A stretch of DNA of 64,000 nucleotides from an uncultured Planctomycetales bacterium. Lineage in GTDB: Bacteria > Omnitrophota > Gorgyraeia > Gygaellales > Profunditerraquicolaceae. Positions 1 to 64,000 of the stretch are shown piece by piece. The notes under the pieces were generated by a model. That model was not told the DNA's origin. It saw only the letters and a program-made list of their open reading frames with translations, and did no database searches. The stretch covers positions 10,800-74,799 of the forward strand of contig CAYWCX010000001.1 of NCBI GenBank assembly GCA_964456925.1, in the 5' to 3' direction. How positions within the stretch are numbered: the first letter of the stretch is position 1; the number at the start of each line of letters is the position of its first letter. Both the position numbers and the translations under genes were made by a program.

Positions 1-273
1 GCCGCGGGGTTCTTTTAACGCAGCGTATACTTTGCCGAAAACTTTAATGTATTTGTTTTTACCCCGAAGGTGAGAGGTTATGCGCACGCCTAATTTCTGA
101 AAAAGCCGTATAGTAGTAAGGCAATCCTGATTGGCGGGGAAATTTTTTATAACGGTAGAGCCGTCTGCTAAAGAAGCGATGATTACCGCACGGTGGGCAA
201 TGGATTTATCTCCGGGAAGGGTCAACCTGCTGCGGATACCCCGACGGGGAGGACAGACGAAAAATGTTTTCAT
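1..273 (-). CDS. aroA: 3-phosphoshikimate 1-carboxyvinyltransferase (EPSP synthase), N-terminal fragment; the gene runs off the window start
   Basis: Reverse complement of 1-273 translates MKTFFVCPPRRGIRSRLTLPGDKSIAHRAVIIASLADGSTVIKNFPANQDCLTTIRLFQKLGVRI with no stop. It carries the LPGDKSIxHRA signature of EPSP synthase. The ATG at 271-273 overlaps the upstream stop codon (ATGA). Confidence 0.75.
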   Translation of the reverse strand, partial: MKTFFVCPPRRGIRSRLTLPGDKSIAHRAVIIASLADGSTVIKNFPANQDCLTTIRLFQKLGVRITSHLRGKNKYIKVFGKVYAALKEPRG

Positions 274-1130
274 CTGGCACTTGGGGCAACCCTGTCGCCT
301 TCATTGACCTTGTTTTTCATCTGCGCAGAAAGGAATGTTCCTGCGGACATTGAATCGTGGATTCTTTCGATCCTGATTTCGCCAACCTTTTTTTTGTTGG
401 CGCGGTAAACCGTAAAGATGTCTCCGATCCTGACGCCGTCTCTGCTACCGAGGTTTATCACTGCGAAATTATACTCCCTGTTGACTACCAGGACCTTGCC
501 CTCAATGCCGGATACGCTTCTTATCGGGCTGGGTTCGTCTGGAGCCACTGCAGCATCTTCGCCTAAGGCCGCAGCGGGCTCCTCGGTCTCGCCCTCTACC
601 GTCACGGTGCCTAAATCTACGCCTTGCTCCTCCTGGGCTTGAGCCTGCTGCTGTATTTGTTCGGACTTGGCTTCTAATTCTTTAATCCTGTTCTCCAACT
701 CTGCCTTCCTGTTATTTAGTTCGGTCAGTTGAGATTGAATTCTTGCCGTCTCTTCCTGGGCCTGACGGTATTTTTCCTCAAGAGACACACGCAATTCCTT
801 CTGTTTATTTAACTCGGTCTGTAACTGGCTGGCGTTGCTGAGGGCCTGTTTTTTATCCGTGTTCTCCTGTTCTAACTGGCGCCTTAAGGCAGCAATCTCG
901 CTGCGGGCATCGTTTAATTTCTGCTCCAGGTCGGCAGCAGTCTTCTGTGACTCCTCCAGTTTCGCCTCGGTGACCATCTGTTTGCCCCGGACTTCCGCCA
1001 GTTCGGCCTGAAGGTTTAAGTTTTTGCCGCGTTCCTTCTGCAAGAGATAGTAAATCCCTCCTGCCAGAGCAAGCGCAAAAAATACCAGCACCACTAGTAT
1101 CAATACCGGCGATTTGGCGCGTTCGGACAT
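270..1130 (-). CDS. membrane-anchored coiled-coil protein of unknown function, with a C-terminal beta-like domain
   Basis: 286-aa ORF. It has an N-terminal hydrophobic helix (PVLILVVLVFFALALAGGIYYLL), about 180 aa of Q/E/K/L-rich heptad coiled coil, and a C-terminal domain of about 80 aa (GKVLVVNREYNFAVINLGSRDGVRIGDIFTVYR). It is translationally coupled to aroA. No family was recognised. Confidence 0.55.
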   Translation of the reverse strand: MSERAKSPVLILVVLVFFALALAGGIYYLLQKERGKNLNLQAELAEVRGKQMVTEAKLEESQKTAADLEQKLNDARSEIAALRRQLEQENTDKKQALSNASQLQTELNKQKELRVSLEEKYRQAQEETARIQSQLTELNNRKAELENRIKELEAKSEQIQQQAQAQEEQGVDLGTVTVEGETEEPAAALGEDAAVAPDEPSPIRSVSGIEGKVLVVNREYNFAVINLGSRDGVRIGDIFTVYRANKKKVGEIRIERIHDSMSAGTFLSAQMKNKVNEGDRVAPSAR

Positions 1131-1192
1131 TTTTCCCCCTTCAATCGGAATGCTTCTTTTGGTTTTTAATTATAGCATCGCGTTGATAAAAA

Positions 1193-2107
1193 TCAAGCGC
1201 TATTTTTTTTGATGAACTCCTGAAATTCCCGTGGCATCGCCGAAGAAAAATCTACAAACTTGCGGGTACGCGGATGAATAAAACCGAGGAAAGCAGCATG
1301 CAGCGCCAGGCGCTTAAAATCATCGTTCTTGCCGTATTTGGTGTCTCCTAAAATCGGATGCAGCGCAAATGCCAAGTGCACACGCAGTTGATGCGTCCTG
1401 CCGGTAAAAGGCTCCAACTCCAAGAGGCTGGCGTTTTTCAAGCGCTTGAGGGTGCGGTAATAAGTCTTGGCATAACGCGCCCCCGGATTAAAACTTACCG
1501 ACATATTCTTTCTTTTGGTGGGGTGCCTGCCGATGGGAAGTTCAATGACATTCTCATCAAACTCCATCGCGCCCTTTACCAGGGCGAGGTATTTACGCTT
1601 AATGGAATGTGCGGCAAACTGGCGCGCCAGCTCCAGGTGCGCGGCGTTATTCTTTGCTATTACCAAAAGCCCGGAGGTTTCCTTATCGAGACGGTGCACG
1701 ATACCGGGCCTGCCGCGATTAACGTCGGATAATTTTTTAAAACGGAAAAGGAGAGCGGCTGCCAGGGTATCCTTTTCCCTGCCCGCTCCGGGATGCACGA
1801 CCATGCCGCAGGGCTTATTTATTACCGCCAGGTCATCGTCTTCATAGATTACCTCGAGGGCGATATCCTGCGGCTTTAAGGCCTCATCCTTCTTATCGGC
1901 TACCCTCACCTTGAATTCGTCCTTGTCTTTTACCTTGTAGTGCGCCTTTTTAGCGATGTTATCACGGGTGACGCAGCCGTCCTGAATGAGCGACTGGATA
2001 AAATTGCGGGAAAATCCGGCATTGAGTTTTTTAAAGTAATCCGCCAGGAATACGTCCAGGCGCCTGCCCTGGTCTTCGGGATTAACTTTAACGCTATATT
2101 CCTGCAT
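1193..2107 (-). CDS. rluD: 23S rRNA pseudouridine synthase, RluA/RluD family
   Basis: S4-like N-terminus and the catalytic motif HRLDKETSGLLVIAKN, with upstream DDDLAVINKPCGMVVHPG. Confidence 0.9.
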   Translation of the reverse strand: MQEYSVKVNPEDQGRRLDVFLADYFKKLNAGFSRNFIQSLIQDGCVTRDNIAKKAHYKVKDKDEFKVRVADKKDEALKPQDIALEVIYEDDDLAVINKPCGMVVHPGAGREKDTLAAALLFRFKKLSDVNRGRPGIVHRLDKETSGLLVIAKNNAAHLELARQFAAHSIKRKYLALVKGAMEFDENVIELPIGRHPTKRKNMSVSFNPGARYAKTYYRTLKRLKNASLLELEPFTGRTHQLRVHLAFALHPILGDTKYGKNDDFKRLALHAAFLGFIHPRTRKFVDFSSAMPREFQEFIKKNSA

Positions 2108-2113
2108 CGCTGT

Positions 2114-2845
2114 TTATTTTTTTAACTTCGCTGTCAGGATAAGTCCGGTAACGGCAACGATAAAACCCGCGATGCTTAAAATATGAAAGATGGTCAAGCC
2201 AAAAATAAGCGGGAGGTTATCGGCCCTAAAAGATTCTATCAGAAATCTTTTGGCGCAATAAAAGAGAAGGTAGAAGAAAAAAATCTGGCCGTCGCGGTGC
2301 GGCCGTTCGCGCAGTAATCTTAAAACAATAAAAATAAGGAACAACAGCAACGAAGAATAAAGCTGGGTAGGAATAAGGGTGGCGTCGTGCGCCGGAAAAT
2401 AAATCCCGAACCGCGAAACCTTACCGAAACAGCAGCCGTTTAAGAAACAACCGAGTCTGCCGATTGCCTGCGCAAGGGCAAGATACGGAGCAATAAGGTC
2501 TGCTACCTTGCCGAGGGGGAGTCTTTTCTTTTTTAAATATAGCAAGCCGCTGGCTATCCCCAGGATTAAGCCTCCGAACCAGGAGAGCCCTCCCTGCTGC
2601 AGCATGATAATCTCAAGAGGGTTCTTGAGATAATAAAAGAGGTTATAACCGACGTAGAACAGGCGCGCGCCGATAATGCCCGCGATAAATACCAGAAAAC
2701 AAAGGTTGAAAATAACTTCAGGCCGGACGTTAATCCTGGGGGCCTGGCGGCTGGCTAAAAAAGACCCCAGCATAAAAGCGATTGCCAGCATCAGCCCGTA
2801 GGAATAAATATGGAAGATTCCTATTTTACAGATTACGGGATACAT
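2114..2845 (-). CDS. lgt: prolipoprotein diacylglyceryl transferase
   Basis: Polytopic membrane protein of 243 aa with an Lgt-like N-terminus (MYPVICKIGIFHIYSYGLMLAIAFMLG). Sits in the conserved ileS-lspA-lgt-rluD neighbourhood. Confidence 0.8.
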   Translation of the reverse strand: MYPVICKIGIFHIYSYGLMLAIAFMLGSFLASRQAPRINVRPEVIFNLCFLVFIAGIIGARLFYVGYNLFYYLKNPLEIIMLQQGGLSWFGGLILGIASGLLYLKKKRLPLGKVADLIAPYLALAQAIGRLGCFLNGCCFGKVSRFGIYFPAHDATLIPTQLYSSLLLFLIFIVLRLLRERPHRDGQIFFFYLLFYCAKRFLIESFRADNLPLIFGLTIFHILSIAGFIVAVTGLILTAKLKK

Positions 2846-2848
2846 AAC

Positions 2849-3286
2849 TTATGTCTTTTTCGGCTTTAAAATAGAGTAACCCAGAAGTACCGCTCCGACG
2901 GTAATGGCGCTGTCTGCAATATTGAATACCGGCCAGATGCGTAAATCCAGAAAATCAATTACATAGCCGAACACAATACGGTCAATGAGGTTACCCAGCG
3001 CGCCGGCCAGGACGAGGCCAAGCGCAACTGCGGGAAGAGAAATTTTTCTCCACCCTTGTTTTTTTAGATTAAGATAGATTAATATTACGGCCAGTATCGC
3101 GGTAAGGATAAAAAATAAAACCCCCCCCTTGAATAAGCCGAAGGCCGCCCCGCGGTTGTGCACGAGGCTCAACTGCAATACGCCCTTGATGACGGGTAAG
3201 CTCTGATGAGGGGAAAGGGATTTGCTGACCAGGAGTTTGGTGCCCTGGTCCAATAGGAGAATAGATAATACGATGATGAAGACCAT
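2849..3286 (-). CDS. lspA: lipoprotein signal peptidase II
   Basis: 145 aa with four TM segments. Carries the conserved NRGAAFG and FNIADSAI motifs. Confidence 0.9.
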   Translation of the reverse strand: MVFIIVLSILLLDQGTKLLVSKSLSPHQSLPVIKGVLQLSLVHNRGAAFGLFKGGVLFFILTAILAVILIYLNLKKQGWRKISLPAVALGLVLAGALGNLIDRIVFGYVIDFLDLRIWPVFNIADSAITVGAVLLGYSILKPKKT

Positions 3287-3303
3287 CGTAAAAATAGCCT
3301 AGG

Positions 3304-3687
3304 TTATTTCTTCTCTTTTTTTTCCTGGCATTTTACGCAAAGAGAGGCTTGGGGAAGGGCCTTAAGTCTGGTCTTGGAGATGGACGCCTTACATTGTTCA
3401 CAGATACCGTAGGTGCCGTCCTCTATTTTTTTCAGGGCGTCGTCTAAAACATAAAGCAACTCCCGTTCGTTGGAAGCCAGACCCAGGGAAAACTCCCGGT
3501 CGTAATTGTCGGTGGCGACATCCGCCATATGGTAGGCATAACCCGAAATGTCCCCCGAGGCCTCCTTCTGGGATTTCTTCAGGACATCCTCGGAGAGGCT
3601 TTTAATCTCATCAAGGATATCCTCTTTTTTCTTGAGGATAATCTTTTTGAATTCCGCCAGCTCTTTTTTGTTGAATTTCTTTTTCAA
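3304..3687 (-). CDS. DksA/TraR-family C4 zinc-finger regulator (comparable to B. subtilis YlyA)
   Basis: 127 aa with an N-terminal coiled coil and C-terminal CEQC...CVKC. Sits between ileS and lspA as in Firmicutes. Confidence 0.75.
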   Translation of the reverse strand: MKKKFNKKELAEFKKIILKKKEDILDEIKSLSEDVLKKSQKEASGDISGYAYHMADVATDNYDREFSLGLASNERELLYVLDDALKKIEDGTYGICEQCKASISKTRLKALPQASLCVKCQEKKEKK

Positions 3688-3688
3688 T

Positions 3689-6493
3689 TTATTTGCCTCC
3701 TATAGCTGTCAGACACTTTTCACAGATAAGAGGGTGCGCATTGTTAACCCCGACGGTGGTGGAATAATTCCAGCAGCGCACGCACTTGGCACCTTCGGCC
3801 TTGGCGACCTTAATCCTGATACCCTCTTGCGATACGTCATCTTTGCTCACCTCTACCTGCGAAACCTTAAAGATTTCACAGAGGTCGTCTTTAAGACTGT
3901 TTAAGAATGTATAACGTTCTGGGTTGTTTGTCAATAGATTTATTCCGGCATCAAAGGAACTCCCGATTAAACCGGTGGAGCGCTGCTCTTCCAGGGACTT
4001 CGCCACTTCGGGGATTAACTCTATGATTGGTTTTAATTCCGTATCGATATCCTCCTGCCGGTAAAGCGGGTTTGCCTTCGGCCAATCCAGGAGATGGACG
4101 CTGGTTATGTTACGGCCGTCCTTATCTTTAGGCATACACTGCCAGATTTCTTCAGCGGTAAATACCAGGACAGGAGCCATCATCCTTACTATCGCATTTA
4201 ATATTTCATAGATGCAGGTCTGGGCAGCGCGCCGCGGCAGGGAACCGGCGGCAGCGGTATATAACCTCCCCTTTACCATATCTAAATAATACATCGATAA
4301 CTCAATATTGCAAAAATCATATATCGCTTTATACACCTTGTAAAACTCGAAGGTATTGCTGCCGTCGCTGCCATAGGCACTCTCCACCGCCCCCAACACC
4401 TCCTGCAGTTTCCAGAGGATCCATTTGTCTATCTTTCTTAAGTCCTTATAACCTGCCTTATTGACTGCGGGGTCAAAATCATAAAGATTGCTCAGGATGA
4501 ACCTTGCGGTATTGCGGATTTTTCTATATGCCTCGGATAAACGGGCTAACATTTCTTTGGAGATGCGGATGTCCTCATTGTAATCGCTGGAGGCTACCCA
4601 GAGCCGCACGATATCCGCGCCGTACTCTTTAATGATTTCCTGCGGTGAGATAACATTACCGAGGGACTTGGACATCTTCCTTCCCTCGGCATCCACTACG
4701 TGGCCGTGGGTAAGGACGCTCTTAAAAGGCGGTCTGCCGTCAATACACATTGCCGGGATAAGCGAAGACTGGAACCATCCGCGGTGCTGATCCGAACCTT
4801 CGAGATAGAGGTCGGCAGGATAAGACAGTTCCTTCCTCTTCTTCAATACTGCCTGGCTGCTCACCCCGGAATCAAACCAGACATCCAGTATATCCGCGCC
4901 CTTGGTAAAACTTTTTCCCTTGCAATGCGGGCAGCTAAATCCCTTGGGCAAGAAATCTGTTACTTCGCGGGTAAACCAACAGTCTGAGCCTTCCTTAGCC
5001 GCTAATGCGGCAAAATTATCAATCACCGCCGGCTCCAGAAACTCTTCTTTACATCCGCTGCAGACCAGCGCCGGAATAGGAACGCCCCAGTAGCGCTGCC
5101 TTGATAAGCACCAGTCCGGCCTCAATTCCACCATCGCCGAGATTCTATCCCTGCCTACCGCCGGAATCCATTCAATATCGTTCTTGATGACATCAAGCAG
5201 CCGCTCGCGCAAGGTAACGCCGCTGTTTTTCTCGCGATAATCAATAGCCAAAAACCACTGGTTGGTAGCCCTGAAGATAATCGGGGTTTTGCAGCGCCAG
5301 CAGTGCGGATAGGAATGCCAGCATTTTTCGGCGAAAAGCAGGGCTTTAAGTTTCTGTAGTTTCTCGATGATAACTTCATTGGCGTCATAGACGTTCAGGT
5401 CCCTGAACTCTCCTGCCGAGGCATCGAAATTGCCTTTTGAATCCACCGGCATCACGACTTCAAGTTTATATTTTGATCCGGTAAGGTAATCTTCGGCGCC
5501 GTGGCCGGGAGCGGTATGGACCAGGCCGCTGCCCTCTTCTGAAGAAATATAATCAGCCAGCACTACCCTGCCCTGGCGCAGGCCAAAAGGGTGGTCATAG
5601 ATTAACCCCTCGAGTTCTTTTCCCTTGAACTGGCGGATAACCTCATATTTTTCTATCCCACTTTCGGCCAAAACCCCCCTCCTGACATTAGCAATCACAA
5701 GGTTGCCATGGGGTGTCTTAATAAAAGAATAGAGGAAATCCGGATGCACTGCTACCGCAACATTGGCAATCAGGGTCCAGGGAGTAGTAGTCCAGATTAC
5801 CAGGTAACTGTCTTCCGGAAAGTCCCTGTTTTGCCGCAGTTTAAACTTTACCAGGACAGACGGTGAAACATGCTCTTCGTATTCCACCTCCGCCTCGGCA
5901 AGCGCGGTCTCGCATTTATAGCACCAGTTTACCGGCTTTAAGCCGCGGTAGACGTAGCCCTTTTTCACCAACTCCGAAAAAGAGCGCACAATTGCCTCCT
6001 CGTAGTCGTGGCTCATCGTCAGGTAGGAGTTATCCCAATCCCCGAAGACGCCGAGGCGCTTGAATTCCTCCTTTTGAATCCCGACATATTTTAAGGCGTA
6101 TTGATAGGCCTTCTTACGGAACTCTACCTGTGTAATCTGGTATTTATCCATCTTTAGTTCTTTAAAAAGCTGGTGTTCCACCGGCAGGCCGTGGCAGTCC
6201 CATCCCGGCAGATACGGAGCGTCACAGCCCCGCATCGTCTTATATTTTACGATAATGTCCTTTAAGGTTTTATTCAGGGCGTGCCCGATATGGATGTTGC
6301 CGTTGGCATAAGGCGGGCCGTCATGCAGCACGTATTTCCTGCGGCCCCTGCCCTTTTGGCAAATCTTGCCGTATATGCCGGATTCCTCCCAGGACTCTAA
6401 GAACGCAACCTCGCGCCGGGGCAGGTCCGCTTTCATCGGAAATGCGGTGCGGGGAAGGTTCAGTGTATTTTTATAGTCGGCGTTACCTGACAT
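3689..6493 (-). CDS. ileS: isoleucyl-tRNA synthetase, type 1
   Basis: Contains the HIGH motif ([15 protein letters not shown]), KMSKS, and a C-terminal zinc-binding CVRCWN...CEKC. The track ORF is extended by 26 codons. The likely start is [22 protein letters not shown] at 6493, which overlaps the mtnP stop by 11 nt. Confidence 0.95.
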
Positions 6494-7343
6494 ATTTACC
6501 AATAATGATATCGAGGTCCTTCCTGACGCGCCGGGGGATATATTTTTTCTCGGTGACAATGGCGTGCTCAAGGGCCCGGCCGCAGTTACAGGTCCTCTCC
6601 TGCGGCAGGAGTTTAATGACCGTAGAAACTATTTTTTTGGAATTAGCGACGTTTGCCTTAAGGTTCTGGATTACCATATCAATGGTGACGCTGTCGTGGG
6701 AAGGATACCAGCAATCATAGTCGGTAACCGCAGCCAGCGTTACATAGCACATCTCGGCCTCGCGCGCTAATTTTGCCTCGGCAAAATTAGTCATCCCGAC
6801 AACATCCATACCCCAGTTGCGGTATAATTTTGATTCCGCGATAGTGGAAAAGGCCGGGCCTTCCATATTAATATAAGTACCTCCGTTATGCACCCGGCTG
6901 GTTACGTTTTTGGCGGCCCGGTATAAAAACCCCCGCAGTTCCTCGCATACCGGATGCGAGAATTCAATGTGCGCGACAATGCCTTCTTCAAAAAAGCTCA
7001 TGTCCCGGGCATAATTGGTGCGGTCGACAAACTGGTCCACTGCTACAAAATCAAGCGGCTTGATTTCTTCCTTAAGGCTGCCGCAGGCAGTAACGGAAAT
7101 GATGCGCTCCACCCCTAATTTTTTCATGGCATAGATATTGGCGCGGTAATTGATGTGGCTGGGCGGGATGCGATGCCCCACATCATGGCGCGGCACAAAC
7201 ACTACTTTCTTGCCCTCCAGTTCTCCGATAACGAATTTTCCCGAGGGTCGACCAAAGGGGGTCGCAAGACTCACCATATCCGCAACCTTCATCCCTTCGA
7301 TTTTGTATAAACCGCTTCCGCCGATAATACCGATACGACCCAT
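6483..7343 (-). CDS. mtnP: S-methyl-5'-thioadenosine phosphorylase (purine nucleoside phosphorylase family)
   Basis: [14 protein letters not shown]-terminus and PNP/MTAP-family length and motifs. Confidence 0.85.
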
Positions 7344-7347
7344 CTTT

Positions 7348-8178
7348 TTAATCCCTCCTCGCCAGTAACTCGGCGCGCTTCAGTGCTGCCCGGGCAGCGT
7401 CGCCCCAGGAATCAGACTGTCTTAATATCGCCATCGCCGCTTCAGTGGTGCCGCCCTTAGAGGTAACCTGACCGCGCAATTCCGCAGGTGAACTCTTGGT
7501 CTTTTTAAGGAGGCTTAAACTGGTATTGGCGGTATTAACCGCTAAAAACATCGCATCCTCGTGATTAAAGCCGACATTTTCGGCGGCCTGCGCCAGGCGC
7601 TTAATCATATCTCGCCGGGCGTGCTCCGGGATATTATTAGGGTCAAGGGAATTCTGCTCGAGGAAATAAAAGATGTACGCCGGCCCGCTTCCCGAAATAG
7701 CGGTAGCGGCATTCATCATCTTTTCATCTATCGTGCGGACAACACCCAAATAATAGAATAACTCCCGGGCTAACTCCAGGTCCTCGTCACTTGCAAAGCT
7801 ACCCTTGCATAAACAGGTTACAGACTCCGCAATCTTAACCCCGATATTCGGCATCGCCCGCACCACCCTTACCTTACCCAGCATCTTCTCCAGATGAGCA
7901 GTGCTGATGCCGGCAGCAATAGAAATGACTAATTTATCCTTGACGTAATTGCGGATGACTTTTAAAACCCCGTCAATGTCCTGCGGCTTTACCGCCAATA
8001 ACAATACCTCGGATTTCTCTGCCAGGCTGATAACATCACCGGCAACATTAATGCCTTTAACAGCGGCAGTGCGGTGTTTATCCTTATCAAAGACGGTAAT
8101 CTGATAATAAGATGCGAGCTGCCCTGCCATGGCTTGCCCCATATTCCCAAAACCGATAATCCCTAATCTTTCCTGCAT
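7348..8178 (-). CDS. proC: pyrroline-5-carboxylate reductase
   Basis: IGFGNMGQAMAGQL Rossmann motif and the GSGPAY motif. Confidence 0.9.
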   Translation of the reverse strand: MQERLGIIGFGNMGQAMAGQLASYYQITVFDKDKHRTAAVKGINVAGDVISLAEKSEVLLLAVKPQDIDGVLKVIRNYVKDKLVISIAAGISTAHLEKMLGKVRVVRAMPNIGVKIAESVTCLCKGSFASDEDLELARELFYYLGVVRTIDEKMMNAATAISGSGPAYIFYFLEQNSLDPNNIPEHARRDMIKRLAQAAENVGFNHEDAMFLAVNTANTSLSLLKKTKSSPAELRGQVTSKGGTTEAAMAILRQSDSWGDAARAALKRAELLARRD

Positions 8179-8868
8179 CTAAAACCCTCCGAATATTGCC
8201 CTGCCTAAACGGATGATGTCCGCGCCTTCTTCGATTGCTACCTCAAAATCATCGGTCATCCCCATCGAAAGCAGGGTTAAGCGGTTATTAACGGAAGGAT
8301 TAATTTTCTCCTTCAGTTCTCTTAACATCCTGAAATATGGCCGGGGTTGCTCGGCATATTCTCCAACAGGCGCAATAGTCATTAAACCTTTTATATTTAT
8401 ATTTTTTAGTTTGACAGCCTCCTCAACCATTGCCGCCAGCTCTTCCGGATTCAAGCCGGATTTGGTGGGTTCGGGGGAAGTCTTGACCTCAATCAAAATA
8501 TCCTGAACCTTATTTACCCTGGCAGCCTGTTTGTCAATTTCCGCGGCGAGGCGGATGCTGTCCACGGAATGAACCAAATCAAAAATCCTTACCGCCTCTT
8601 TTACTTTATTAGTCTGAAGATGGCCGACCATATGCCAGCGGATTCGCATATCGCCTGGCGCTAATCGCTTATCGTTATACTTTATAAGCGCTTCCTGCAC
8701 CCTGTTTTCGCCGATATCCGTTATGCCGGCCTGAATTGCTTCGTACACCTCCTGCGCTGTCCTGCCTTTACTTACTGCCACCATGGTAATTGTTGCGGGG
8801 TCGCGCTTTATCCTGGCACAGGCTGCGGTAATACGGCCTTTCAAAGAAGATAAATTATCCCTAATCAT
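8179..8868 (-). CDS. yggS: YggS/YlmE-family PLP-binding protein (PLP homeostasis)
   Basis: VAVSKGRTAQEV (PLP lysine) and HMVGHLQTNKVK motifs. The ylmE position downstream of the fts genes matches Firmicutes. Confidence 0.9.
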   Translation of the reverse strand: MIRDNLSSLKGRITAACARIKRDPATITMVAVSKGRTAQEVYEAIQAGITDIGENRVQEALIKYNDKRLAPGDMRIRWHMVGHLQTNKVKEAVRIFDLVHSVDSIRLAAEIDKQAARVNKVQDILIEVKTSPEPTKSGLNPEELAAMVEEAVKLKNINIKGLMTIAPVGEYAEQPRPYFRMLRELKEKINPSVNNRLTLLSMGMTDDFEVAIEEGADIIRLGRAIFGGF

Positions 8869-8884
8869 GGCTATAAACTAATAT

Positions 8885-8912
8885 ATTATACCTAATAAAA
8901 CGCAACGGTCAA
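8885..8912 (-). promoter_or_regulatory. sigma-70-like promoter for yggS-proC: TTGACC, 16-nt spacer, TATAAT
   Basis: Minus-strand reading is TTGACCgttgcgttttattaggTATAAT. The -10 lies about 17 nt upstream of the yggS ATG at 8868. Confidence 0.55.
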
Positions 8913-8926
8913 TACAATACCAATAC

Positions 8927-9225
8927 GGAGACGTTTTCCTCCCCAAAGCGGACAGTGTCTTGAGATAATCAGCGAAGGAAAGCTTTAGTTAAATTTTACG
9001 GTTTTTGCTGGAGCGCACATTAAGATTTTTATGGCAGGAGTGCACAAGGGATTACGAGCCGCTGGAATACGCTTGCCTTACGATAGCCTACTGATGGAAG
9101 CGGCGAGTAAACCGTAGTGCACGGCGTAAAAATCCAGTGCGCGAAGCAAAACCGCAAAATTTAGCTGGAATCTCTATTCGTTCATTATTTGAGACACTGT
9201 CCCGATTGACGAGGAAAACGTCTCT
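8927..9225. repeat. Palindromic repeat element copy C1: ~180-bp rod-forming core at 8988-9168, nested inside extra outer inverted repeats of about 48 bp (8927-8975 and 9181-9225)
   Basis: The core shares 85-90% identity with C2 (34530-34701) over GCTGGAGCGCACATTAGGATTTTTACGG...AAGGGATTACG...GTAAACCGTAGCGCACGGCGTAAAAATCCAGTGC. The 5' and 3' halves are reverse complements. Outer repeat: GGAGACGTTTTCCTC...GGACAGTGTCT on the left versus AGACACTGTCC...GAGGAAAACGTCTC on the right. Confidence 0.85.
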
Positions 9226-9232
9226 ATAAGTA

Positions 9233-10489
9233 CTAGAAGTATTCCTGGTATACTTCCCTGACTTTATGGAATGCCTTAACCAGGACATTACGGGGAGGCT
9301 GGGGAGCGTATAAGGTGTGCGCCTGTTCGCGGTGCAGGGACTGGCATATCAAGCCAAGACTGGTCAGGTAAGTGAGATAGCGCTGACCGGAAAGGGAATC
9401 GTAACGGTTGGCGAGACCGGCAATCTCGGGATTAAGGAGACGGCCGAGTTTTATCGAAATACCCAGATTGCTCTCCAGGGATTCCAGGAACCCCTCCAGC
9501 ATCACCGTCCTGCCGACGCAGATAAAATTGGCAACCCTCTGGGTAGGCACCATCTTATCCATTTTTTCCTTGATGGTCTGGCAGATACGTTTTGCTTCGC
9601 GGGTAGTAAGCTCTACTACCGCTTTTTCCTTGATCGGCTTGTAAATGTCGCGTTTCTTAACCAGGATTTCCTTATCCTCGGTTAACCGGTTATGCTCGCC
9701 CACAAAACCGTGCTGGCGTTTAATCTCCTCTGCCAGTTCAAACGGTATTTTGAGCTCGTCCGACAATCTCGCGGTTATGTCATCCCCGCCGATGGTAAGG
9801 ATTTCTACGTCGCAGAACCGGCCGTTTCGGAAAACGAGCATTTCGGTAATATCGCTGCCGATGTCACAGACTATCTCGACCTCTTCGGGGGGGGCGCTGC
9901 CGAATACCGCCGCGCTGGTAGCCAGGCCCGAGAAGAAAAAATCCCTGATTTCGTAACCGGCTTGATTGACGGCACGGGCAAAACTTTGTATACCCGCCAG
10001 TTTCGCAAAGATAAGGTAAAGGTCAACCTCGAGGCGGTGGCTGTAGAGCCCCGCCGGATTTATAATGTTGGTTTTGGAATCAATGGCGTAGCTGTAAGGA
10101 ACGCAATGGATAATCTCTTCTTCAAGGCTCGAACCGAGAATGCGCGCCTGTTCGTTAACCTTATAGATATCAGAGGGGGTGATGACCTTATTGCCGCGTT
10201 CGGCAAGCGGAATTATGGCGCGGCTGTGCCGGCTGGAAATATCCTGACCCGAGATGTTGACCGAAAGGTATTTTATATTTATGCCGCAGGCGGCTTTGAG
10301 GCTGGTCAGGACATTGCCGATAGCCCCTACCAGCTCAATCAGGTCAACCACCGTGCCCTTTTTAACCCCCCGGGACTCCGCGCTCTCCAGGAATATATCG
10401 CTTATGCGCCCCTTTTTAATCCGGGCAACCGCGGCGGCAATCTTGCTGGAGCCGATGTCCAGCGCACAGAGGTAATTACTGTTTAGCAT
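9233..10489 (-). CDS. ftsA: cell division protein FtsA
   Basis: LDIGSSKI actin-fold N-terminus and a C-terminal amphipathic helix (LVKAFHKVREVYQEYF). Follows ftsQ in the division cluster. Confidence 0.9.
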   Translation of the reverse strand: MLNSNYLCALDIGSSKIAAAVARIKKGRISDIFLESAESRGVKKGTVVDLIELVGAIGNVLTSLKAACGINIKYLSVNISGQDISSRHSRAIIPLAERGNKVITPSDIYKVNEQARILGSSLEEEIIHCVPYSYAIDSKTNIINPAGLYSHRLEVDLYLIFAKLAGIQSFARAVNQAGYEIRDFFFSGLATSAAVFGSAPPEEVEIVCDIGSDITEMLVFRNGRFCDVEILTIGGDDITARLSDELKIPFELAEEIKRQHGFVGEHNRLTEDKEILVKKRDIYKPIKEKAVVELTTREAKRICQTIKEKMDKMVPTQRVANFICVGRTVMLEGFLESLESNLGISIKLGRLLNPEIAGLANRYDSLSGQRYLTYLTSLGLICQSLHREQAHTLYAPQPPRNVLVKAFHKVREVYQEYF

Positions 10490-11222
10490 CTTCCTTGAAT
10501 TTTATTACGGGGTCCTTAAACCTTAAGTCAAAGTATTTAATCCTGCTCAGTTCGTTCCTGGTCTGCCGCATAAGATTCTCTAAAAGCTCAACCCGCTCCC
10601 TGATATTATCCTGGCCGATCCTTACCTCCAGGCCGTTATCGGTAACAAAAAAGGCATTAACGGGGTTGGCGACATTGACGACCTTAATATTAAGGTAAGG
10701 GGCGAGCGGCCTTTTCTTAACCTCCCTGACGATGCTGACCGCCAGGCCGAGTTCCTGCACGTTGTATTTTTTACCTATCTTGGGGCCGAAGATTTTAGTC
10801 TCCAGGCCCAGGATAACCGGCAGGGCATTTTCTTGAGGCTCCCCCTCGGCATCCAGAAGCACCAATTCTTCATCCACGCAGAAATAACGGTATAGCTTGA
10901 CGTACGCCTGGGGGGTGCGTTTGACAAAATCCACCAATAAACGGTTGGGCAGAATCCTGATGAGTCTTACCTTCTTATAGGCGGGGTGGAATTGCCAGAT
11001 GCGCCCGGATTCTTTTTTCAAATCAATATTAAAGATGCCCTGCCCCTTGAAATAGGAAAAGTTCTCCTTCTCCCCGCCGCCCCTTACCGCTATCTCTTTA
11101 ATCTTAAAATAATCCAGGTTCTTTAAACCCCGAAACAACGCGGCTACCGTCAGGTAAATTACAACCAGAAACACTAACGCCAGGATTAATTTAAAGGGTA
11201 TTCTAAGCCGCGGTTTTTTCAT
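10476..11222 (-). CDS. ftsQ: cell division protein FtsQ/DivIB
   Basis: N-terminal TM segment plus POTRA-like domain, at the expected position between ddl and ftsA. Confidence 0.8.
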   Translation of the reverse strand: MKKPRLRIPFKLILALVFLVVIYLTVAALFRGLKNLDYFKIKEIAVRGGGEKENFSYFKGQGIFNIDLKKESGRIWQFHPAYKKVRLIRILPNRLLVDFVKRTPQAYVKLYRYFCVDEELVLLDAEGEPQENALPVILGLETKIFGPKIGKKYNVQELGLAVSIVREVKKRPLAPYLNIKVVNVANPVNAFFVTDNGLEVRIGQDNIRERVELLENLMRQTRNELSRIKYFDLRFKDPVIKFKEDAKQ

Positions 11223-12186
11223 ATGCCAATTCCAGTAGTTTAATGCAAAGTTCGCCGAACCCTATGCCGCTGTTGCGGGCTGCCTTGGGTAAAAGACTGG
11301 TGGCGGTAAAGCCCGGGATGGTATTAACCTCCAGAACAAAAGGTATATTATCATTATTCAGGATGATGTCAACCCGGCAACAGCCAAAGCAGCCCAGGAG
11401 CCGGTGTGCCGCCAGGCCTGCCTCTTGAATCTTGAGGCCGACCTGCGGTTCCAGTTCGGCAGGGACAACATACTCTGTGATGCCGGACTGGTACTTGGCA
11501 TCATAGTCAAAGAACCTGTGTTTGGGCACAATCTCGATTACCGGAAGAGCCCTGTCATCCAAAATGCCCACCGTCATCTCTCTGCCCGGAATATACTGTT
11601 CAACCAGCGTCCTCTCGTCAAATGTAAAGGCCTTTTCCAGTGCCTGGCCCAACTCCTCGATTTTATCGATAATGGATAGACCTATGCTGGAGCCGTTGGT
11701 TGCGGGTTTAACTACGAGGGGCGGGGAAAAACGCTGCCCTAAACTCCACCCGGCAAGATAAGAAGATTTTTCTACTACTTCATAAGGCGGCACTGCCAGA
11801 CCCTTCTCTTCGAAAATCCGGCGCGAGGCGATTTTATCCATCGCCAGCCTGCTGGCAAGGACGCCTGAGCCGCTATAGGGCAGCCGTAACCGCTCAAGGA
11901 TTTCCTGGATCTGGCCGTCTTCTCCGAAACGGCCGTGCAGCGCCAGAAACACGCAGTCTAAATGCTGGGATTTCAAAAGCGCGATGTTCTGCTCGACATT
12001 GTCGCTCTGGATATCTATGGCTGTGACATTAAGCCCTAAATCCTTAAGCGCCTCATAGACTGCCATCCCGGATTTCAGGGAAATCTCCCTCTCGGTAGAC
12101 GGCCCTCCCATCAATACGCCGACCCTGCCGAATTTCTTTTTGCTCGCCAGGGCGCGCTTGTGTCCTTTTGCCTTTAATTCTTCCAT
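11203..12186 (-). CDS. ddl: D-alanine--D-alanine ligase
   Basis: MGGPSTEREISLKSG N-terminal motif and an ATP-grasp fold. Confidence 0.9.
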   Translation of the reverse strand: MEELKAKGHKRALASKKKFGRVGVLMGGPSTEREISLKSGMAVYEALKDLGLNVTAIDIQSDNVEQNIALLKSQHLDCVFLALHGRFGEDGQIQEILERLRLPYSGSGVLASRLAMDKIASRRIFEEKGLAVPPYEVVEKSSYLAGWSLGQRFSPPLVVKPATNGSSIGLSIIDKIEELGQALEKAFTFDERTLVEQYIPGREMTVGILDDRALPVIEIVPKHRFFDYDAKYQSGITEYVVPAELEPQVGLKIQEAGLAAHRLLGCFGCCRVDIILNNDNIPFVLEVNTIPGFTATSLLPKAARNSGIGFGELCIKLLELAYEKTAA

Positions 12187-13091
12187 ATCCTGATTTCAGG
12201 CTCTAATGCGATTTTAAATTTATTTTTTACCTTTTTTCTTAAGGCCTGCATTAAAACCAGGACATCGCGGCTGCTTGCGTCCCGGCGGTTGACGATAAAA
12301 TTGGCGTGCCTGCTAGAAACTTCGGCGCCGCCGATTTTTTTGCCTTTGAGCCCCGCCAATTCAATCAACCTTCCCGCAGAATCTCCGGCAGGATTGCGGA
12401 AGACGCAGCCGGCTGAAGGCAAGCTTAAGTCCTGGCTCTGCCTGCGGCGGCAGAGGCGCTCCTTGATAACGGCCTTAACCTTATCTTTATTCCTGCGCCT
12501 TAAATTAAAACGGGCGCTTAAGATTATATATTTGTCTAACCCCGATTTGCGGTAACTGAAATTTATCTTTCCGGAAACGAGGTTTTTAATATTGCCATTA
12601 TAGTCCATAACCCGTACCCTGTCTATTAAATCTGCGATGCTCTGTCCCTGGCGGGACTGGCCGGCATTCATAACCAGCGCTCCTCCCACCGTTCCGGGGA
12701 TACCCGCCAGGAATTCGTATCCTCCGAGATCCCTGCGCACCGCTGCGCTTATAAACCCGGCCAACTTTACCCCTGCGCCTGCTTCAACGGACCTGCCTTG
12801 GAAAATCAATTTTTTAAAATAAGGCGCGCTTAATCTGATAACCAGGGCATTTACGCCCTTATCGTCCACCAGAAGATTGCTCCCCGCGCCCAGGATTAAA
12901 ACCCGCACCTTTTCTCTCTTGGCTAAAGAGAGCAGTAACCGCAGGTCTTCTTCATCGGCAGGCTCGGCAAAATAGCGTGCCCTGCCTCCGATCTTAAAGG
13001 TGACACGGTCCTTGAGGGGCTCAAGCAACCTGAACTTGCCTTTTAATCCGCTCTGCCAGTTCATCGCAACTCTTGACGATATCGCCGGCAC
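12174..13091 (-). CDS. murB: UDP-N-acetylenolpyruvoylglucosamine reductase
   Basis: TFKIGGRARYFAEP FAD-binding motif. The true start is probably the internal MNWQSG near 13064; either start overlaps the murC 3' end. Confidence 0.85.
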   Translation of the reverse strand: MPAISSRVAMNWQSGLKGKFRLLEPLKDRVTFKIGGRARYFAEPADEEDLRLLLSLAKREKVRVLILGAGSNLLVDDKGVNALVIRLSAPYFKKLIFQGRSVEAGAGVKLAGFISAAVRRDLGGYEFLAGIPGTVGGALVMNAGQSRQGQSIADLIDRVRVMDYNGNIKNLVSGKINFSYRKSGLDKYIILSARFNLRRRNKDKVKAVIKERLCRRRQSQDLSLPSAGCVFRNPAGDSAGRLIELAGLKGKKIGGAEVSSRHANFIVNRRDASSRDVLVLMQALRKKVKNKFKIALEPEIRIWKN

Positions 13092-14397
13092 CCAGAATAA
13101 TCACGAGGTCACCGGGCTTAATGATATTTAAGATATGGCCGACAATCTCTTCTTTAGCCAAAAAATGCACTGCTTTATCCGGGCTAGATTGTTTTATCTT
13201 CGCGCCTAAGCCCTTTGCGTCTATCCCCGCAATAGGCTTTTCGCCTGCCGGATAAATATCGGTGAGGACCAGGTAATCCGCAGAGTCAAAACTCCCGGCG
13301 AATTTATCCCAAAGCAGTTTAGTGCGGGTGTAACGGTGCGGCTGGAATACCGCGATTATCCTGTCGGGTTTTAACTCCCGCACCGCGGCAAGCGTCGCCC
13401 GGATTTCCGTGGGATGATGCGCATAATCATCGATGAGCAGGTAATCGGGACTGCTGAATTTTACTTCCAGCCTCCTGCGGGAACCCTGGTAACCGCCGAG
13501 GGCCTTCTTGATTAGCCCCGGCTCCAGCCCTAATTCCAAACCCAGGCCTATCACTGCTAGGGAGTTGGAAATGTTATGCAGTCCGCCGAGGGCAAGTTCG
13601 AACCTTTCTACGAATTTACCCTGCTTAAAACAGTCGAATTGCGAACTCAAGGCACGGAGAGCGATGTTAGCGGGATAAATATCCGCGCCTTCTTCTAAGC
13701 CGAAGAAAATATGCCTGCCTTCATAGCCGGCCAGGAGACCTTTCAGCGCCGGGTCGTCGCTGCAAGCAAAGACGCAACCGCCTTTTTTAGTCTGGTAGAT
13801 GAATTTGCGGAAGGCCTCCGCCTCATTTTTGAAACTGCGGTAATAATCCAGGTGTTCGTAATCGATATTGGTAATAATAGAATAATCGGGATGGTAATAA
13901 AGGAATGAGCCGTCGGATTCATCGGCTTCGGCAACAAAGAATTTTCCCTCGCCTAAAGAGGCGTTGCTGTCAATGTTCCTGAATATCCCGCCTACCGCAA
14001 TGGTGGGTTTTAAACCCGCCTCCAGCAAGAGACAGGAAACCAGTGATGAGGTAGTGGTCTTGCCGTGGCTGCCGGTAACGGTAATCACGGTTTTGTCCCG
14101 CATCAGCTCTGCCAGGGCCTCTGCGCGCTTTTTAAGCGGGATATTGCTCTTCTTAGCCTCTCTTATTTCAGGATTATCCTCTTTAATCGCCGAGGAGTAA
14201 ACGACTACATCGGCGCCTTTAATATTGGCCGGGCTATGGCCGAAGAATATCTTCGCTCCCAAACGCTGGAGTTCTGCAGTAACCCTGCTTTCTTTAAGGT
14301 CTGAGCCGCTTACATTAAAACCCCGGCGCAGGAGCAGATTGGCAATCCCGCTCATCCCGATACCGCCGATGCCGATTAAATGATAATGTTTAGCCAT
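13021..14397 (-). CDS. murC: UDP-N-acetylmuramate--L-alanine ligase
   Basis: GIGGIGMSGIA and GSHGKTTT Mur-ligase motifs. Confidence 0.92.
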   Translation of the reverse strand: MAKHYHLIGIGGIGMSGIANLLLRRGFNVSGSDLKESRVTAELQRLGAKIFFGHSPANIKGADVVVYSSAIKEDNPEIREAKKSNIPLKKRAEALAELMRDKTVITVTGSHGKTTTSSLVSCLLLEAGLKPTIAVGGIFRNIDSNASLGEGKFFVAEADESDGSFLYYHPDYSIITNIDYEHLDYYRSFKNEAEAFRKFIYQTKKGGCVFACSDDPALKGLLAGYEGRHIFFGLEEGADIYPANIALRALSSQFDCFKQGKFVERFELALGGLHNISNSLAVIGLGLELGLEPGLIKKALGGYQGSRRRLEVKFSSPDYLLIDDYAHHPTEIRATLAAVRELKPDRIIAVFQPHRYTRTKLLWDKFAGSFDSADYLVLTDIYPAGEKPIAGIDAKGLGAKIKQSSPDKAVHFLAKEEIVGHILNIIKPGDLVIILGAGDIVKSCDELAERIKRQVQVA

Positions 14398-14404
14398 TAA
14401 AAAA

Positions 14405-15517
14405 TTAGATTAATTCCAGTATTGCCTCGCGAAGCCGCGCTGCAGCGCCGCAAGCGTTCAGTCCCTGATAGTTACGGCGCATCCTCTCCAGCTCGCTGCT
14501 ATTATTTAAAATCCCCCCTAAAATACTGCTGCCTTCTCCGCGCGCGAATGCCGCATCATCAATAATAAAGGCGCATCCCCTTTCGCTTAATACCCAGGCG
14601 TTTGCCGCCTGGTGACTGTAGGCATACGGATAAGGCACGAGGAGCGCCGGGATCTTAAATAACATCAACTCCGCAATGGTAGTCGCTCCTGCCCGGGATA
14701 TTATGAGATCCGCGGCACTGTAGGCATATTGCATGGCATTAGAAAAAGCATAGACCCTCGCCTCCACTGCGCTCTGCCGGTATTGCTCCCTGACGGCTCC
14801 ATAATCCTTATTCCCGCTTAGGTGTATCACCTGGATGCGATGCTTCCGCGCCAAGGAAGGGACTATCTTTAAAAATCCGCTGTTAAGACTATGGCTGCCC
14901 TGGCTGCCTCCGCTCACCAGAAGCGTAAACTTATCCTGGCTTAATGCGAAATAATCCCGTGCCTTTACCTTATCTACCGGTGCCATTTCCCTGCGCAGGG
15001 GGTTACCGGTAATAATTATTTTTTTTTCGTAACATTTAAGGTAATCGGCGGTGGCTCCAAAGGAAAGCGCAATGCGGTTGCTGAACAATGCAAGTAATCT
15101 GTTTGCCCTGCCGGGTATGACGTTCTGCTCGTGGATTAAGGTGTTCCTGCCGCCGGCGCGGGCGAGCAATATCAGGGGCACGGATGCCATACCTCCGAAA
15201 CCCACCACTACAGCAGGCCTGAATTTCAATAACGCCCAGAGTTCCTCGGCAACGCCCTTAAAAAATTTTAATATACTCATAATATTGCCTAAACCAAGAC
15301 TTAATTTAATGGGTGAAAAGGAAACATACCTTAGCGGGCATTCCAAATCTCCTATACGGTCCCTGATGCTGCCCTGCGGTAAAACCAAAAGGGTCTCAAT
15401 CTCCGGCGCACCGTCTTTGAGGCTGTCCAGGAGGCTGAGCGCCGGAAAGATGTGTCCGCCGCTGGAACCCGTCACCGCCAGTACCCTGTTTTTTCCCCGG
15501 CCGCACGATGGTCTCAT
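14405..15517 (-). CDS. murG: UDP-GlcNAc:undecaprenyl-PP-MurNAc-pentapeptide GlcNAc transferase
   Basis: VLAVTGSSGGHIFPA motif. The track ORF carries a 52-codon 5' extension. The likely start is MRPSCGRGKNRVLAV at 15517, which overlaps the ftsW stop by 4 nt. Confidence 0.88.
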   Translation of the reverse strand: MRPSCGRGKNRVLAVTGSSGGHIFPALSLLDSLKDGAPEIETLLVLPQGSIRDRIGDLECPLRYVSFSPIKLSLGLGNIMSILKFFKGVAEELWALLKFRPAVVVGFGGMASVPLILLARAGGRNTLIHEQNVIPGRANRLLALFSNRIALSFGATADYLKCYEKKIIITGNPLRREMAPVDKVKARDYFALSQDKFTLLVSGGSQGSHSLNSGFLKIVPSLARKHRIQVIHLSGNKDYGAVREQYRQSAVEARVYAFSNAMQYAYSAADLIISRAGATTIAELMLFKIPALLVPYPYAYSHQAANAWVLSERGCAFIIDDAAFARGEGSSILGGILNNSSELERMRRNYQGLNACGAAARLREAILELI

Positions 15518-16608
15518 GGGTATTCTCCGGTGCGGGCGATATTCATAAGTATCCCGACGCTGATGATATCGAAAATAAAGGATGAGCCGCCGTAACTTAT
15601 AAAAGGTAAAGGCAATCCTTTGGTAGGCAGTAAGCCGCAGGATACGCCGATATTGATGGTGGCCTTCAGGCAAATCATCAGGATGAGACCGAGGGCCAGG
15701 AAATATCCGAATTTATCCTGCGTGTTCTTGAGGATCTTCAGGCACTCCTGGATAAAAATAATAAAGAGCGTTATTACCGCAATCGTCCCAAGCAGCCCCA
15801 GTTCTTCCCCGATGATGGAAAAGATAAAATCGGTATGCGCCGCGGGCAGGTAAAAGAGCTTCTGTTTAGAATGCCCCAGCCCGGTGCCGAATATCCCGCC
15901 TGAGCCCAGGGAGATCTGGGACTGGATAATCTGAAAACCGCTACCCTTGGGGTCGGACCAGGGGTTTAAGAAAGCCAGGATGCGCATCCGGCGGTAAGGG
16001 ACACTGAAGATTAAAAAGTAGAGCGCCGGAAGGCTTAAGAGCACCAGCGAAAAAAGATAAACCATCCTCACCCCGGCAATAAAAAGCATTATTAAAACTA
16101 CGCTGCCGAGGGCGATTATCGTGCCGAGATCCGGCTGCAGCAGTATCAGCAACAATACCGCGCCCAAAACCATTATCGGCGGCAGGAATCCGCGCCAGAA
16201 ACTTCTGATGGCGCTGCCCCGGCGGGCGATAAAATCCGCGATGTACATAATGAGCGCGATATTTGCCAGTTCCGAAGGCTGGAAGCTCAGGAATTTAAAC
16301 CTGAACCAGCGCCTCGCGCCCGCCACCTCCCTTCCGATATGGGGAATAAGCACTAATACCAACAACAGCAGGGAAATCAAAAGCAGAGGCCGGCAATACC
16401 TGCGGAATCTGCGATAATCTACGCTCATGGAGAGGAATGCCAGCACTATGCCGATGAGGATAAAACTGACGTGCCGCTTCAGAAAGAAAAAACTATCCTT
16501 ATACCTCTCCCAGGCGTAGATACTTGAGGCGCTGTAGATCATCACAATGCCGATACAGACGAGCACCACGGTAACGGCAAAGAGACGGATGCGGATATTG
16601 CGTATCAT
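15514..16608 (-). CDS. ftsW: SEDS-family peptidoglycan polymerase FtsW
   Basis: Ten-TM SEDS protein sitting between murD and murG. Confidence 0.9.
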   Translation of the reverse strand: MIRNIRIRLFAVTVVLVCIGIVMIYSASSIYAWERYKDSFFFLKRHVSFILIGIVLAFLSMSVDYRRFRRYCRPLLLISLLLLVLVLIPHIGREVAGARRWFRFKFLSFQPSELANIALIMYIADFIARRGSAIRSFWRGFLPPIMVLGAVLLLILLQPDLGTIIALGSVVLIMLFIAGVRMVYLFSLVLLSLPALYFLIFSVPYRRMRILAFLNPWSDPKGSGFQIIQSQISLGSGGIFGTGLGHSKQKLFYLPAAHTDFIFSIIGEELGLLGTIAVITLFIIFIQECLKILKNTQDKFGYFLALGLILMICLKATINIGVSCGLLPTKGLPLPFISYGGSSFIFDIISVGILMNIARTGEYP

Positions 16609-16611
16609 CTT

Positions 16612-17889
16612 CTAATTATTTTTGGCAAGCCGGCGCACCGCGGCCTTAAAAAGCCTGCCCCTTTCTTCGTAATTGGCGAACATATCAAAACTTTTGCACA
16701 TCGGCGAAAAAAGCACGCATTCGCCGGGGCTGGCCCGCAAAAAGGCCAGACGAATCGCTTCTTTTAAGCTTGCGGCGCGCTGTAAGGGGATAATCCCCCT
16801 AAATGCCCGGCTGATCCTGGCGCTTGCCTCTCCGATTAGCACTGCCGCTTTTACTTTGCGGCGCACCAAATCCCGCAGCACGGCATAATCATTGCCCTTC
16901 TCCCTGCCCCCGGCAATCAGTATTGCGCGCGAGGCGATATTGTTCAAGGCCCAGGCCGTGGCATCGACAGTAGTAGATTTGGAATCATTGATAAACTCAA
17001 CGCCCCTGATGCGCGCCGCTTTTTCCATACGGTGCTCGATACCCCTGAATTTCTGGAAGACCCTGCGGATTTTATTTTGAGCGATACCCAACAGCGAACC
17101 CACTGCCATTACCGCAGCCTCGTTGGCATTGGCTTCCTTCGCGGCTGAAAAATAAACCACCCGCGACTTTGCCCGCCTCGCGGTCCTTCTTAAAGCCGCG
17201 TCATCCCGGTTGATAACCAGCGCGTCGCCTTTACCCTGCTTCATAAAGATGCACGCTTTTGCCGCCAGGTACTCTTTCATGTTACGATACCTGTCGAGGT
17301 GGTTGCGGCTGAAATTCAAAATCACCGCGACCTGCGGCTTAAAGCCCCGGATGTTTTCCAACTGAAAAGAGCTTACTTCTAAAGATACGTAATCCTGGGG
17401 CCTTAGTTTTTCCACTTCGCCGCAGAAAGGATTTCCGATATTGCCGCAGACGACTGCCTTTTTACCTGCTTCCTTTAAAATTAAGCCGATAAGGGTTGTA
17501 ACGGTAGTTTTGCCGTTAGAGCCGGTGACGGCAATAATCTTAGCCGGGCAAAGCAGCCAGCCAACCTCTATCTCGCTGATAACCGGTATGCCTGACTTCC
17601 TCGCCCATAATAAAGGTAAGGCATCAGGTGCAACTCCCGGAGAAACCACTACCAGGTCACCGCCCTTGATAAAGCCCGGGGAATGCCTGCCCAGTTCAAC
17701 CCGAATGTTTTTGGCTCTTAACTCTTTTGCCTTGACGCGCAAGGCCGGGGTATCCTGATTATCACTGACGCTGACGCAGGCCCCCAACTTGGCAAGCAGC
17801 CTGGCGCAACTTATCCCCGAACGTGCCAGGCCTACGATAGTGACTTTTTTATCCCTGAAATAATCCCTGTTTCGCATCGCAAGAATCAC
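16612..17889 (-). CDS. murD: UDP-N-acetylmuramoylalanine--D-glutamate ligase
   Basis: GSNGKTTVTT P-loop and the cluster position. Confidence 0.9.
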   Translation of the reverse strand: MILAMRNRDYFRDKKVTIVGLARSGISCARLLAKLGACVSVSDNQDTPALRVKAKELRAKNIRVELGRHSPGFIKGGDLVVVSPGVAPDALPLLWARKSGIPVISEIEVGWLLCPAKIIAVTGSNGKTTVTTLIGLILKEAGKKAVVCGNIGNPFCGEVEKLRPQDYVSLEVSSFQLENIRGFKPQVAVILNFSRNHLDRYRNMKEYLAAKACIFMKQGKGDALVINRDDAALRRTARRAKSRVVYFSAAKEANANEAAVMAVGSLLGIAQNKIRRVFQKFRGIEHRMEKAARIRGVEFINDSKSTTVDATAWALNNIASRAILIAGGREKGNDYAVLRDLVRRKVKAAVLIGEASARISRAFRGIIPLQRAASLKEAIRLAFLRASPGECVLFSPMCKSFDMFANYEERGRLFKAAVRRLAKNN

Positions 17890-17895
17890 GCCTGA

Positions 17896-18984
17896 TTATC
17901 TTATCTTGAGCGTAACTAAAGCAAGGAGCGCAAGAAGACTGGCAAGAATCCAGAAACGGGTAATGACCTTGGTCTCCGGCCAGCCCAGGAATTGAAAATG
18001 GTGGTGCAGCGGAGCAATCTTAAAGATACGCTTCCCGGTAAAACGGAATGACCCTATCTGTAGTATTACCGAAATCGCCTCCAGGACAAATATGCCTCCT
18101 ACAATCACCAGAAGCAGTTCCTTCTTGATTAACAAGGCTACCATGCCCAGCGCCCCTCCCAGGGCAAGCGAGCCGGTATCGCCCATAAAAATCGATGCCG
18201 GATAACAGTTAAACCAGAGGAACCCCAGTCCCGCGCCAAAGATACTGGCGCAGAACACGGTAAGCTCGCCGGCGCCGCGGATATAAGGTATAAGAAGGTA
18301 ATCGCTGAACTTGAAGTTTCCCGAGACGTAACTTAACACGGCGTAGGTCAACGCCACCATAATCACGCAACCGATGGCCAAGCCGTCCAGGCCGTCGGTA
18401 AGGTTGACGGCGTTCGAAGAACCGGTGATGACGATAATCACGAAAATAATATAGAATATCCCCAAATTCAGGGAGACATCCTTCAGGAAAGGCAGGTCCA
18501 GTTTGGTGCTGTTCTGGGGGTCAAAAAGAAGAAATATCCCCAAAATCAAACCCAGCACGATCTGGCTGCTGAATTTGGTGCTTGCAGTCAACCCTTTGGA
18601 GCACCTGCCGACGTGCTTCAGGTAATCGTCGGCAAAACCGGTGATGCCCAGCCACAGCGTGGTAAAAACCACCAGCATTATCTGGCGGTTGAAAATATCA
18701 GCCCAGAAAAGGGTCGATGAGATTATTGCCACCAGGATTAGAATTCCCCCCATAGTGGGGGTGTCCTGTTTCCTGCCGTGCAGCTCATAGAGCTGCTTGC
18801 TGTCCTCCTTCCTGATATTCTCCCCGATTTTTAATTTCTTAAGCGCCCTTATGATGAAGGGGCCGAGGACGAGACAGACCAGGAAACTCGTGAGGGCTGC
18901 CATCGCCGCGCGGAAGGTGATATAACGCAGGATATTGAAAAAAGAAATCAGATGATGGAGGGGATAAAATAGATAATACAACAT
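17896..18984 (-). CDS. mraY: phospho-N-acetylmuramoyl-pentapeptide transferase
   Basis: 362-aa polytopic membrane protein with MraY motifs, sitting between murF and murD. Confidence 0.9.
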   Translation of the reverse strand: MLYYLFYPLHHLISFFNILRYITFRAAMAALTSFLVCLVLGPFIIRALKKLKIGENIRKEDSKQLYELHGRKQDTPTMGGILILVAIISSTLFWADIFNRQIMLVVFTTLWLGITGFADDYLKHVGRCSKGLTASTKFSSQIVLGLILGIFLLFDPQNSTKLDLPFLKDVSLNLGIFYIIFVIIVITGSSNAVNLTDGLDGLAIGCVIMVALTYAVLSYVSGNFKFSDYLLIPYIRGAGELTVFCASIFGAGLGFLWFNCYPASIFMGDTGSLALGGALGMVALLIKKELLLVIVGGIFVLEAISVILQIGSFRFTGKRIFKIAPLHHHFQFLGWPETKVITRFWILASLLALLALVTLKIR

Positions 18985-19029
18985 AGCAAGATATTATAGC
19001 AGATAAAATACCAAAAATCCACAGACGCT

Positions 19030-20385
19030 TTAGAGAATCTCTTCCATCTTCATTGCGCGGGAACCTTTTATCAGCACGATATCGCGGCTTTGCGGGACGA
19101 CCCTTTCAAAAAGAACCTTAGCCGCTTCTTTAGTGTCTGCGCAAAGAAAGATATCCTTTGTCCGGCCGCTGCTCTGACGGGCTGCCTCTGCTGCCAGCCG
19201 GGAAAGGCGACCGACCGTAATGAAGACATCGCAAACAGCTGCGGCATCCCTGCCGGCCTGACGGTGGAAATCCTTACGGGATTTGCCGAGTTCAAGCATA
19301 TCGCCCATAATAAAAATCTTTCTTCCGGCGGCGGGAAAATCCGCCAGGGTGCGCAAGGCCTCTTTCAAGGAAAAGGGATTGGAATTATAACTGTCGTCAA
19401 AAAAACGCGCGGCGCCGCGCCTAACCAGCTTAAGCCTTCCCGGCGGGAAATCAAAACGCGCCAGCCTCGCGGCGATATCGCGATAGGTCATACCCAAAAT
19501 GCGCGCTACCGCAACGGTAATCAGACCATTATAGATGTTATGGCGTCCGAAAGTCGCTAAAAATAATTTTTCTTGGCGGTTCACCCTGAACTCCAAGCCC
19601 CCTGTGGCATACTTAATATTCGAGGCCTTGAAGTCACTATTAGCCCTACAAGCAAACCCTACCGTAAACGGACTTTTGCCCTTTGCAATGACTGAAGACC
19701 TCAGGAAATCGTCGTCTCTGTTAAGGATTGCCAGATACGGAGCAGAAAGCCTCTTGATAAGACTGTATTTCTCCCTGAATACGCCGCTTAAACTCTTGAA
19801 ATGTTCCAGATGTGAAAGCCCGATATTGGTAATAATCCCGATGTTGGGGCGATAGATATCGGCGAGATATTGGACTTCGCCGAAATGATTAGAGCCGATT
19901 TCCAGCACCGCGGCTTCGTGGCTGCGGTTTAAACCTAAAAGCGCCATCGGCAAGCCGATCTGGTTATTCCTGGTGCCTTCGTTCTTGAGCACGCGGTATT
20001 TGGCGGATAAAACCCAGGCGATCATATCCTTGGCAGTGGTCTTGCCGTTGCTGCCGGTAACCGCGATAAAAGGAAGGTCGAATCTCCTGCGGTGGTAAGC
20101 GGCAATATCGCCGAGCGCCTTTCGGGTATCGTTTACCTTGATTAAAACTGTTTTTTGGGATTTCGCCAGGCGGGGGAATCTGCGGGCGACAACACAACCT
20201 GCTCCCCTGCGGATTGCCGGAAGGATAAAATCGTGGCCGTCAAAATTGTCGCCTTTCAGGGCGATAAAAATCTCATTCTTTTTGACGCTACGGCTGTCAA
20301 GGGAGACGCCCTTAAGCGAAACGCCGCTATCCGCGCTAATTAATTTACCGCGGGTAGCCGCTAATATTTCCTTTACCTTAAACAT
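19030..20385 (-). CDS. murF: UDP-MurNAc-tripeptide--D-alanyl-D-alanine ligase
   Basis: TGSNGKTTAKD motif and the cluster position. Confidence 0.9.
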   Translation of the reverse strand: MFKVKEILAATRGKLISADSGVSLKGVSLDSRSVKKNEIFIALKGDNFDGHDFILPAIRRGAGCVVARRFPRLAKSQKTVLIKVNDTRKALGDIAAYHRRRFDLPFIAVTGSNGKTTAKDMIAWVLSAKYRVLKNEGTRNNQIGLPMALLGLNRSHEAAVLEIGSNHFGEVQYLADIYRPNIGIITNIGLSHLEHFKSLSGVFREKYSLIKRLSAPYLAILNRDDDFLRSSVIAKGKSPFTVGFACRANSDFKASNIKYATGGLEFRVNRQEKLFLATFGRHNIYNGLITVAVARILGMTYRDIAARLARFDFPPGRLKLVRRGAARFFDDSYNSNPFSLKEALRTLADFPAAGRKIFIMGDMLELGKSRKDFHRQAGRDAAAVCDVFITVGRLSRLAAEAARQSSGRTKDIFLCADTKEAAKVLFERVVPQSRDIVLIKGSRAMKMEEIL

Positions 20386-21827
20386 TCCCTCGTAACCTCG
20401 CGGTCGTCAAAATAGACGACGGAATTCTTAAATATCTGGTAGCTTTCATGGCCTTTGCCGGCGATGAGAACCGCATCTTTGGCTCGAGCCAAGGAAAGTG
20501 CTTTGGCAATAGCGCTCCTGCGGTCTAAAACCACCTCGTAATTATCCTTGCTTATCCCTCTCTTAATATCTTCGACTATCGCCCCGGGGTCTTCAGAGCG
20601 CGGATTATCGCTGGTAATAACGGCGTAATCTGCCAGCGCGGTAACCGTCTCCCCCATTTTAGGCCTTTTGGTCTTATCCCTTTCCCCGCCGCAGCCAAAA
20701 ACCACGATAATCCTTGCCGGGGTAATCTGACGCAAAGAGGTAATGACATTGCGCAGGGCGTCCTCGGTGTGGGCATAGTCCACAAAAATATTCAAATCTT
20801 TATTATTCTCGATTTTTTCAAGCCTTCCCGGCACCAGGCTGAATTTTGCCAACGCTTTTTCCATACCAGAGAGGTCTAAGCCTGCTGCTATACCCCAACT
20901 CAGCGCAGCCAGGGCATTATACACATTATGCCTGCCGATAAGAGGGATGCTGATATTAAGTTTGCGGCCTGCTGCATTCAGGGTAAATTCGCTGTGCGAA
21001 AGATAGAGTTTTATATCGGTAGCGGTAATGTCTGCGGCGTTATCTATGGCGTAGGTAACTACCCTGGCAGCGGTCAATCCCTTTAATCTCGCGGCGTAGC
21101 GGTCGTCATTATTTATCACTGCGAAGGCGTGAGGCTTAAGCTCCTGGAAGAGCCGGGATTTGGCCTGAAAATAATTCTCGAGATTCTGGTGATAATCCAA
21201 GTGGTCCTGGGTTAAATTCGTGAAAATAGCGGAATGAAAATCAACCCCTTCCACCCTCTCCTGGTCCAGGGCATGCGAAGAAACTTCGATTAACGCAAAA
21301 CTAATCCCTTCTTTTTGCATCATCGCCAGGATAGACTGTAATTCCAGGGGGCCGGGAGTGGTATTCCTGGATTCAATCACCTTTCCCCTGAAGCGGTAGT
21401 TGACGGTGCCGATGATGCCGGCGCTAAAACCGCACCCCTCCAAAAGCGACTCCAGTAAATAGGAGACGGTGGTCTTGCCGTTGGTGCCGGTAATGCCGAC
21501 GGTCTTAACCTGCCGGGAGGGATGGCCGTAGAATTCATTCGCCAGCCTTGCCAATGCCAGGCGGTCATCCGCCACGGTGATAAAGACAATGCCTGGCGCA
21601 GGTTTAATCTTCTCAGCGATATCGCGGCTGACGATTACCCTGGCGCCACGACGAATGGCCTCCTCGATAAAAATCCGGCCGTCCTGACGTACGCCCTTGA
21701 CCGCCACAAAAATGAAACCCTCCTGCACGGTCTTGGAATCGGAGCTGATGCCGCAGACGTCGAAATCTTCAACCCTGCCCTCGATGCGGCAATCTCCCAG
21801 TACCTTAATTAAATGCTTCAGCTTCAT
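20373..21827 (-). CDS. murE: UDP-MurNAc-L-Ala-D-Glu--meso-DAP ligase
   Basis: TGTNGKTT motif, plus the DNPR motif that indicates meso-diaminopimelate specificity. Confidence 0.9.
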   Translation of the reverse strand: MKLKHLIKVLGDCRIEGRVEDFDVCGISSDSKTVQEGFIFVAVKGVRQDGRIFIEEAIRRGARVIVSRDIAEKIKPAPGIVFITVADDRLALARLANEFYGHPSRQVKTVGITGTNGKTTVSYLLESLLEGCGFSAGIIGTVNYRFRGKVIESRNTTPGPLELQSILAMMQKEGISFALIEVSSHALDQERVEGVDFHSAIFTNLTQDHLDYHQNLENYFQAKSRLFQELKPHAFAVINNDDRYAARLKGLTAARVVTYAIDNAADITATDIKLYLSHSEFTLNAAGRKLNISIPLIGRHNVYNALAALSWGIAAGLDLSGMEKALAKFSLVPGRLEKIENNKDLNIFVDYAHTEDALRNVITSLRQITPARIIVVFGCGGERDKTKRPKMGETVTALADYAVITSDNPRSEDPGAIVEDIKRGISKDNYEVVLDRRSAIAKALSLARAKDAVLIAGKGHESYQIFKNSVVYFDDREVTRECLR

Positions 21828-23529
21828 TGAATACCGCCACCTCGGAGAGCGGCTCTTTGACTTTAAGATATCTTAAGACGTCGCCGGCGACGTTCTTGAA
21901 CACCGGCGCCGCTACCACCCCGCCGTAATAATAGGGCCGGGGTTCGTCCAGCACCACCGCAATCGCCAGAACCGGGTCCTCGGCAGGGGCAAACCCGATG
22001 AAAGAAGCGACAAATTTATTATGCGAATAGGTCCCGTTGGGCTCCACCTTCTGGGCGGTGCCGGTCTTGCCTGCCGCGCTGAAATCCTTCAGTCTGGCAA
22101 GCCTGCCGGTACCGTTCTCTACTGCCCCGATGAGTATCTTTTTCATCCTGGCAGAGTTCTCCAGAGAGATAACTTTGTTAATCATCCGGGGGGAGAACTT
22201 CTTCAGGACATTCCCCCCTTTATCGCGGATTTCCTTAACGATATAAGGCTGCATAAGCTGGCCGCCGTTGGCAATCACCGCGATGGCATTTACTAATTGT
22301 AAAGCAGTCACCCCTACTTCCTGGCCCATAGGTATGGCGGCGATGGAAATCTTGGACCAGAGGCGCGGCTCCCTTATTGTCCCCTTAATCTCTCCCGGCA
22401 GGTCTACTCCGCTCTTCTGGCCGAAACCGAATAAGCGCACATAATGATAGAGGAGATTCGCTCCCAGGCGCTGGGTAATCTTAGCCACGCCGATATTGCT
22501 GGATTGCTCGATAACTTCGCGGAAGGTGAGCAGGCCGTGGGGCCGGTGGTCGTGCAGGATATGCGTGGCGACCTTATAAGAACCGTTCTCGCAAAAAAAC
22601 TCATCCTCTTCGCTTGCCTTTTTCTCCTCCAGCGCTGCCGAAGCCGCTACAATCTTGAATACCGAACCCGGCTCAAAAAGGTCAGAGATACAACGGTTGC
22701 GCATCGCATCTTTCGCAGCTTCGGCGGAATAATTAAGGTCAAAGGTGGGGCGGTTGGCCATCGCCAGTATCGCTCCGGTATGCGGGTCAATCACCACGAT
22801 GCTGGCGCCTTTAGCGCGGCAGGAGCGAAAGGCCCGGTCTAATTCCCTTTCCGCAATATACTGGATTACTTCATCAATGGTAAGTACGAGGTCATAGCCG
22901 TCGCGGGGCAGGAGCATTTTGTCGGGGATGTCTAATTTTTTTTGCCGCGCGTCACGCAACACCAGCGCCCAGCCGCCTTTTCCCTTAAGATACCGGTCGT
23001 AGTAAAGCTCTAACCCGTCCAGCCCCTTATTGTCCAGGCCGGCGAACCCCAGGATGTGGCTGGCAAGATAACTATTGGGGTAGGAACGCTTGCTCTCTTT
23101 GATAAAATCAATGCCTTTAATGTTTAATTTTTTGACTGCCTCGCTCTGCTGCACAGTTACCTTCCTTGCCAGCCAGATAAAGGCCTTCTTACGGTAAAGA
23201 CGTTCCTTTAGATAATTATAATCCAGGTTTAAGGCCGGCGCAAGTTGCCGGATAACCGCCTCTTTATCCTTATCCCTGATTTCATTGGGACAGGCGTATA
23301 ACGAATCCGCGGCAATATTCAACGCTTGCGGCTTGAGGTTTGAGTCATAGATGGTTCCGCGGCGGGGCTCCAGTTCTATCAGGAGGCTGTGCTGCTTATG
23401 AGCTATCTCGGCAAGGTAAGCGGAACGGAAGAACTGGATATAAAGAAGGCGGGCGAGGGCTAAAACAAAAAAGAACAGGAAAAATAAAAAAACCGCTTCG
23501 GATTTGCGGCGATAATTACCGATATACAC
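21805..23529 (-). CDS. ftsI: penicillin-binding protein (class B transpeptidase, FtsI/PBP2B-like)
   Basis: SxxK (SVFK), SSN and KTGTA transpeptidase motifs, with an N-terminal TM segment. Confidence 0.9.
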   Translation of the reverse strand: MYIGNYRRKSEAVFLFFLFFFVLALARLLYIQFFRSAYLAEIAHKQHSLLIELEPRRGTIYDSNLKPQALNIAADSLYACPNEIRDKDKEAVIRQLAPALNLDYNYLKERLYRKKAFIWLARKVTVQQSEAVKKLNIKGIDFIKESKRSYPNSYLASHILGFAGLDNKGLDGLELYYDRYLKGKGGWALVLRDARQKKLDIPDKMLLPRDGYDLVLTIDEVIQYIAERELDRAFRSCRAKGASIVVIDPHTGAILAMANRPTFDLNYSAEAAKDAMRNRCISDLFEPGSVFKIVAASAALEEKKASEEDEFFCENGSYKVATHILHDHRPHGLLTFREVIEQSSNIGVAKITQRLGANLLYHYVRLFGFGQKSGVDLPGEIKGTIREPRLWSKISIAAIPMGQEVGVTALQLVNAIAVIANGGQLMQPYIVKEIRDKGGNVLKKFSPRMINKVISLENSARMKKILIGAVENGTGRLARLKDFSAAGKTGTAQKVEPNGTYSHNKFVASFIGFAPAEDPVLAIAVVLDEPRPYYYGGVVAAPVFKNVAGDVLRYLKVKEPLSEVAVFNEAEAFN

Positions 23530-23541
23530 AAGTATAAAATT

Positions 23542-23907
23542 TTAGGGGTTAGTGGTTTTTGCCTGAGCCTCTCGCTTAATGCCAAAGATACGGGACAGCA
23601 GGTCTTCCTCCGAAGGCAAAACGCCGTTTCTGGCTGCCTGCTGGTTATTCTCCACTTTTACCAGGCGGTAACCGTCGGGCATCTGAAAACCCATGCCGGC
23701 AGAGATTTTCTCGCCAAGCCGGCTTAAAGAAGCATTTTTTTCGATGCTGTATTTTAGGATGGCGTTTTTATCCTCTAAATCCTGGAATTCGTTCAATCTC
23801 TTCTGGCCGAGGTAACCGAAACGGAAAATCTCGCTCTGCTGATAGACATAGATGACGCAGAGGAACGTAACAATAACCGTGACGAATAAGAATTTGGAAA
23901 GCCTCAT
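23542..23907 (-). CDS. ftsL: cell division protein FtsL
   Basis: 121 aa with one TM segment plus coiled coil, sitting between rsmH and ftsI. Confidence 0.75.
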   Translation of the reverse strand: MRLSKFLFVTVIVTFLCVIYVYQQSEIFRFGYLGQKRLNEFQDLEDKNAILKYSIEKNASLSRLGEKISAGMGFQMPDGYRLVKVENNQQAARNGVLPSEEDLLSRIFGIKREAQAKTTNP

Positions 23908-23909
23908 AA

Positions 23910-24803
23910 TTATAACCCCTCTCCTACCCTCAGTTTGGCGCTGCGGCTGGGAGGATTATTTTCTATCTCCGTCTCTGACGGTACCAGCGGCTTGGGCGTA
24001 ATTATCCTTAAGATATGCTCGCTCTCGGCCTTGCGAAAAGCGAATTTTATGATGCGGTCTTCCAGCGAATGGAAGGAAATCACACATATCCTGGCATTCT
24101 TGTCCAGAAACGCAATTGCCTTCTCGATTGCGGAACTCAGGGCTTCCAGTTCGCGGTTTACCGCAATGCGCACCGCCTGGAAGGTGCGGGTAGCGGGATG
24201 GATGCGATAGGAGCGGTATCGCGGCGGTATTGCCCGTACCACGATATCGGATAATTCCGCGGTGGTGCTGATAGGATGGCTCTGTCTCTCTTTTACCAAG
24301 AGATGCGCGATGCGGTTATGCCACCTCTCCTGGCCGAAGTTCCAGAGCAGCGCGGAAATTTCCTCTTCGTTAAGGTTATTAACGAGGTCGTAGGCAGAAA
24401 TGTAACTGTCGGTATCCAGGCGCATATCCAGCGGCCCCTGGCTCTGAAAACTGAAACCGCGCTGGGCATCCTCCAATTGGAAAGAGGAAACCCCCAAATC
24501 AAATATGATGCCGTCAACTTTCTTAATATTGAGGCCGGACAATACCGTATCGAGGTTCATAAAGTTGGCGTGTACCAGTTCGTAGCTACCCTTAAAATCC
24601 GCCAGCCTTTCCCTGGCGATAGAAAGCGATTGGCGGTCGCGGTCAATGCCGATCAGCCTGCCGGTAGGGCGGATGCGCTTGATAATCTCCAGGCCGTGCC
24701 CGGCGGTGCCCAGCGTCGCGTCAACAATGGTTTTACCGGGGGCAAGGTTAAGGTACTCCAGGACCTCGTTAAGCATTACCGGAACGTGATATTTCTTAGT
24801 CAT
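23910..24803 (-). CDS. rsmH: 16S rRNA (cytosine1402-N4)-methyltransferase
   Basis: VDATLGTAGHGLEI SAM-binding motif. The likely start is the internal MTKKYHVPVML at 24803. Confidence 0.9.
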   Translation of the reverse strand: MTKKYHVPVMLNEVLEYLNLAPGKTIVDATLGTAGHGLEIIKRIRPTGRLIGIDRDRQSLSIARERLADFKGSYELVHANFMNLDTVLSGLNIKKVDGIIFDLGVSSFQLEDAQRGFSFQSQGPLDMRLDTDSYISAYDLVNNLNEEEISALLWNFGQERWHNRIAHLLVKERQSHPISTTAELSDIVVRAIPPRYRSYRIHPATRTFQAVRIAVNRELEALSSAIEKAIAFLDKNARICVISFHSLEDRIIKFAFRKAESEHILRIITPKPLVPSETEIENNPPSRSAKLRVGEGL

Positions 24804-24832
24804 GATGTCTAGACAGAGGCATTGCACCATCT

Positions 24833-25270
24833 TTATACGTCCATCAGTTTTTCGGCGATTTCCTCGAAAGATTGCCGGCAGTTGCCGTAAAATTTTTCCC
24901 AGTTCTCTTTGGCCCAGATCTCGATGCGGTTGGAAACGCCCACCAGCACTACGTCCCGTTTGATTCCGGCAAAATCCTTAAGGTACTGCGGCAGGAGAAT
25001 CCTCCCCTGTTTGTCAGAGACAACCTCCACCGCGCCGGAAAAATAAAGCCGGTTAAAGGTGCGCGCCTGCTGTTTGGTAAAAGGCATACCCTTGAATTTA
25101 TTCTCCTGGGAGCGCCACTCTTCTTCCGCAAACATAAAAAGGCAGTTATCCAATCCCCGGGTTACAAAGAATTTTTCAATAAAATTTGCCTTGCTGACTT
25201 CCCTGAATTTGGCGGGCAAGATAAGGCGGCCTTTACGGTCTATGTAGTGAACATATTCGCCGTAAAACAT
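24833..25270 (-). CDS. mraZ: division/cell-wall cluster transcriptional regulator MraZ
   Basis: MFYGEYVHYIDRKGRLILPAKFRE, with duplicated MraZ/SpoVT-AbrB domains. Confidence 0.92.
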   Translation of the reverse strand: MFYGEYVHYIDRKGRLILPAKFREVSKANFIEKFFVTRGLDNCLFMFAEEEWRSQENKFKGMPFTKQQARTFNRLYFSGAVEVVSDKQGRILLPQYLKDFAGIKRDVVLVGVSNRIEIWAKENWEKFYGNCRQSFEEIAEKLMDV

Positions 25271-25283
25271 AAATCTTTCCTTT

Positions 25284-25346
25284 CCACTTTACTCCACTTT
25301 AATCCACTTTGTAACCCAGTATAGATAAGATTTAAGATTTTGTCAA
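25284..25346 (-). promoter_or_regulatory. mraZ promoter (TTGACA, 17-nt spacer, TATACT) followed by three direct AAAGTGG MraZ-box repeats at 10-bp spacing
   Basis: Minus-strand reading is TTGACAaaatcttaaatcttatcTATACTgggttacAAAGTGGattAAAGTGGagtAAAGTGGaaaggaaagatttATG. Boxes lie at 25284-25290, 25294-25300 and 25304-25310, between the -10 and the RBS. Confidence 0.7.
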
Positions 25347-25406
25347 GACAAAAATTTTCTTAACTTGATGAAACACAAAGGGTAGTGTATAAAGGGGAGG
25401 GGTTTT

Positions 25407-26342
25407 CTAGATGTTGTGGTGGGTATGGGGGAGGAAAAATTTATCCCTCGCCTGCTGCAGGTCAATTTTCACCTGGCGGGCCAAATCCTCTTCGCTGGCG
25501 AATCTTTTTTCATTCCTGATCTTGCCCAGAAACCGTATCTCTACATCCCTGCCGTAGATATCCTTTTTAAAATTAAAGATGTGCACCTCGATATTCCTGG
25601 GCCTGCGACTTTTGATTCTTTTAGTGACGGTCGGGCGGCTGCCGATATAGCAGACGCCGTTAAATTTCCTTTTTCCGACGATGACGCTTGCGGCGTAGCT
25701 GCCTGCGGGCGGAAAGACTTCGTGGTGGGGATTGATATTGGCGGTAGGAAAGCCGAGCCTTCCGGCAAGGGAATCGCCTCTTACCACCGTTCCCAGCACG
25801 CTTACCTTCCTAGAGAGCAACCTTTCGGCGGCGTGCAGTTTACCCTTAGTGATGAGGCTGCGGATACGGCTGCTGCTGACAGCCCGATGATTGACGCGGA
25901 TAATATCAAATACCTTTAAGCAAAAGCGATAAAGCCGCGCCAGTCTTTTTAATAAGCGGTAATCGCCGCTTGCGCCCCTGCCGAACCTAAAATTTTTCCC
26001 TACATAAATATAGCGTGCCCGGATTTTCTCTGCCAGCACCTTCTTAACGAAATCCGGCGCTGTTATACGGGAAAAGGCCGGATTAAAACGGAGCACGACA
26101 GCGACATCAACCCCGAGGTCAGCGATTAATTTTAAACGGTGGTTTAAGGAATGGAGGCTTTCTTCTTTCTGGGGGTGCGGCCAGAAGGTCAACACCACGC
26201 TCCTGCCTTTTATCGCACGTGCCTTCCTAACCGCTGCCTGAAGGATACGGCGGTGGCCGCAATGCATGCCGTCAAAAACGCCCAGCGCCACCACCGCTTT
26301 AGGATAATTCCTGATATTGCTGATGCCGTAAACAACCTTCAT
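25407..26342 (-). CDS. ribF: bifunctional riboflavin kinase/FMN adenylyltransferase
   Basis: VVALGVFDGMHCGHRRIL nucleotidyltransferase motif, with a C-terminal riboflavin kinase domain. Confidence 0.9.
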   Translation of the reverse strand: MKVVYGISNIRNYPKAVVALGVFDGMHCGHRRILQAAVRKARAIKGRSVVLTFWPHPQKEESLHSLNHRLKLIADLGVDVAVVLRFNPAFSRITAPDFVKKVLAEKIRARYIYVGKNFRFGRGASGDYRLLKRLARLYRFCLKVFDIIRVNHRAVSSSRIRSLITKGKLHAAERLLSRKVSVLGTVVRGDSLAGRLGFPTANINPHHEVFPPAGSYAASVIVGKRKFNGVCYIGSRPTVTKRIKSRRPRNIEVHIFNFKKDIYGRDVEIRFLGKIRNEKRFASEEDLARQVKIDLQQARDKFFLPHTHHNI

Positions 26343-27307
26343 TTTGCCAGCGACTGCCTTACCTTCGCTAAAACCTTTTTTCTTACTCCAGCGATGCTGC
26401 CCTTTAAGGTGCAGCCGCTGGCAGTCTTATGGCCGCCGCCTCCGAAAAACGCGGCAATCTTATTTACGTCGACATTGCCCTGGGAACGGAAGTTTACCCG
26501 CACCTCATTTCTGGTGCCGAGGTTCTCTTTAAAAAGAAGCGCCACCTCAATACCTTTAACGATACGGGCAAAACTTAAAACCTGCTCGTTGATATCCAGC
26601 GAGGCGTTCCTCTTTACTAATTGCCGCGGTATCTCGCACCAGACAATCTTTCCCGAAGAATCGCGCTTCATGGAAGAAACTATCCGGCTTAAGAGTTTCA
26701 TATCCCTGAAGGTTATGTCTTCATAAACACGGCGGTAAATATCCACTATATCCAGGCCGTAAGCCACCATCTCTGCCGCCGCCTTATGGGTAGAGGCAGT
26801 GGTGTTGGAATAACGGAATGAGCCGGTATCGCTGAGTATCCCGACGTATAAAAGGGTGGCGATATCCTTGTTAAAGGGAACCTTAAGGCTCTTGTAAAGC
26901 AGGTATACCATCTCCGAGGTTGAAGAAAGGTGCGGCAATACCCAATTTACATCACCGAAGTACTGGTTACTGATATGGTGGTCAATGTTAAGTACGGTTT
27001 TACCTTCGAGGTTAAGTTCTGCGATTTGCCCCGCGCGCCCTAAATCCGAACAGTCCAGAAGCACCAGGCAGTCAAAGGGAACGAACCGCCCCTTATGGAA
27101 CCTTTTAATATTTTCCAACAGCGGCAGAAAACGGTAACTTGCCGGCACGCGGTCGCTATTCATAAGGATGGCGTTCTTGCCGAGGTATTTAAGCAGCATG
27201 AAAAACGCCACCTCGGCGCCGATGGCATCGCCTTCCAGGCTGGTATGGGCAGTAACCAAGAAGTTATCTTGCTTTTTTAATACTGCGCTTAGTTTTTTTA
27301 GGCTCAT
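26339..27307 (-). CDS. nrnA: DHH/DHHA1 phosphoesterase, NrnA-like
   Basis: DHH motif (LNIDHHISN) and DHHA1 motif GGGGHKTASG. Confidence 0.85.
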   Translation of the reverse strand: MSLKKLSAVLKKQDNFLVTAHTSLEGDAIGAEVAFFMLLKYLGKNAILMNSDRVPASYRFLPLLENIKRFHKGRFVPFDCLVLLDCSDLGRAGQIAELNLEGKTVLNIDHHISNQYFGDVNWVLPHLSSTSEMVYLLYKSLKVPFNKDIATLLYVGILSDTGSFRYSNTTASTHKAAAEMVAYGLDIVDIYRRVYEDITFRDMKLLSRIVSSMKRDSSGKIVWCEIPRQLVKRNASLDINEQVLSFARIVKGIEVALLFKENLGTRNEVRVNFRSQGNVDVNKIAAFFGGGGHKTASGCTLKGSIAGVRKKVLAKVRQSLAK

Positions 27308-27644
27308 CTAATTTCTTTATCTGGCCCAGCATCTCTTCGATCCTGATGCTGTATTCGCTGGAATGGTCCTCTTTAAAAATAATCTCGGGCGTGAACCTAA
27401 GCCTGATGCGCTGACCGATCAGCCTGCGGATAAAACCCAGGGCAGAATCCAGGGCCTCCCCAGTGCGGGAGTACTCCTGCCCCTCGCCCAGGACGCTGTA
27501 AAAAACCCGGGCATAGCGCAGGTCCGGGGTCAGTTCGACCCGGGTAATAGTTACAAACCCCAGGCGCGGGTCGTTTAATTCGTCATGTACGATGTTGCTG
27601 ATTTCTTTCTTGAGGGTCTGGGCTACCTTGTCGATCCTCGACAT
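27264..27644 (-). CDS. rbfA: ribosome-binding factor A
   Basis: MSRIDKVAQTLKKEISNIVHDELNDPRLGFVTITRVELTPDLRYARVFYSVLG. Confidence 0.92.
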   Translation of the reverse strand: MSRIDKVAQTLKKEISNIVHDELNDPRLGFVTITRVELTPDLRYARVFYSVLGEGQEYSRTGEALDSALGFIRRLIGQRIRLRFTPEIIFKEDHSSEYSIRIEEMLGQIKKLDEPKKTKRSIKKAR

Positions 27645-27646
27645 CC

Positions 27647-27928
27647 TTAAATCATCTCCATTTCGTAATTAAGCAGTTCCGCAGAGCGAAAGCCCTCTAC
27701 AAAATTCACTACTGCCGAGAGCGTGCTGTTGACGCCGGCGGAAGTTTTCTCCGCGCCCACTACTGCCAGGGTTGCGCGCTGCCATTTATCCTCCCCGTCT
27801 ATCTGGGTGACGGCGACATTAAAGGAATTGCGCAGTCTGGCGCTAAGGCTTCGCAGCACCATTCTCCTGTCCTTAAGGGAATTGCTTGCAGGTATAAACA
27901 GGAATAATTTTAAAATCCCGATTGTCAC
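27647..27928 (-). CDS. DUF503-family protein (YlxP-like), the usual neighbour of rbfA
   Basis: 93 aa with IGILKLFLFIPASNSLKDRRMVLRSLSARLRNSFNVAVTQIDGEDKWQRATLAVVGA, matching the DUF503 pattern. Confidence 0.7.
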   Translation of the reverse strand: MTIGILKLFLFIPASNSLKDRRMVLRSLSARLRNSFNVAVTQIDGEDKWQRATLAVVGAEKTSAGVNSTLSAVVNFVEGFRSAELLNYEMEMI

Positions 27929-27933
27929 CGCGA

Positions 27934-29202
27934 TTAAAGCCCGGCTAATCTGCGCACCAGGGCAATCTCCTCTTCTCTGCTTTTGACTGAACCGTTAAGC
28001 CGGGCGTCTAAAATCTTGCGGAAAATCTTCTGGTAACGCGGCCCCGGCTTCAGGCCTAAGCTTTTAAGGTCATCTCCCGAAATCCGGATGCGCATCCCGT
28101 TGTAGGTAGTAAAGAACACCTCGATATACCGCAGCAGCTTTTTATTACGGTATTTTACCCGCAGCATTATAATGACCTCATAACTTAAAGGCTCCAGCAA
28201 ATGATAAACCCGGCTGGGCCTGATATTAAGCATGCTTAATTGGCGCGCTACCGGCTTAATGTTTTTAGCAGTAAGGAGCCTCTTGGTTTCTCCCCGCGAA
28301 AGGGCAAATTTCTTAGCAATTTTTTTAACCGCCGGCGCATCCAGGGATTCCAGCATCGCCATAAAATAAATCAGCCAGCTGTCCAGGCGCCTGCGCCGCG
28401 GGTAGGTCCTCTTAAACCAGTAAACCTCTCTCTTAACCGCCCTCAAAAGGAGCTGGCTTTTCCGGGAAAGCCTTAAGCCCGTTGCGATAAACTCTAACCC
28501 GATTAGTTTCTGAATTGCCATCAGCGCCTTAAGCGGTTCGGCTTCTTTCAAAATCAGGATTAATTCATCGCGCACCCGATGCGGATGCACTTTATCCAAC
28601 GCCTTCAGCCGCGAGGCCTCTTTAAGCAAGCGCAGGGTATGGGGTTCGTTCTTAAAGTTGTAGCGTTTCTGAAAACGGATAGCCCGAAGCATCCGGGTAG
28701 GGTCATCGATAAAACTCAAGTCGTGCAGGATGCGGATATTTTTCTTGCGGATATCTCTTCTGCCGCCAAAGGGATCCAGGAGTTTGCCGAAATTATCCTT
28801 ATTGATGCCGATTGCCATGGCATTAATGGTAAAGTCGCGGCGTGCCAAATCATCCATCATGTTGCCCGGCTCCACTACCGGCAAAGACGCCGGCGCAGGA
28901 TAGGATTCCCGGCGCGCGGTGGAGATATCTATTTTTAGATATGGACTAATCACTACCGTGGCAGTGCCGAAGCGGCGGTGCCTTACCAGCCTGGCGCCTA
29001 ATTTTACCGCCAGGACCTCGGCAAATTCAATGCCGTTACCCTCCACTACAATATCCGAATCCAGGTTACTCGCGCCCATGATGAGGTCGCGCACAAAACC
29101 TCCTACGAGATAGGCGGGCATCCGATAAGCATCGGCAATGCCGCCGGCCATACTTATCAAACCCTTGAGTTCCGGCGGTATCTTCCTGAAATATTCTTTC
29201 AT
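27934..29202 (-). CDS. cca: CCA-adding enzyme/poly(A) polymerase-family tRNA nucleotidyltransferase
   Basis: GGFVRDLIMG with DSDIVVEG, and RRDFTINAMA (class II nucleotidyltransferase head). Confidence 0.85.
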   Translation of the reverse strand: MKEYFRKIPPELKGLISMAGGIADAYRMPAYLVGGFVRDLIMGASNLDSDIVVEGNGIEFAEVLAVKLGARLVRHRRFGTATVVISPYLKIDISTARRESYPAPASLPVVEPGNMMDDLARRDFTINAMAIGINKDNFGKLLDPFGGRRDIRKKNIRILHDLSFIDDPTRMLRAIRFQKRYNFKNEPHTLRLLKEASRLKALDKVHPHRVRDELILILKEAEPLKALMAIQKLIGLEFIATGLRLSRKSQLLLRAVKREVYWFKRTYPRRRRLDSWLIYFMAMLESLDAPAVKKIAKKFALSRGETKRLLTAKNIKPVARQLSMLNIRPSRVYHLLEPLSYEVIIMLRVKYRNKKLLRYIEVFFTTYNGMRIRISGDDLKSLGLKPGPRYQKIFRKILDARLNGSVKSREEEIALVRRLAGL

Positions 29203-29246
29203 TTCCCTCTCCCTACATACTAAATACTAACTACTACCTACTGCAA

Positions 29247-30134
29247 CTATGGACGCGGGTGAAACATCTTGTGTATGGTCTTAAGCCTGTCCTTATTAAT
29301 ATGCGTATAAATCTGCGTCGTAGAGATATTGCTGTGGCCGAGCATCTCCTGCACCGAACGCAGGTCTGCCCCCCGTTCTAACAAATGCGTGGCAAAAGAA
29401 TGCCTCAGGATGTGCGGCCGGATGGGCTTTTTAATTCCCGCCTGGCGGGCATACCTCTTGATGATCTTCCAGAGGGACTGCCGGGAGATTCTTTTACCGA
29501 AACGGCTTAAAAAAAGGTATTCGCTGGTCTTGCCTTTTAATAATTTAGGCCGTGATACCTCCAGATACCTCTGCACGCTCCTGATTGCCTTTTTACCCAA
29601 AGGTATAACCCGCTCCTTATTCCCTTTTCCTATGCAACGCAAAAAACCCACATCGACATTCACGTTGTCGGTTTTTAAATTCACTGCCTCGGATACGCGC
29701 ATGCCGGTAGCATAGAGTGCCTCGAGTACCGCCTTATCCCTTACGCCCAGCTGCTGCCGTATGTCCGGCTGCTCCAAGAGTTTGGTTACCTCATTTATTG
29801 ATAAGGCATCCGGAATCTTCTTCCAGAGTTTCGGGGAATCAATCAGGCTGCTGGGGTCGGTTTTAAGTATCTTCTCCCTTACGAGGAACCGGTAAAAGGC
29901 CTTGATTGCCGCCAGCCTCCGCGCCACGGAATTGGCAGCCAGGCCCTTATCCTTCTGGGAAAGCATAAAATTAGTAATATCGTTTCGGGTGGTGCGTGAT
30001 AAGGTATCAATGCCTTTTGACTCCAGGTAATTCATATAATAATTCAAGTCTTCCTGATAGGAAGTAATGGTATTGCGGGATAACCCCCGCTCCACCGACA
30101 AATAATTTAAGAAGGCCTCGATTAGTTCGCGCAT
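29247..30134 (-). CDS. xerD: tyrosine site-specific recombinase XerD/XerC
   Basis: N-terminal SAM-like domain and C-terminal R..HxxR..Y catalytic residues (RHSFATHLLERGADLRSVQEMLGHSNISTTQIYTHI). Confidence 0.9.
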   Translation of the reverse strand: MRELIEAFLNYLSVERGLSRNTITSYQEDLNYYMNYLESKGIDTLSRTTRNDITNFMLSQKDKGLAANSVARRLAAIKAFYRFLVREKILKTDPSSLIDSPKLWKKIPDALSINEVTKLLEQPDIRQQLGVRDKAVLEALYATGMRVSEAVNLKTDNVNVDVGFLRCIGKGNKERVIPLGKKAIRSVQRYLEVSRPKLLKGKTSEYLFLSRFGKRISRQSLWKIIKRYARQAGIKKPIRPHILRHSFATHLLERGADLRSVQEMLGHSNISTTQIYTHINKDRLKTIHKMFHPRP

Positions 30135-30135
30135 A

Positions 30136-30755
30136 TCAGTTTAAAAAAGGATTACTTTCCCGTTCCTCCCCGATGGTAGAAGAAGGCCCGTGTCCGGGAT
30201 AAACCACGGTATCATCGGGCAGTTTGAATAATTTCTCCTTGATGGACTTGATAATGGCATTTTCGCTTGCGCCGGGAAAATCCACCCTGCCTACCCCCTG
30301 ATAAAATAAGGTATCCCCGCTAAAAAGAATTTTATTTTCCGGCTGCCTCAAAAGCAGGCATATCCCGCCGGCGGTGTGACCCGGGGTAGCGATTACCTCT
30401 AAGCGTATGCCTCCTAATGCGATGATGTCGCCGTCCCTGACGGTTTTAATCATAACCTTTCCCACGGCATAGGACTGAAAGAGCAACTCCGAAAGATTAA
30501 GGCGGGTATCTTTCAACAGCGCCTCATCATCGGGATGAATGTAAACAGGGACGCCGAACTTGTCGTCGCAGCCGATATGGTCAAAGTGGCCGTGGGTATT
30601 AATAACGATGCCGGGGGTGAGTTTATGTCTAGCCAGGACCTGACGGATTTTCTTCTCGTCTGCTCCGGGGTCGATGATAACGGCCGGGCTTGCGGCAGCC
30701 TCTGCCAGGACATAACAATTCACCGCAAAAGGGCCTACGGTGAGCGTCTCCAGTA

Positions 30756-30768
<13 letters not shown>
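30136..30768 (-). CDS. MBL-fold metallo-hydrolase (glyoxalase II-like)
   Basis: HGHFDHIG metal-binding motif. Confidence 0.85.
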
Positions 30769-34004
<3,236 letters not shown>

Positions 34005-34005
<1 letters not shown>

Positions 34006-34277
34006 CAGAAGGCAATCGTGAAATCTTTAAATTCTCCGCTGGCCGGCTGCCACTCAATCTCGGTATCCTGAATATAGCGGGAAAAATACTGTGTGATTTT
34101 GTCTAAGAATTTTTTCAGGGTCTCTTCGGGCGCTTCGGCGAGAATCTCTACCCTGGAGTCGCCAAGGTTCTTTATCCACCCCGAAACGCCGAATTCCTCG
34201 GCAATACTTCTGGCGGTGAAACGAAACCCCACCCCCTGTACTCTGCCGCTATAATATGCATGCACCTGCTTTTTCAT
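34005..34277 (-). CDS. acyP: acylphosphatase
   Basis: YSGRVQGVGFRF and GWIKNLGDSRVE acylphosphatase signatures. The track ORF starts at a GTG at 34331 and adds an 18-codon extension that overlaps repeat C3. The internal ATG at 34277 (MKKQVHAYYSG) is preferred. Confidence 0.8.
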
Positions 34278-34302
34278 AGAACGCTTTAACGGGCCCTCAC
34301 TT

Positions 34303-34489
34303 GGTCTAATTTTAGGTTTTGCTTCCGGCACGGAAAATTTTTGCCGTCTGCTTCGGTTTACGGCTCGCTCCCGTAAAGACTATCGCCGACACGACATACT
34401 CCCGCTCGCCGTAATCCCTCGCAGACCCAAGCAAAAATAAGATGTCAAAAATTTTCTAATGTGCCTCCAGCAAAATCCTAAAATTTACC
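34303..34489 (-). repeat. Palindromic repeat element copy C3, in inverted orientation relative to C1 and C2
   Basis: Minus-strand reading is GGTAAATTTTAGGATTTTGCTGGAGGCACATTAGAAAATTTTTGAC...GAGGGATTACGGCGAG...CCGTAAACCGAAGCAGACGGCAAAAATTTTCCGTGCCGGAAGCAAAACCTAAAATTAGACC. It has the same architecture and conserved blocks as C1/C2, but its helices are rewritten in a compensatory way. Confidence 0.8.
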
Positions 34490-34529
34490 ACGCTAAGTTA
34501 CCCGTTAATCCTATAGCTGATTACGCTCT

Positions 34530-34701
34530 ATAATTTATGCGTTTCGCTGGAGCGCACATTAGGATTTTTACGGTAGGAGTGCGCAAGGGATTACGCCGAA
34601 CGAAAGGTGGCGAGCCCGCGTTAGCATACTGCCCGAAAGAGAGGCGTAAACCGTAGCGCACGGCGTAAAAATCCAGTGCACGGAAGCGAAAGCATAAATT
34701 A
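34530..34701 (+). repeat. Palindromic repeat element copy C2; its end lies about 4 nt from the tRNA-Pro 3' end
   Basis: ATAATTTATGCGTTTCGCTGGAGCGCACATTAGGATTTTTACGGTAGGAGTGCGCAAGGGATTACG...GTAAACCGTAGCGCACGGCGTAAAAATCCAGTGCACGGAAGCGAAAGCATAAATTAAAA. Its 5' and 3' halves are reverse complements. Confidence 0.85.
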
Positions 34702-34704
34702 AAA

Positions 34705-34782
34705 TGGTCGGGGCGGACAGACTTGAACTGTCGACCTCTTGGTCCCGAACCAAGCGCTCTAGCCAAACTGAGCCACGCCCCG
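34705..34782 (-). tRNA. tRNA-Pro (anticodon CGG)
   Basis: Minus-strand sequence CGGGGCGTGGCTCAGTTTGGCTAGAGCGCTTGGTTCGGGACCAAGAGGTCGACAGTTCAAGTCTGTCCGCCCCGACCA folds as a cloverleaf. Acceptor arms are CGGGGCG/CGCCCCG, the D arm is GCTC/GAGC, and the anticodon stem is CTTGG/CCAAG with loop TTCGGGA. The T arm is GACAG/CTGTC with TTCAAGT, and the CCA end is encoded. Confidence 0.92.
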
Positions 34783-34852
34783 TTACAAAAATAATTGTTT
34801 AAATTAGTATAACAAAAATAAGGCGGGTGCGCAATCTTTAAGTTATGTTAAC

Positions 34853-35434
34853 TTAAGAAACCGCGGCGGCTTTTTTGGCGAGGATATCGAATTCGACATT
34901 AACCAAGGCAGAAGGCTCCTTGAAACCCAATGTCGTGTTTTTTAAGGTGTGCGGTATAATATAAACGCTAAAAGTTGCGGACTTCTTTTCGGTAATAGTC
35001 AAGCTGATGCCGTCTAGCGCAATCGAGCCCTTTGGCAGAACAGAAGCGATAAACTTCGGCGGCACCGCAATCTCAAAACAGAGATTACTGTTCTCGTAAC
35101 CCTTACGGCGTATCACTCCGAGACAATCCACATGCCCTAATACAAAATGCCCCGAGATTCTATCGCCGACCTTAAGCGGCCGTTCCAAATTTACCATCTC
35201 GCCTATTTTTAGCTTTCCGAGGTTGGTAAGTTTCAGGGTTTCGGGCATGACCTCAAAGCTCAAGGTATCCGCGGTTTTCTTTATTACCGTAAGGCAGGCG
35301 CCGTTAACTGCAATGCTGTCGCCTGTCCGGCTATCTTCCAAGACCTTGTCAGCCTTAATCTCCAGCAGCGTCACCCTTGCGGCAGGAGATATTCTTTCTA
35401 CTTTGCCTAACTCTTCGATAATGCCGCTAAACAT
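34853..35434 (-). CDS. ribE: riboflavin synthase alpha subunit
   Basis: MFSGIIEELGKV N-terminus with duplicated lumazine-binding repeats. Confidence 0.9.
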   Translation of the reverse strand: MFSGIIEELGKVERISPAARVTLLEIKADKVLEDSRTGDSIAVNGACLTVIKKTADTLSFEVMPETLKLTNLGKLKIGEMVNLERPLKVGDRISGHFVLGHVDCLGVIRRKGYENSNLCFEIAVPPKFIASVLPKGSIALDGISLTITEKKSATFSVYIIPHTLKNTTLGFKEPSALVNVEFDILAKKAAAVS

Positions 35435-36527
35435 ATCCCTCTACTAAAAAATCCTCTCCGATGCGTTTTAATTTAACGTCGCGAAGCCTGAATGCCTTAT
35501 CGATACGGCCGATCCCGCGGCCCATTACGGCTCCGATGGCATCCCTGCCTCCGATAATCTTGGGGCTGATAAAAAATAAAACCTTATCCACCAGGCCTTC
35601 GTCAAATAGAGAGCCGATTAACGTCCCTCCGCCCTCTACTAGCATATTGGTTATCTCCAGCCGGGCGAGTTTTTTCATCATATCCTTGAGGTTTATCTGG
35701 CCCTCTTTTTCTTTCACCTCGAGTATCCTGGCCTTGCGGCCCAGAATCTCCCTGTTCTCGGTTTCCTGGCCGGATTTTACCGCTAAGGTTACTATTATAA
35801 CCGAACTGCTGCGGGAAAAAATTTCGGCGTCTTGCGGGGTACTTAACTGACTGTCTACGACGATTTTTACCGGCTGCATTTTGGAAAACCAGGCGTTTAG
35901 TTTGGGGTTATCGCGTAAAACGGTATTTACGCCTACGGCTACCGCATCGTAATCTGAACGGATGCGGTGGGCATAGCTCCTGGCCTTATCCGAGGTTATC
36001 CATTTGGAATCGCCGCTGCGGGCGGCAATCCTGCCGTCAAGGGACTCTGCGACCTTGACCGTGACAAAGGGCATCTTCCTGGTAATATATTTTATAAAAA
36101 CTTCGTTGACCTTTCTAATCTCATCTTCCAGCAGCCCCAGATGAACTTTAATATTATGCTGCCGCAGGATCTCAACCCCCTTGCCGTTATTCAGCGGATT
36201 GGGGTCAATCATCCCCACAAAAACCTCTTTGATGCCGCTTTTAAGAATCCTGTCCACGCAGGGCGGGGTCTTGCCAAAATGCGTGCAGGGCTCCAGGGTA
36301 ACGTAAAGGGTTGCGCCGCGGGCCCTCTCCCCCGCTTCATCCAAAGCCGCGATTTCGGCATGGGGCAGGCCGGCTTTTTCGTGGTAACCCTTGGCAATAA
36401 CGCGGGAGTTTTTTACTATTACTGCGCCGACGAGGGGGTTGGGGCTGGTCCTGCCTTTTGCCTTAAGGGCAAGCCTCAAGGCCATCTTCATATGTTTTTC
36501 GTGAATATCCATAACCCTATTTGGCAT
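35427..36527 (-). CDS. ribD: bifunctional diaminohydroxyphosphoribosylaminopyrimidine deaminase / 5-amino-6-(5-phosphoribosylamino)uracil reductase
   Basis: CMP/dCMP deaminase zinc motif (HAEIAAL ... PCTHFGKTPPC) plus a C-terminal reductase domain. Confidence 0.9.
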   Translation of the reverse strand: MPNRVMDIHEKHMKMALRLALKAKGRTSPNPLVGAVIVKNSRVIAKGYHEKAGLPHAEIAALDEAGERARGATLYVTLEPCTHFGKTPPCVDRILKSGIKEVFVGMIDPNPLNNGKGVEILRQHNIKVHLGLLEDEIRKVNEVFIKYITRKMPFVTVKVAESLDGRIAARSGDSKWITSDKARSYAHRIRSDYDAVAVGVNTVLRDNPKLNAWFSKMQPVKIVVDSQLSTPQDAEIFSRSSSVIIVTLAVKSGQETENREILGRKARILEVKEKEGQINLKDMMKKLARLEITNMLVEGGGTLIGSLFDEGLVDKVLFFISPKIIGGRDAIGAVMGRGIGRIDKAFRLRDVKLKRIGEDFLVEGYV

Positions 36528-37347
36528 TGTTTAACCTCTTGGTCTCTTTCAACTTCTCTACCAATACATAAGGTATCTTTATCGAACCTATCTGCGCTTC
36601 CGGCTTGGCGCTGCCGTGGCAGTCCGAACCTCCGGTAACCAATAGATTGTGCTCCCGGGCAAACCTCAGGTAAAAATTAAGCAGGGATTGGTTATGCTCG
36701 GGGTAATACGCCTCCAGCCCCTGCAGTCCCCAGTCTATACATTGCAGTATCAATTCATCGCGGGTGACGGTGTAAGGATGCGCCAGCACCGCAATACCGC
36801 CGTACTCCCTGATCAGGGCGATTGCCTGTTGAGGCGAATAGCGGAAACCGCAAACATAGGCGGGAGATTTATCGCCGATGTACCTCTGGAATGCCTCCTG
36901 GGTCGAGCCGACAATCCCCTTGCTTACCATTGCCCGCGCAATATGCAGCCTTCCGACCGTCCCCTGCCCGGCAAGCGCGAATACGTCCTCGGCATCCAAT
37001 TGGACATCGGCGTCGCGCAACTTGCCGAGAATCTTATGTACTCTTTCAATGCGGTTAACCTTTAAGGAAGTAAGTTTTTCCCGCAGGGCTTTATTCTGGT
37101 ATTCGAGGAGATAACCCAGGATATGGATTTCGCTGCCTTCGTATTCCGCGGTCAATTCAATCCCGGGGATGACTTCGAGGTCCGTACCTTTTGCCGCCTC
37201 TAAGACAGGCCCGATACCTTCGACGGTATCGTGGTCCGCCACCGCAATCGCGGCGAGCTCAGTTTTAAGGGCTTCCCTTACGAGTTCTTCGGGGGTATAG
37301 GTACCGTCGGAAAAATAGGTGTGCAGGTGCAAATCAGCGGTCTTCAT
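36517..37347 (-). CDS. PHP-domain (polymerase/histidinol phosphatase-like) metal-dependent phosphoesterase
   Basis: DLHLHTYFSDG N-terminal PHP motif. Confidence 0.8.
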   Translation of the reverse strand: MKTADLHLHTYFSDGTYTPEELVREALKTELAAIAVADHDTVEGIGPVLEAAKGTDLEVIPGIELTAEYEGSEIHILGYLLEYQNKALREKLTSLKVNRIERVHKILGKLRDADVQLDAEDVFALAGQGTVGRLHIARAMVSKGIVGSTQEAFQRYIGDKSPAYVCGFRYSPQQAIALIREYGGIAVLAHPYTVTRDELILQCIDWGLQGLEAYYPEHNQSLLNFYLRFAREHNLLVTGGSDCHGSAKPEAQIGSIKIPYVLVEKLKETKRLNNAK

Positions 37348-37760
37348 ACCTTCTTATCTGTCTTGACCTTGTCCAAGATGCCATTAACGAACTTGGCGGC
37401 TTCGATACCGGAGTATTTCTTCGCCAGCTCAATGGCTTCATTAATGGAAACCTTGGGCGGGATATCGCTACGGAAGAGAAGTTCGTAACTGGCCAAACGC
37501 AGGATATTCCTGTCCACCACCGCCATACGGTTAACCTGCCAGTTGCTGGCATATTGTGCGATTTTCTCGTCGATATCCTTAATATTGGCGACAGCGCCCT
37601 TAACGAGGTCGGCGGTAAAAGCCTTGACGTCATCAGCTACCGCTTTCTCCTGGGTCTGCCAGAGGTTGCTTAAGACGGCCTCGCAATCCTTACCCTCGGT
37701 GATATCCATCTGGTAAAGAAGTTGCAGCGCGAATTCGCGCGCCTGGGTACGTTTACGCAT
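37344..37760 (-). CDS. nusB: transcription antitermination factor NusB
   Basis: MRKRTQAREFALQLLYQMD; 138 aa. Confidence 0.9.
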   Translation of the reverse strand: MRKRTQAREFALQLLYQMDITEGKDCEAVLSNLWQTQEKAVADDVKAFTADLVKGAVANIKDIDEKIAQYASNWQVNRMAVVDRNILRLASYELLFRSDIPPKVSINEAIELAKKYSGIEAAKFVNGILDKVKTDKKV

Positions 37761-38228
37761 TTATTTGACCTTCTCGATAAGGTTAGCCATCTCAATGGCA
37801 TTCAGGGCGGCATCGCGGCCCTTATTGCCGTCTTTGGTTCCGGCGCGCTCAATAGCCTGTTCAATGGTATCGGCGGTAATCACCCCGAAGATGACCGGTA
37901 ATCCGCTCTCCTGCGAAACCCGCGCTACTCCTTTTGATACCTCGGAGGCGATATATTCGAAATGCGGGGTTGCTCCGCGTATCACCGTGCCCAGACATAT
38001 CAGGGCGTCATAGGATTTGGACTTTGCAAGTTTTGCCACTACGGTCGGAATCTCAAATGCGCCGGGGACCCAGGTAACCGAAAGCCCGCCCTCCTCTGCG
38101 CCGTGGCGGATGAGGGTATCAATGCAGCCGTCGACCAGTTCCTTGGTAATAAAATCGTTAAAGCGGGATGCCACAATCGCAAACCTCTTACCCTTGGCAA
38201 TCAGATTGCCTTCAATTACTTTTACCAT
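37761..38228 (-). CDS. ribH: 6,7-dimethyl-8-ribityllumazine synthase
   Basis: 155 aa matching the lumazine synthase family ([13 protein letters not shown] ... GAFEIP). Confidence 0.9.
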
Positions 38229-38261
38229 ACCTTCCTCCTTTTTATCTGGGGATAACCGTCC

Positions 38262-39470
38262 CTAAATATTTAAATCGTGGCCGAGTTTTTCCTTTTTGGT
38301 CTTGAGATACTGATAGTTGGCCTTATTCGGCTCCACCTCCAAAGGAACGCGCTCCACGACCTTTAGATTATAACCTTCCAACCCTACAATCTTGCGCGGA
38401 TTATTGGTAAGAAGACGGATATTTTTTAATCCCAGGTCTGCCAGGATCTGGGCACCGATGCCGTAATCCCGCAGGTCCGGCTGATATCCCAGGGCTTCGT
38501 TCGCCTGCACCGTATCCAGTCCGTTATCCTGCAGGTTATAGGCGCGGATTTTATCAATCAATCCGATTCCGCGGCCCTCCTGGCTCATATAGAGGATTAC
38601 CCCTTTTTTCTCTTTCCCGATAATCTGCATTGCCTTCTTTAATTGCCTGCCGCAGTCGCAACGCAAAGAACCAAAAACGTCTCCGGTAAGGCACTCCGAA
38701 TGCACCCGCACCAGGACCGCCTCTTCACCCCAGTTCCCCATCGTAAGCGCCGCGTGTATCTCATTCTTGATGAGGTCGCGGTAGAGGATAAACCGGTAGT
38801 TACCGAACTCCGTAGGCAGGGTAGTTTCTGAAATTCTTTCAACAAGCCTTTCAGAGCGCCGGCGGTATTCGATGAGGTCGGCGATAGAACAAATCTTAAG
38901 CTGATGCCTTTGGGAAAATTCCAGAAGCTGGGGTAAGCGCGACATCGTACCGTCATCGTTCATAATCTCGCAGATTACCCCTGCCGGATACAGCCCGACC
39001 AGTTTCATCAGGTCTATGGTGGCTTCGGTATGCCCGGCGCGCACCAGTACCCCGCCCTTGCGGGCCTTGAGCGGAAAAATATGGCCCGGCCGCACCAAAT
39101 CTTCGGGCTTGGTATCGGGGTTAATCAGGACCTCGATGGTGCGGGCGCGGTCCTGGGCAGAAATACCGGTGGTAATCCCACGTGCGGCATCCACTGAAAT
39201 CATCCAGGCAGTAGAAAAAGGGTCTTTTTTATGCGAGGGTTCGCTGCCGTTTAACATCGGCTGCAGCGCCAGTAACCTCAACCTCCCTTCCTCCATAGGC
39301 ATACAGATAAGCCCGCGGCCAAACTTCGCCATGAAGTTAATATCCTGCGGCCGTATGAATGAAGAAGCCATTACCAGGTCGCCTTCATTTTCGCGGTCCT
39401 CGTCATCAACCACAATGACCATTTTGCCTTTTTTTAAATCTTCCAAAATTTGCGGAATCGTATTGAACAT
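38262..39470 (-). CDS. ribBA: bifunctional 3,4-dihydroxy-2-butanone-4-phosphate synthase / GTP cyclohydrolase II
   Basis: N-terminal DHBP synthase (VVDDEDRENEGDL) and a C-terminal GTP cyclohydrolase II with a Cys zinc site (CDCGRQL). Confidence 0.92.
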   Translation of the reverse strand: MFNTIPQILEDLKKGKMVIVVDDEDRENEGDLVMASSFIRPQDINFMAKFGRGLICMPMEEGRLRLLALQPMLNGSEPSHKKDPFSTAWMISVDAARGITTGISAQDRARTIEVLINPDTKPEDLVRPGHIFPLKARKGGVLVRAGHTEATIDLMKLVGLYPAGVICEIMNDDGTMSRLPQLLEFSQRHQLKICSIADLIEYRRRSERLVERISETTLPTEFGNYRFILYRDLIKNEIHAALTMGNWGEEAVLVRVHSECLTGDVFGSLRCDCGRQLKKAMQIIGKEKKGVILYMSQEGRGIGLIDKIRAYNLQDNGLDTVQANEALGYQPDLRDYGIGAQILADLGLKNIRLLTNNPRKIVGLEGYNLKVVERVPLEVEPNKANYQYLKTKKEKLGHDLNI

Positions 39471-39485
39471 AAGAATTACCCTCTC

Positions 39486-39668
39486 AACAAAAAACCCGAA
39501 GAGACAATCTTCGGGTAAATAAACACTGCGCCTTTAATCTCCTCCCCTCTGGACTTTACCATCGGCTCTGGAATTTCGCCAGATCTACCCCTGCTGTTTT
39601 CAAGCAGCGGGGGCTCGCGGGCTTAACCGCCGGTCAGGAATTCCACCTTGCCCCGAAGATTAACGTAA
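39486..39668 (-). promoter_or_regulatory. FMN riboswitch (RFN element) with intrinsic-terminator expression platform, in the ribBA leader
   Basis: Minus-strand RNA AAUCUUCGGGGCAAGGUGGAAUUCCUGACCGGCGGUUAAGCCCGCGAGC...GGCGAAAUUCCAGAGCCGAUGGUAAAGUCCAGAGGGGAGGAGAUU matches the FMN aptamer consensus (UCUUCGGGGCAGGGUGAAAUUCCCGACCGGCGGUAGUAAAGC ... GCCGACAGUGAAAGUCUGGAUGGGAGAAGGAU). Downstream lies the hairpin CCCGAAGAUUGUCUCUUCGGG followed by UUUUUUG, about 16 nt before the ribBA start. Confidence 0.9.
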
Positions 39669-39669
39669 A

Positions 39670-39728
39670 GTTATTTTAACAGAAAATCCCTTCTTGTCAA
39701 TAACTTTAAAATCTCTTATAATAAACCT
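39670..39728. promoter_or_regulatory. Back-to-back divergent promoters sharing a palindromic -35: the plus strand drives leaderless cinA-C (TTGTCA, 17 nt, TATAAT); the minus strand drives the rib leader (TTGACA, 16 nt, TAAAAT)
   Basis: Plus strand reads TTGTCA at 39694-39699 and TATAAT at 39717-39722, with the ATG at 39729 only 6 nt after the -10. The minus strand reads TTGACAagaagggattttctgtTAAAAT, ending just upstream of the riboswitch. Confidence 0.6.
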
Positions 39729-40196
39729 ATGCAAAACCCCACCCGGCAAATCCACAGGTTGTTATCGGAAAAAAGAAAAACCCTGGCTATTGCCGAATCC
39801 TGTACCGGCGGCCTCGTCTCTCACCTTATCACCCGGAACCCCGGCAGTTCAAGATATTTCCTCTGCGGCGTGGTTGCCTACAGCAATCGCGCAAAGGAGC
39901 TCTTTCTGAAGATGCCGCACCGCCTCATTGCTAAGAAAGGTGCGGTCTCGGGGGAGGTAGCGCTTGGGATGGCGGTGAATATCCGTAAACTCATTAAAGC
40001 TGACTTCGGCATCGCTATTACCGGTATTGCCGGGCCCACCGGCGCCACCCCCCATAAACCAACAGGCACGGTATTTATTGCCCTCTCAAGCAAAAAACAA
40101 AACCTCTGCCGTAAATTTATCTTCCGGGGCAGCCGCAGCGAGGTCAAAAAAAGAGCTGCCTTGAAATCCTTAGAACTCCTTAAGGGCATCGTTTGA
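39729..40196 (+). CDS. CinA C-terminal domain protein (nicotinamide-nucleotide amidohydrolase PncC-like)
   Basis: LAIAESCTGGLVSHLIT motif; 155 aa. Confidence 0.85.
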   Translation: MQNPTRQIHRLLSEKRKTLAIAESCTGGLVSHLITRNPGSSRYFLCGVVAYSNRAKELFLKMPHRLIAKKGAVSGEVALGMAVNIRKLIKADFGIAITGIAGPTGATPHKPTGTVFIALSSKKQNLCRKFIFRGSRSEVKKRAALKSLELLKGIV

Positions 40197-40771
40197 GCAT
40201 GCGCGCCTTCATTGCCATAGAACTTCCGAAAGAAATCAGTGATTATTTAAGCCGCCTGCAGGACAAACTCAAAACCACGGGAGCGGACGTAAAATGGGTC
40301 GAGCCCGACAACATCCATCTCACCCTGAAATTCCTCGGTGAAATTACCGAGGCGCAATCAAAAGAAATTATTAAAATTATGGAAGATACCTGCGGTATTA
40401 ATCCTGCTTTTGATATCGCCTTGGGGGGCTTGGGGGCATTCCCCAGGATAACCTCTCCCCGCGTAATCTGGGTGGGGATCGATGCGGGGCGTGATGAGGC
40501 CGGCAAAATAGCGCAGGAACTGGAAGATAAAATCTCGGGCCTAGGGATAGCGAAAGAAAAAAAAGAATTCTCGGCGCACCTGACTATCGCAAGGACGCGG
40601 TCGGCGTTCAATATAACCGCCCTTATTCAGGATTTGAAAAATCTGGCAGGGATAATGCCGGAGCAAAATTTGCGGTTTAAGGCCTCGCGAATCTCGCTGA
40701 TTAAAAGTACCCTCACCCCCAAAGGCCCGCTCTACGAGACCTTAAGGGAAATCAGCCTTAAAACTGCCTGA
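40193..40771 (+). CDS. thpR: RNA 2',3'-cyclic phosphodiesterase (2H family, ThpR/LigT)
   Basis: Two H-x-T-x motifs (HLTLKFLGE and HLTIART). Overlaps the cinA-C stop by 4 nt. Confidence 0.85.
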   Translation: MSMRAFIAIELPKEISDYLSRLQDKLKTTGADVKWVEPDNIHLTLKFLGEITEAQSKEIIKIMEDTCGINPAFDIALGGLGAFPRITSPRVIWVGIDAGRDEAGKIAQELEDKISGLGIAKEKKEFSAHLTIARTRSAFNITALIQDLKNLAGIMPEQNLRFKASRISLIKSTLTPKGPLYETLREISLKTA

Positions 40772-41220
40772 AGTATAATATTGGCGTATAATCCGGCGAC
40801 AATATCGTCGAGCATGATGCCGGCGCTCCCCGATAAATGCTGCAGCCTGTTGCAAGGGTAGGGCTTGGCGATGTCAAAAATCCTGAATAACACCAGGCCC
40901 GAAAGCGCTATCCTTATATTATAAGGTAAGAACAACAACGCCGTAAGCATCCCGGCCACTTCGTCTATCACGATGCGGCGGGAATCTTTCCGGTCAAAGG
41001 CCCGCTCCGCCCTCCCCGAAACCGCAAATCCCGCAAACAGCATGAAAGCGGTAATCAGAACATACCAGGCGCTGCGATTACCCACGAGAAGAAATATCAA
41101 AAGCCCCGCAATGCTGGCAGCGGTGCCCGGCATCAACGGAAGGTAACCTAACCCGAAAAAGGTAGCGATAATTTTAATCAGGGGGGCGGGCCTCTCCATA
41201 TCAGGACTAGAATTTAGCAA
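40732..41220 (-). CDS. pgpA: phosphatidylglycerophosphatase A
   Basis: FFGLGYLPLMPGTAASIAG motif. The start may instead be the internal MERPAPLIKII near 41199. Convergent 40-nt overlap with the thpR 3' end. Confidence 0.8.
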   Translation of the reverse strand: MLNSSPDMERPAPLIKIIATFFGLGYLPLMPGTAASIAGLLIFLLVGNRSAWYVLITAFMLFAGFAVSGRAERAFDRKDSRRIVIDEVAGMLTALLFLPYNIRIALSGLVLFRIFDIAKPYPCNRLQHLSGSAGIMLDDIVAGLYANIILQAVLRLISLKVS

Positions 41221-41785
41221 TGACCCTGCGGTTTTCCCAGAGATACGAAAGCCCGGAATAAAGGGTGAGTATTACGGTAAGGAGCATCAGGATATAAATA
41301 CTTTCGCTGAATAACCTCTCCCAGGAGGGGTTCCAGGTGAAGAATGCCAGCATCACTTCTTTGAGCACGATAAACAAAAGGATAAAGAAAATCACCGCCA
41401 TCTGGGAAAATGTTTTATGTTTACCGGCCTTGCCGGCGGACAACACCTTGCCTTTATTGAGCGCAAAGAGCCGAAGCGAGGTAATCAGGATCTCCCGCGC
41501 GATAATAATCACGAACATCCAGGCATCGATGAGCTGCATCTGCACGAATGCCGCAAATGCCGCCAGGACCAGGATCTTGTCCGCAATGGGGTCCATGAAC
41601 CTGCCGAAATCCGTAACCATGTTCCTCCTTTGCGCAATCCTGCCGTCAAAAAAATCCGAAAGCGCGGCAAAGATAAAAATCAACAGGCTCAGCGCCTTTG
41701 CCCAGGGTCCGCGGCAAAAAAGAAAAAACATAAAGACAAAGGTCAGGACAATCCTCAATAACGTAAGCCGGTTAGCGATATTCAT
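41207..41785 (-). CDS. pgsA: CDP-diacylglycerol--glycerol-3-phosphate 3-phosphatidyltransferase
   Basis: CDP-alcohol phosphatidyltransferase motif DFFDGRIAR...DPIADK. The track ORF is extended by 56 codons. The likely start is MNIANRLTLLRIV at 41785, directly after the rimO stop. Confidence 0.85.
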   Translation of the reverse strand: MNIANRLTLLRIVLTFVFMFFLFCRGPWAKALSLLIFIFAALSDFFDGRIAQRRNMVTDFGRFMDPIADKILVLAAFAAFVQMQLIDAWMFVIIIAREILITSLRLFALNKGKVLSAGKAGKHKTFSQMAVIFFILLFIVLKEVMLAFFTWNPSWERLFSESIYILMLLTVILTLYSGLSYLWENRRVIAKF

Positions 41786-41786
41786 C

Positions 41787-43046
41787 TTAAGCAACCTCCC
41801 CCGCCAGATCGTATTCCAAGGTATCGTTAATCTCGACCCGCACAAAATCCCCGGGCCGCAATTCTCTTTCGGAGCGCACATAAACCAACCCGTCAACTTC
41901 CGGCGCGTCATACCGGCTGCGCCCCAGGTAAATATTGCCCGCGTCTTTTTCATCGATTAAAACTTCGATACTCCTGCCTAAAAATTTCTTATTTAATTCG
42001 GCGGAAATCTCCTGCTGCGCAGTCATGACGGCATTGAAACGCTCTTCCTTGACCCGCGGCGGAAGCTGTTTTTCAAAATTATAGGCGGCTGTCCCCTCCT
42101 CGCGCGAATAGATAAAAGCGCCCAGCTTTTCAAACCTTGCCTCTTTGATAAAATCCAGCAGTTCCCGGAATTCCTTTTCTGTTTCTGAAGGGAAGCCCAC
42201 GATAAGCGAGGTACGCAAGGCGGCCTGCGGTATGGTTTTGCGGATTTTAGCCAACAGCCGCAGGATATCTTTACTGGCCGTGCCGCGCCGCATGAGTTTG
42301 AGGATGCGGTCGCTGATATGCTGGACGGGTACATCCAGATATTTACACACCTTCTCCTCGTTTTTCATTATTACCAGCAGGTCGTCGCTTATCCGGCTGG
42401 GATAAAGGTAAAGCAGCCTTATCCAGCCGATATTGCTGCTCTTGCGGATAATCTTTTTAAGGATGGCACTTAATTGCGGCCTGCCGCAGAGGTCGCTGCC
42501 GTAACCGCTTAAGTCCTGGCCGATAATATTAAGCTCCGCAATGCCTTCGCGGTTCAACAACTCTACTTTATTAAGTATGTCCCGGGGTTTGAGGCTATTG
42601 AATCTCCCTTTTATCCTCGGGACAACGCAATAGCTGCAATTATTGATGCACCCTTCGCATATTTTTAAATAAGCGTAATGGCCCGGCGTTATCGGGAAAC
42701 GCTCCAGGGTATGGTTGAGGGACGGGGCGCCGATAAAGGCATCTACCTCGGGAAACTCACCGACTAATTTTTCTTTATAACGCTGCGGCAGGCACCCCGC
42801 AACAATAATCTTTTTTAAGCGGCCCCGCTTTTTTAAATCAACCAGCCCAAGGATTGCATCGATGGATTCCTTCTTGGCGTCATCGATAAAGGCACAGGTA
42901 TTCACGATGCCGATATCCGCCTTATCGATATCCGCAATACGATGTCCCTTGCGCAAGAGCCTGCCCAACATCCCTTCCGCGTCTACCAGATTACGCGGAC
43001 AGCCGAGGCTGATAATCCCGACTTTATCCCTGGGGGTTAATCTCAT
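41787..43046 (-). CDS. rimO: ribosomal protein S12 methylthiotransferase (radical-SAM MTTase)
   Basis: KVGIISLGCPRNLVDAE UPF0004 domain, radical-SAM CEGCINNCSYCVV, and a C-terminal TRAM domain. Confidence 0.88.
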   Translation of the reverse strand: MRLTPRDKVGIISLGCPRNLVDAEGMLGRLLRKGHRIADIDKADIGIVNTCAFIDDAKKESIDAILGLVDLKKRGRLKKIIVAGCLPQRYKEKLVGEFPEVDAFIGAPSLNHTLERFPITPGHYAYLKICEGCINNCSYCVVPRIKGRFNSLKPRDILNKVELLNREGIAELNIIGQDLSGYGSDLCGRPQLSAILKKIIRKSSNIGWIRLLYLYPSRISDDLLVIMKNEEKVCKYLDVPVQHISDRILKLMRRGTASKDILRLLAKIRKTIPQAALRTSLIVGFPSETEKEFRELLDFIKEARFEKLGAFIYSREEGTAAYNFEKQLPPRVKEERFNAVMTAQQEISAELNKKFLGRSIEVLIDEKDAGNIYLGRSRYDAPEVDGLVYVRSERELRPGDFVRVEINDTLEYDLAGEVA

Positions 43047-43861
43047 CGCGGCACAACCAGGCTATCCTTGGTAATAACGATATTCTTGAGGGACTGCCCT
43101 TTTGCGCCGAGGCTGGAGATGTGCCTGCTGTTAATCTGCAGGTCCACTACGCCGGCATTGCTCAGGGAAAGTTCAATCTTCTCTTTTGCCGGCCAACTCT
43201 CGGACCTTCCCTTCTTCAATCTACCCTTGAACATCACCCTGCCGTCGGCCTTCACTTCGATAAAGCAATTATCCCGGGCATAGACGGTTAACCTTACGCC
43301 GCTGGCGGTAGTTGCGGGAAGGGCGATCTGGCGCTGTTTGGGGTTTACCGCAGGCAGGTCAGCCTTCTTCTTTGCGGTCGTGGCGGCGGGTTGGCCTTTA
43401 TTTTGCGAAACTGCGACAGCGGTTACCGTGGGCCGGGGCCGGTGTAAAAACATACTAATCTTGACTGCCACGGCCTTACCTATATTAAATAGGATGATGA
43501 GCGCCGCAATCGTAATGATAGTCCCTGCGAATACCTTAACCTTTAAATGCGGCTTCAACGACAGCATGTTCAGCGAGACATCCTTAAGCAGGGACTGGTC
43601 CTTATCTCTTTGTTTTACGTTAACCGCGACCGGCACCCGCGGGTCTTTATAATCGGTAATATATTTAGCAGGGTCTTCCCCTAAAAATTTGCAGTAGTTT
43701 TTTAAAAAACCCCGGATATATATCGGGCTGATATTGATAAGGGTATCTTCCTCGATGGCCTTGAGAATACTGAGGTGGATATGGGTCTGTTTTTGCACGT
43801 CTTGCAGGGTTAACCCTTTTCCCAGGCGTACTTTTTTAAGCCTCGCGCCAATAGATTCCAT
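43043..43861 (-). CDS. rodZ: RodZ-like cytoskeleton protein (XRE-type HTH, TM segment, C-terminal DUF4115-like domain)
   Basis: IGARLKKVRLGKGLTLQDVQKQTHIHLSILKAIEED HTH followed by a TM segment. The likely start is the internal MESIGARL. Confidence 0.7.
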   Translation of the reverse strand: MESIGARLKKVRLGKGLTLQDVQKQTHIHLSILKAIEEDTLINISPIYIRGFLKNYCKFLGEDPAKYITDYKDPRVPVAVNVKQRDKDQSLLKDVSLNMLSLKPHLKVKVFAGTIITIAALIILFNIGKAVAVKISMFLHRPRPTVTAVAVSQNKGQPAATTAKKKADLPAVNPKQRQIALPATTASGVRLTVYARDNCFIEVKADGRVMFKGRLKKGRSESWPAKEKIELSLSNAGVVDLQINSRHISSLGAKGQSLKNIVITKDSLVVPR

Positions 43862-43877
43862 ATTTTTAACCTGCCCT

Positions 43878-46049
43878 CTATTCTTCCGGGATAACCTCTT
43901 TTTCCAGCCAGGCCTCGCGGTCAACCAGAATCTTGCGCGGCTTGCTGCCTTCGAACGGGCCGATCATCCCTTCCTGCTCCATTGTATCGATGATGCGCGC
44001 GGCACGGGTATAACCCAACCTTAAACGCCGCTGTAAGATGGAAACCGAGGCCTGGTTGCTTTCCATGACAACCCGCACCGCCTCATCGTAGAGTTCGTCT
44101 TTTTCCTGGGCGCCTGCGCCGAGGCCAATCTTATGCTGCCCTTCAAGAATATCTTCATCGTAGAACGGCTCGGCCTGGGCCTTGATAAAATCTACCAGCC
44201 GTTCAATCTCCTTGTCGGTGATAAGGCACCCCTGGGCGCGGATTAACTTGGATTCTCCCGGCCGCAAAAACAGCATATCCCCCTTACCCAGTAATTTATC
44301 CGCGCCGTTCATATCCAGGACGGTGCGCGAATCGACCTTGGAAGCGACCTTAAACGAGATGCGCGCCGGGAAATTCGCCTTAATCACTCCGGTAACCACG
44401 TCCACCGAAGGCCGCTGGGTAGCCAGAATCAGATGGATGCCGACGGCGCGTGAAAGCTGCGCGAGCCTGGTAATGGCACTCTCGATCTGATCCCGCGATA
44501 CCATCATCAAATCCGCCAACTCATCGATAATGATGACGATGTAGGGAATCTTTTCCTGTTTCTCGTTGTAGGAATCGATGTTGCGGGCGCTGACCTTGGC
44601 GAAGAGGCGGTAACGTTCTTCCATTTCGTTCAGGACCCAGTTGAGGGCCACCGCTGCCTTCTTGGCATCGGTGATTACCGGACATAACAAATGCGCAAGG
44701 CCGTTAAAGGGCGCCAGTTCCACCATCTTGGGGTCAATCATTAAAAATTTCAGTTCCTGCGGGGTATTCTTAAAGAGCATGGAAAAAATCAGGGAGTTAA
44801 CACAAACGGTCTTACCCGAACCGGTGGTGCCGGCAATCAGAAGATGCGGCATATCCGAAAGGTCCGCGACTACCGGAGAACCGGAGATATCCTTCCCTAA
44901 GGAAAGGGCAAGCTTGGACTTACACTCCTGAAACTCAGGTGAAGATAGGACCTCCCTCAAATATACAAAACTGCTCTGGGTATTGGGGACCTCGACGCCG
45001 ACCCTCCCCTTTCCGGGGATAGGCGCGACAATGCGCACCGACTGCGCCTTCATCGCCAGGGCAATATCGTCGCTCAACGCCACGATGCGGTTTAACTTTA
45101 CTCCCGGCGCAGGTTCCAGTTCATAGCGGGTAATAATCGGCCCGCGTTCGATAGCGGTAACCTTGGCAGAGATGCCGAAATCCTCCAGTGTTTCCTCCAG
45201 GATTCTGGCATTCCCCTCCAGATCCTCTTTAATCTGCCTGGCTTCCAATGGCGGAGGAGAATCCAGAAGATCCAGGGAAGGAAGATGATAATCTCCGACC
45301 TTAACCTCACGCGGCTTAGCCTGAGGCACAATAGACTCCTGCTGTTTCAACTTAATCTGAATTTTGGGTTTGAGAGTCGTCGGTGGGGTACTAACGGCAC
45401 TAATAACCCTGGGTTCGGAAACCAGGGATTCCCGGGAGGGTTCGGTCTTCTCGGATAATACGGATTTAAAGGCCGGAAATTTTCCCTTCTTTTTGAATCT
45501 GAAGACCGGACGGGTAAAGATTCTGGTCCTCTCCATTACCCGCGAGATAAGCATCGAGATTAAAGTCTCGGTAAGCAAGGCAAAGGATAATATCGCCAGG
45601 GTAATAAAAACAATATAACCGCCCAGGCGTCCGAGGTAAGCCGTAGCCAGCCGGGAAAGGCTAAAGCCCAGAAACCCCGCAAGGTAAAAAGCGCTGGTTT
45701 CGTTACGTACGAAGACCATCCCCGCCAATGACCCCAGAGAGATAAGTAAGACCAGTCCTCCTAAAATACGCGGTAAGCGCAGGTCCGCTTCCTGCTGCCG
45801 GAATAAGTTTATCCCCGGCAGTAAAATCAATATAGGTAAAATAAAGCTGCTGATGCGGCCGATGAGAAAAACCAGCACTCCCGAGAGGTATGCGCCGAAA
45901 ATACCGAGAGGATTTAAGGGCGGGGTATTGGGATGCGACGCGTAGAAAGGAAGGTCAAGGCGTTCCGGCCGCAGAAGCGCGGCAAGGACCATCAAACCCG
46001 CGGCAACAAGTATAACGCCTTTGATTTCGTTTAATCTCTTTTCTCTCAC
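43878..46049 (-). CDS. ftsK: DNA translocase FtsK/SpoIIIE
   Basis: N-terminal multi-TM region, proline-rich linker, and an ATPase with the Walker A motif GTTGSGKTV; 723 aa. Confidence 0.92.
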   Translation of the reverse strand: MREKRLNEIKGVILVAAGLMVLAALLRPERLDLPFYASHPNTPPLNPLGIFGAYLSGVLVFLIGRISSFILPILILLPGINLFRQQEADLRLPRILGGLVLLISLGSLAGMVFVRNETSAFYLAGFLGFSLSRLATAYLGRLGGYIVFITLAILSFALLTETLISMLISRVMERTRIFTRPVFRFKKKGKFPAFKSVLSEKTEPSRESLVSEPRVISAVSTPPTTLKPKIQIKLKQQESIVPQAKPREVKVGDYHLPSLDLLDSPPPLEARQIKEDLEGNARILEETLEDFGISAKVTAIERGPIITRYELEPAPGVKLNRIVALSDDIALAMKAQSVRIVAPIPGKGRVGVEVPNTQSSFVYLREVLSSPEFQECKSKLALSLGKDISGSPVVADLSDMPHLLIAGTTGSGKTVCVNSLIFSMLFKNTPQELKFLMIDPKMVELAPFNGLAHLLCPVITDAKKAAVALNWVLNEMEERYRLFAKVSARNIDSYNEKQEKIPYIVIIIDELADLMMVSRDQIESAITRLAQLSRAVGIHLILATQRPSVDVVTGVIKANFPARISFKVASKVDSRTVLDMNGADKLLGKGDMLFLRPGESKLIRAQGCLITDKEIERLVDFIKAQAEPFYDEDILEGQHKIGLGAGAQEKDELYDEAVRVVMESNQASVSILQRRLRLGYTRAARIIDTMEQEGMIGPFEGSKPRKILVDREAWLEKEVIPEE

Positions 46050-48121
46050 TTCTCACTATTTTTTTCTTCTGCCTGCTTCTTGCTGAGGTTAATCCTGCCC
46101 AGCTCATCTATGCCGATAACCTTAACCTTAATCTCGTCTCCGATCTTGACTTCGTCTTCCGCTTTCTTGACAAAATGGTTGGCCAGTTCCGAAACGTGCA
46201 CCAAGCCTTCCTTGCGCGGCGCGATTTCGCAGAATACCCCGAAGGCCATGATGCGTTTTACCTTGGCCAGATAAATACGGCCCACCTCAACGTCTTCAAC
46301 GATAGTCTTGATCATCTTAATCGCCTGCGCCGAAGCGCTGGGTTCGGTAGAGCCCACCAGGACCGTGCCGTCATCCTTGATATCAACGCTAGCTCCGGTA
46401 GCGGCAATGATGGCTTTAATGGTCTTGCCGCCCGGGCCGATGAGTTCCCCGATTTTTTCGGGATTAATCTTGAGCACCTCGATGCGCGGGGCATAAGACG
46501 ATAATTCCTCGCGCGGCTTCGCAAGCGCGGCGTTAATCTTGTCCAGGATAAATTGCCTGCCTTCCCTGCCCTGGCTAAAGCATTTTTCTAAAAGGTCGGT
46601 ACCGATACCGTCAATCTTCAAATCCAGCTGCACTGCGGTAAGGCCGGCCTTGGTCCCGGCAACCTTAAAATCCATATCCCCGAAATGGTCTTCCACGCCG
46701 GTAATGTCGCTTAAGATTATCGCCTTATCGCCCTCTTTTATCAAACCGAGGGCAATACCGGCTACCGCATCCTTGATGGGAACGCCGGCGTCCATAAGGG
46801 CAAGGGTGGCGGAGCAGACCGTGGCCATGCTCGAAGAACCGTTGGATTCCAGTATCTCGGAAACTACCCGGATGGTGTAAGGGAATTTTTCCTTGGAAGG
46901 CATTACTGCCATAAGCGCTTTTTCCGCAAGCGCGCCGTGCCCGATTTCACGGCGCCCCGGACCGCGCACCGGAGCAGTCTCTCCGACGCTAAAAGGCGGA
47001 AAACTGTAATGGAGCATAAAGGTCTTGTATTTTTCTCCCTCCAGGGCTTCGATGAGCTGTTCGTCTTCGCCCGTACCGAGGGTAGTAACCGCCAGGCTCT
47101 GGGTCTGGCCGCGGGTAAAAAGACTGGAGCCGTGGGTGCGCGGCAGCACCGCGACCTCGCAGGTAATCGGACGGATATCCTTAAAGCCCCTCTTGTCAAC
47201 GCGGGTATTTTCCGTCAATACCTTCCTGCGCAACTCCTCCTTCTCTATCTCTACCAAGGCCGCCCTGACATCAAGCGCCTCAAAACCCTCCTCGGTAAGC
47301 TGGGCTTCAAGCTCTTTAGCCAGGGCATCCACTGCCTCTTCGCGCTCTTCTTTTTGACTCAAATCGTAAATCGCCTTTAACTTTCCCTGCGATAACTGGG
47401 CAACCTTCTTTTTCAATGCGGGGTCGATAAGTTTATAATCAACCGCGGCCTTGGGTTTGCCGTATTGGCGGATAAAATCTTCCTGTATGCTGATGAGGGC
47501 TTTAAGTTTTTCGCAACCGAATTTCACCGCCTCGATAAATATATCCTCGGTTACCTCTTTGAGTTTGGATTCCAGCATCACCACACCGTTTTTATTGGCT
47601 ACCACCACGATATCGAGGTCGGAATTCTCAAGCTGGGCATAGGTGGGATTAATGATAAACTCAAGCCCTGCCCTGCCGATGCGGCAGCTGGCTAACGGCC
47701 CGTTAAAGGGTATGTCCGAAATACCCAGCGCCACGGAGGCGCCGTTTACCGCCAGGACATCCGGGTCGTTTTCTCCGTCGCTGGAAACAACAATCGCCAT
47801 CACCTGGACCTCGTTGAATAAGCCTTCCGGAAATAGCGGCCGGATAGGCCGGTCGATAAGGCGGGCGGTGAGAATCTCGCTTTCCGAAGGCCGGCCTTCG
47901 CGCTTAAAAAATCCGCCGGGGATCCTTCCGGCGGCATAGGTCTTTTCCTGATATTCCACGGTTAACGGGAAAAAATCCTGGCCCTCGCGCGGCTCCTTGG
48001 ACATGCAGGCGGTAACCAGCACTACCGTGCCGCCGTAACTGACCACCACCGAACCGTTTGCCTGACGGGCAACCTTGCCGGTTTCCAAAATTAATTCCCT
48101 TTCACCAAACTTAATCTGCAT
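46046..48121 (-). CDS. pnp: polyribonucleotide nucleotidyltransferase (PNPase)
   Basis: Two RNase PH domains plus KH and S1 domains; 691 aa. Sits downstream of rpsO as in most bacteria. Confidence 0.95.
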   Translation of the reverse strand: MQIKFGERELILETGKVARQANGSVVVSYGGTVVLVTACMSKEPREGQDFFPLTVEYQEKTYAAGRIPGGFFKREGRPSESEILTARLIDRPIRPLFPEGLFNEVQVMAIVVSSDGENDPDVLAVNGASVALGISDIPFNGPLASCRIGRAGLEFIINPTYAQLENSDLDIVVVANKNGVVMLESKLKEVTEDIFIEAVKFGCEKLKALISIQEDFIRQYGKPKAAVDYKLIDPALKKKVAQLSQGKLKAIYDLSQKEEREEAVDALAKELEAQLTEEGFEALDVRAALVEIEKEELRRKVLTENTRVDKRGFKDIRPITCEVAVLPRTHGSSLFTRGQTQSLAVTTLGTGEDEQLIEALEGEKYKTFMLHYSFPPFSVGETAPVRGPGRREIGHGALAEKALMAVMPSKEKFPYTIRVVSEILESNGSSSMATVCSATLALMDAGVPIKDAVAGIALGLIKEGDKAIILSDITGVEDHFGDMDFKVAGTKAGLTAVQLDLKIDGIGTDLLEKCFSQGREGRQFILDKINAALAKPREELSSYAPRIEVLKINPEKIGELIGPGGKTIKAIIAATGASVDIKDDGTVLVGSTEPSASAQAIKMIKTIVEDVEVGRIYLAKVKRIMAFGVFCEIAPRKEGLVHVSELANHFVKKAEDEVKIGDEIKVKVIGIDELGRINLSKKQAEEKNSEK

Positions 48122-48172
48122 TATACCCCCTTATTATTGTTATGATTTTATAAGGATAAAAGCGGAAAGCCC

Positions 48173-48442
48173 TTACTTCCTCAGACTCAGCTTCTCCAAG
48201 ACCTCTTCATACTTCTTGATGTCTTTATTCTTGAGATAATCTAAAAGCCTGCGCCTTCTTCCTACCAGTATCAAGAGACCGCGGCGGGAATGGAAATCCT
48301 TCTTGTGGGTTTTGAAATGCTCGCCAAGGTTATTGATTCTGCTCGTGAGCAACGCCACCTGCACCTCCGGCGAACCGGTGTCCCGGGTATGGAGTTTAAA
48401 ATCATCGATAAGGTGTTTCTTTTCTTCCTTAACCAACGTCAA
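48173..48442 (-). CDS. rpsO: 30S ribosomal protein S15
   Basis: 89 aa ([40 protein letters not shown]). Apparent TTG start with a GGAGG RBS 9 nt upstream. Confidence 0.9.
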
Positions 48443-48470
48443 CTTTATTCACCTCCTTCATTTTTTTAAT

Positions 48471-48499
48471 TATTATACGCTACTTTATATCGCAAGTCA
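48471..48499 (-). promoter_or_regulatory. rpsO promoter: TTGACT, 17-nt spacer, TATAAT
   Basis: Minus-strand reading is TTGACTtgcgatataaagtagcgTATAATaattaaaaaaatgaaGGAGGtgaataaagTTG. Confidence 0.55.
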
Positions 48500-48528
48500 A
48501 TAATTTCATTATAAATTATTTAGGCAGC

Positions 48529-51450
48529 TTACCTTATGATTGCCGAAGGGCAGATCTGGTTGTAGGCACAGTACCTGCAGGCGAGATACTCGGGTTTAGC
48601 CTCAAAAATACGGCTGCGGATACCCGCGGAAACCTGGCGTATCTTATCTTTGACCTTCTCAAGGTCGCTCTCGTCTTTCGTGTCGCTTCCGATAAGCCCG
48701 GATTCCAGGAAATAAAGCTGCACCAATTTGGGAAGCTCTCCGAAAATACTCTTATACGCCAAGGCGTAAACGCCCAGCTGCAGGCTATCCCGGGTGCGCT
48801 TATCCGCCTCCTGCTGTTTATTGAGTTCGGAGGTCTTAAAATCCATAATGACGACGCCGTCTTCCTCTTTATCGATACGGTCAAAACGGCCGCGGATTTT
48901 ATTGTTATCGAGCATGAAGGAAAATTCTTTTTCGATATATAGCGGCCGGGAATCGCGTTTTTCTTCGGCGCTGTAAAAACGTACCAGCGCATCCTGGCCG
49001 ATGCGAAAACGCTCCTCTTGGTGCTGCTCGCTGATGAAGCCCCGGGGGTCAAAATTTTTCCGGAACAACTCCAGAAGCTGAGCAAGCTCCATCTTTTCAC
49101 CCGCCATCTTAAATTGAAAATACTCGGTTACTGCCTCATGCATTGCGCGTCCGTAGATAACGGTGTGGTGTTCCATAATCGGCACGCGCAGAATATGCAC
49201 GTATTTATATTTCAGGGGACAGGTAAGATAATCGTCTAACTGATAAAAACTCAAAAACAAAAGCTCCTCCTGCGGTATGGCACGCTGCTTCGGTTTAAGA
49301 GAATCCTTGCGCGGCGCAAAACGCTTGATTGCCTCAAGGGCGCTGCTTTTAGGATGTCCTTTGTCTGCGACGCCTTCTCCGATCGCCTCTGCCACAAACT
49401 GGCTGACCCGGCGCAGGCGCGTCCCGCCGTAATCCGAGGCCGAAGTCAGGTAGAGTTCTTCTTTGGCGCGCGTCATTCCTACGTAAAAAAGACGGCGCTC
49501 CTCCTGAATATGATAATCCCCCTGCGGCAGGATCTCTTTGATAAGGGGGTCGGGTATCTCGATGGGTTGCCGGCGGTGCGAAACCGGGAATTTGCCGTTC
49601 ACGAGGCTGACCATAAACACCGCTTTAAACTCCAGCCCTTTGGCCTTGTGGATGGTAAGGACATTTACGACGTCCGCTTCCGGGTCGCTCTCCGCGGTCT
49701 CGGGGTCATCCCCCGCTTCAATAAGGAGGTCGAGGTAACCCACAAAATTAATTACGCGGTCTTCCTTCGCCACCAATTCAAAATCCCGCACGATATTAAA
49801 GAACTTGGCGAGGTTCTGGATCTTGCTTTCTTTCTCAAGATTAATATCGCGGGTGAGTTTTTTAAGGTAACCGCTGTCGGTCAGGAAACCGTACAATAAC
49901 CTCCCGGTTGTTTCCTCCCGCGAGATCTTCAGGAATTTATCGAGGTCGACTAAGATACCCAGAATCTTCTTGCGCGAAGACTCCTTTACCCTGGTTAATT
50001 CCGGGGTATCCGCCAATTCCTCAAAAACCTCATAGAGGGATTTATTGCTGCGTTTGGCATAATGCATGCACAGACCGAGATCCGCGAGGTCGAGGGAATA
50101 TATTTCGCTGGTGGCAAGATAATATAAGCTCAATGAATCCGAATGGTTCGCCACCGCGCGCAGAAAATTAATGCATAATTTTACCTCTTCGCGCGAATAC
50201 AAACCCTGATTGCCGCTGAACTGCCACGGGATATTCTCCATATTCAGGGCCTGCAGGTATGCCCTGGCATCGGAGTTGGAACGCACCAGGATTGCAAAAT
50301 CCTTATAATTGAATTTCCTGCTTTTTACTTTATCGCGGATGCTTTGGGCTACCCAGTCCGCTTCCGCGGAATTCGTCTCAAAATGCAGGTGGCGGGGAGG
50401 AACGGGTTTGGCCTTATTAACGGCAACGAGCTTCTTATCGATACCGGCCTTTACCTCAAAGCGCTCGGGGTTATTGTTCTGGATTAAACGGTAGGCGCTG
50501 TCTAAGATGACCTGGGTGGAGCGGTAATTCTTAATCAGGCTTATCTTTTTACTGCGCGGAAAACTCTCGGTAAAATTCAGCACGTTGCTGTAAGCAGCAC
50601 CGCGCCAGCGGTAAATACACTGGTCGTCGTCCGCCACGACCGCAATGTTGCCCGCCCCGCCTGCCAGTAACTTTACCAGTTGAAACTGCGAAAAATTGGT
50701 ATCCTGGAATTCGTCTACCAGGATATACTTAAACTGCTGCTGGTATCTTTTTAAAATCAGGGGGTGTTCCCTCAAGAGCCCAAGCGCCAGGTAAAACTGG
50801 TTCCCGAAATCTACTACCCCGTATTTGGCAAGCAGCTCCTGATATTTGGCATAGGCCGAAGCCACCTCCATCTGCTGGTGCGCCTCTTCCTGAAGCGCAA
50901 AATCCTGCGGGCTCTGGCTGGCCCGGCAGACAAGTTCCCGGCTGTAATTAAGATATTCTCCCGGGGCAATATCTTCGTCTTTGGCGCGGCTGAAAGCCGA
51001 AATCAGGGCTTCGATAAAACGGGTAGGTTCGGATAGCGGCCGGTAATAAGAAAGGTTAAATTCAAAAAGGTGCTCACGGCAGAATACCGCGGCTTCGGGA
51101 CGGGTAAGGACCTTGAAGTCCGGGCTCAACCCCGCCACAATGGCATTTTCGCGCAGGAGCCTGTCCCCGAAGGCGTGGAAGGTGGAGATCCAGATATCGG
51201 TGTAACCGTAAGGCACCAGGATATCCACGCGCTCCAGCATATCCAGCGCCGCCTTATCGGTAAAGGTAAGCGCCAGTATCTCGTTGGTGCGGGCTAACCC
51301 TTCGGATAAGAGCCAGGCAATCCTCTTGGTAATAACCGTGGTCTTTCCGGTGCCTGCGCCGGCAATGATAAGCAAAGGCCCCTCGCGGTGGCAAACCGCC
51401 TCCCGTTGCTCCTGATTCAAATCCTTAATTATATCTTCAGCCATAATCAA
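48529..51450 (-). CDS. UvrD/PcrA-like superfamily-1 helicase fused to a C-terminal Cas4/AddB-like PD-(D/E)xK nuclease with a 4Cys Fe-S motif
   Basis: N-terminus LNQEQREAVCHREGPLLIIAGAGTGKTTVITKRIAWLL (Q-motif plus Walker A). C-terminus has GRFDRID ... MDFKTSE ... LQLGVYALAY nuclease motifs, with CPLKY upstream and CRYCAYNQIC (CX2CX5C) at the end. Confidence 0.85.
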   Translation of the reverse strand: MIMAEDIIKDLNQEQREAVCHREGPLLIIAGAGTGKTTVITKRIAWLLSEGLARTNEILALTFTDKAALDMLERVDILVPYGYTDIWISTFHAFGDRLLRENAIVAGLSPDFKVLTRPEAAVFCREHLFEFNLSYYRPLSEPTRFIEALISAFSRAKDEDIAPGEYLNYSRELVCRASQSPQDFALQEEAHQQMEVASAYAKYQELLAKYGVVDFGNQFYLALGLLREHPLILKRYQQQFKYILVDEFQDTNFSQFQLVKLLAGGAGNIAVVADDDQCIYRWRGAAYSNVLNFTESFPRSKKISLIKNYRSTQVILDSAYRLIQNNNPERFEVKAGIDKKLVAVNKAKPVPPRHLHFETNSAEADWVAQSIRDKVKSRKFNYKDFAILVRSNSDARAYLQALNMENIPWQFSGNQGLYSREEVKLCINFLRAVANHSDSLSLYYLATSEIYSLDLADLGLCMHYAKRSNKSLYEVFEELADTPELTRVKESSRKKILGILVDLDKFLKISREETTGRLLYGFLTDSGYLKKLTRDINLEKESKIQNLAKFFNIVRDFELVAKEDRVINFVGYLDLLIEAGDDPETAESDPEADVVNVLTIHKAKGLEFKAVFMVSLVNGKFPVSHRRQPIEIPDPLIKEILPQGDYHIQEERRLFYVGMTRAKEELYLTSASDYGGTRLRRVSQFVAEAIGEGVADKGHPKSSALEAIKRFAPRKDSLKPKQRAIPQEELLFLSFYQLDDYLTCPLKYKYVHILRVPIMEHHTVIYGRAMHEAVTEYFQFKMAGEKMELAQLLELFRKNFDPRGFISEQHQEERFRIGQDALVRFYSAEEKRDSRPLYIEKEFSFMLDNNKIRGRFDRIDKEEDGVVIMDFKTSELNKQQEADKRTRDSLQLGVYALAYKSIFGELPKLVQLYFLESGLIGSDTKDESDLEKVKDKIRQVSAGIRSRIFEAKPEYLACRYCAYNQICPSAIIR

Positions 51451-51480
51451 CTTTAGGGAAGGTTCTCAACTCAAAACTAA

Positions 51481-51499
51481 GGTGTCCCCCGAGGGGGCA
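51481..51499. other. GC-rich hairpin (GTGTCCCCC-GA-GGGGGCAC) in the divergent helicase/rpmB intergenic region
   Basis: 8-bp stem with one G-U pair; lies upstream of both flanking genes. Confidence 0.35.
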
Positions 51500-51535
51500 C
51501 TTTATAGCGGAGTTCAGAACCGTCCCTATTTTATC

Positions 51536-51563
51536 TTGACAATAGGGTATTTTCAAGTATACT
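51536..51563 (+). promoter_or_regulatory. rpmB promoter: TTGACA, 16-nt spacer, TATACT
   Basis: TTGACAatagggtattttcaagTATACT at 51536-51563. RBS GAGGTG sits 7 nt before the ATG at 51604. Confidence 0.6.
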
Positions 51564-51603
51564 CTAATCCCTGTAGCTTTTACTTAAATCGAGGTGAATA
51601 AAG

Positions 51604-51831
51604 ATGCTTAAAATTTGTGCGATCTGCGGCAAAAATCCCCTCTTAGGCAAGAACGTGGTCCGTAAAGGCCTTGCTAAAAGCAAAGGCGGCACCGGACAAA
51701 AGATTGTGCGCGCCACAAAGCGTCTCTTCCTGCCTAACCTGCAAAAGATGCGGTTATTGCTCGACAATAAACCCCGCCGGGTATATGTCTGCGCTAAATG
51801 CATCAAAAAGGGCGGGCTGGTCAAGGCCTGA
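51604..51831 (+). CDS. rpmB: 50S ribosomal protein L28
   Basis: 75 aa with CAICGKNPLLGKNVVRKGLAKSKGG ... KRLFLPNLQKMRL, matching the L28 KRRFLPNL motif. Confidence 0.8.
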   Translation: MLKICAICGKNPLLGKNVVRKGLAKSKGGTGQKIVRATKRLFLPNLQKMRLLLDNKPRRVYVCAKCIKKGGLVKA

Positions 51832-51847
51832 TTTCTTAAAATACCTT

Positions 51848-53539
51848 CTATTTAAAAAAGATGTCCTCGACCTCTAAGATAAAAGAACTTTCTCCCTGCC
51901 AATTATCCATCCGCGGGCTGTAAACCAAATCGAAACTTGCGGCATTTAAAAGGTTGGGGCAAAGGCTTGCCATGCCGAACCCTATTGCCTGATAGGTAAT
52001 ACTGCCGTCGGTTACCCAGAACTTCAGGGTATCCTTACCCAGCGCCTGCGGCGTGTTCTTAAGGGTGAGGTGGGGGGTATAAAATAACGGCTCGGCATTG
52101 CCGGTGCCGAACGGCTCCAGTATCGCCAGTTCCTCGGTCAGTTTTTCGCTAAGGTCCGAAAAACCCAGCTCCATATCAATCTCAATGCTGGGCAGCAGGT
52201 CTTCCAATAACAATTTTTCTTTGGCCAGGCGGTTAATGCTGTGCTTGAACTGCGCGATATTGTCTTTGGCAATCAACAACCCCACCGCGTGGCTGTGGCC
52301 TCCGAAGGAATCCAGGAATTCCCGGCAACCCAGCAGGGCATCAAAGAGGTGAAAGTTTTTGATGGAGCGGCCCGAGCCTTTACAGAGGTCTTCGTCTAAT
52401 GATATCAGGATAGTCGGGCGGTAAAACCTGTCTGCCAGCTTGGAAGCGACTATGCCCAATACGCCCTGATGCCAATCCTCCTTGGCAATCACGATAACCT
52501 TGTGCTCCTTAAAATTAATCTCTTTATCGATAATCGCCTCGGCCTCCTCTAGTATACTGTTCTCTACCTTCTGCCGCTGGCGATTATGGTTTTCTATCAA
52601 CGCCGCAAGTTCATCCGCCCTATCCTTGTTGCCGCTCAAAAGCAGTTCCAGCGCGATATCTGCGGTAGCCATCCTGCCGCTGGCATTCAACCGCGGCGCG
52701 AGGATATAACTGACAAAGGTAGGAGTGATATTTTTGCCCTTGATGCCGCTGGATTCCATAAGCGCCTCGAGGCCCATGTTTCTGGTGTGGGTAAGATTTT
52801 TAAGCCCCTCCCTTACGATAATGCGGTTCTCTCCTGTCAGAGGCACCACGTCCGCAATTGTTCCCAGCGCAACCAGGTCAAGATAGTCTTCTAAATCGTC
52901 CGCGGCAAGGGCCTGGCAGAACTTATAGGCTACTCCCACGCCGGCCAGGTCCCGGTATTTATAGTTGGAGTTTTTTACTTTGGGATTAAGGATCGCCGAG
53001 GCAGAGGGCAGTTGCTCTAAAGTTATCTGTTCATGATGGTCGGTAAGGATAACCTCGATATTATGTTTCCTTAAATCTTCTATCTCCCTGCGGCTGTTAA
53101 TACCGCAGTCTACCGTAATCAGGAGTTTAACCTGCCGTTCTTTTGCCAAACGCAGGATATTCTTGGTTAAGCCGTAACCTTCCTTGATGCGGTGAGGTAT
53201 ATAATGCAGGGCATCTATGCCCAAGCGCTTGAGTGTATTTTTCAGTATTGCCACGGCAGTAATGCCGTCAACATCATAATCCCCGAAGACCATCACCTTT
53301 TCTTTAGCGGCAGCCGCTTTCTTGACGAGCTCCACTGCCCGGCGCATATCCGTGAATGAATAAGGGTCTAAAAAGCCGCTTGCGTCGGCATCAAGGAACT
53401 TCCGGGCCTCTTCGGGATTCGTAATCCCGCGGTTAATCAAAAGCTGGGCAAATATCCGGGAGATGCCTAATCTGCTGCTTAATAAATTCTGAAGGGGCGC
53501 ATCAGGCGTGGCGATCTTGAGTATTTTATGCGCGGGCAT
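51848..53539 (-). CDS. recJ: single-stranded-DNA-specific exonuclease RecJ
   Basis: DHH motif (GDYDVDGITAVAIL ... TDHH) and DHHA1 domains; 563 aa. Confidence 0.9.
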   Translation of the reverse strand: MPAHKILKIATPDAPLQNLLSSRLGISRIFAQLLINRGITNPEEARKFLDADASGFLDPYSFTDMRRAVELVKKAAAAKEKVMVFGDYDVDGITAVAILKNTLKRLGIDALHYIPHRIKEGYGLTKNILRLAKERQVKLLITVDCGINSRREIEDLRKHNIEVILTDHHEQITLEQLPSASAILNPKVKNSNYKYRDLAGVGVAYKFCQALAADDLEDYLDLVALGTIADVVPLTGENRIIVREGLKNLTHTRNMGLEALMESSGIKGKNITPTFVSYILAPRLNASGRMATADIALELLLSGNKDRADELAALIENHNRQRQKVENSILEEAEAIIDKEINFKEHKVIVIAKEDWHQGVLGIVASKLADRFYRPTILISLDEDLCKGSGRSIKNFHLFDALLGCREFLDSFGGHSHAVGLLIAKDNIAQFKHSINRLAKEKLLLEDLLPSIEIDMELGFSDLSEKLTEELAILEPFGTGNAEPLFYTPHLTLKNTPQALGKDTLKFWVTDGSITYQAIGFGMASLCPNLLNAASFDLVYSPRMDNWQGESSFILEVEDIFFK

Positions 53540-53540
53540 G

Positions 53541-55190
53541 TTACATCTTCCTGGGGCTTGAGATGCCCAGTAAATCCAGGCCGCAGGAGATTACGATACG
53601 GCAAGCCTCGATAAGTGCGAGTCTTGCCTGGGTAAGCTGCTGGTCTTGTCCCAAGACACGGTGACGGTCATAGAACTTATGGAAGGTTTCCGCCAGCTCC
53701 TGCAGATAGACGGTGAGCATATAAGGGTCGGTGGTCTTCAGGCATACCTCCAGGATATAGAATAACTCCCAGAGTTTCTTGATTAAGGCAATTTCCTCGG
53801 GTTCTTCCAATAAAACCGGATTTAATTCTCGGGTTTTAAGTCTAAGCGGGCTGTTGCCGAGGATACTCGAGATGCGGGCATGGGCATACTGGACGTAATA
53901 AACCGGGTTCTCGCTGGTCTTCTTCTTGGCAACCTCGAGGTCGAAATCCAGGTGACTGTCGGTACGGCGCATCATAAAGAAAAAACGCGCGGCATCGCAA
54001 CCCACATCGTCAAGAACTTCCCGCAGCGTAATATACTGGCCGCGGCGGGTGGACATCTGAATCTGCTGTCCTGCCCGAAAGATAGTAGCCAGTTGCACGA
54101 TAATAAGAGACAGCGAATCCGCGTCCTTGCCGAGCGCCTGCACGGCGGCCTTAATCCTGCTGATGTAACCGTGGTGGTCAGGACCCCAGAGGTTAATCAA
54201 CCAGGTAAATCCGCGGCGGTACTTCTCGCGGTGATATGCGATATCCGGAGCAAGGTAGGTATAAGAGCCGTCGCTTTTAACCACCACCCTGTCCTTATCG
54301 TCGCCGAAGCGGGTGGATTTAAACCAGACCGCGCCGTCCTGGCGATAGAGTAAATCCTTCTGTTCTAAAAAACGCAGCGCCTTTTCGATCTTTCCGCTCT
54401 TACGCAATGCCTTCTGGCTGTACCAGCAATCAAACTCTACCCTGAAATCGCGCAACTCCCTTTTGATAATCTTAAGGATGTAATCTGCGGCGTAGGTGCC
54501 AAAATCGCCTACCCTGCATTTTTTAGCTTTAACGTTCCTGGCAATGTCTGAAATGTAATCGCCATGATAGTGGTCTTCGGGAAATTCAATTCTCTTTCCC
54601 TCTAATTCTTTAAGTCTTAATTCAACGGAATGCCCGAGAATGTTAATCTGGTTGCCTTCGTCATTAAGGTAATATTCCTTTTTAACCTTAAAACCCGCAA
54701 AATCCAGAACCTTTGCCAGGGCATCGCCTACTGCCGCCTGGCGCGCATGAGCAACGGATAACGGCCCGGTGGGATTGGCGCTCACGAACTCCAACAACAC
54801 CTTCCTGCCTCTTCCGGCATTGAACCTCAGGGTTTTTTTTCCTTTTCTGACGATATCGGCGAGGTAATCATAGAAATATTTCTCCTGCAGGTAAAAATTA
54901 ATAAAACCGCCTGCTGCCTTTACTTCTTTAACGTAAGGCTCAAGGCCGCATTTTTTGAGGCGGGCTTTAATGTTATCCGCGAGTTCCCCTGCTATTTGCG
55001 CCGGCGGGCTTTTAAGCTGGGCCGCAAGCCGAAGGGCGATGTTGCTGGCGAGGTCGCCGAAACGGTTGTCTTTCGGAAGCTCCAGATATAACCCTTCTTT
55101 TAACTTGTCGAAGACGCCCCGCTGCGGAGAGAGTTCTTCCAGCGCGTCTTTGATTACGGCTATTAATAAAGCGTTGATGTCAGTTTTCAT
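53541..55190 (-). CDS. argS: arginyl-tRNA synthetase
   Basis: 549 aa with class I HIGH-like SANPTGPLSVAHAR and a C-terminal DALR anticodon-binding domain. Confidence 0.9.
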   Translation of the reverse strand: MKTDINALLIAVIKDALEELSPQRGVFDKLKEGLYLELPKDNRFGDLASNIALRLAAQLKSPPAQIAGELADNIKARLKKCGLEPYVKEVKAAGGFINFYLQEKYFYDYLADIVRKGKKTLRFNAGRGRKVLLEFVSANPTGPLSVAHARQAAVGDALAKVLDFAGFKVKKEYYLNDEGNQINILGHSVELRLKELEGKRIEFPEDHYHGDYISDIARNVKAKKCRVGDFGTYAADYILKIIKRELRDFRVEFDCWYSQKALRKSGKIEKALRFLEQKDLLYRQDGAVWFKSTRFGDDKDRVVVKSDGSYTYLAPDIAYHREKYRRGFTWLINLWGPDHHGYISRIKAAVQALGKDADSLSLIIVQLATIFRAGQQIQMSTRRGQYITLREVLDDVGCDAARFFFMMRRTDSHLDFDLEVAKKKTSENPVYYVQYAHARISSILGNSPLRLKTRELNPVLLEEPEEIALIKKLWELFYILEVCLKTTDPYMLTVYLQELAETFHKFYDRHRVLGQDQQLTQARLALIEACRIVISCGLDLLGISSPRKM

Positions 55191-55237
55191 GTCTAGCGGT
55201 TGGAGTGATGTGCGGAATTTACGGAGTCAACGTCAAA

Positions 55238-55558
55238 TCAGAGCGCGCTTCTGGGGATCCTTACCCTTTTGGCATCGGACCAGAGGCGCTCCAGGCAATA
55301 AAATTCCCTTAGGGGCTTATAGAATATATGCGCGATGACGCTGGAATAATCCAGCACCACCCATCCGGATTCGTCGTTAGGTGAGACTTTGGAAAACGGT
55401 TTGATGCGCTCCTTCAACATCTCTTCCTCGATTGAACGTGCTACTGCATTTACCTGCCGAAGCGAGGTGGCGCTGGCGATCACAAAATAATCGCAGAAAC
55501 CCGCAATGCTGCGCATGTCCAGCACCGTTACCTTCTGAGCCTTCATTCCCCTCGCCAC
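55238..55558 (-). CDS. rsfS: ribosomal silencing factor RsfS (Iojap-like)
   Basis: DYFVIASATSLRQVNAVARSIEEEM motif; GTG start. Confidence 0.85.
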   Translation of the reverse strand: MARGMKAQKVTVLDMRSIAGFCDYFVIASATSLRQVNAVARSIEEEMLKERIKPFSKVSPNDESGWVVLDYSSVIAHIFYKPLREFYCLERLWSDAKRVRIPRSAL

Positions 55559-55639
55559 TGTTGCGATACGTAAGGCTATTTTTTTAGTATCTATCGCTCT
55601 CTCCCCCTTAAACTGCTTTTGGTACCCCGTTATTTAATA

Positions 55640-55680
55640 ATGCCGGAGGCTGAACTTGGTATCAGTCCCTCCTCCGGCAT
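55640..55680 (-). terminator. GC-rich 10-bp hairpin (AUGCCGGAGG ... CCUCCGGCAU) downstream of the small zinc-ribbon gene; possible terminator lacking a clean U-tract
   Basis: Perfect 10-bp stem with an inner CUGA/UCAG extension, followed by UAUUAAAUAA on the minus-strand RNA. Confidence 0.35.
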
Positions 55681-55729
55681 ACCTTTAAACTTTATTATAT
55701 TAACAATCCGTCTTTAGACAAACGGCTGG

Positions 55730-55879
55730 TTATTTCGTTCCCAGAATCTTATACATTCCCGTGCCGCAATCAGGACATTTGCCCTTCACCGCAAGGCGGC
55801 CGTTCTTCATCGTAACCTTCTGTTCGTCTTTCATCTCCTTTTTGCCTTTGCACTTGACGCAATATCCTTTTTCTGCCAT
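55730..55879 (-). CDS. unannotated 49-aa zinc-ribbon protein (MAEKGYCVKCKGKKEMKDEQKVTMKNGRLAVKGKCPDCGTGMYKILGTK); resembles widespread ~50-aa CxxC...CxxCG proteins, possibly DUF5679-like
   Basis: Found by manual translation; it falls below the 60-aa cutoff of the ORF track. AAGGAGG RBS lies 5 nt upstream of the ATG. Has its own promoter (TTGACA, 17 nt, TAAGAT) and two CxxC pairs. Confidence 0.7.
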   Translation of the reverse strand: MAEKGYCVKCKGKKEMKDEQKVTMKNGRLAVKGKCPDCGTGMYKILGTK

Positions 55880-55906
55880 TGCTTCCTCCTTTTTGCAATT
55901 TTTTCT

Positions 55907-55935
55907 ATCTTATCACAGCTTCTATGCCGTGTCAA
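55907..55935 (-). promoter_or_regulatory. promoter for the small zinc-ribbon gene: TTGACA, 17-nt spacer, TAAGAT
   Basis: Minus-strand reading is TTGACAcggcatagaagctgtgaTAAGATagaaaaaattgcaaaAAGGAGGaagcaATG. Confidence 0.5.
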
Positions 55936-55985
55936 TGTCGCTTAAGTTATTATAGAGTGATATTATACAATAAAAAAACAGCGGG

Positions 55986-57011
55986 TCAATGCTTATTTGT
56001 CAGGTTATTGGTTTGCTCCTCATCAATCTCGCCGACAATCTCTTCAAGAAGGTCCTCGAGGGTAACCAGCCCCAGGGTTTTATTGTTGGCGTCTACCACG
56101 ATAGCAATCTGGATTTTACTGGCCTGGAATTTACGCAAAAGTTCGTTTACGCGCGTGGAAGTCGCTACGCTATACGCCGGATGCAATAAATCCTGCAGAA
56201 GGAACAGCCCTTTGTCGCGCAATACGTAAAGGAGGTCGCGGGCATAGATGATCCCGATAATATTATCCACGGATTCGGAGTACACCGGCAGCCTCGCATG
56301 GCCTTCTTCCACGAAGGTATTCAGGAGTGTCTCCGGGGTACTATTGATGTTAACGGCGACGATTTTTTCTTTCGGCACCATTGCTTCGCTCACCCTGGTA
56401 TCGCCAAACTCAAAAATGCGGTGGAGCATCTTTCTTTCCTCGTCGCTTAAAACCCCTTCTTCCTTGCCGACCTCGATCATCGTACGCAATTCCTCCTCGG
56501 TAATAAGCGGAGACCTCTTGGAGGGGCCGAGGCCGAAGATCTTTAATATTAAATTGCTGGTAAGGGTAAATATGAGGATTATCGGATGAAAAATCCTGAT
56601 AAATAATTCCATTAACGGCGCGGTAAAGAGTGCTACCTTCTCGGTATGCTTGGCGGCTAAAATCTTGGGGGTTATTTCGCACATAATCAGCACAAAAAAA
56701 CTGGAGGCGAACGTCGCTATTATTACCCCGAGGCGATAACCGAATATCTGCACCATAATACCGGTAACGATGGCAGAAATCGCGATATTCACGAAATCGT
56801 TCCCGATTAAAATAGCGGCGATAAATTTATCCAACCGGGTAAGAAGCCGCTGGATAACCTTGGCGCGCTTTACCCCCTTCGCAATCATATGCCGTAATTT
56901 TATCTTGCTTAAACCTATGACCGCGGTCTCGGAAGCGGAAAAGAAAAAGGAAAACACCGCTAAAATAAGTATAAAGAATACCATTAATGGAGAAAATGCC
57001 GTCATAAACAC
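55986..57011 (-). CDS. HlyC/CorC-family transporter (CNNM/DUF21 TM domain, CBS pair, CorC_HlyC domain)
   Basis: Four-TM N-terminus, CBS-pair region, and a C-terminal transporter-associated domain; 341 aa. Confidence 0.8.
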   Translation of the reverse strand: MFMTAFSPLMVFFILILAVFSFFFSASETAVIGLSKIKLRHMIAKGVKRAKVIQRLLTRLDKFIAAILIGNDFVNIAISAIVTGIMVQIFGYRLGVIIATFASSFFVLIMCEITPKILAAKHTEKVALFTAPLMELFIRIFHPIILIFTLTSNLILKIFGLGPSKRSPLITEEELRTMIEVGKEEGVLSDEERKMLHRIFEFGDTRVSEAMVPKEKIVAVNINSTPETLLNTFVEEGHARLPVYSESVDNIIGIIYARDLLYVLRDKGLFLLQDLLHPAYSVATSTRVNELLRKFQASKIQIAIVVDANNKTLGLVTLEDLLEEIVGEIDEEQTNNLTNKH

Positions 57012-58267
57012 AACTCCTTGATTATCCTGTTTTCTGCACGGCGAAGCGGGCCGATTAAGGCGATGTTTAAATTGGCTTCGCGGAATATCCGGCGGCCGGC
57101 CTCGCGCACATCCTCCCGCCTGACCCTGGCCACCTCCCTGACAACCTCCTCAAGAGAATAAGTCCTGTTCAGGGCAGCGGTGGATTCTCCGATCCAGAGC
57201 ATATGTTCCAGGGTATCTTCGAGGCTAAGCATAAGCTGCCCTAAATAAAATTCCTTGGCGCGCCTGAACTCGTCGGCGCCCACGAGGTTCTGTTTGACGC
57301 GCACCAATTCCTTTAATATTACCGCTACGGCATCGCCCGTCCTGCGGTTATCGATTCCGGCGTGCACCAGGAAGGTGCCGGTATCCTGAAAACGTTTTAC
57401 ATGCGTCCCGATTTCGTAGGCCAGCCCTCTTTTTTCCCGCACCTCATTAAAAAGCCGGCTGGACATATTCGCGCCTAAAATTATATGCAGGATACCCAGG
57501 GCGTGCCGCAAGGGGTGGTCGCGCTTGAAACCGTGAAACCCTATAGCCAGGTGCGTCTGCTCGGTATCCCTGGCAACTATCTTAAGCTGCGGTTCAACCT
57601 GTTCCTCTCTGGCCGCTACAAACACATTCCTGGTTTTACCGTCCAGCCCGCCAAAAATCCTCTCTGCTTTTTTTCTAAAATCGCGGTAAATGAATTTACC
57701 GCAGACGCTGATTACCATGTTTAAAGGGGTATAACAGTACTGGCGGTAGAGGAGGAGGTCTTTACGGTTTATCCTTCCCACCGACGCCGGTGTCCCGGTG
57801 ATGCTCATACCGAGCGGCTGGCCGGGCCAGAGCAGCTCATCTAGCAGTTCATAGACATAACTCTGCGGCTGGTCGCGGTACATCTTAATCTCTTCAAGGA
57901 TGACGGTGCGCTCCTTATCAATCTCTTCCTGCAAGAGCAGGGGATGCATTACCATATCGGATAATATATCCAGGGCGAGGTTGAGGTAGCGTGCCGGTAT
58001 CTTTACCAGATAACAGGTCAGCTCCTCGCTGGTAAAGCCGTTTAAGGAGCCGCCCGCGCCTTCGAGGGATTCCTTGATTTTACGGCAGGAGTATTTATTG
58101 CTGCCTTTAAAAAGGAGGTGTTCCAGGTAGTGGCTGATACCCTTGAATTTATGGGATTCATACCTGCCGCCGACATTAATCCAGATCCCCAGGGCAGCAG
58201 ACTGCATATCCTGCATCGGGTATGCTACGATACGCACCCCATTCTTCAATGTTGACTTTTGGTACAT
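57002..58267 (-). CDS. M16-family (pitrilysin-like) zinc peptidase
   Basis: Inverted zinc motif HxxEH (HYLEHLLFKG) with a downstream E; 421 aa. Confidence 0.85.
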   Translation of the reverse strand: MYQKSTLKNGVRIVAYPMQDMQSAALGIWINVGGRYESHKFKGISHYLEHLLFKGSNKYSCRKIKESLEGAGGSLNGFTSEELTCYLVKIPARYLNLALDILSDMVMHPLLLQEEIDKERTVILEEIKMYRDQPQSYVYELLDELLWPGQPLGMSITGTPASVGRINRKDLLLYRQYCYTPLNMVISVCGKFIYRDFRKKAERIFGGLDGKTRNVFVAAREEQVEPQLKIVARDTEQTHLAIGFHGFKRDHPLRHALGILHIILGANMSSRLFNEVREKRGLAYEIGTHVKRFQDTGTFLVHAGIDNRRTGDAVAVILKELVRVKQNLVGADEFRRAKEFYLGQLMLSLEDTLEHMLWIGESTAALNRTYSLEEVVREVARVRREDVREAGRRIFREANLNIALIGPLRRAENRIIKELCL

Positions 58268-58269
58268 CT

Positions 58270-59055
58270 TTAACCTTTTAGGGCTGAAATAAAACTTAGC
58301 GTTCTTTTTACGAGGTCGGGCCTGCCGATATCCTGCCTAATCTTTTTTACAATGGCGCTGCCTACGATTACGCCGTCGGCAACCCGGGAAAGCTCTTTTA
58401 CCTGCTGGTGCGTCGAAACCCCGAACCCTACGCAGACAGGCTTGGAGGTATATTTTTTTATCTCGCGGATATGCTCCGCTAACCCTACGGGGAGCCTCTT
58501 GCGCGCCCCGGTGACTCCGGTCAAGGAAACATAATAGATAAAACCGCGGGAGGTGCGCGCGATGTATTTTATGCGGCGGGCGCTGGTGGTGGGAGAAATA
58601 AAACATATTACGTCTAAGCGGTATTTACGGGCTAACCTTAGCAAGGATTTCCCCTCCTCGGGAGGAAGATCCGGAATAATCACTCCGTCCACCCCGGCGA
58701 GAGAAGCGTTTTTCATAAATCTTTCTTCTCCGAAACAGAAGATGGGGTTATAGTAAGTCATCAGGCATATCGGTATGCCGGTATAGCGGCGGATATCTTT
58801 GACGGATTTCAGAATCCGACTAAGATTTACGCTCTTTTTCAGCGCAAACTGCGATGACTCCTGTATCACCGGCCCGTCTGCCATGGGGTCGGAAAAGGGC
58901 ACGCCTAATTCGACGAGGTCAACCCCTGCGACAGCAAACCCCTTTGCCAGCTTTTCGGTAATGGCCAGACTCGGATAACCGGCAGTAATAAAAGCGATAA
59001 AAGCCTTTTGTTTTTTCTTTTTCAAATCCCTGAATTTGGCTTCAATCCTGTTCAT
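58270..59055 (-). CDS. trpA: tryptophan synthase alpha chain
   Basis: TIM-barrel TrpA ([10 protein letters not shown] ... [17 protein letters not shown]). Confidence 0.92.
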
Positions 59056-60236
59056 AGTTTTAACCTCTTGGCAACGACATAGGTATCCTTGTCCCCCCGT
59101 CCGGAAAGACAGACAATAATAATAGAGTTCTTCTTTATCCTGCGCCGCAGGCTGGTAAGATAAAACACGGCGTGCGCCGGCTCCAGGGCAGGAATGATGC
59201 CCTCGGTTTGCGATAATATCTTAAATCCTTCCAGGGCGCATTTATCGTCAACCGCAACATACTGCGCGCGGCCGATTTTTTTATAGTAGGCGTGCTCCGG
59301 CCCTACCCCGGGATAATCCAGGCCTGCGGCAATGGAGTGTGCGGTCTTAACCTGGCCGTCGCGGTCTTCCAGAAGGTCGGATTTGGAGCCGTGTAATACT
59401 CCCGGCTTGCCGGCTACCAGCGTAGCGGAATGTTTGCCCGAAGAAAGGCCCAATCCCGCTGCCTCCACGCCGATGAATTTGACGCTCGGCTCCGCAAAAA
59501 ACGGATGGAATAATCCCATGGCATTGCTGCCTCCGCCCACGCAAGCCACCAGATAATCAGGCAATCTTTTTTCCTTGCTTAAAATTTGCCTCTTTGCTTC
59601 GCGGCCGATTACCGCCTGAAAATCCCGCACCATCATCGGATAGGGATGCGGGCCGGCAACGCTGCCGATAATATAATGGGTGTTACGCACGTTAGTAACC
59701 CAGTCCCGCAGCGCCTCGGTCATCGCATCCTTTAAGGTGCGCGAGCCGCTTTTAACCGGAACCACGCGGGCACCCAGCAGTTTCATACGGAAGACATTCA
59801 ATTCCTGCCTGCGGATATCCTCTTCGCCCATATAGACTGCGCATTCCAGGCCGAAGAGCGCTGCTACCGTGGCTGTAGCAACTCCGTGCTGGCCAGCACC
59901 GGTCTCGGCGATAATACGCTTCTTGCCCATGCGCCGCGCGAGAATTATCTGGCCCAGGGTATTGTTAATCTTGTGCGCGCCGGTATGTAAAAGGTCCTCC
60001 CTTTTAAGGTAAACCTTTGAAATGCCTAAATAGCGGCTTAAGTTGCGCGCGAGGTATAAAGGGGTAGGCCGGCCCGCATACTCCTTTAAATAATAAGCGA
60101 GCTCCTGGGCGAACTTTTTGTCTCTTTTAGCCCTTGAGTATTCATGCTCCAATTCGTCCAGGGCATAAATGAGGGTTTCGGGGACGAACCTGCCGCCGAA
60201 ACTGTTAAAATGACCTTTTTTATCCGGTAACATCAC
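59052..60236 (-). CDS. trpB: tryptophan synthase beta chain
   Basis: PLP-lysine motif HTGAHKINN and GGGSNAMG. Confidence 0.95.
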
Positions 60237-60859
60237 AAGCTCCTTTTAGATTTCACTCTTCTTACGAACCTGACAATCTTATAATAATCTTTTTTACCCG
60301 GCTTAGACTCCAGGGAACCGGAGACATCCACCCAATCGGGATGCACCATTCTGATTGCCCTCAGGACATTATTATAATTCAAGCCCCCGGATAAAAATAG
60401 CGGTTTTCTTATCGCGCCTAACCCCCGCAGCAGCTTCCAGTTAAAACGCCTGCCTGTCCCTCCGGGCCGGGATTTCACATAAGTGTCAAAAAGGTAAGCG
60501 AAGGTGTGGTATTTTAAAACCTCCGCTAAATCTATCCTGTCCTTGATGCGAAAAGATTTAATAATGCGGTAGCGCTTGAATTTTTCGCAAAATGCGGGGG
60601 TTTCCCGCCCATGAAATTGCAGTATAGCAAGCCTGCAGGATTTGGCAATATCTTTTATTTTTTCGGCAGGCATATCCACAAAAACTCCGACCTTGGCTAC
60701 TCTTTTAGGCAGGAGTTTTATGATCTGCCTCGCTTTTTGGGGCGCGATATAACGCGGGCTCTTTTTATAAAAAACAAAGCCCAGCGCATCGCAGCCGGCA
60801 ATCACCGCGGCCAGGGCATCTTCAAGATTAGTGATACCGCAAACCTTGACTTTTACCAT
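60233..60859 (-). CDS. trpF: phosphoribosylanthranilate isomerase
   Basis: [17 protein letters not shown]-terminus; 208 aa. Confidence 0.9.
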
Positions 60860-61644
60860 CCCATGATTTCTTCAACCTTGCGCCGGATATCCTGGCTGCT
60901 CATGAAGGCCTCGCCTATCAGCACCGCGCTCACCCCCAGGATTTTTAAAAACAGGATATCCTGATAGCTCTTTAACCCGCTCTCCACTACCACTATCTTA
61001 TCCTTGGGGGTTAAGGTAAAAAGGCGTTGGGTAGTATTAAAATCCACCTCTAAAGTATGCAGGTTGCGGTTATTGATGCCGATAAGGTCGATATTTTTAA
61101 GTTTGAGTATCTTTTTTAATTCCTTTTCTTCGTGCACCTCGACTAAAACCGCCAGGCCAAGGCCCTTGGCAATCTCGGCCATTTCGGAAATGCTGTCCTG
61201 AGTAAGGAGCGCGGCGATTAAAAGCACGGCGTCAGCGCCGAAAAAACGCGACTCATACACCTGATAAGGCTCAAGGATGAAATCCTTCCTTAAAACAGGC
61301 AGGCTGGTGATACCCTTGGCGTCATTAAGGTAAGAGATCTTCCCCTGAAAATAATCCTCTTCGGTTAATACCGAGAGCGCCTGTGCTCCGGCCTCCTGGT
61401 AGGTGCGGGCAATATCCTGCACGTTAAAATTCTCGCGGATTACCCCTGCGGAAGGCGATGCCTTTTTAATTTCCGCGATGAGAGAAATCTGGCGCGGCTT
61501 ATGAATCGCCTCAATAAAAGGCCGCGCAGGCCCCAGCGCCTGCATCCGGGATTTCAATTCCTCCTCAGGCAACTGCTGTTTGGCGAAAACCAACCTCTCA
61601 TTCTTCTTAGCCGCTATCTCTTTAAGAAAATCCTCTTTTTTCAT
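60853..61644 (-). CDS. trpC: indole-3-glycerol phosphate synthase
   Basis: IAEIKKASPSAGVI motif; 263 aa. Confidence 0.92.
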   Translation of the reverse strand: MKKEDFLKEIAAKKNERLVFAKQQLPEEELKSRMQALGPARPFIEAIHKPRQISLIAEIKKASPSAGVIRENFNVQDIARTYQEAGAQALSVLTEEDYFQGKISYLNDAKGITSLPVLRKDFILEPYQVYESRFFGADAVLLIAALLTQDSISEMAEIAKGLGLAVLVEVHEEKELKKILKLKNIDLIGINNRNLHTLEVDFNTTQRLFTLTPKDKIVVVESGLKSYQDILFLKILGVSAVLIGEAFMSSQDIRRKVEEIMGW

Positions 61645-62651
61645 TGCTGCGAATACTCCTTTAATAATTTCAATTTTTCCAGCGCCTTTACGGAATCAAG
61701 AGACTCTTGCGCCAGTTTTATGCCTTCTTTAATGGAAGGGGCTTTATCGGCAGCATAGATGGCGCAGCCTGAGTTCAATAATACGATGTCGCGCGCCGGC
61801 CCCTTCTTGCCGTTCAGGACATCCATTACTATAGCGGCGCTATGCCTGGCATCGGCTGCCAGAAGGTCGCGGATATCCGCTCTCTTAAAACCAAATTCTT
61901 CCGGCGTAATTTCAAAATCGCGAAACTCCGCGGACTTAGCTTCCGAAACAAAGGTCTTATCCGTTGTAGTAACCTCATCCAGCCCGTCATTACCGTGCAC
62001 TACCAGGACGTGCCGCGTCCCTAAATTAGAGAGCACCCGGGCCAGCACCTTGGTCCACTCTGCGCTGTAAACGCCGATGAGCTGGTTGGTGGCGCGGGCA
62101 GGGTTAATAAGCGGCCCCAGGATATTAAACATCGTCTTGCGGGCAATCTGTTTTCTCGCCGGCATCACGTGCTTCATCGCCGGATGTAAATTAGGCGCGA
62201 ACAAAAACGCAATCCCGATCTCCTCAAGGCATTTCTTAATCCGGGCCTTGTCCATATTGATATTTACCCCGAGCGCCTCCAGGATATCGGCGCTTCCGGA
62301 TTTGCTGGAGACCGAACGGTTGCCGTGCTTGGCTACGGTGACACCCGCGCCGCTGGCTACCAGGGCAGTGACGGTAGAAATGTTGAACGTCCCCTTGCGG
62401 TCGCCCCCCGTACCGCAGGTGTCCAGGATATTCGGCTTATCCACGATAATCGGGTCAACGTATTTAAGCATTGCATTAACTGCCGCGGTAAGCTCCTCGA
62501 CTGTCTCTCCCTTATCGTTAAGCGAGGAGAGGAATGCAATGATATCGGCGGTATCCGTCACGCCGGTCAATATCTCCTCCATCACCCGCTGCATCTGCAG
62601 AGGGCTCAAGTCTTTTTTCTCTGCTAAAAGTTTTATTGCGTCGCGTATCAT
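61641..62651 (-). CDS. trpD: anthranilate phosphoribosyltransferase
   Basis: GTGGD motif (CGTGGDRKGTFNISTV) and KHGNR. The likely start is the internal MIRDAIKLL at 62651, abutting the trpG stop. Confidence 0.9.
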   Translation of the reverse strand: MIRDAIKLLAEKKDLSPLQMQRVMEEILTGVTDTADIIAFLSSLNDKGETVEELTAAVNAMLKYVDPIIVDKPNILDTCGTGGDRKGTFNISTVTALVASGAGVTVAKHGNRSVSSKSGSADILEALGVNINMDKARIKKCLEEIGIAFLFAPNLHPAMKHVMPARKQIARKTMFNILGPLINPARATNQLIGVYSAEWTKVLARVLSNLGTRHVLVVHGNDGLDEVTTTDKTFVSEAKSAEFRDFEITPEEFGFKRADIRDLLAADARHSAAIVMDVLNGKKGPARDIVLLNSGCAIYAADKAPSIKEGIKLAQESLDSVKALEKLKLLKEYSQQ

Positions 62652-63214
62652 AACTTTAAAAAATTGCTTAGTATATCCATACCGGCGTGCGTTAAGATGG
62701 ACTCCGGATGAAACTGCACTCCCCAAATCGGGTAGCGCCGGTGTTTTACCGCCATAATCTCGCGTTCGCCCTTCGTCCAGGCAATAACCTCAAGGCATTC
62801 GGGGAGGGTCTTCTCTTCTATTACCAGGGAATGATAGCGCGTGGCCAGGAACGGATTCTCGATATTACGGAAGATTGTTTTTGCGTTGTGATAAATACGC
62901 GAGGTCTTACCGTGCATCAGGCGTTTTGCCGAAATGATGCGGCCGCCGAAGACATAACCGATACACTGGTGCCCCAGGCATACGCCCAGGATCGGAATCT
63001 TCCCCTGGAATTCCTGAATCAGCGCGCAAGAAATACCCGCATCCTCAGGCCTGCCCGGTCCGGGAGAAATGACGATTTTCTGCGGCGCCAGGCTCCTGAT
63101 CTTACTCAGGGTAATTTTATCGTTACGAAAAACCTCCACCTTCGCCCCTAACACCATAAGATACTGCACCAGGTTATAGGTAAAGGAATCGTAATTATCA
63201 ATCATGAGTATCAT
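62648..63214 (-). CDS. trpG: anthranilate synthase component II / PabA-type glutamine amidotransferase
   Basis: Class I GATase catalytic triad context (GVCLGHQ ... HPE); 188 aa. Confidence 0.9.
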   Translation of the reverse strand: MILMIDNYDSFTYNLVQYLMVLGAKVEVFRNDKITLSKIRSLAPQKIVISPGPGRPEDAGISCALIQEFQGKIPILGVCLGHQCIGYVFGGRIISAKRLMHGKTSRIYHNAKTIFRNIENPFLATRYHSLVIEEKTLPECLEVIAWTKGEREIMAVKHRRYPIWGVQFHPESILTHAGMDILSNFLKL

Positions 63215-63234
63215 CTTTTCCTATCCTTTAGTTA

Positions 63235-63343
63235 GTAATTTTCGTAATTGGTAATTCGTAATTAGTAACTCGTAATTTTTTATTTTTAAAATTACTATTT
63301 ACGGATTACGATTTACAGATTACGGCTTTTGATTATCAATTAC
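63235..63343. repeat. Palindrome built from tandem heptamers: six GTAAYT repeats at 7-bp spacing, an AT-rich centre, then seven RATTAC/ATTTAC repeats at 7-bp spacing; between the murA stop and the trpG start
   Basis: GTAATT/GTAACT begin at 63235, 63244, 63251, 63258, 63265 and 63272. The centre is ttttatttttaa. AATTAC, ATTTAC, GATTAC and GATTAT begin at 63290, 63297, 63304, 63311, 63318, 63331 and 63338. Confidence 0.8.
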
Positions 63344-63356
63344 TAGTTTACCGCCT

Positions 63357-64000
63357 TTACTCCTTTTCCCGGCGCACCCGCGCTCCGAGGGCGCTCATCT
63401 TCTTTTCGATATCTTCGTAACCGCGGTCGAGGTGATAGATTCTGGAGATGGTGGTTTTACCTTTCGCTACCAGCCCCGCCAATAAAAGCGATGCCGAAGC
63501 CCGGAGGTCCGAAGCCATGACCGGCGCGCCCGAGAGGCGCTTTACCCCCTCCACAATGGCGTGCGGACCTTCGCGCTGAATCCGCGCGCCCATACGGTTA
63601 AGTTCCGCCACATGCATGAACCTGTCCGGATAAATCTTTTCGGTAATCACGCTGATGCCGGGGGTAACGCTCATCAGGCTCATAATCTGCGCCTGCATAT
63701 CGGTAGGAAAACCCGGGTAAGGCAGGGTAGTGACATTAATTGCCTTTAATCTTCTCTTCGCACGCACCCGCAGTGCACCGTCGGTCCGGGTAATGACCGC
63801 GCCGCTCTCTTCTAATTTATCGATAATCGCGCCTAAGTGCTGGAGTGAGGCGTTCTTAATCCTGATGTCGCCGCCGGTGATAAGCGACGCCGCCATAAAG
63901 GTTGCGGCTTCAATCCTGTCCGGGATAATGGTGTGTTCCGCGCCCCTTAAATGTTTTACACCTTCAATCCTGATAACCGGCGTGCCCTGGCCAATAACCC
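63357..64000 (-). CDS. murA: UDP-N-acetylglucosamine 1-carboxyvinyltransferase, C-terminal part; the gene runs off the window end
   Basis: The frame stays open upstream of the track ORF's first M: GQGTPVIRIEGVKHLRGAEHTIIPDRIEAATFMAASLITGGDIRIKN, a MurA C-terminal region. Confidence 0.85.
   Translation of the reverse strand, partial: VIGQGTPVIRIEGVKHLRGAEHTIIPDRIEAATFMAASLITGGDIRIKNASLQHLGAIIDKLEESGAVITRTDGALRVRAKRRLKAINVTTLPYPGFPTDMQAQIMSLMSVTPGISVITEKIYPDRFMHVAELNRMGARIQREGPHAIVEGVKRLSGAPVMASDLRASASLLLAGLVAKGKTTISRIYHLDRGYEDIEKKMSALGARVRREKE

Follow-up and report, generated by a model that had tools for sequence, protein, structure and literature searches.

The 142-nt spacer that separates murA from trpG represents a single copy of a dispersed repeat, specific to this lineage and about 85–120 bp long, the arms of which are built of heptads with a GTAA/TTAC core. 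The long hairpin encoded by this spacer is a young lineage-specific repeat and not a conserved tryptophan control signal.

Locus and architecture of the element

The analysed window (the whole stretch of DNA, 64,000 nucleotides) belongs to a genome of Candidatus Omnitrophota, and the best genome matches of its TrpG are Omnitrophota MAGs. murA is cut by the window end; on L001, a contig of the same organism running past this end, the full-length gene matches the TIGR01072 profile with 563 bits (cut-off 393). The gene string rho-rpmE-prfA-prmC-murA-trpGDCF(BA) is kept in Omnitrophota relatives. Across the whole window, an FMN riboswitch and a tRNA are the sole Rfam matches at the gathering threshold.

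The spacer as a whole is an imperfect palindrome (Table 1). Each of its arms includes five strictly phased heptads, GTAAnnn opposite nnnTTAC, which flank a 10-nt AT loop, and there are a few extra units out of phase. When read on the plus strand, the phased heptads are GTAATTG, GTAATTC, GTAATTA, GTAACTC and GTAATTT (63244–63278) followed, beyond the loop, by AAATTAC, TATTTAC, GGATTAC, GATTTAC and AGATTAC (63289–63323). The out-of-phase units on the same strand are GTAAT at 63235, AATTAC at 63338 and GTTTAC at 63346.

In the direction of transcription the murA stop codon is followed by AGGCG, GTAAAC, one half of an outer helix (TAGTAATT), a 14-nt bulge, the 5' arm and the 10-nt A/T loop. After the 3' arm come GAA, the second half of the outer helix (AATTACTA), ACTAAAGGATAGGAAAAG and the ATG of trpG (63212–63214). 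The murA stop is separated from the outermost unit by 5 nt and from the phased array by 33 nt.

Table 1. Features of the murA-trpG junction (positions within the window)
Feature	Position	Strand	Basis and remarks
murA, 3' part	63357..64000	-	ORF list; gene truncated at the window end; stop TAA at 63357-63359
murA-trpG spacer, 142 nt	63215..63356	-	nearly all filled by the palindromic heptad element
Outer 8-bp helix, mRNA 5' half, UAGUAAUU	63338..63345	-	holds an out-of-phase GTAAT unit; 8/8 complementary inverted repeat; paired in the minimum-energy fold
mRNA 5' arm: GTAATCT, GTAAATC, GTAATCC, GTAAATA, GTAATTT	63289..63323	-	five phased heptads
AT-only centre (loop), plus strand TTTATTTTTA	63279..63288	.	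sequence, fold
mRNA 3' arm: AAATTAC, GAGTTAC, TAATTAC, GAATTAC, CAATTAC	63244..63278	-	period 7, 5.3 copies; period 14, 91%
Outer helix, 3' half, AAUUACUA	63233..63240	-	its unit is out of phase, at 9 bp from the neighbour in the array; inverted repeats and fold
Unpaired purine-rich stretch with putative trpG ribosome-binding site, mRNA ACUAAAGGAUAGGAAAAG then AUG	63215..63232	-	un- or weakly paired in the fold; ribosome-binding role suggested by sequence
trpG, 188 aa	62648..63214	-	TIGR00566, 263 bits (cut-off 121); heads trpG-D-C-F-B-A

Tandem Repeats Finder has detected both period 7 (5.3 copies) and period 14 in both arms, and the longer period has the higher identity in each of them (91% and 90% matches). 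In the mRNA 5' arm GTAAT and GTAAA heptads alternate, which results in a 14-nt super-period (90% matches). Each arm measures 37 nt, with 81% complementarity between the two. The sequence-only reading had described a long hairpin with 7-bp periodicity between murA and trpG, and this description holds. Its count of six plus seven units at 7-bp spacing should be corrected, since strict phase is kept only by five plus five.

The array is not expected by chance. The pattern GTAATNNGTAAT, with at most one mismatch allowed, has 12 matches in the window compared to 3.7 ± 1.9 in dinucleotide shuffles, none of the 100 shuffles reaching 12; nine of the 12 matches fall into the murA-trpG spacer. A three-unit pattern gave 15 matches versus 5.3 ± 2.8 in the shuffles, eight of them in this spacer. 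For the heptad patterns, the counts exceed those of all 100 dinucleotide shuffles, and the murA-trpG spacer is the only place of clustering within 64 kb. The RNA of the spacer folds with an energy of -31.6 kcal/mol (z = -3.5; 0 out of 200 shuffles as low), and the element folded by itself forms 37 pairs, 29 AU and 8 GC. The sequence of the element is the same in three further assemblies (two from ENA, one from JGI), which rules out an assembly artefact. These contigs are 99.9–100% identical overall and are therefore uninformative with respect to length polymorphism.

A second copy between rho and rpmE

Other arrays of this type had been proposed as something to look for, and one was found. A second copy is located at L001:6424-6512, between rho and rpmE, 3.4 kb upstream of the murA-trpG copy; it is 88% identical to the latter and has the opposite orientation relative to transcription. 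In the 115-nt rho-rpmE spacer, six GTAAnnn units are separated by an AT loop from five nTTACnn units, and AAAGGAGG then leads on to the rpmE ATG. No further GTAAT arrays are present elsewhere in the window, and a search of about 10 kb past its ends gives one upstream and none on the other side, making two copies in ~85 kb of the genome (the window plus ~10 kb beyond each end).

Aligned without gaps, the two copies agree at 72 of 82 positions when one of them is inverted, versus 62 of 82 when both point the same way. Their heptad variants also come in a common order: ATTTAC and GATTAC alternate along one arm, and GTAACTC stands at the corresponding place of the other. When the order of heptads was permuted within the arms, 72 matches were reached in just 0.16% of trials. 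Taken together, the inverted match and the shared heptad order show that the two elements are copies of each other.

The copies differ at 10 positions, none of which belongs to the 40 positions of the GTAA/TTAC cores (p = 0.0007). The core is present in all ten phased heptads of each copy, while positions 5–7 vary. Since the differences avoid the cores, some constraint must act on these, be it homogenisation or selection on their pairing or recognition. Such constraint exceeds the prediction of pure neutrality and counts against the reading of the element as a tolerated repeat, which is nevertheless preferred below.

Both copies are bordered by short TAAAG(G/T) repeats; set against the empty sites of L204–L208 (see below), neither copy shows a clean target-site duplication. 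A MITE-like or Correia-type mobile palindrome was considered and rejected, as the combination of terminal inverted repeats with a target-site duplication was not found.

Closest relatives and other Omnitrophota

As the closest relatives we considered six contigs with TrpG 80–86% identical to that of the window (L204, L205, L206/L207 and L208/L209). The gap between murA and trpG is just 3–4 nt in all six, and the gene order is the same as far as the contigs reach. In the three of these contigs that cover the rho-rpmE junction, the gap there is 18–28 nt. Heptad arrays were found in none of the six (three contigs of 20 kb, one of 13 kb and two of 2–3 kb). These short array-free junctions indicate that both copies were inserted recently into a gene string that was originally tightly packed. 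The sequence-only reading had set a lack of the array in relatives, jointly with efficient termination, against a special role of the spacer, and the comparative half of this has turned out to be the case.

In relatives with 71–77% identical TrpG, murA and trpG overlap or abut (-4 or +1 nt), and the more distant relatives otherwise have unrelated murA-trpG spacers of 43–147 nt. BLAST against all fetched loci has found no homologue of the whole element, the matches being limited to a single arm.

Arrays with other heptads do occur in the same gene string of other relatives. A GTCATAG/CTATGAC palindrome is located at the murA|trpG junction of L006 (z = -7.6), and an AATTATG palindrome at trpD|trpC of L007. 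Direct arrays occupy the trpC|trpF junctions of L004 (AGTACRG, with a further copy within the prmC coding sequence) and L009 (AGCTGAW). L019 has degenerate period-7 hairpins at both prmC|murA and murA|trpG. The same heptad is reused within L004 and within L078, while the heptads differ between arrays in L009, L011 and L061. Many of the arrays in relatives are direct repeats without a hairpin.

Other long spacer hairpins were also seen in this gene string, for example at rho|rpmE of L004 (-60.5 kcal/mol) and at trpC|trpF of L013 (-45.1 kcal/mol).

Period-7 arrays in a wider sample

An unbiased sample was made up of 618 kb of loci picked solely for a trpG homologue, from 80 genomes of many phyla. 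In this sample, period-7 arrays with three units or more were found 31 times, compared to 0–3 times for each of the periods 5, 6 and 8–12. Among all fetched loci with classifiable neighbours, 69 arrays are located between co-directional, 20 between convergent and seven between divergent genes. The background spacers number 394, 96 and 97, respectively, so arrays are depleted between divergent genes (p = 0.007); both sets of counts are based on crude ORF calls.

Scanning of metagenomes for five phased GTAA units has found at least 120 stretches in very diverse organisms, several of them palindromic. Arrays of five phased GTAA units are thus common across many organisms. The home sample is absent among the metagenome matches listed.

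Search for known regulatory signals

Rfam 15 models were run over positions 62000–64000 at a permissive threshold. Nothing relevant was found: the top matches were generic hairpin-like plant miRNA-precursor models with E ≥ 0.18, far below their gathering scores. No promoter-like (sigma-70-like) site was found between 62900 and 63700.

Several specific readings were tried and rejected. An intrinsic terminator does not fit: the stem contains 29 AU and 8 GC pairs, the 3' flank (GAAAAUUACUAAC) has no U-tract and the terminator scan is blank in the spacer. A TRAP-binding trp leader would contain 9–11 (G/U)AG triplets with 2–3-nt spacing, while the spacer RNA has three unphased UAG triplets and a periodicity of 7, not 5. 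For HutP-like and leader-peptide readings, a phased UAG/GAG array is likewise absent and stop codons occur in every frame; a leader ORF is impossible because each of the three 5'-arm frames contains TAA. In these respects our results agree with the sequence-only reading, which had seen no T-box motifs (no T-box or other Rfam family matches), no TRAP array (the phased triplets are missing) and no simple terminator (both a U-tract and a GC-rich stem are lacking).

Canonical terminators, that is a hairpin followed by a U-tract, are not enriched in this genome relative to shuffles (31 vs 27 and 19 vs 14), which makes non-canonical 3' signals plausible.

Comparison with known repeats

REP/BIME, ERIC and Correia (NEMIS) elements are dispersed imperfect palindromes of ~35–150 bp, which are found in transcribed operon spacers in either orientation. 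Once folded in mRNA, REP, ERIC and Correia elements block exonucleases or provide RNase III sites. They have no internal 7-bp periodicity. Correia elements are recognised by terminal inverted repeats and a TA duplication, while REP elements have a GTAG head and are linked to RAYT transposases. Unlike Correia elements, the element described here has no target duplication when compared to the empty sites.

The operators of the ribbon-helix-helix protein Omega of pSM19035 are made up of adjoining 7-bp units, both direct and inverted, which the protein reads cooperatively. The TTTTGAT heptads in the ctxAB promoter of Vibrio cholerae are likewise contiguous units read cooperatively by a protein. 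Both Omega and ctx heptads sit in promoters that adjoin the gene of the cognate regulator or are controlled by it. Our element resembles Omega operators in having contiguous heptads, direct and inverted, and differs from them in the lack of a promoter-like site and in its neighbours, which are rho, rpmE, murA and trpG.

A closer match is provided by the intergenic heptamer repeats of bacterial chromosomes. Heptameric repeats are reported to be over-represented among simple repeats in bacteria (PMC4692102), and slippage tied to the polymerase active site was proposed as an explanation for heptamers (Mrazek et al., 2007, as cited in PMC4692102). The GGGAATC (GGGAnTn) repeats of Xanthomonas form about 185 arrays per genome; ~90% of these are intergenic and lie on average 28 nt past the upstream ORF (Rehm et al., 2015; PMC4692102). 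The majority are found between co-directional genes. Convergent genes flank 16% of the arrays and divergent ones 7–8%, and 70–75 convergent inverted pairs per genome are capable of forming stem-loops. The arrays are transcribed, long ones do not recur between sister species, and no role in regulation could be shown (PMC4692102). The Nostoc heptamer in the same study is GGGGA(T/C)T (Rehm et al., 2015; PMC4692102). Common to these arrays and our element are the 7-nt unit with conserved and free positions, the mostly intergenic location close after an ORF and the inverted pairs (PMC4692102). They differ in composition, as the Xanthomonas and Nostoc repeats are G-rich and quadruplex-capable, and the AT-rich element described here (29 AU out of 37 pairs) cannot form quadruplexes. 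The phylum differs too, and compared to the ~185 arrays of a Xanthomonas genome, two copies of the Omnitrophota element were seen in ~85 kb; these two can be shown to be copies of one another.

In Beggiatoaceae, Cyanobacteria and Bacteroidetes, TAACTGA repeats typically stop a few nucleotides short of a start codon, and ribosomal-protein genes are among those that follow (MacGregor, 2015; PMC4679880). The genes downstream have no common function, and a binding factor was proposed (PMC4679880). In Nostoc, heptamer repeats upstream of recF and recO alter reporter expression via a proposed partner (bioRxiv 10.1101/2022.06.06.494920). Our element is similar to cyanobacterial STRR and TAACTGA repeats as a tandem heptamer array in intergenic spacers, one of them also in front of a ribosomal-protein gene. 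Unlike TAACTGA repeats, which are direct in 169 cases and indirect in one in Maribeggiatoa, it consists of two arms arranged symmetrically as an inverted pair, with a distinct AT loop between them.

Paired sites of five heptamers (MTYCTGA), drawn as fold-backs and named "global regulator sites", were described in Geobacter metallireducens (Aklujkar et al., 2009; PMC2700814). One of them lies between the co-transcribed biosynthetic genes proB and proA, and the sites are absent from the sister species; the "regulator" label is a hypothesis of that work (PMC2700814). Five tandem heptanucleotides arranged in pairs, in one case between biosynthetic genes, are shared with our element; the sequence and the phylum differ.

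Judged by its sequence features, the element belongs to the known class of bacterial intergenic heptanucleotide repeats (STRR/GGGAATC/TAACTGA): it has exact 7-nt units with a core and free positions, is located between co-directional genes and is not conserved at orthologous junctions. Among the three options offered by the sequence-only reading, repeat-expansion-type DNA was the closest, and the trp regulator is not supported.

Proposed origin and effects of the element

We regard it as somewhat more probable than not that the element is a tolerated repeat which is transcribed through and has incidental effects on RNA. The 7- and 14-nt units would have expanded by a slippage-type process, accompanied by an inverted duplication. 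From there the element would have been copied to the second nearby spacer, through recombination or in a transposition-like manner, with no target-site duplication left behind.

Transcription most likely continues across the element, giving a murA-trp mRNA, because the ancestral murA-trpG junction is too short to contain a promoter and the element itself has no detectable one. The mRNA would carry an imperfect AU-rich hairpin of 37 bp, composed of 4–8-bp helices with small internal loops between them. To judge from the 3–4-nt junction in relatives, this hairpin may uncouple the close translation of murA and trpG, and the putative trpG ribosome-binding site would now be placed in a spacer not found in relatives. 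By analogy to REP, ERIC and Correia elements, the hairpin may also incidentally serve as an RNase III site or a 3'-exonuclease barrier. It presumably does not sense tryptophan.

Alternative interpretations

The first alternative, which we find rather unlikely, is that the hairpin is a selected RNA structure: a terminator (factor-independent or Rho-assisted), an insulator or an mRNA stability/RNase III signal, which makes rpmE-prfA-prmC-murA an expression unit of its own, separate from rho and trp. The two copies flank exactly this four-gene block, and such bracketing could reflect an insulator or terminator role. Both copies fold significantly (z = -3.5 and -3.1), and the differences between them spare the paired core positions. 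The depletion of heptad arrays between divergent genes, their location just past stop codons, the lack of enrichment for canonical terminators and the other long hairpins in the spacers of L004 and L013 are all in line with a non-canonical 3' signal.

A selected hairpin, however, has to be reconciled with the missing U-tract and with the absence of a promoter-like site after the hairpin from which transcription of the trp genes could restart. All the closest relatives manage without the element at their 3–4-nt junctions, and many arrays of other relatives are direct and hairpin-free. The two strands have similar folding energies in both copies (-28.9 and -31.7, -28.3 and -30.8 kcal/mol), so the antisense strand folds as well as the sense one, and G-U pairs are not over-represented on the sense strand. 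At the three variable heptad positions the two arms are complementary in 8/15 and 7/15 cases in the two copies, no more than expected by chance. The similar fold on either strand together with these pairing values gives no sign of optimisation of the sense-strand RNA.

The second alternative, less probable still, is a protein-recognition array. A lineage-specific factor with a 7-bp or 7-nt register would polymerise on the GTAA/TTAC cores and control passage or initiation at both junctions; the candidate readers are Omega-like (pSM19035) ribbon-helix-helix proteins for DNA and cold-shock-domain proteins or other single-strand binders for RNA. The uninterrupted heptads, direct as well as inverted, in which a 4-nt core is invariant and the spacer positions are free, look like such an array, and conservation limited to the core between the copies would be explained by it. 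The occurrence of one heptad at two loci here, the recurrence of heptads within L004 and L078, and the heptamer-binding factors proposed in the literature on Nostoc, Beggiatoaceae and Geobacter speak in the same direction. The array has no regulator gene next to it (the neighbours are rho, rpmE, murA and trpG) and does not overlap a promoter, and the closest relatives have no site at all. Heptads differ between related genomes and within L009, L011 and L061, so many co-evolving factors would be required. The cited literature on chromosomal heptamer arrays of this kind names no binding protein.

In a bolder version of the same idea, to which we give little credence, the heptads are a recognition code for a putative lineage-specific factor with a 7-nt or 7-bp footprint that coats or melts both arms. 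This factor could be a cold-shock-domain single-strand binder, a ribbon-helix-helix filament or an HUH enzyme targeting TTAC/GTAA. If this were true, core-only conservation would correspond to the footprint of the factor, the palindrome would serve the rpmE-murA block as a switchable insulator, or else form a mobilisable unit around it, and we would have a first clue as to why it is heptamer repeats that bacteria accumulate.

Finally, a trp-specific leader or attenuator, that is a tryptophan-responsive RNA or protein switch acting on trpGDCFBA, has the position directly upstream of the first trp gene as its sole support and is highly improbable, given that the 88%-identical copy lies in front of rpmE and is oppositely oriented, that no relative with at least 80% identical TrpG has the element, their junctions being 3–4 nt long, and that a T-box or any other Rfam match, a leader ORF and a phased (G/U)AG array are all absent.

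Significance

With the spacer recognised as a young repeat, a candidate "new trp attenuator" is removed, and the feature is assigned to a cross-phylum and still unexplained excess of intergenic 7-nt repeats, which often form inverted pairs. Operon spacers of Omnitrophota host several kinds of fold-back repeats that can be mistaken for riboswitches or attenuators.

Overall, the locus can be considered a clean natural experiment: it offers two young copies of shared ancestry, intact empty sites in sister genomes, and divergence that falls entirely outside the 4-nt core. This young pair could help to tell mutational bias such as slippage from selection acting on pairing or on a recognised motif.

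Heptad arrays around the trp cluster and in other genomes

The GTAAT-heptad palindrome located between murA and trpG has a second copy in the same organism, in the rho-rpmE spacer. The two copies are 88% identical and inverted relative to each other, and rpmE-prfA-prmC-murA is flanked on either side by one copy. The trp cluster (window 57000-63214 and contig L001, which reaches past the window end) begins with trpG directly after murA and is devoid of trpE. Four other relatives (L007, L009, L012, and L015) have a putative trpE-like gene, recognised by eye from sequence, ahead of trpG.

Coordinates of the repeats, hairpins and other elements
Feature	Location	Strand	Details
Second GTAAT-heptad palindrome	L001:6419-6533		rho-rpmE spacer, 3.4 kb past window end
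Direct array, different heptad	window 29203-29246		fills 44-nt spacer between two - strand genes
Four-unit array AGTACGG/AGTACAG	L004:2160-2197		within prmC coding sequence, related Omnitrophota genome
Non-heptad hairpin, ~75 nt	window 51451-51563		GC-rich tip; z = -4.6
Long spacer hairpins, relatives	L004:460-623, L013:6384-6529, L019:2441-2587, L019:3854-4000		130-160 nt
Top sigma-70-like match of region	L001:8504-8532		TTTACA-17-TATAAT, 11/12
Fold-back, ~297 nt	window 8928-9224		RNA energy -137.9 kcal/mol; z = -9.3
Fold-back family copy	window 34534-34701		adjoins tRNA-Pro
Fold-back family, 528-nt double copy	L210:15774-16258		between rodA and radical-SAM gene, just beyond window
FMN riboswitch	window 39533-39664	-	111.5 bits
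tRNA-Pro(CGG)	window 34705-34782	-	

Heptad arrays are not confined to this palindrome. The direct array in the window reads GCAGTAG GTAGTAG TTAGTAT TTAGTAT GTAGGGA on the mRNA strand, extends up to the ribosome-binding site and has no hairpin partner. The L004 array codes for part of a variable linker of PrmC (KKSTEYGVQSTEV), with a net gain of two residues, and an array near-identical to it fills the trpC-trpF spacer of the same genome, 4.2 kb apart. Across 618 kb from 80 genomes (L004-L083, loci chosen only for carrying a trpG homologue), 31 period-7 tandem arrays were found vs 0-3 for any of the remaining periods between 5 and 12, an at least tenfold excess over each of them. These arrays are especially common in the Verrucomicrobiota loci, one of which (L061) alone has seven, and in the Omnitrophota loci.

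Spacer hairpins and a promoter-like site

The non-heptad hairpin takes up a spacer of 113 nt whose flanking genes are co-directional. The long hairpins of the related trpG loci L004, L013, and L019 (MFE -30 to -60 kcal/mol) likewise occupy entire spacers of the conserved rho-rpmE-prfA-prmC-murA-trpGDCF(BA) string. Both L019 hairpins retain a residual period-7 signal (0.46 and 0.39), which gives them the look of heptad arrays that have decayed. The best sigma-70-like match falls inside prmC, at its 3' end and a short way upstream of murA; since promoter-like sites showed no enrichment over shuffles, this match may be due to chance.

A dispersed fold-back family

Apart from the FMN riboswitch and tRNA-Pro(CGG), the window has no curated RNA element. 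The 8928-9224 fold-back, with GAGACGTTTTCCTC and GAGGAAAACGTCTC at its termini, matched nothing in Rfam, even with E values up to 1 allowed. It is a member of a dispersed family whose other copies are 76-79% identical; this family could represent either a MITE or a structured RNA of unknown type.
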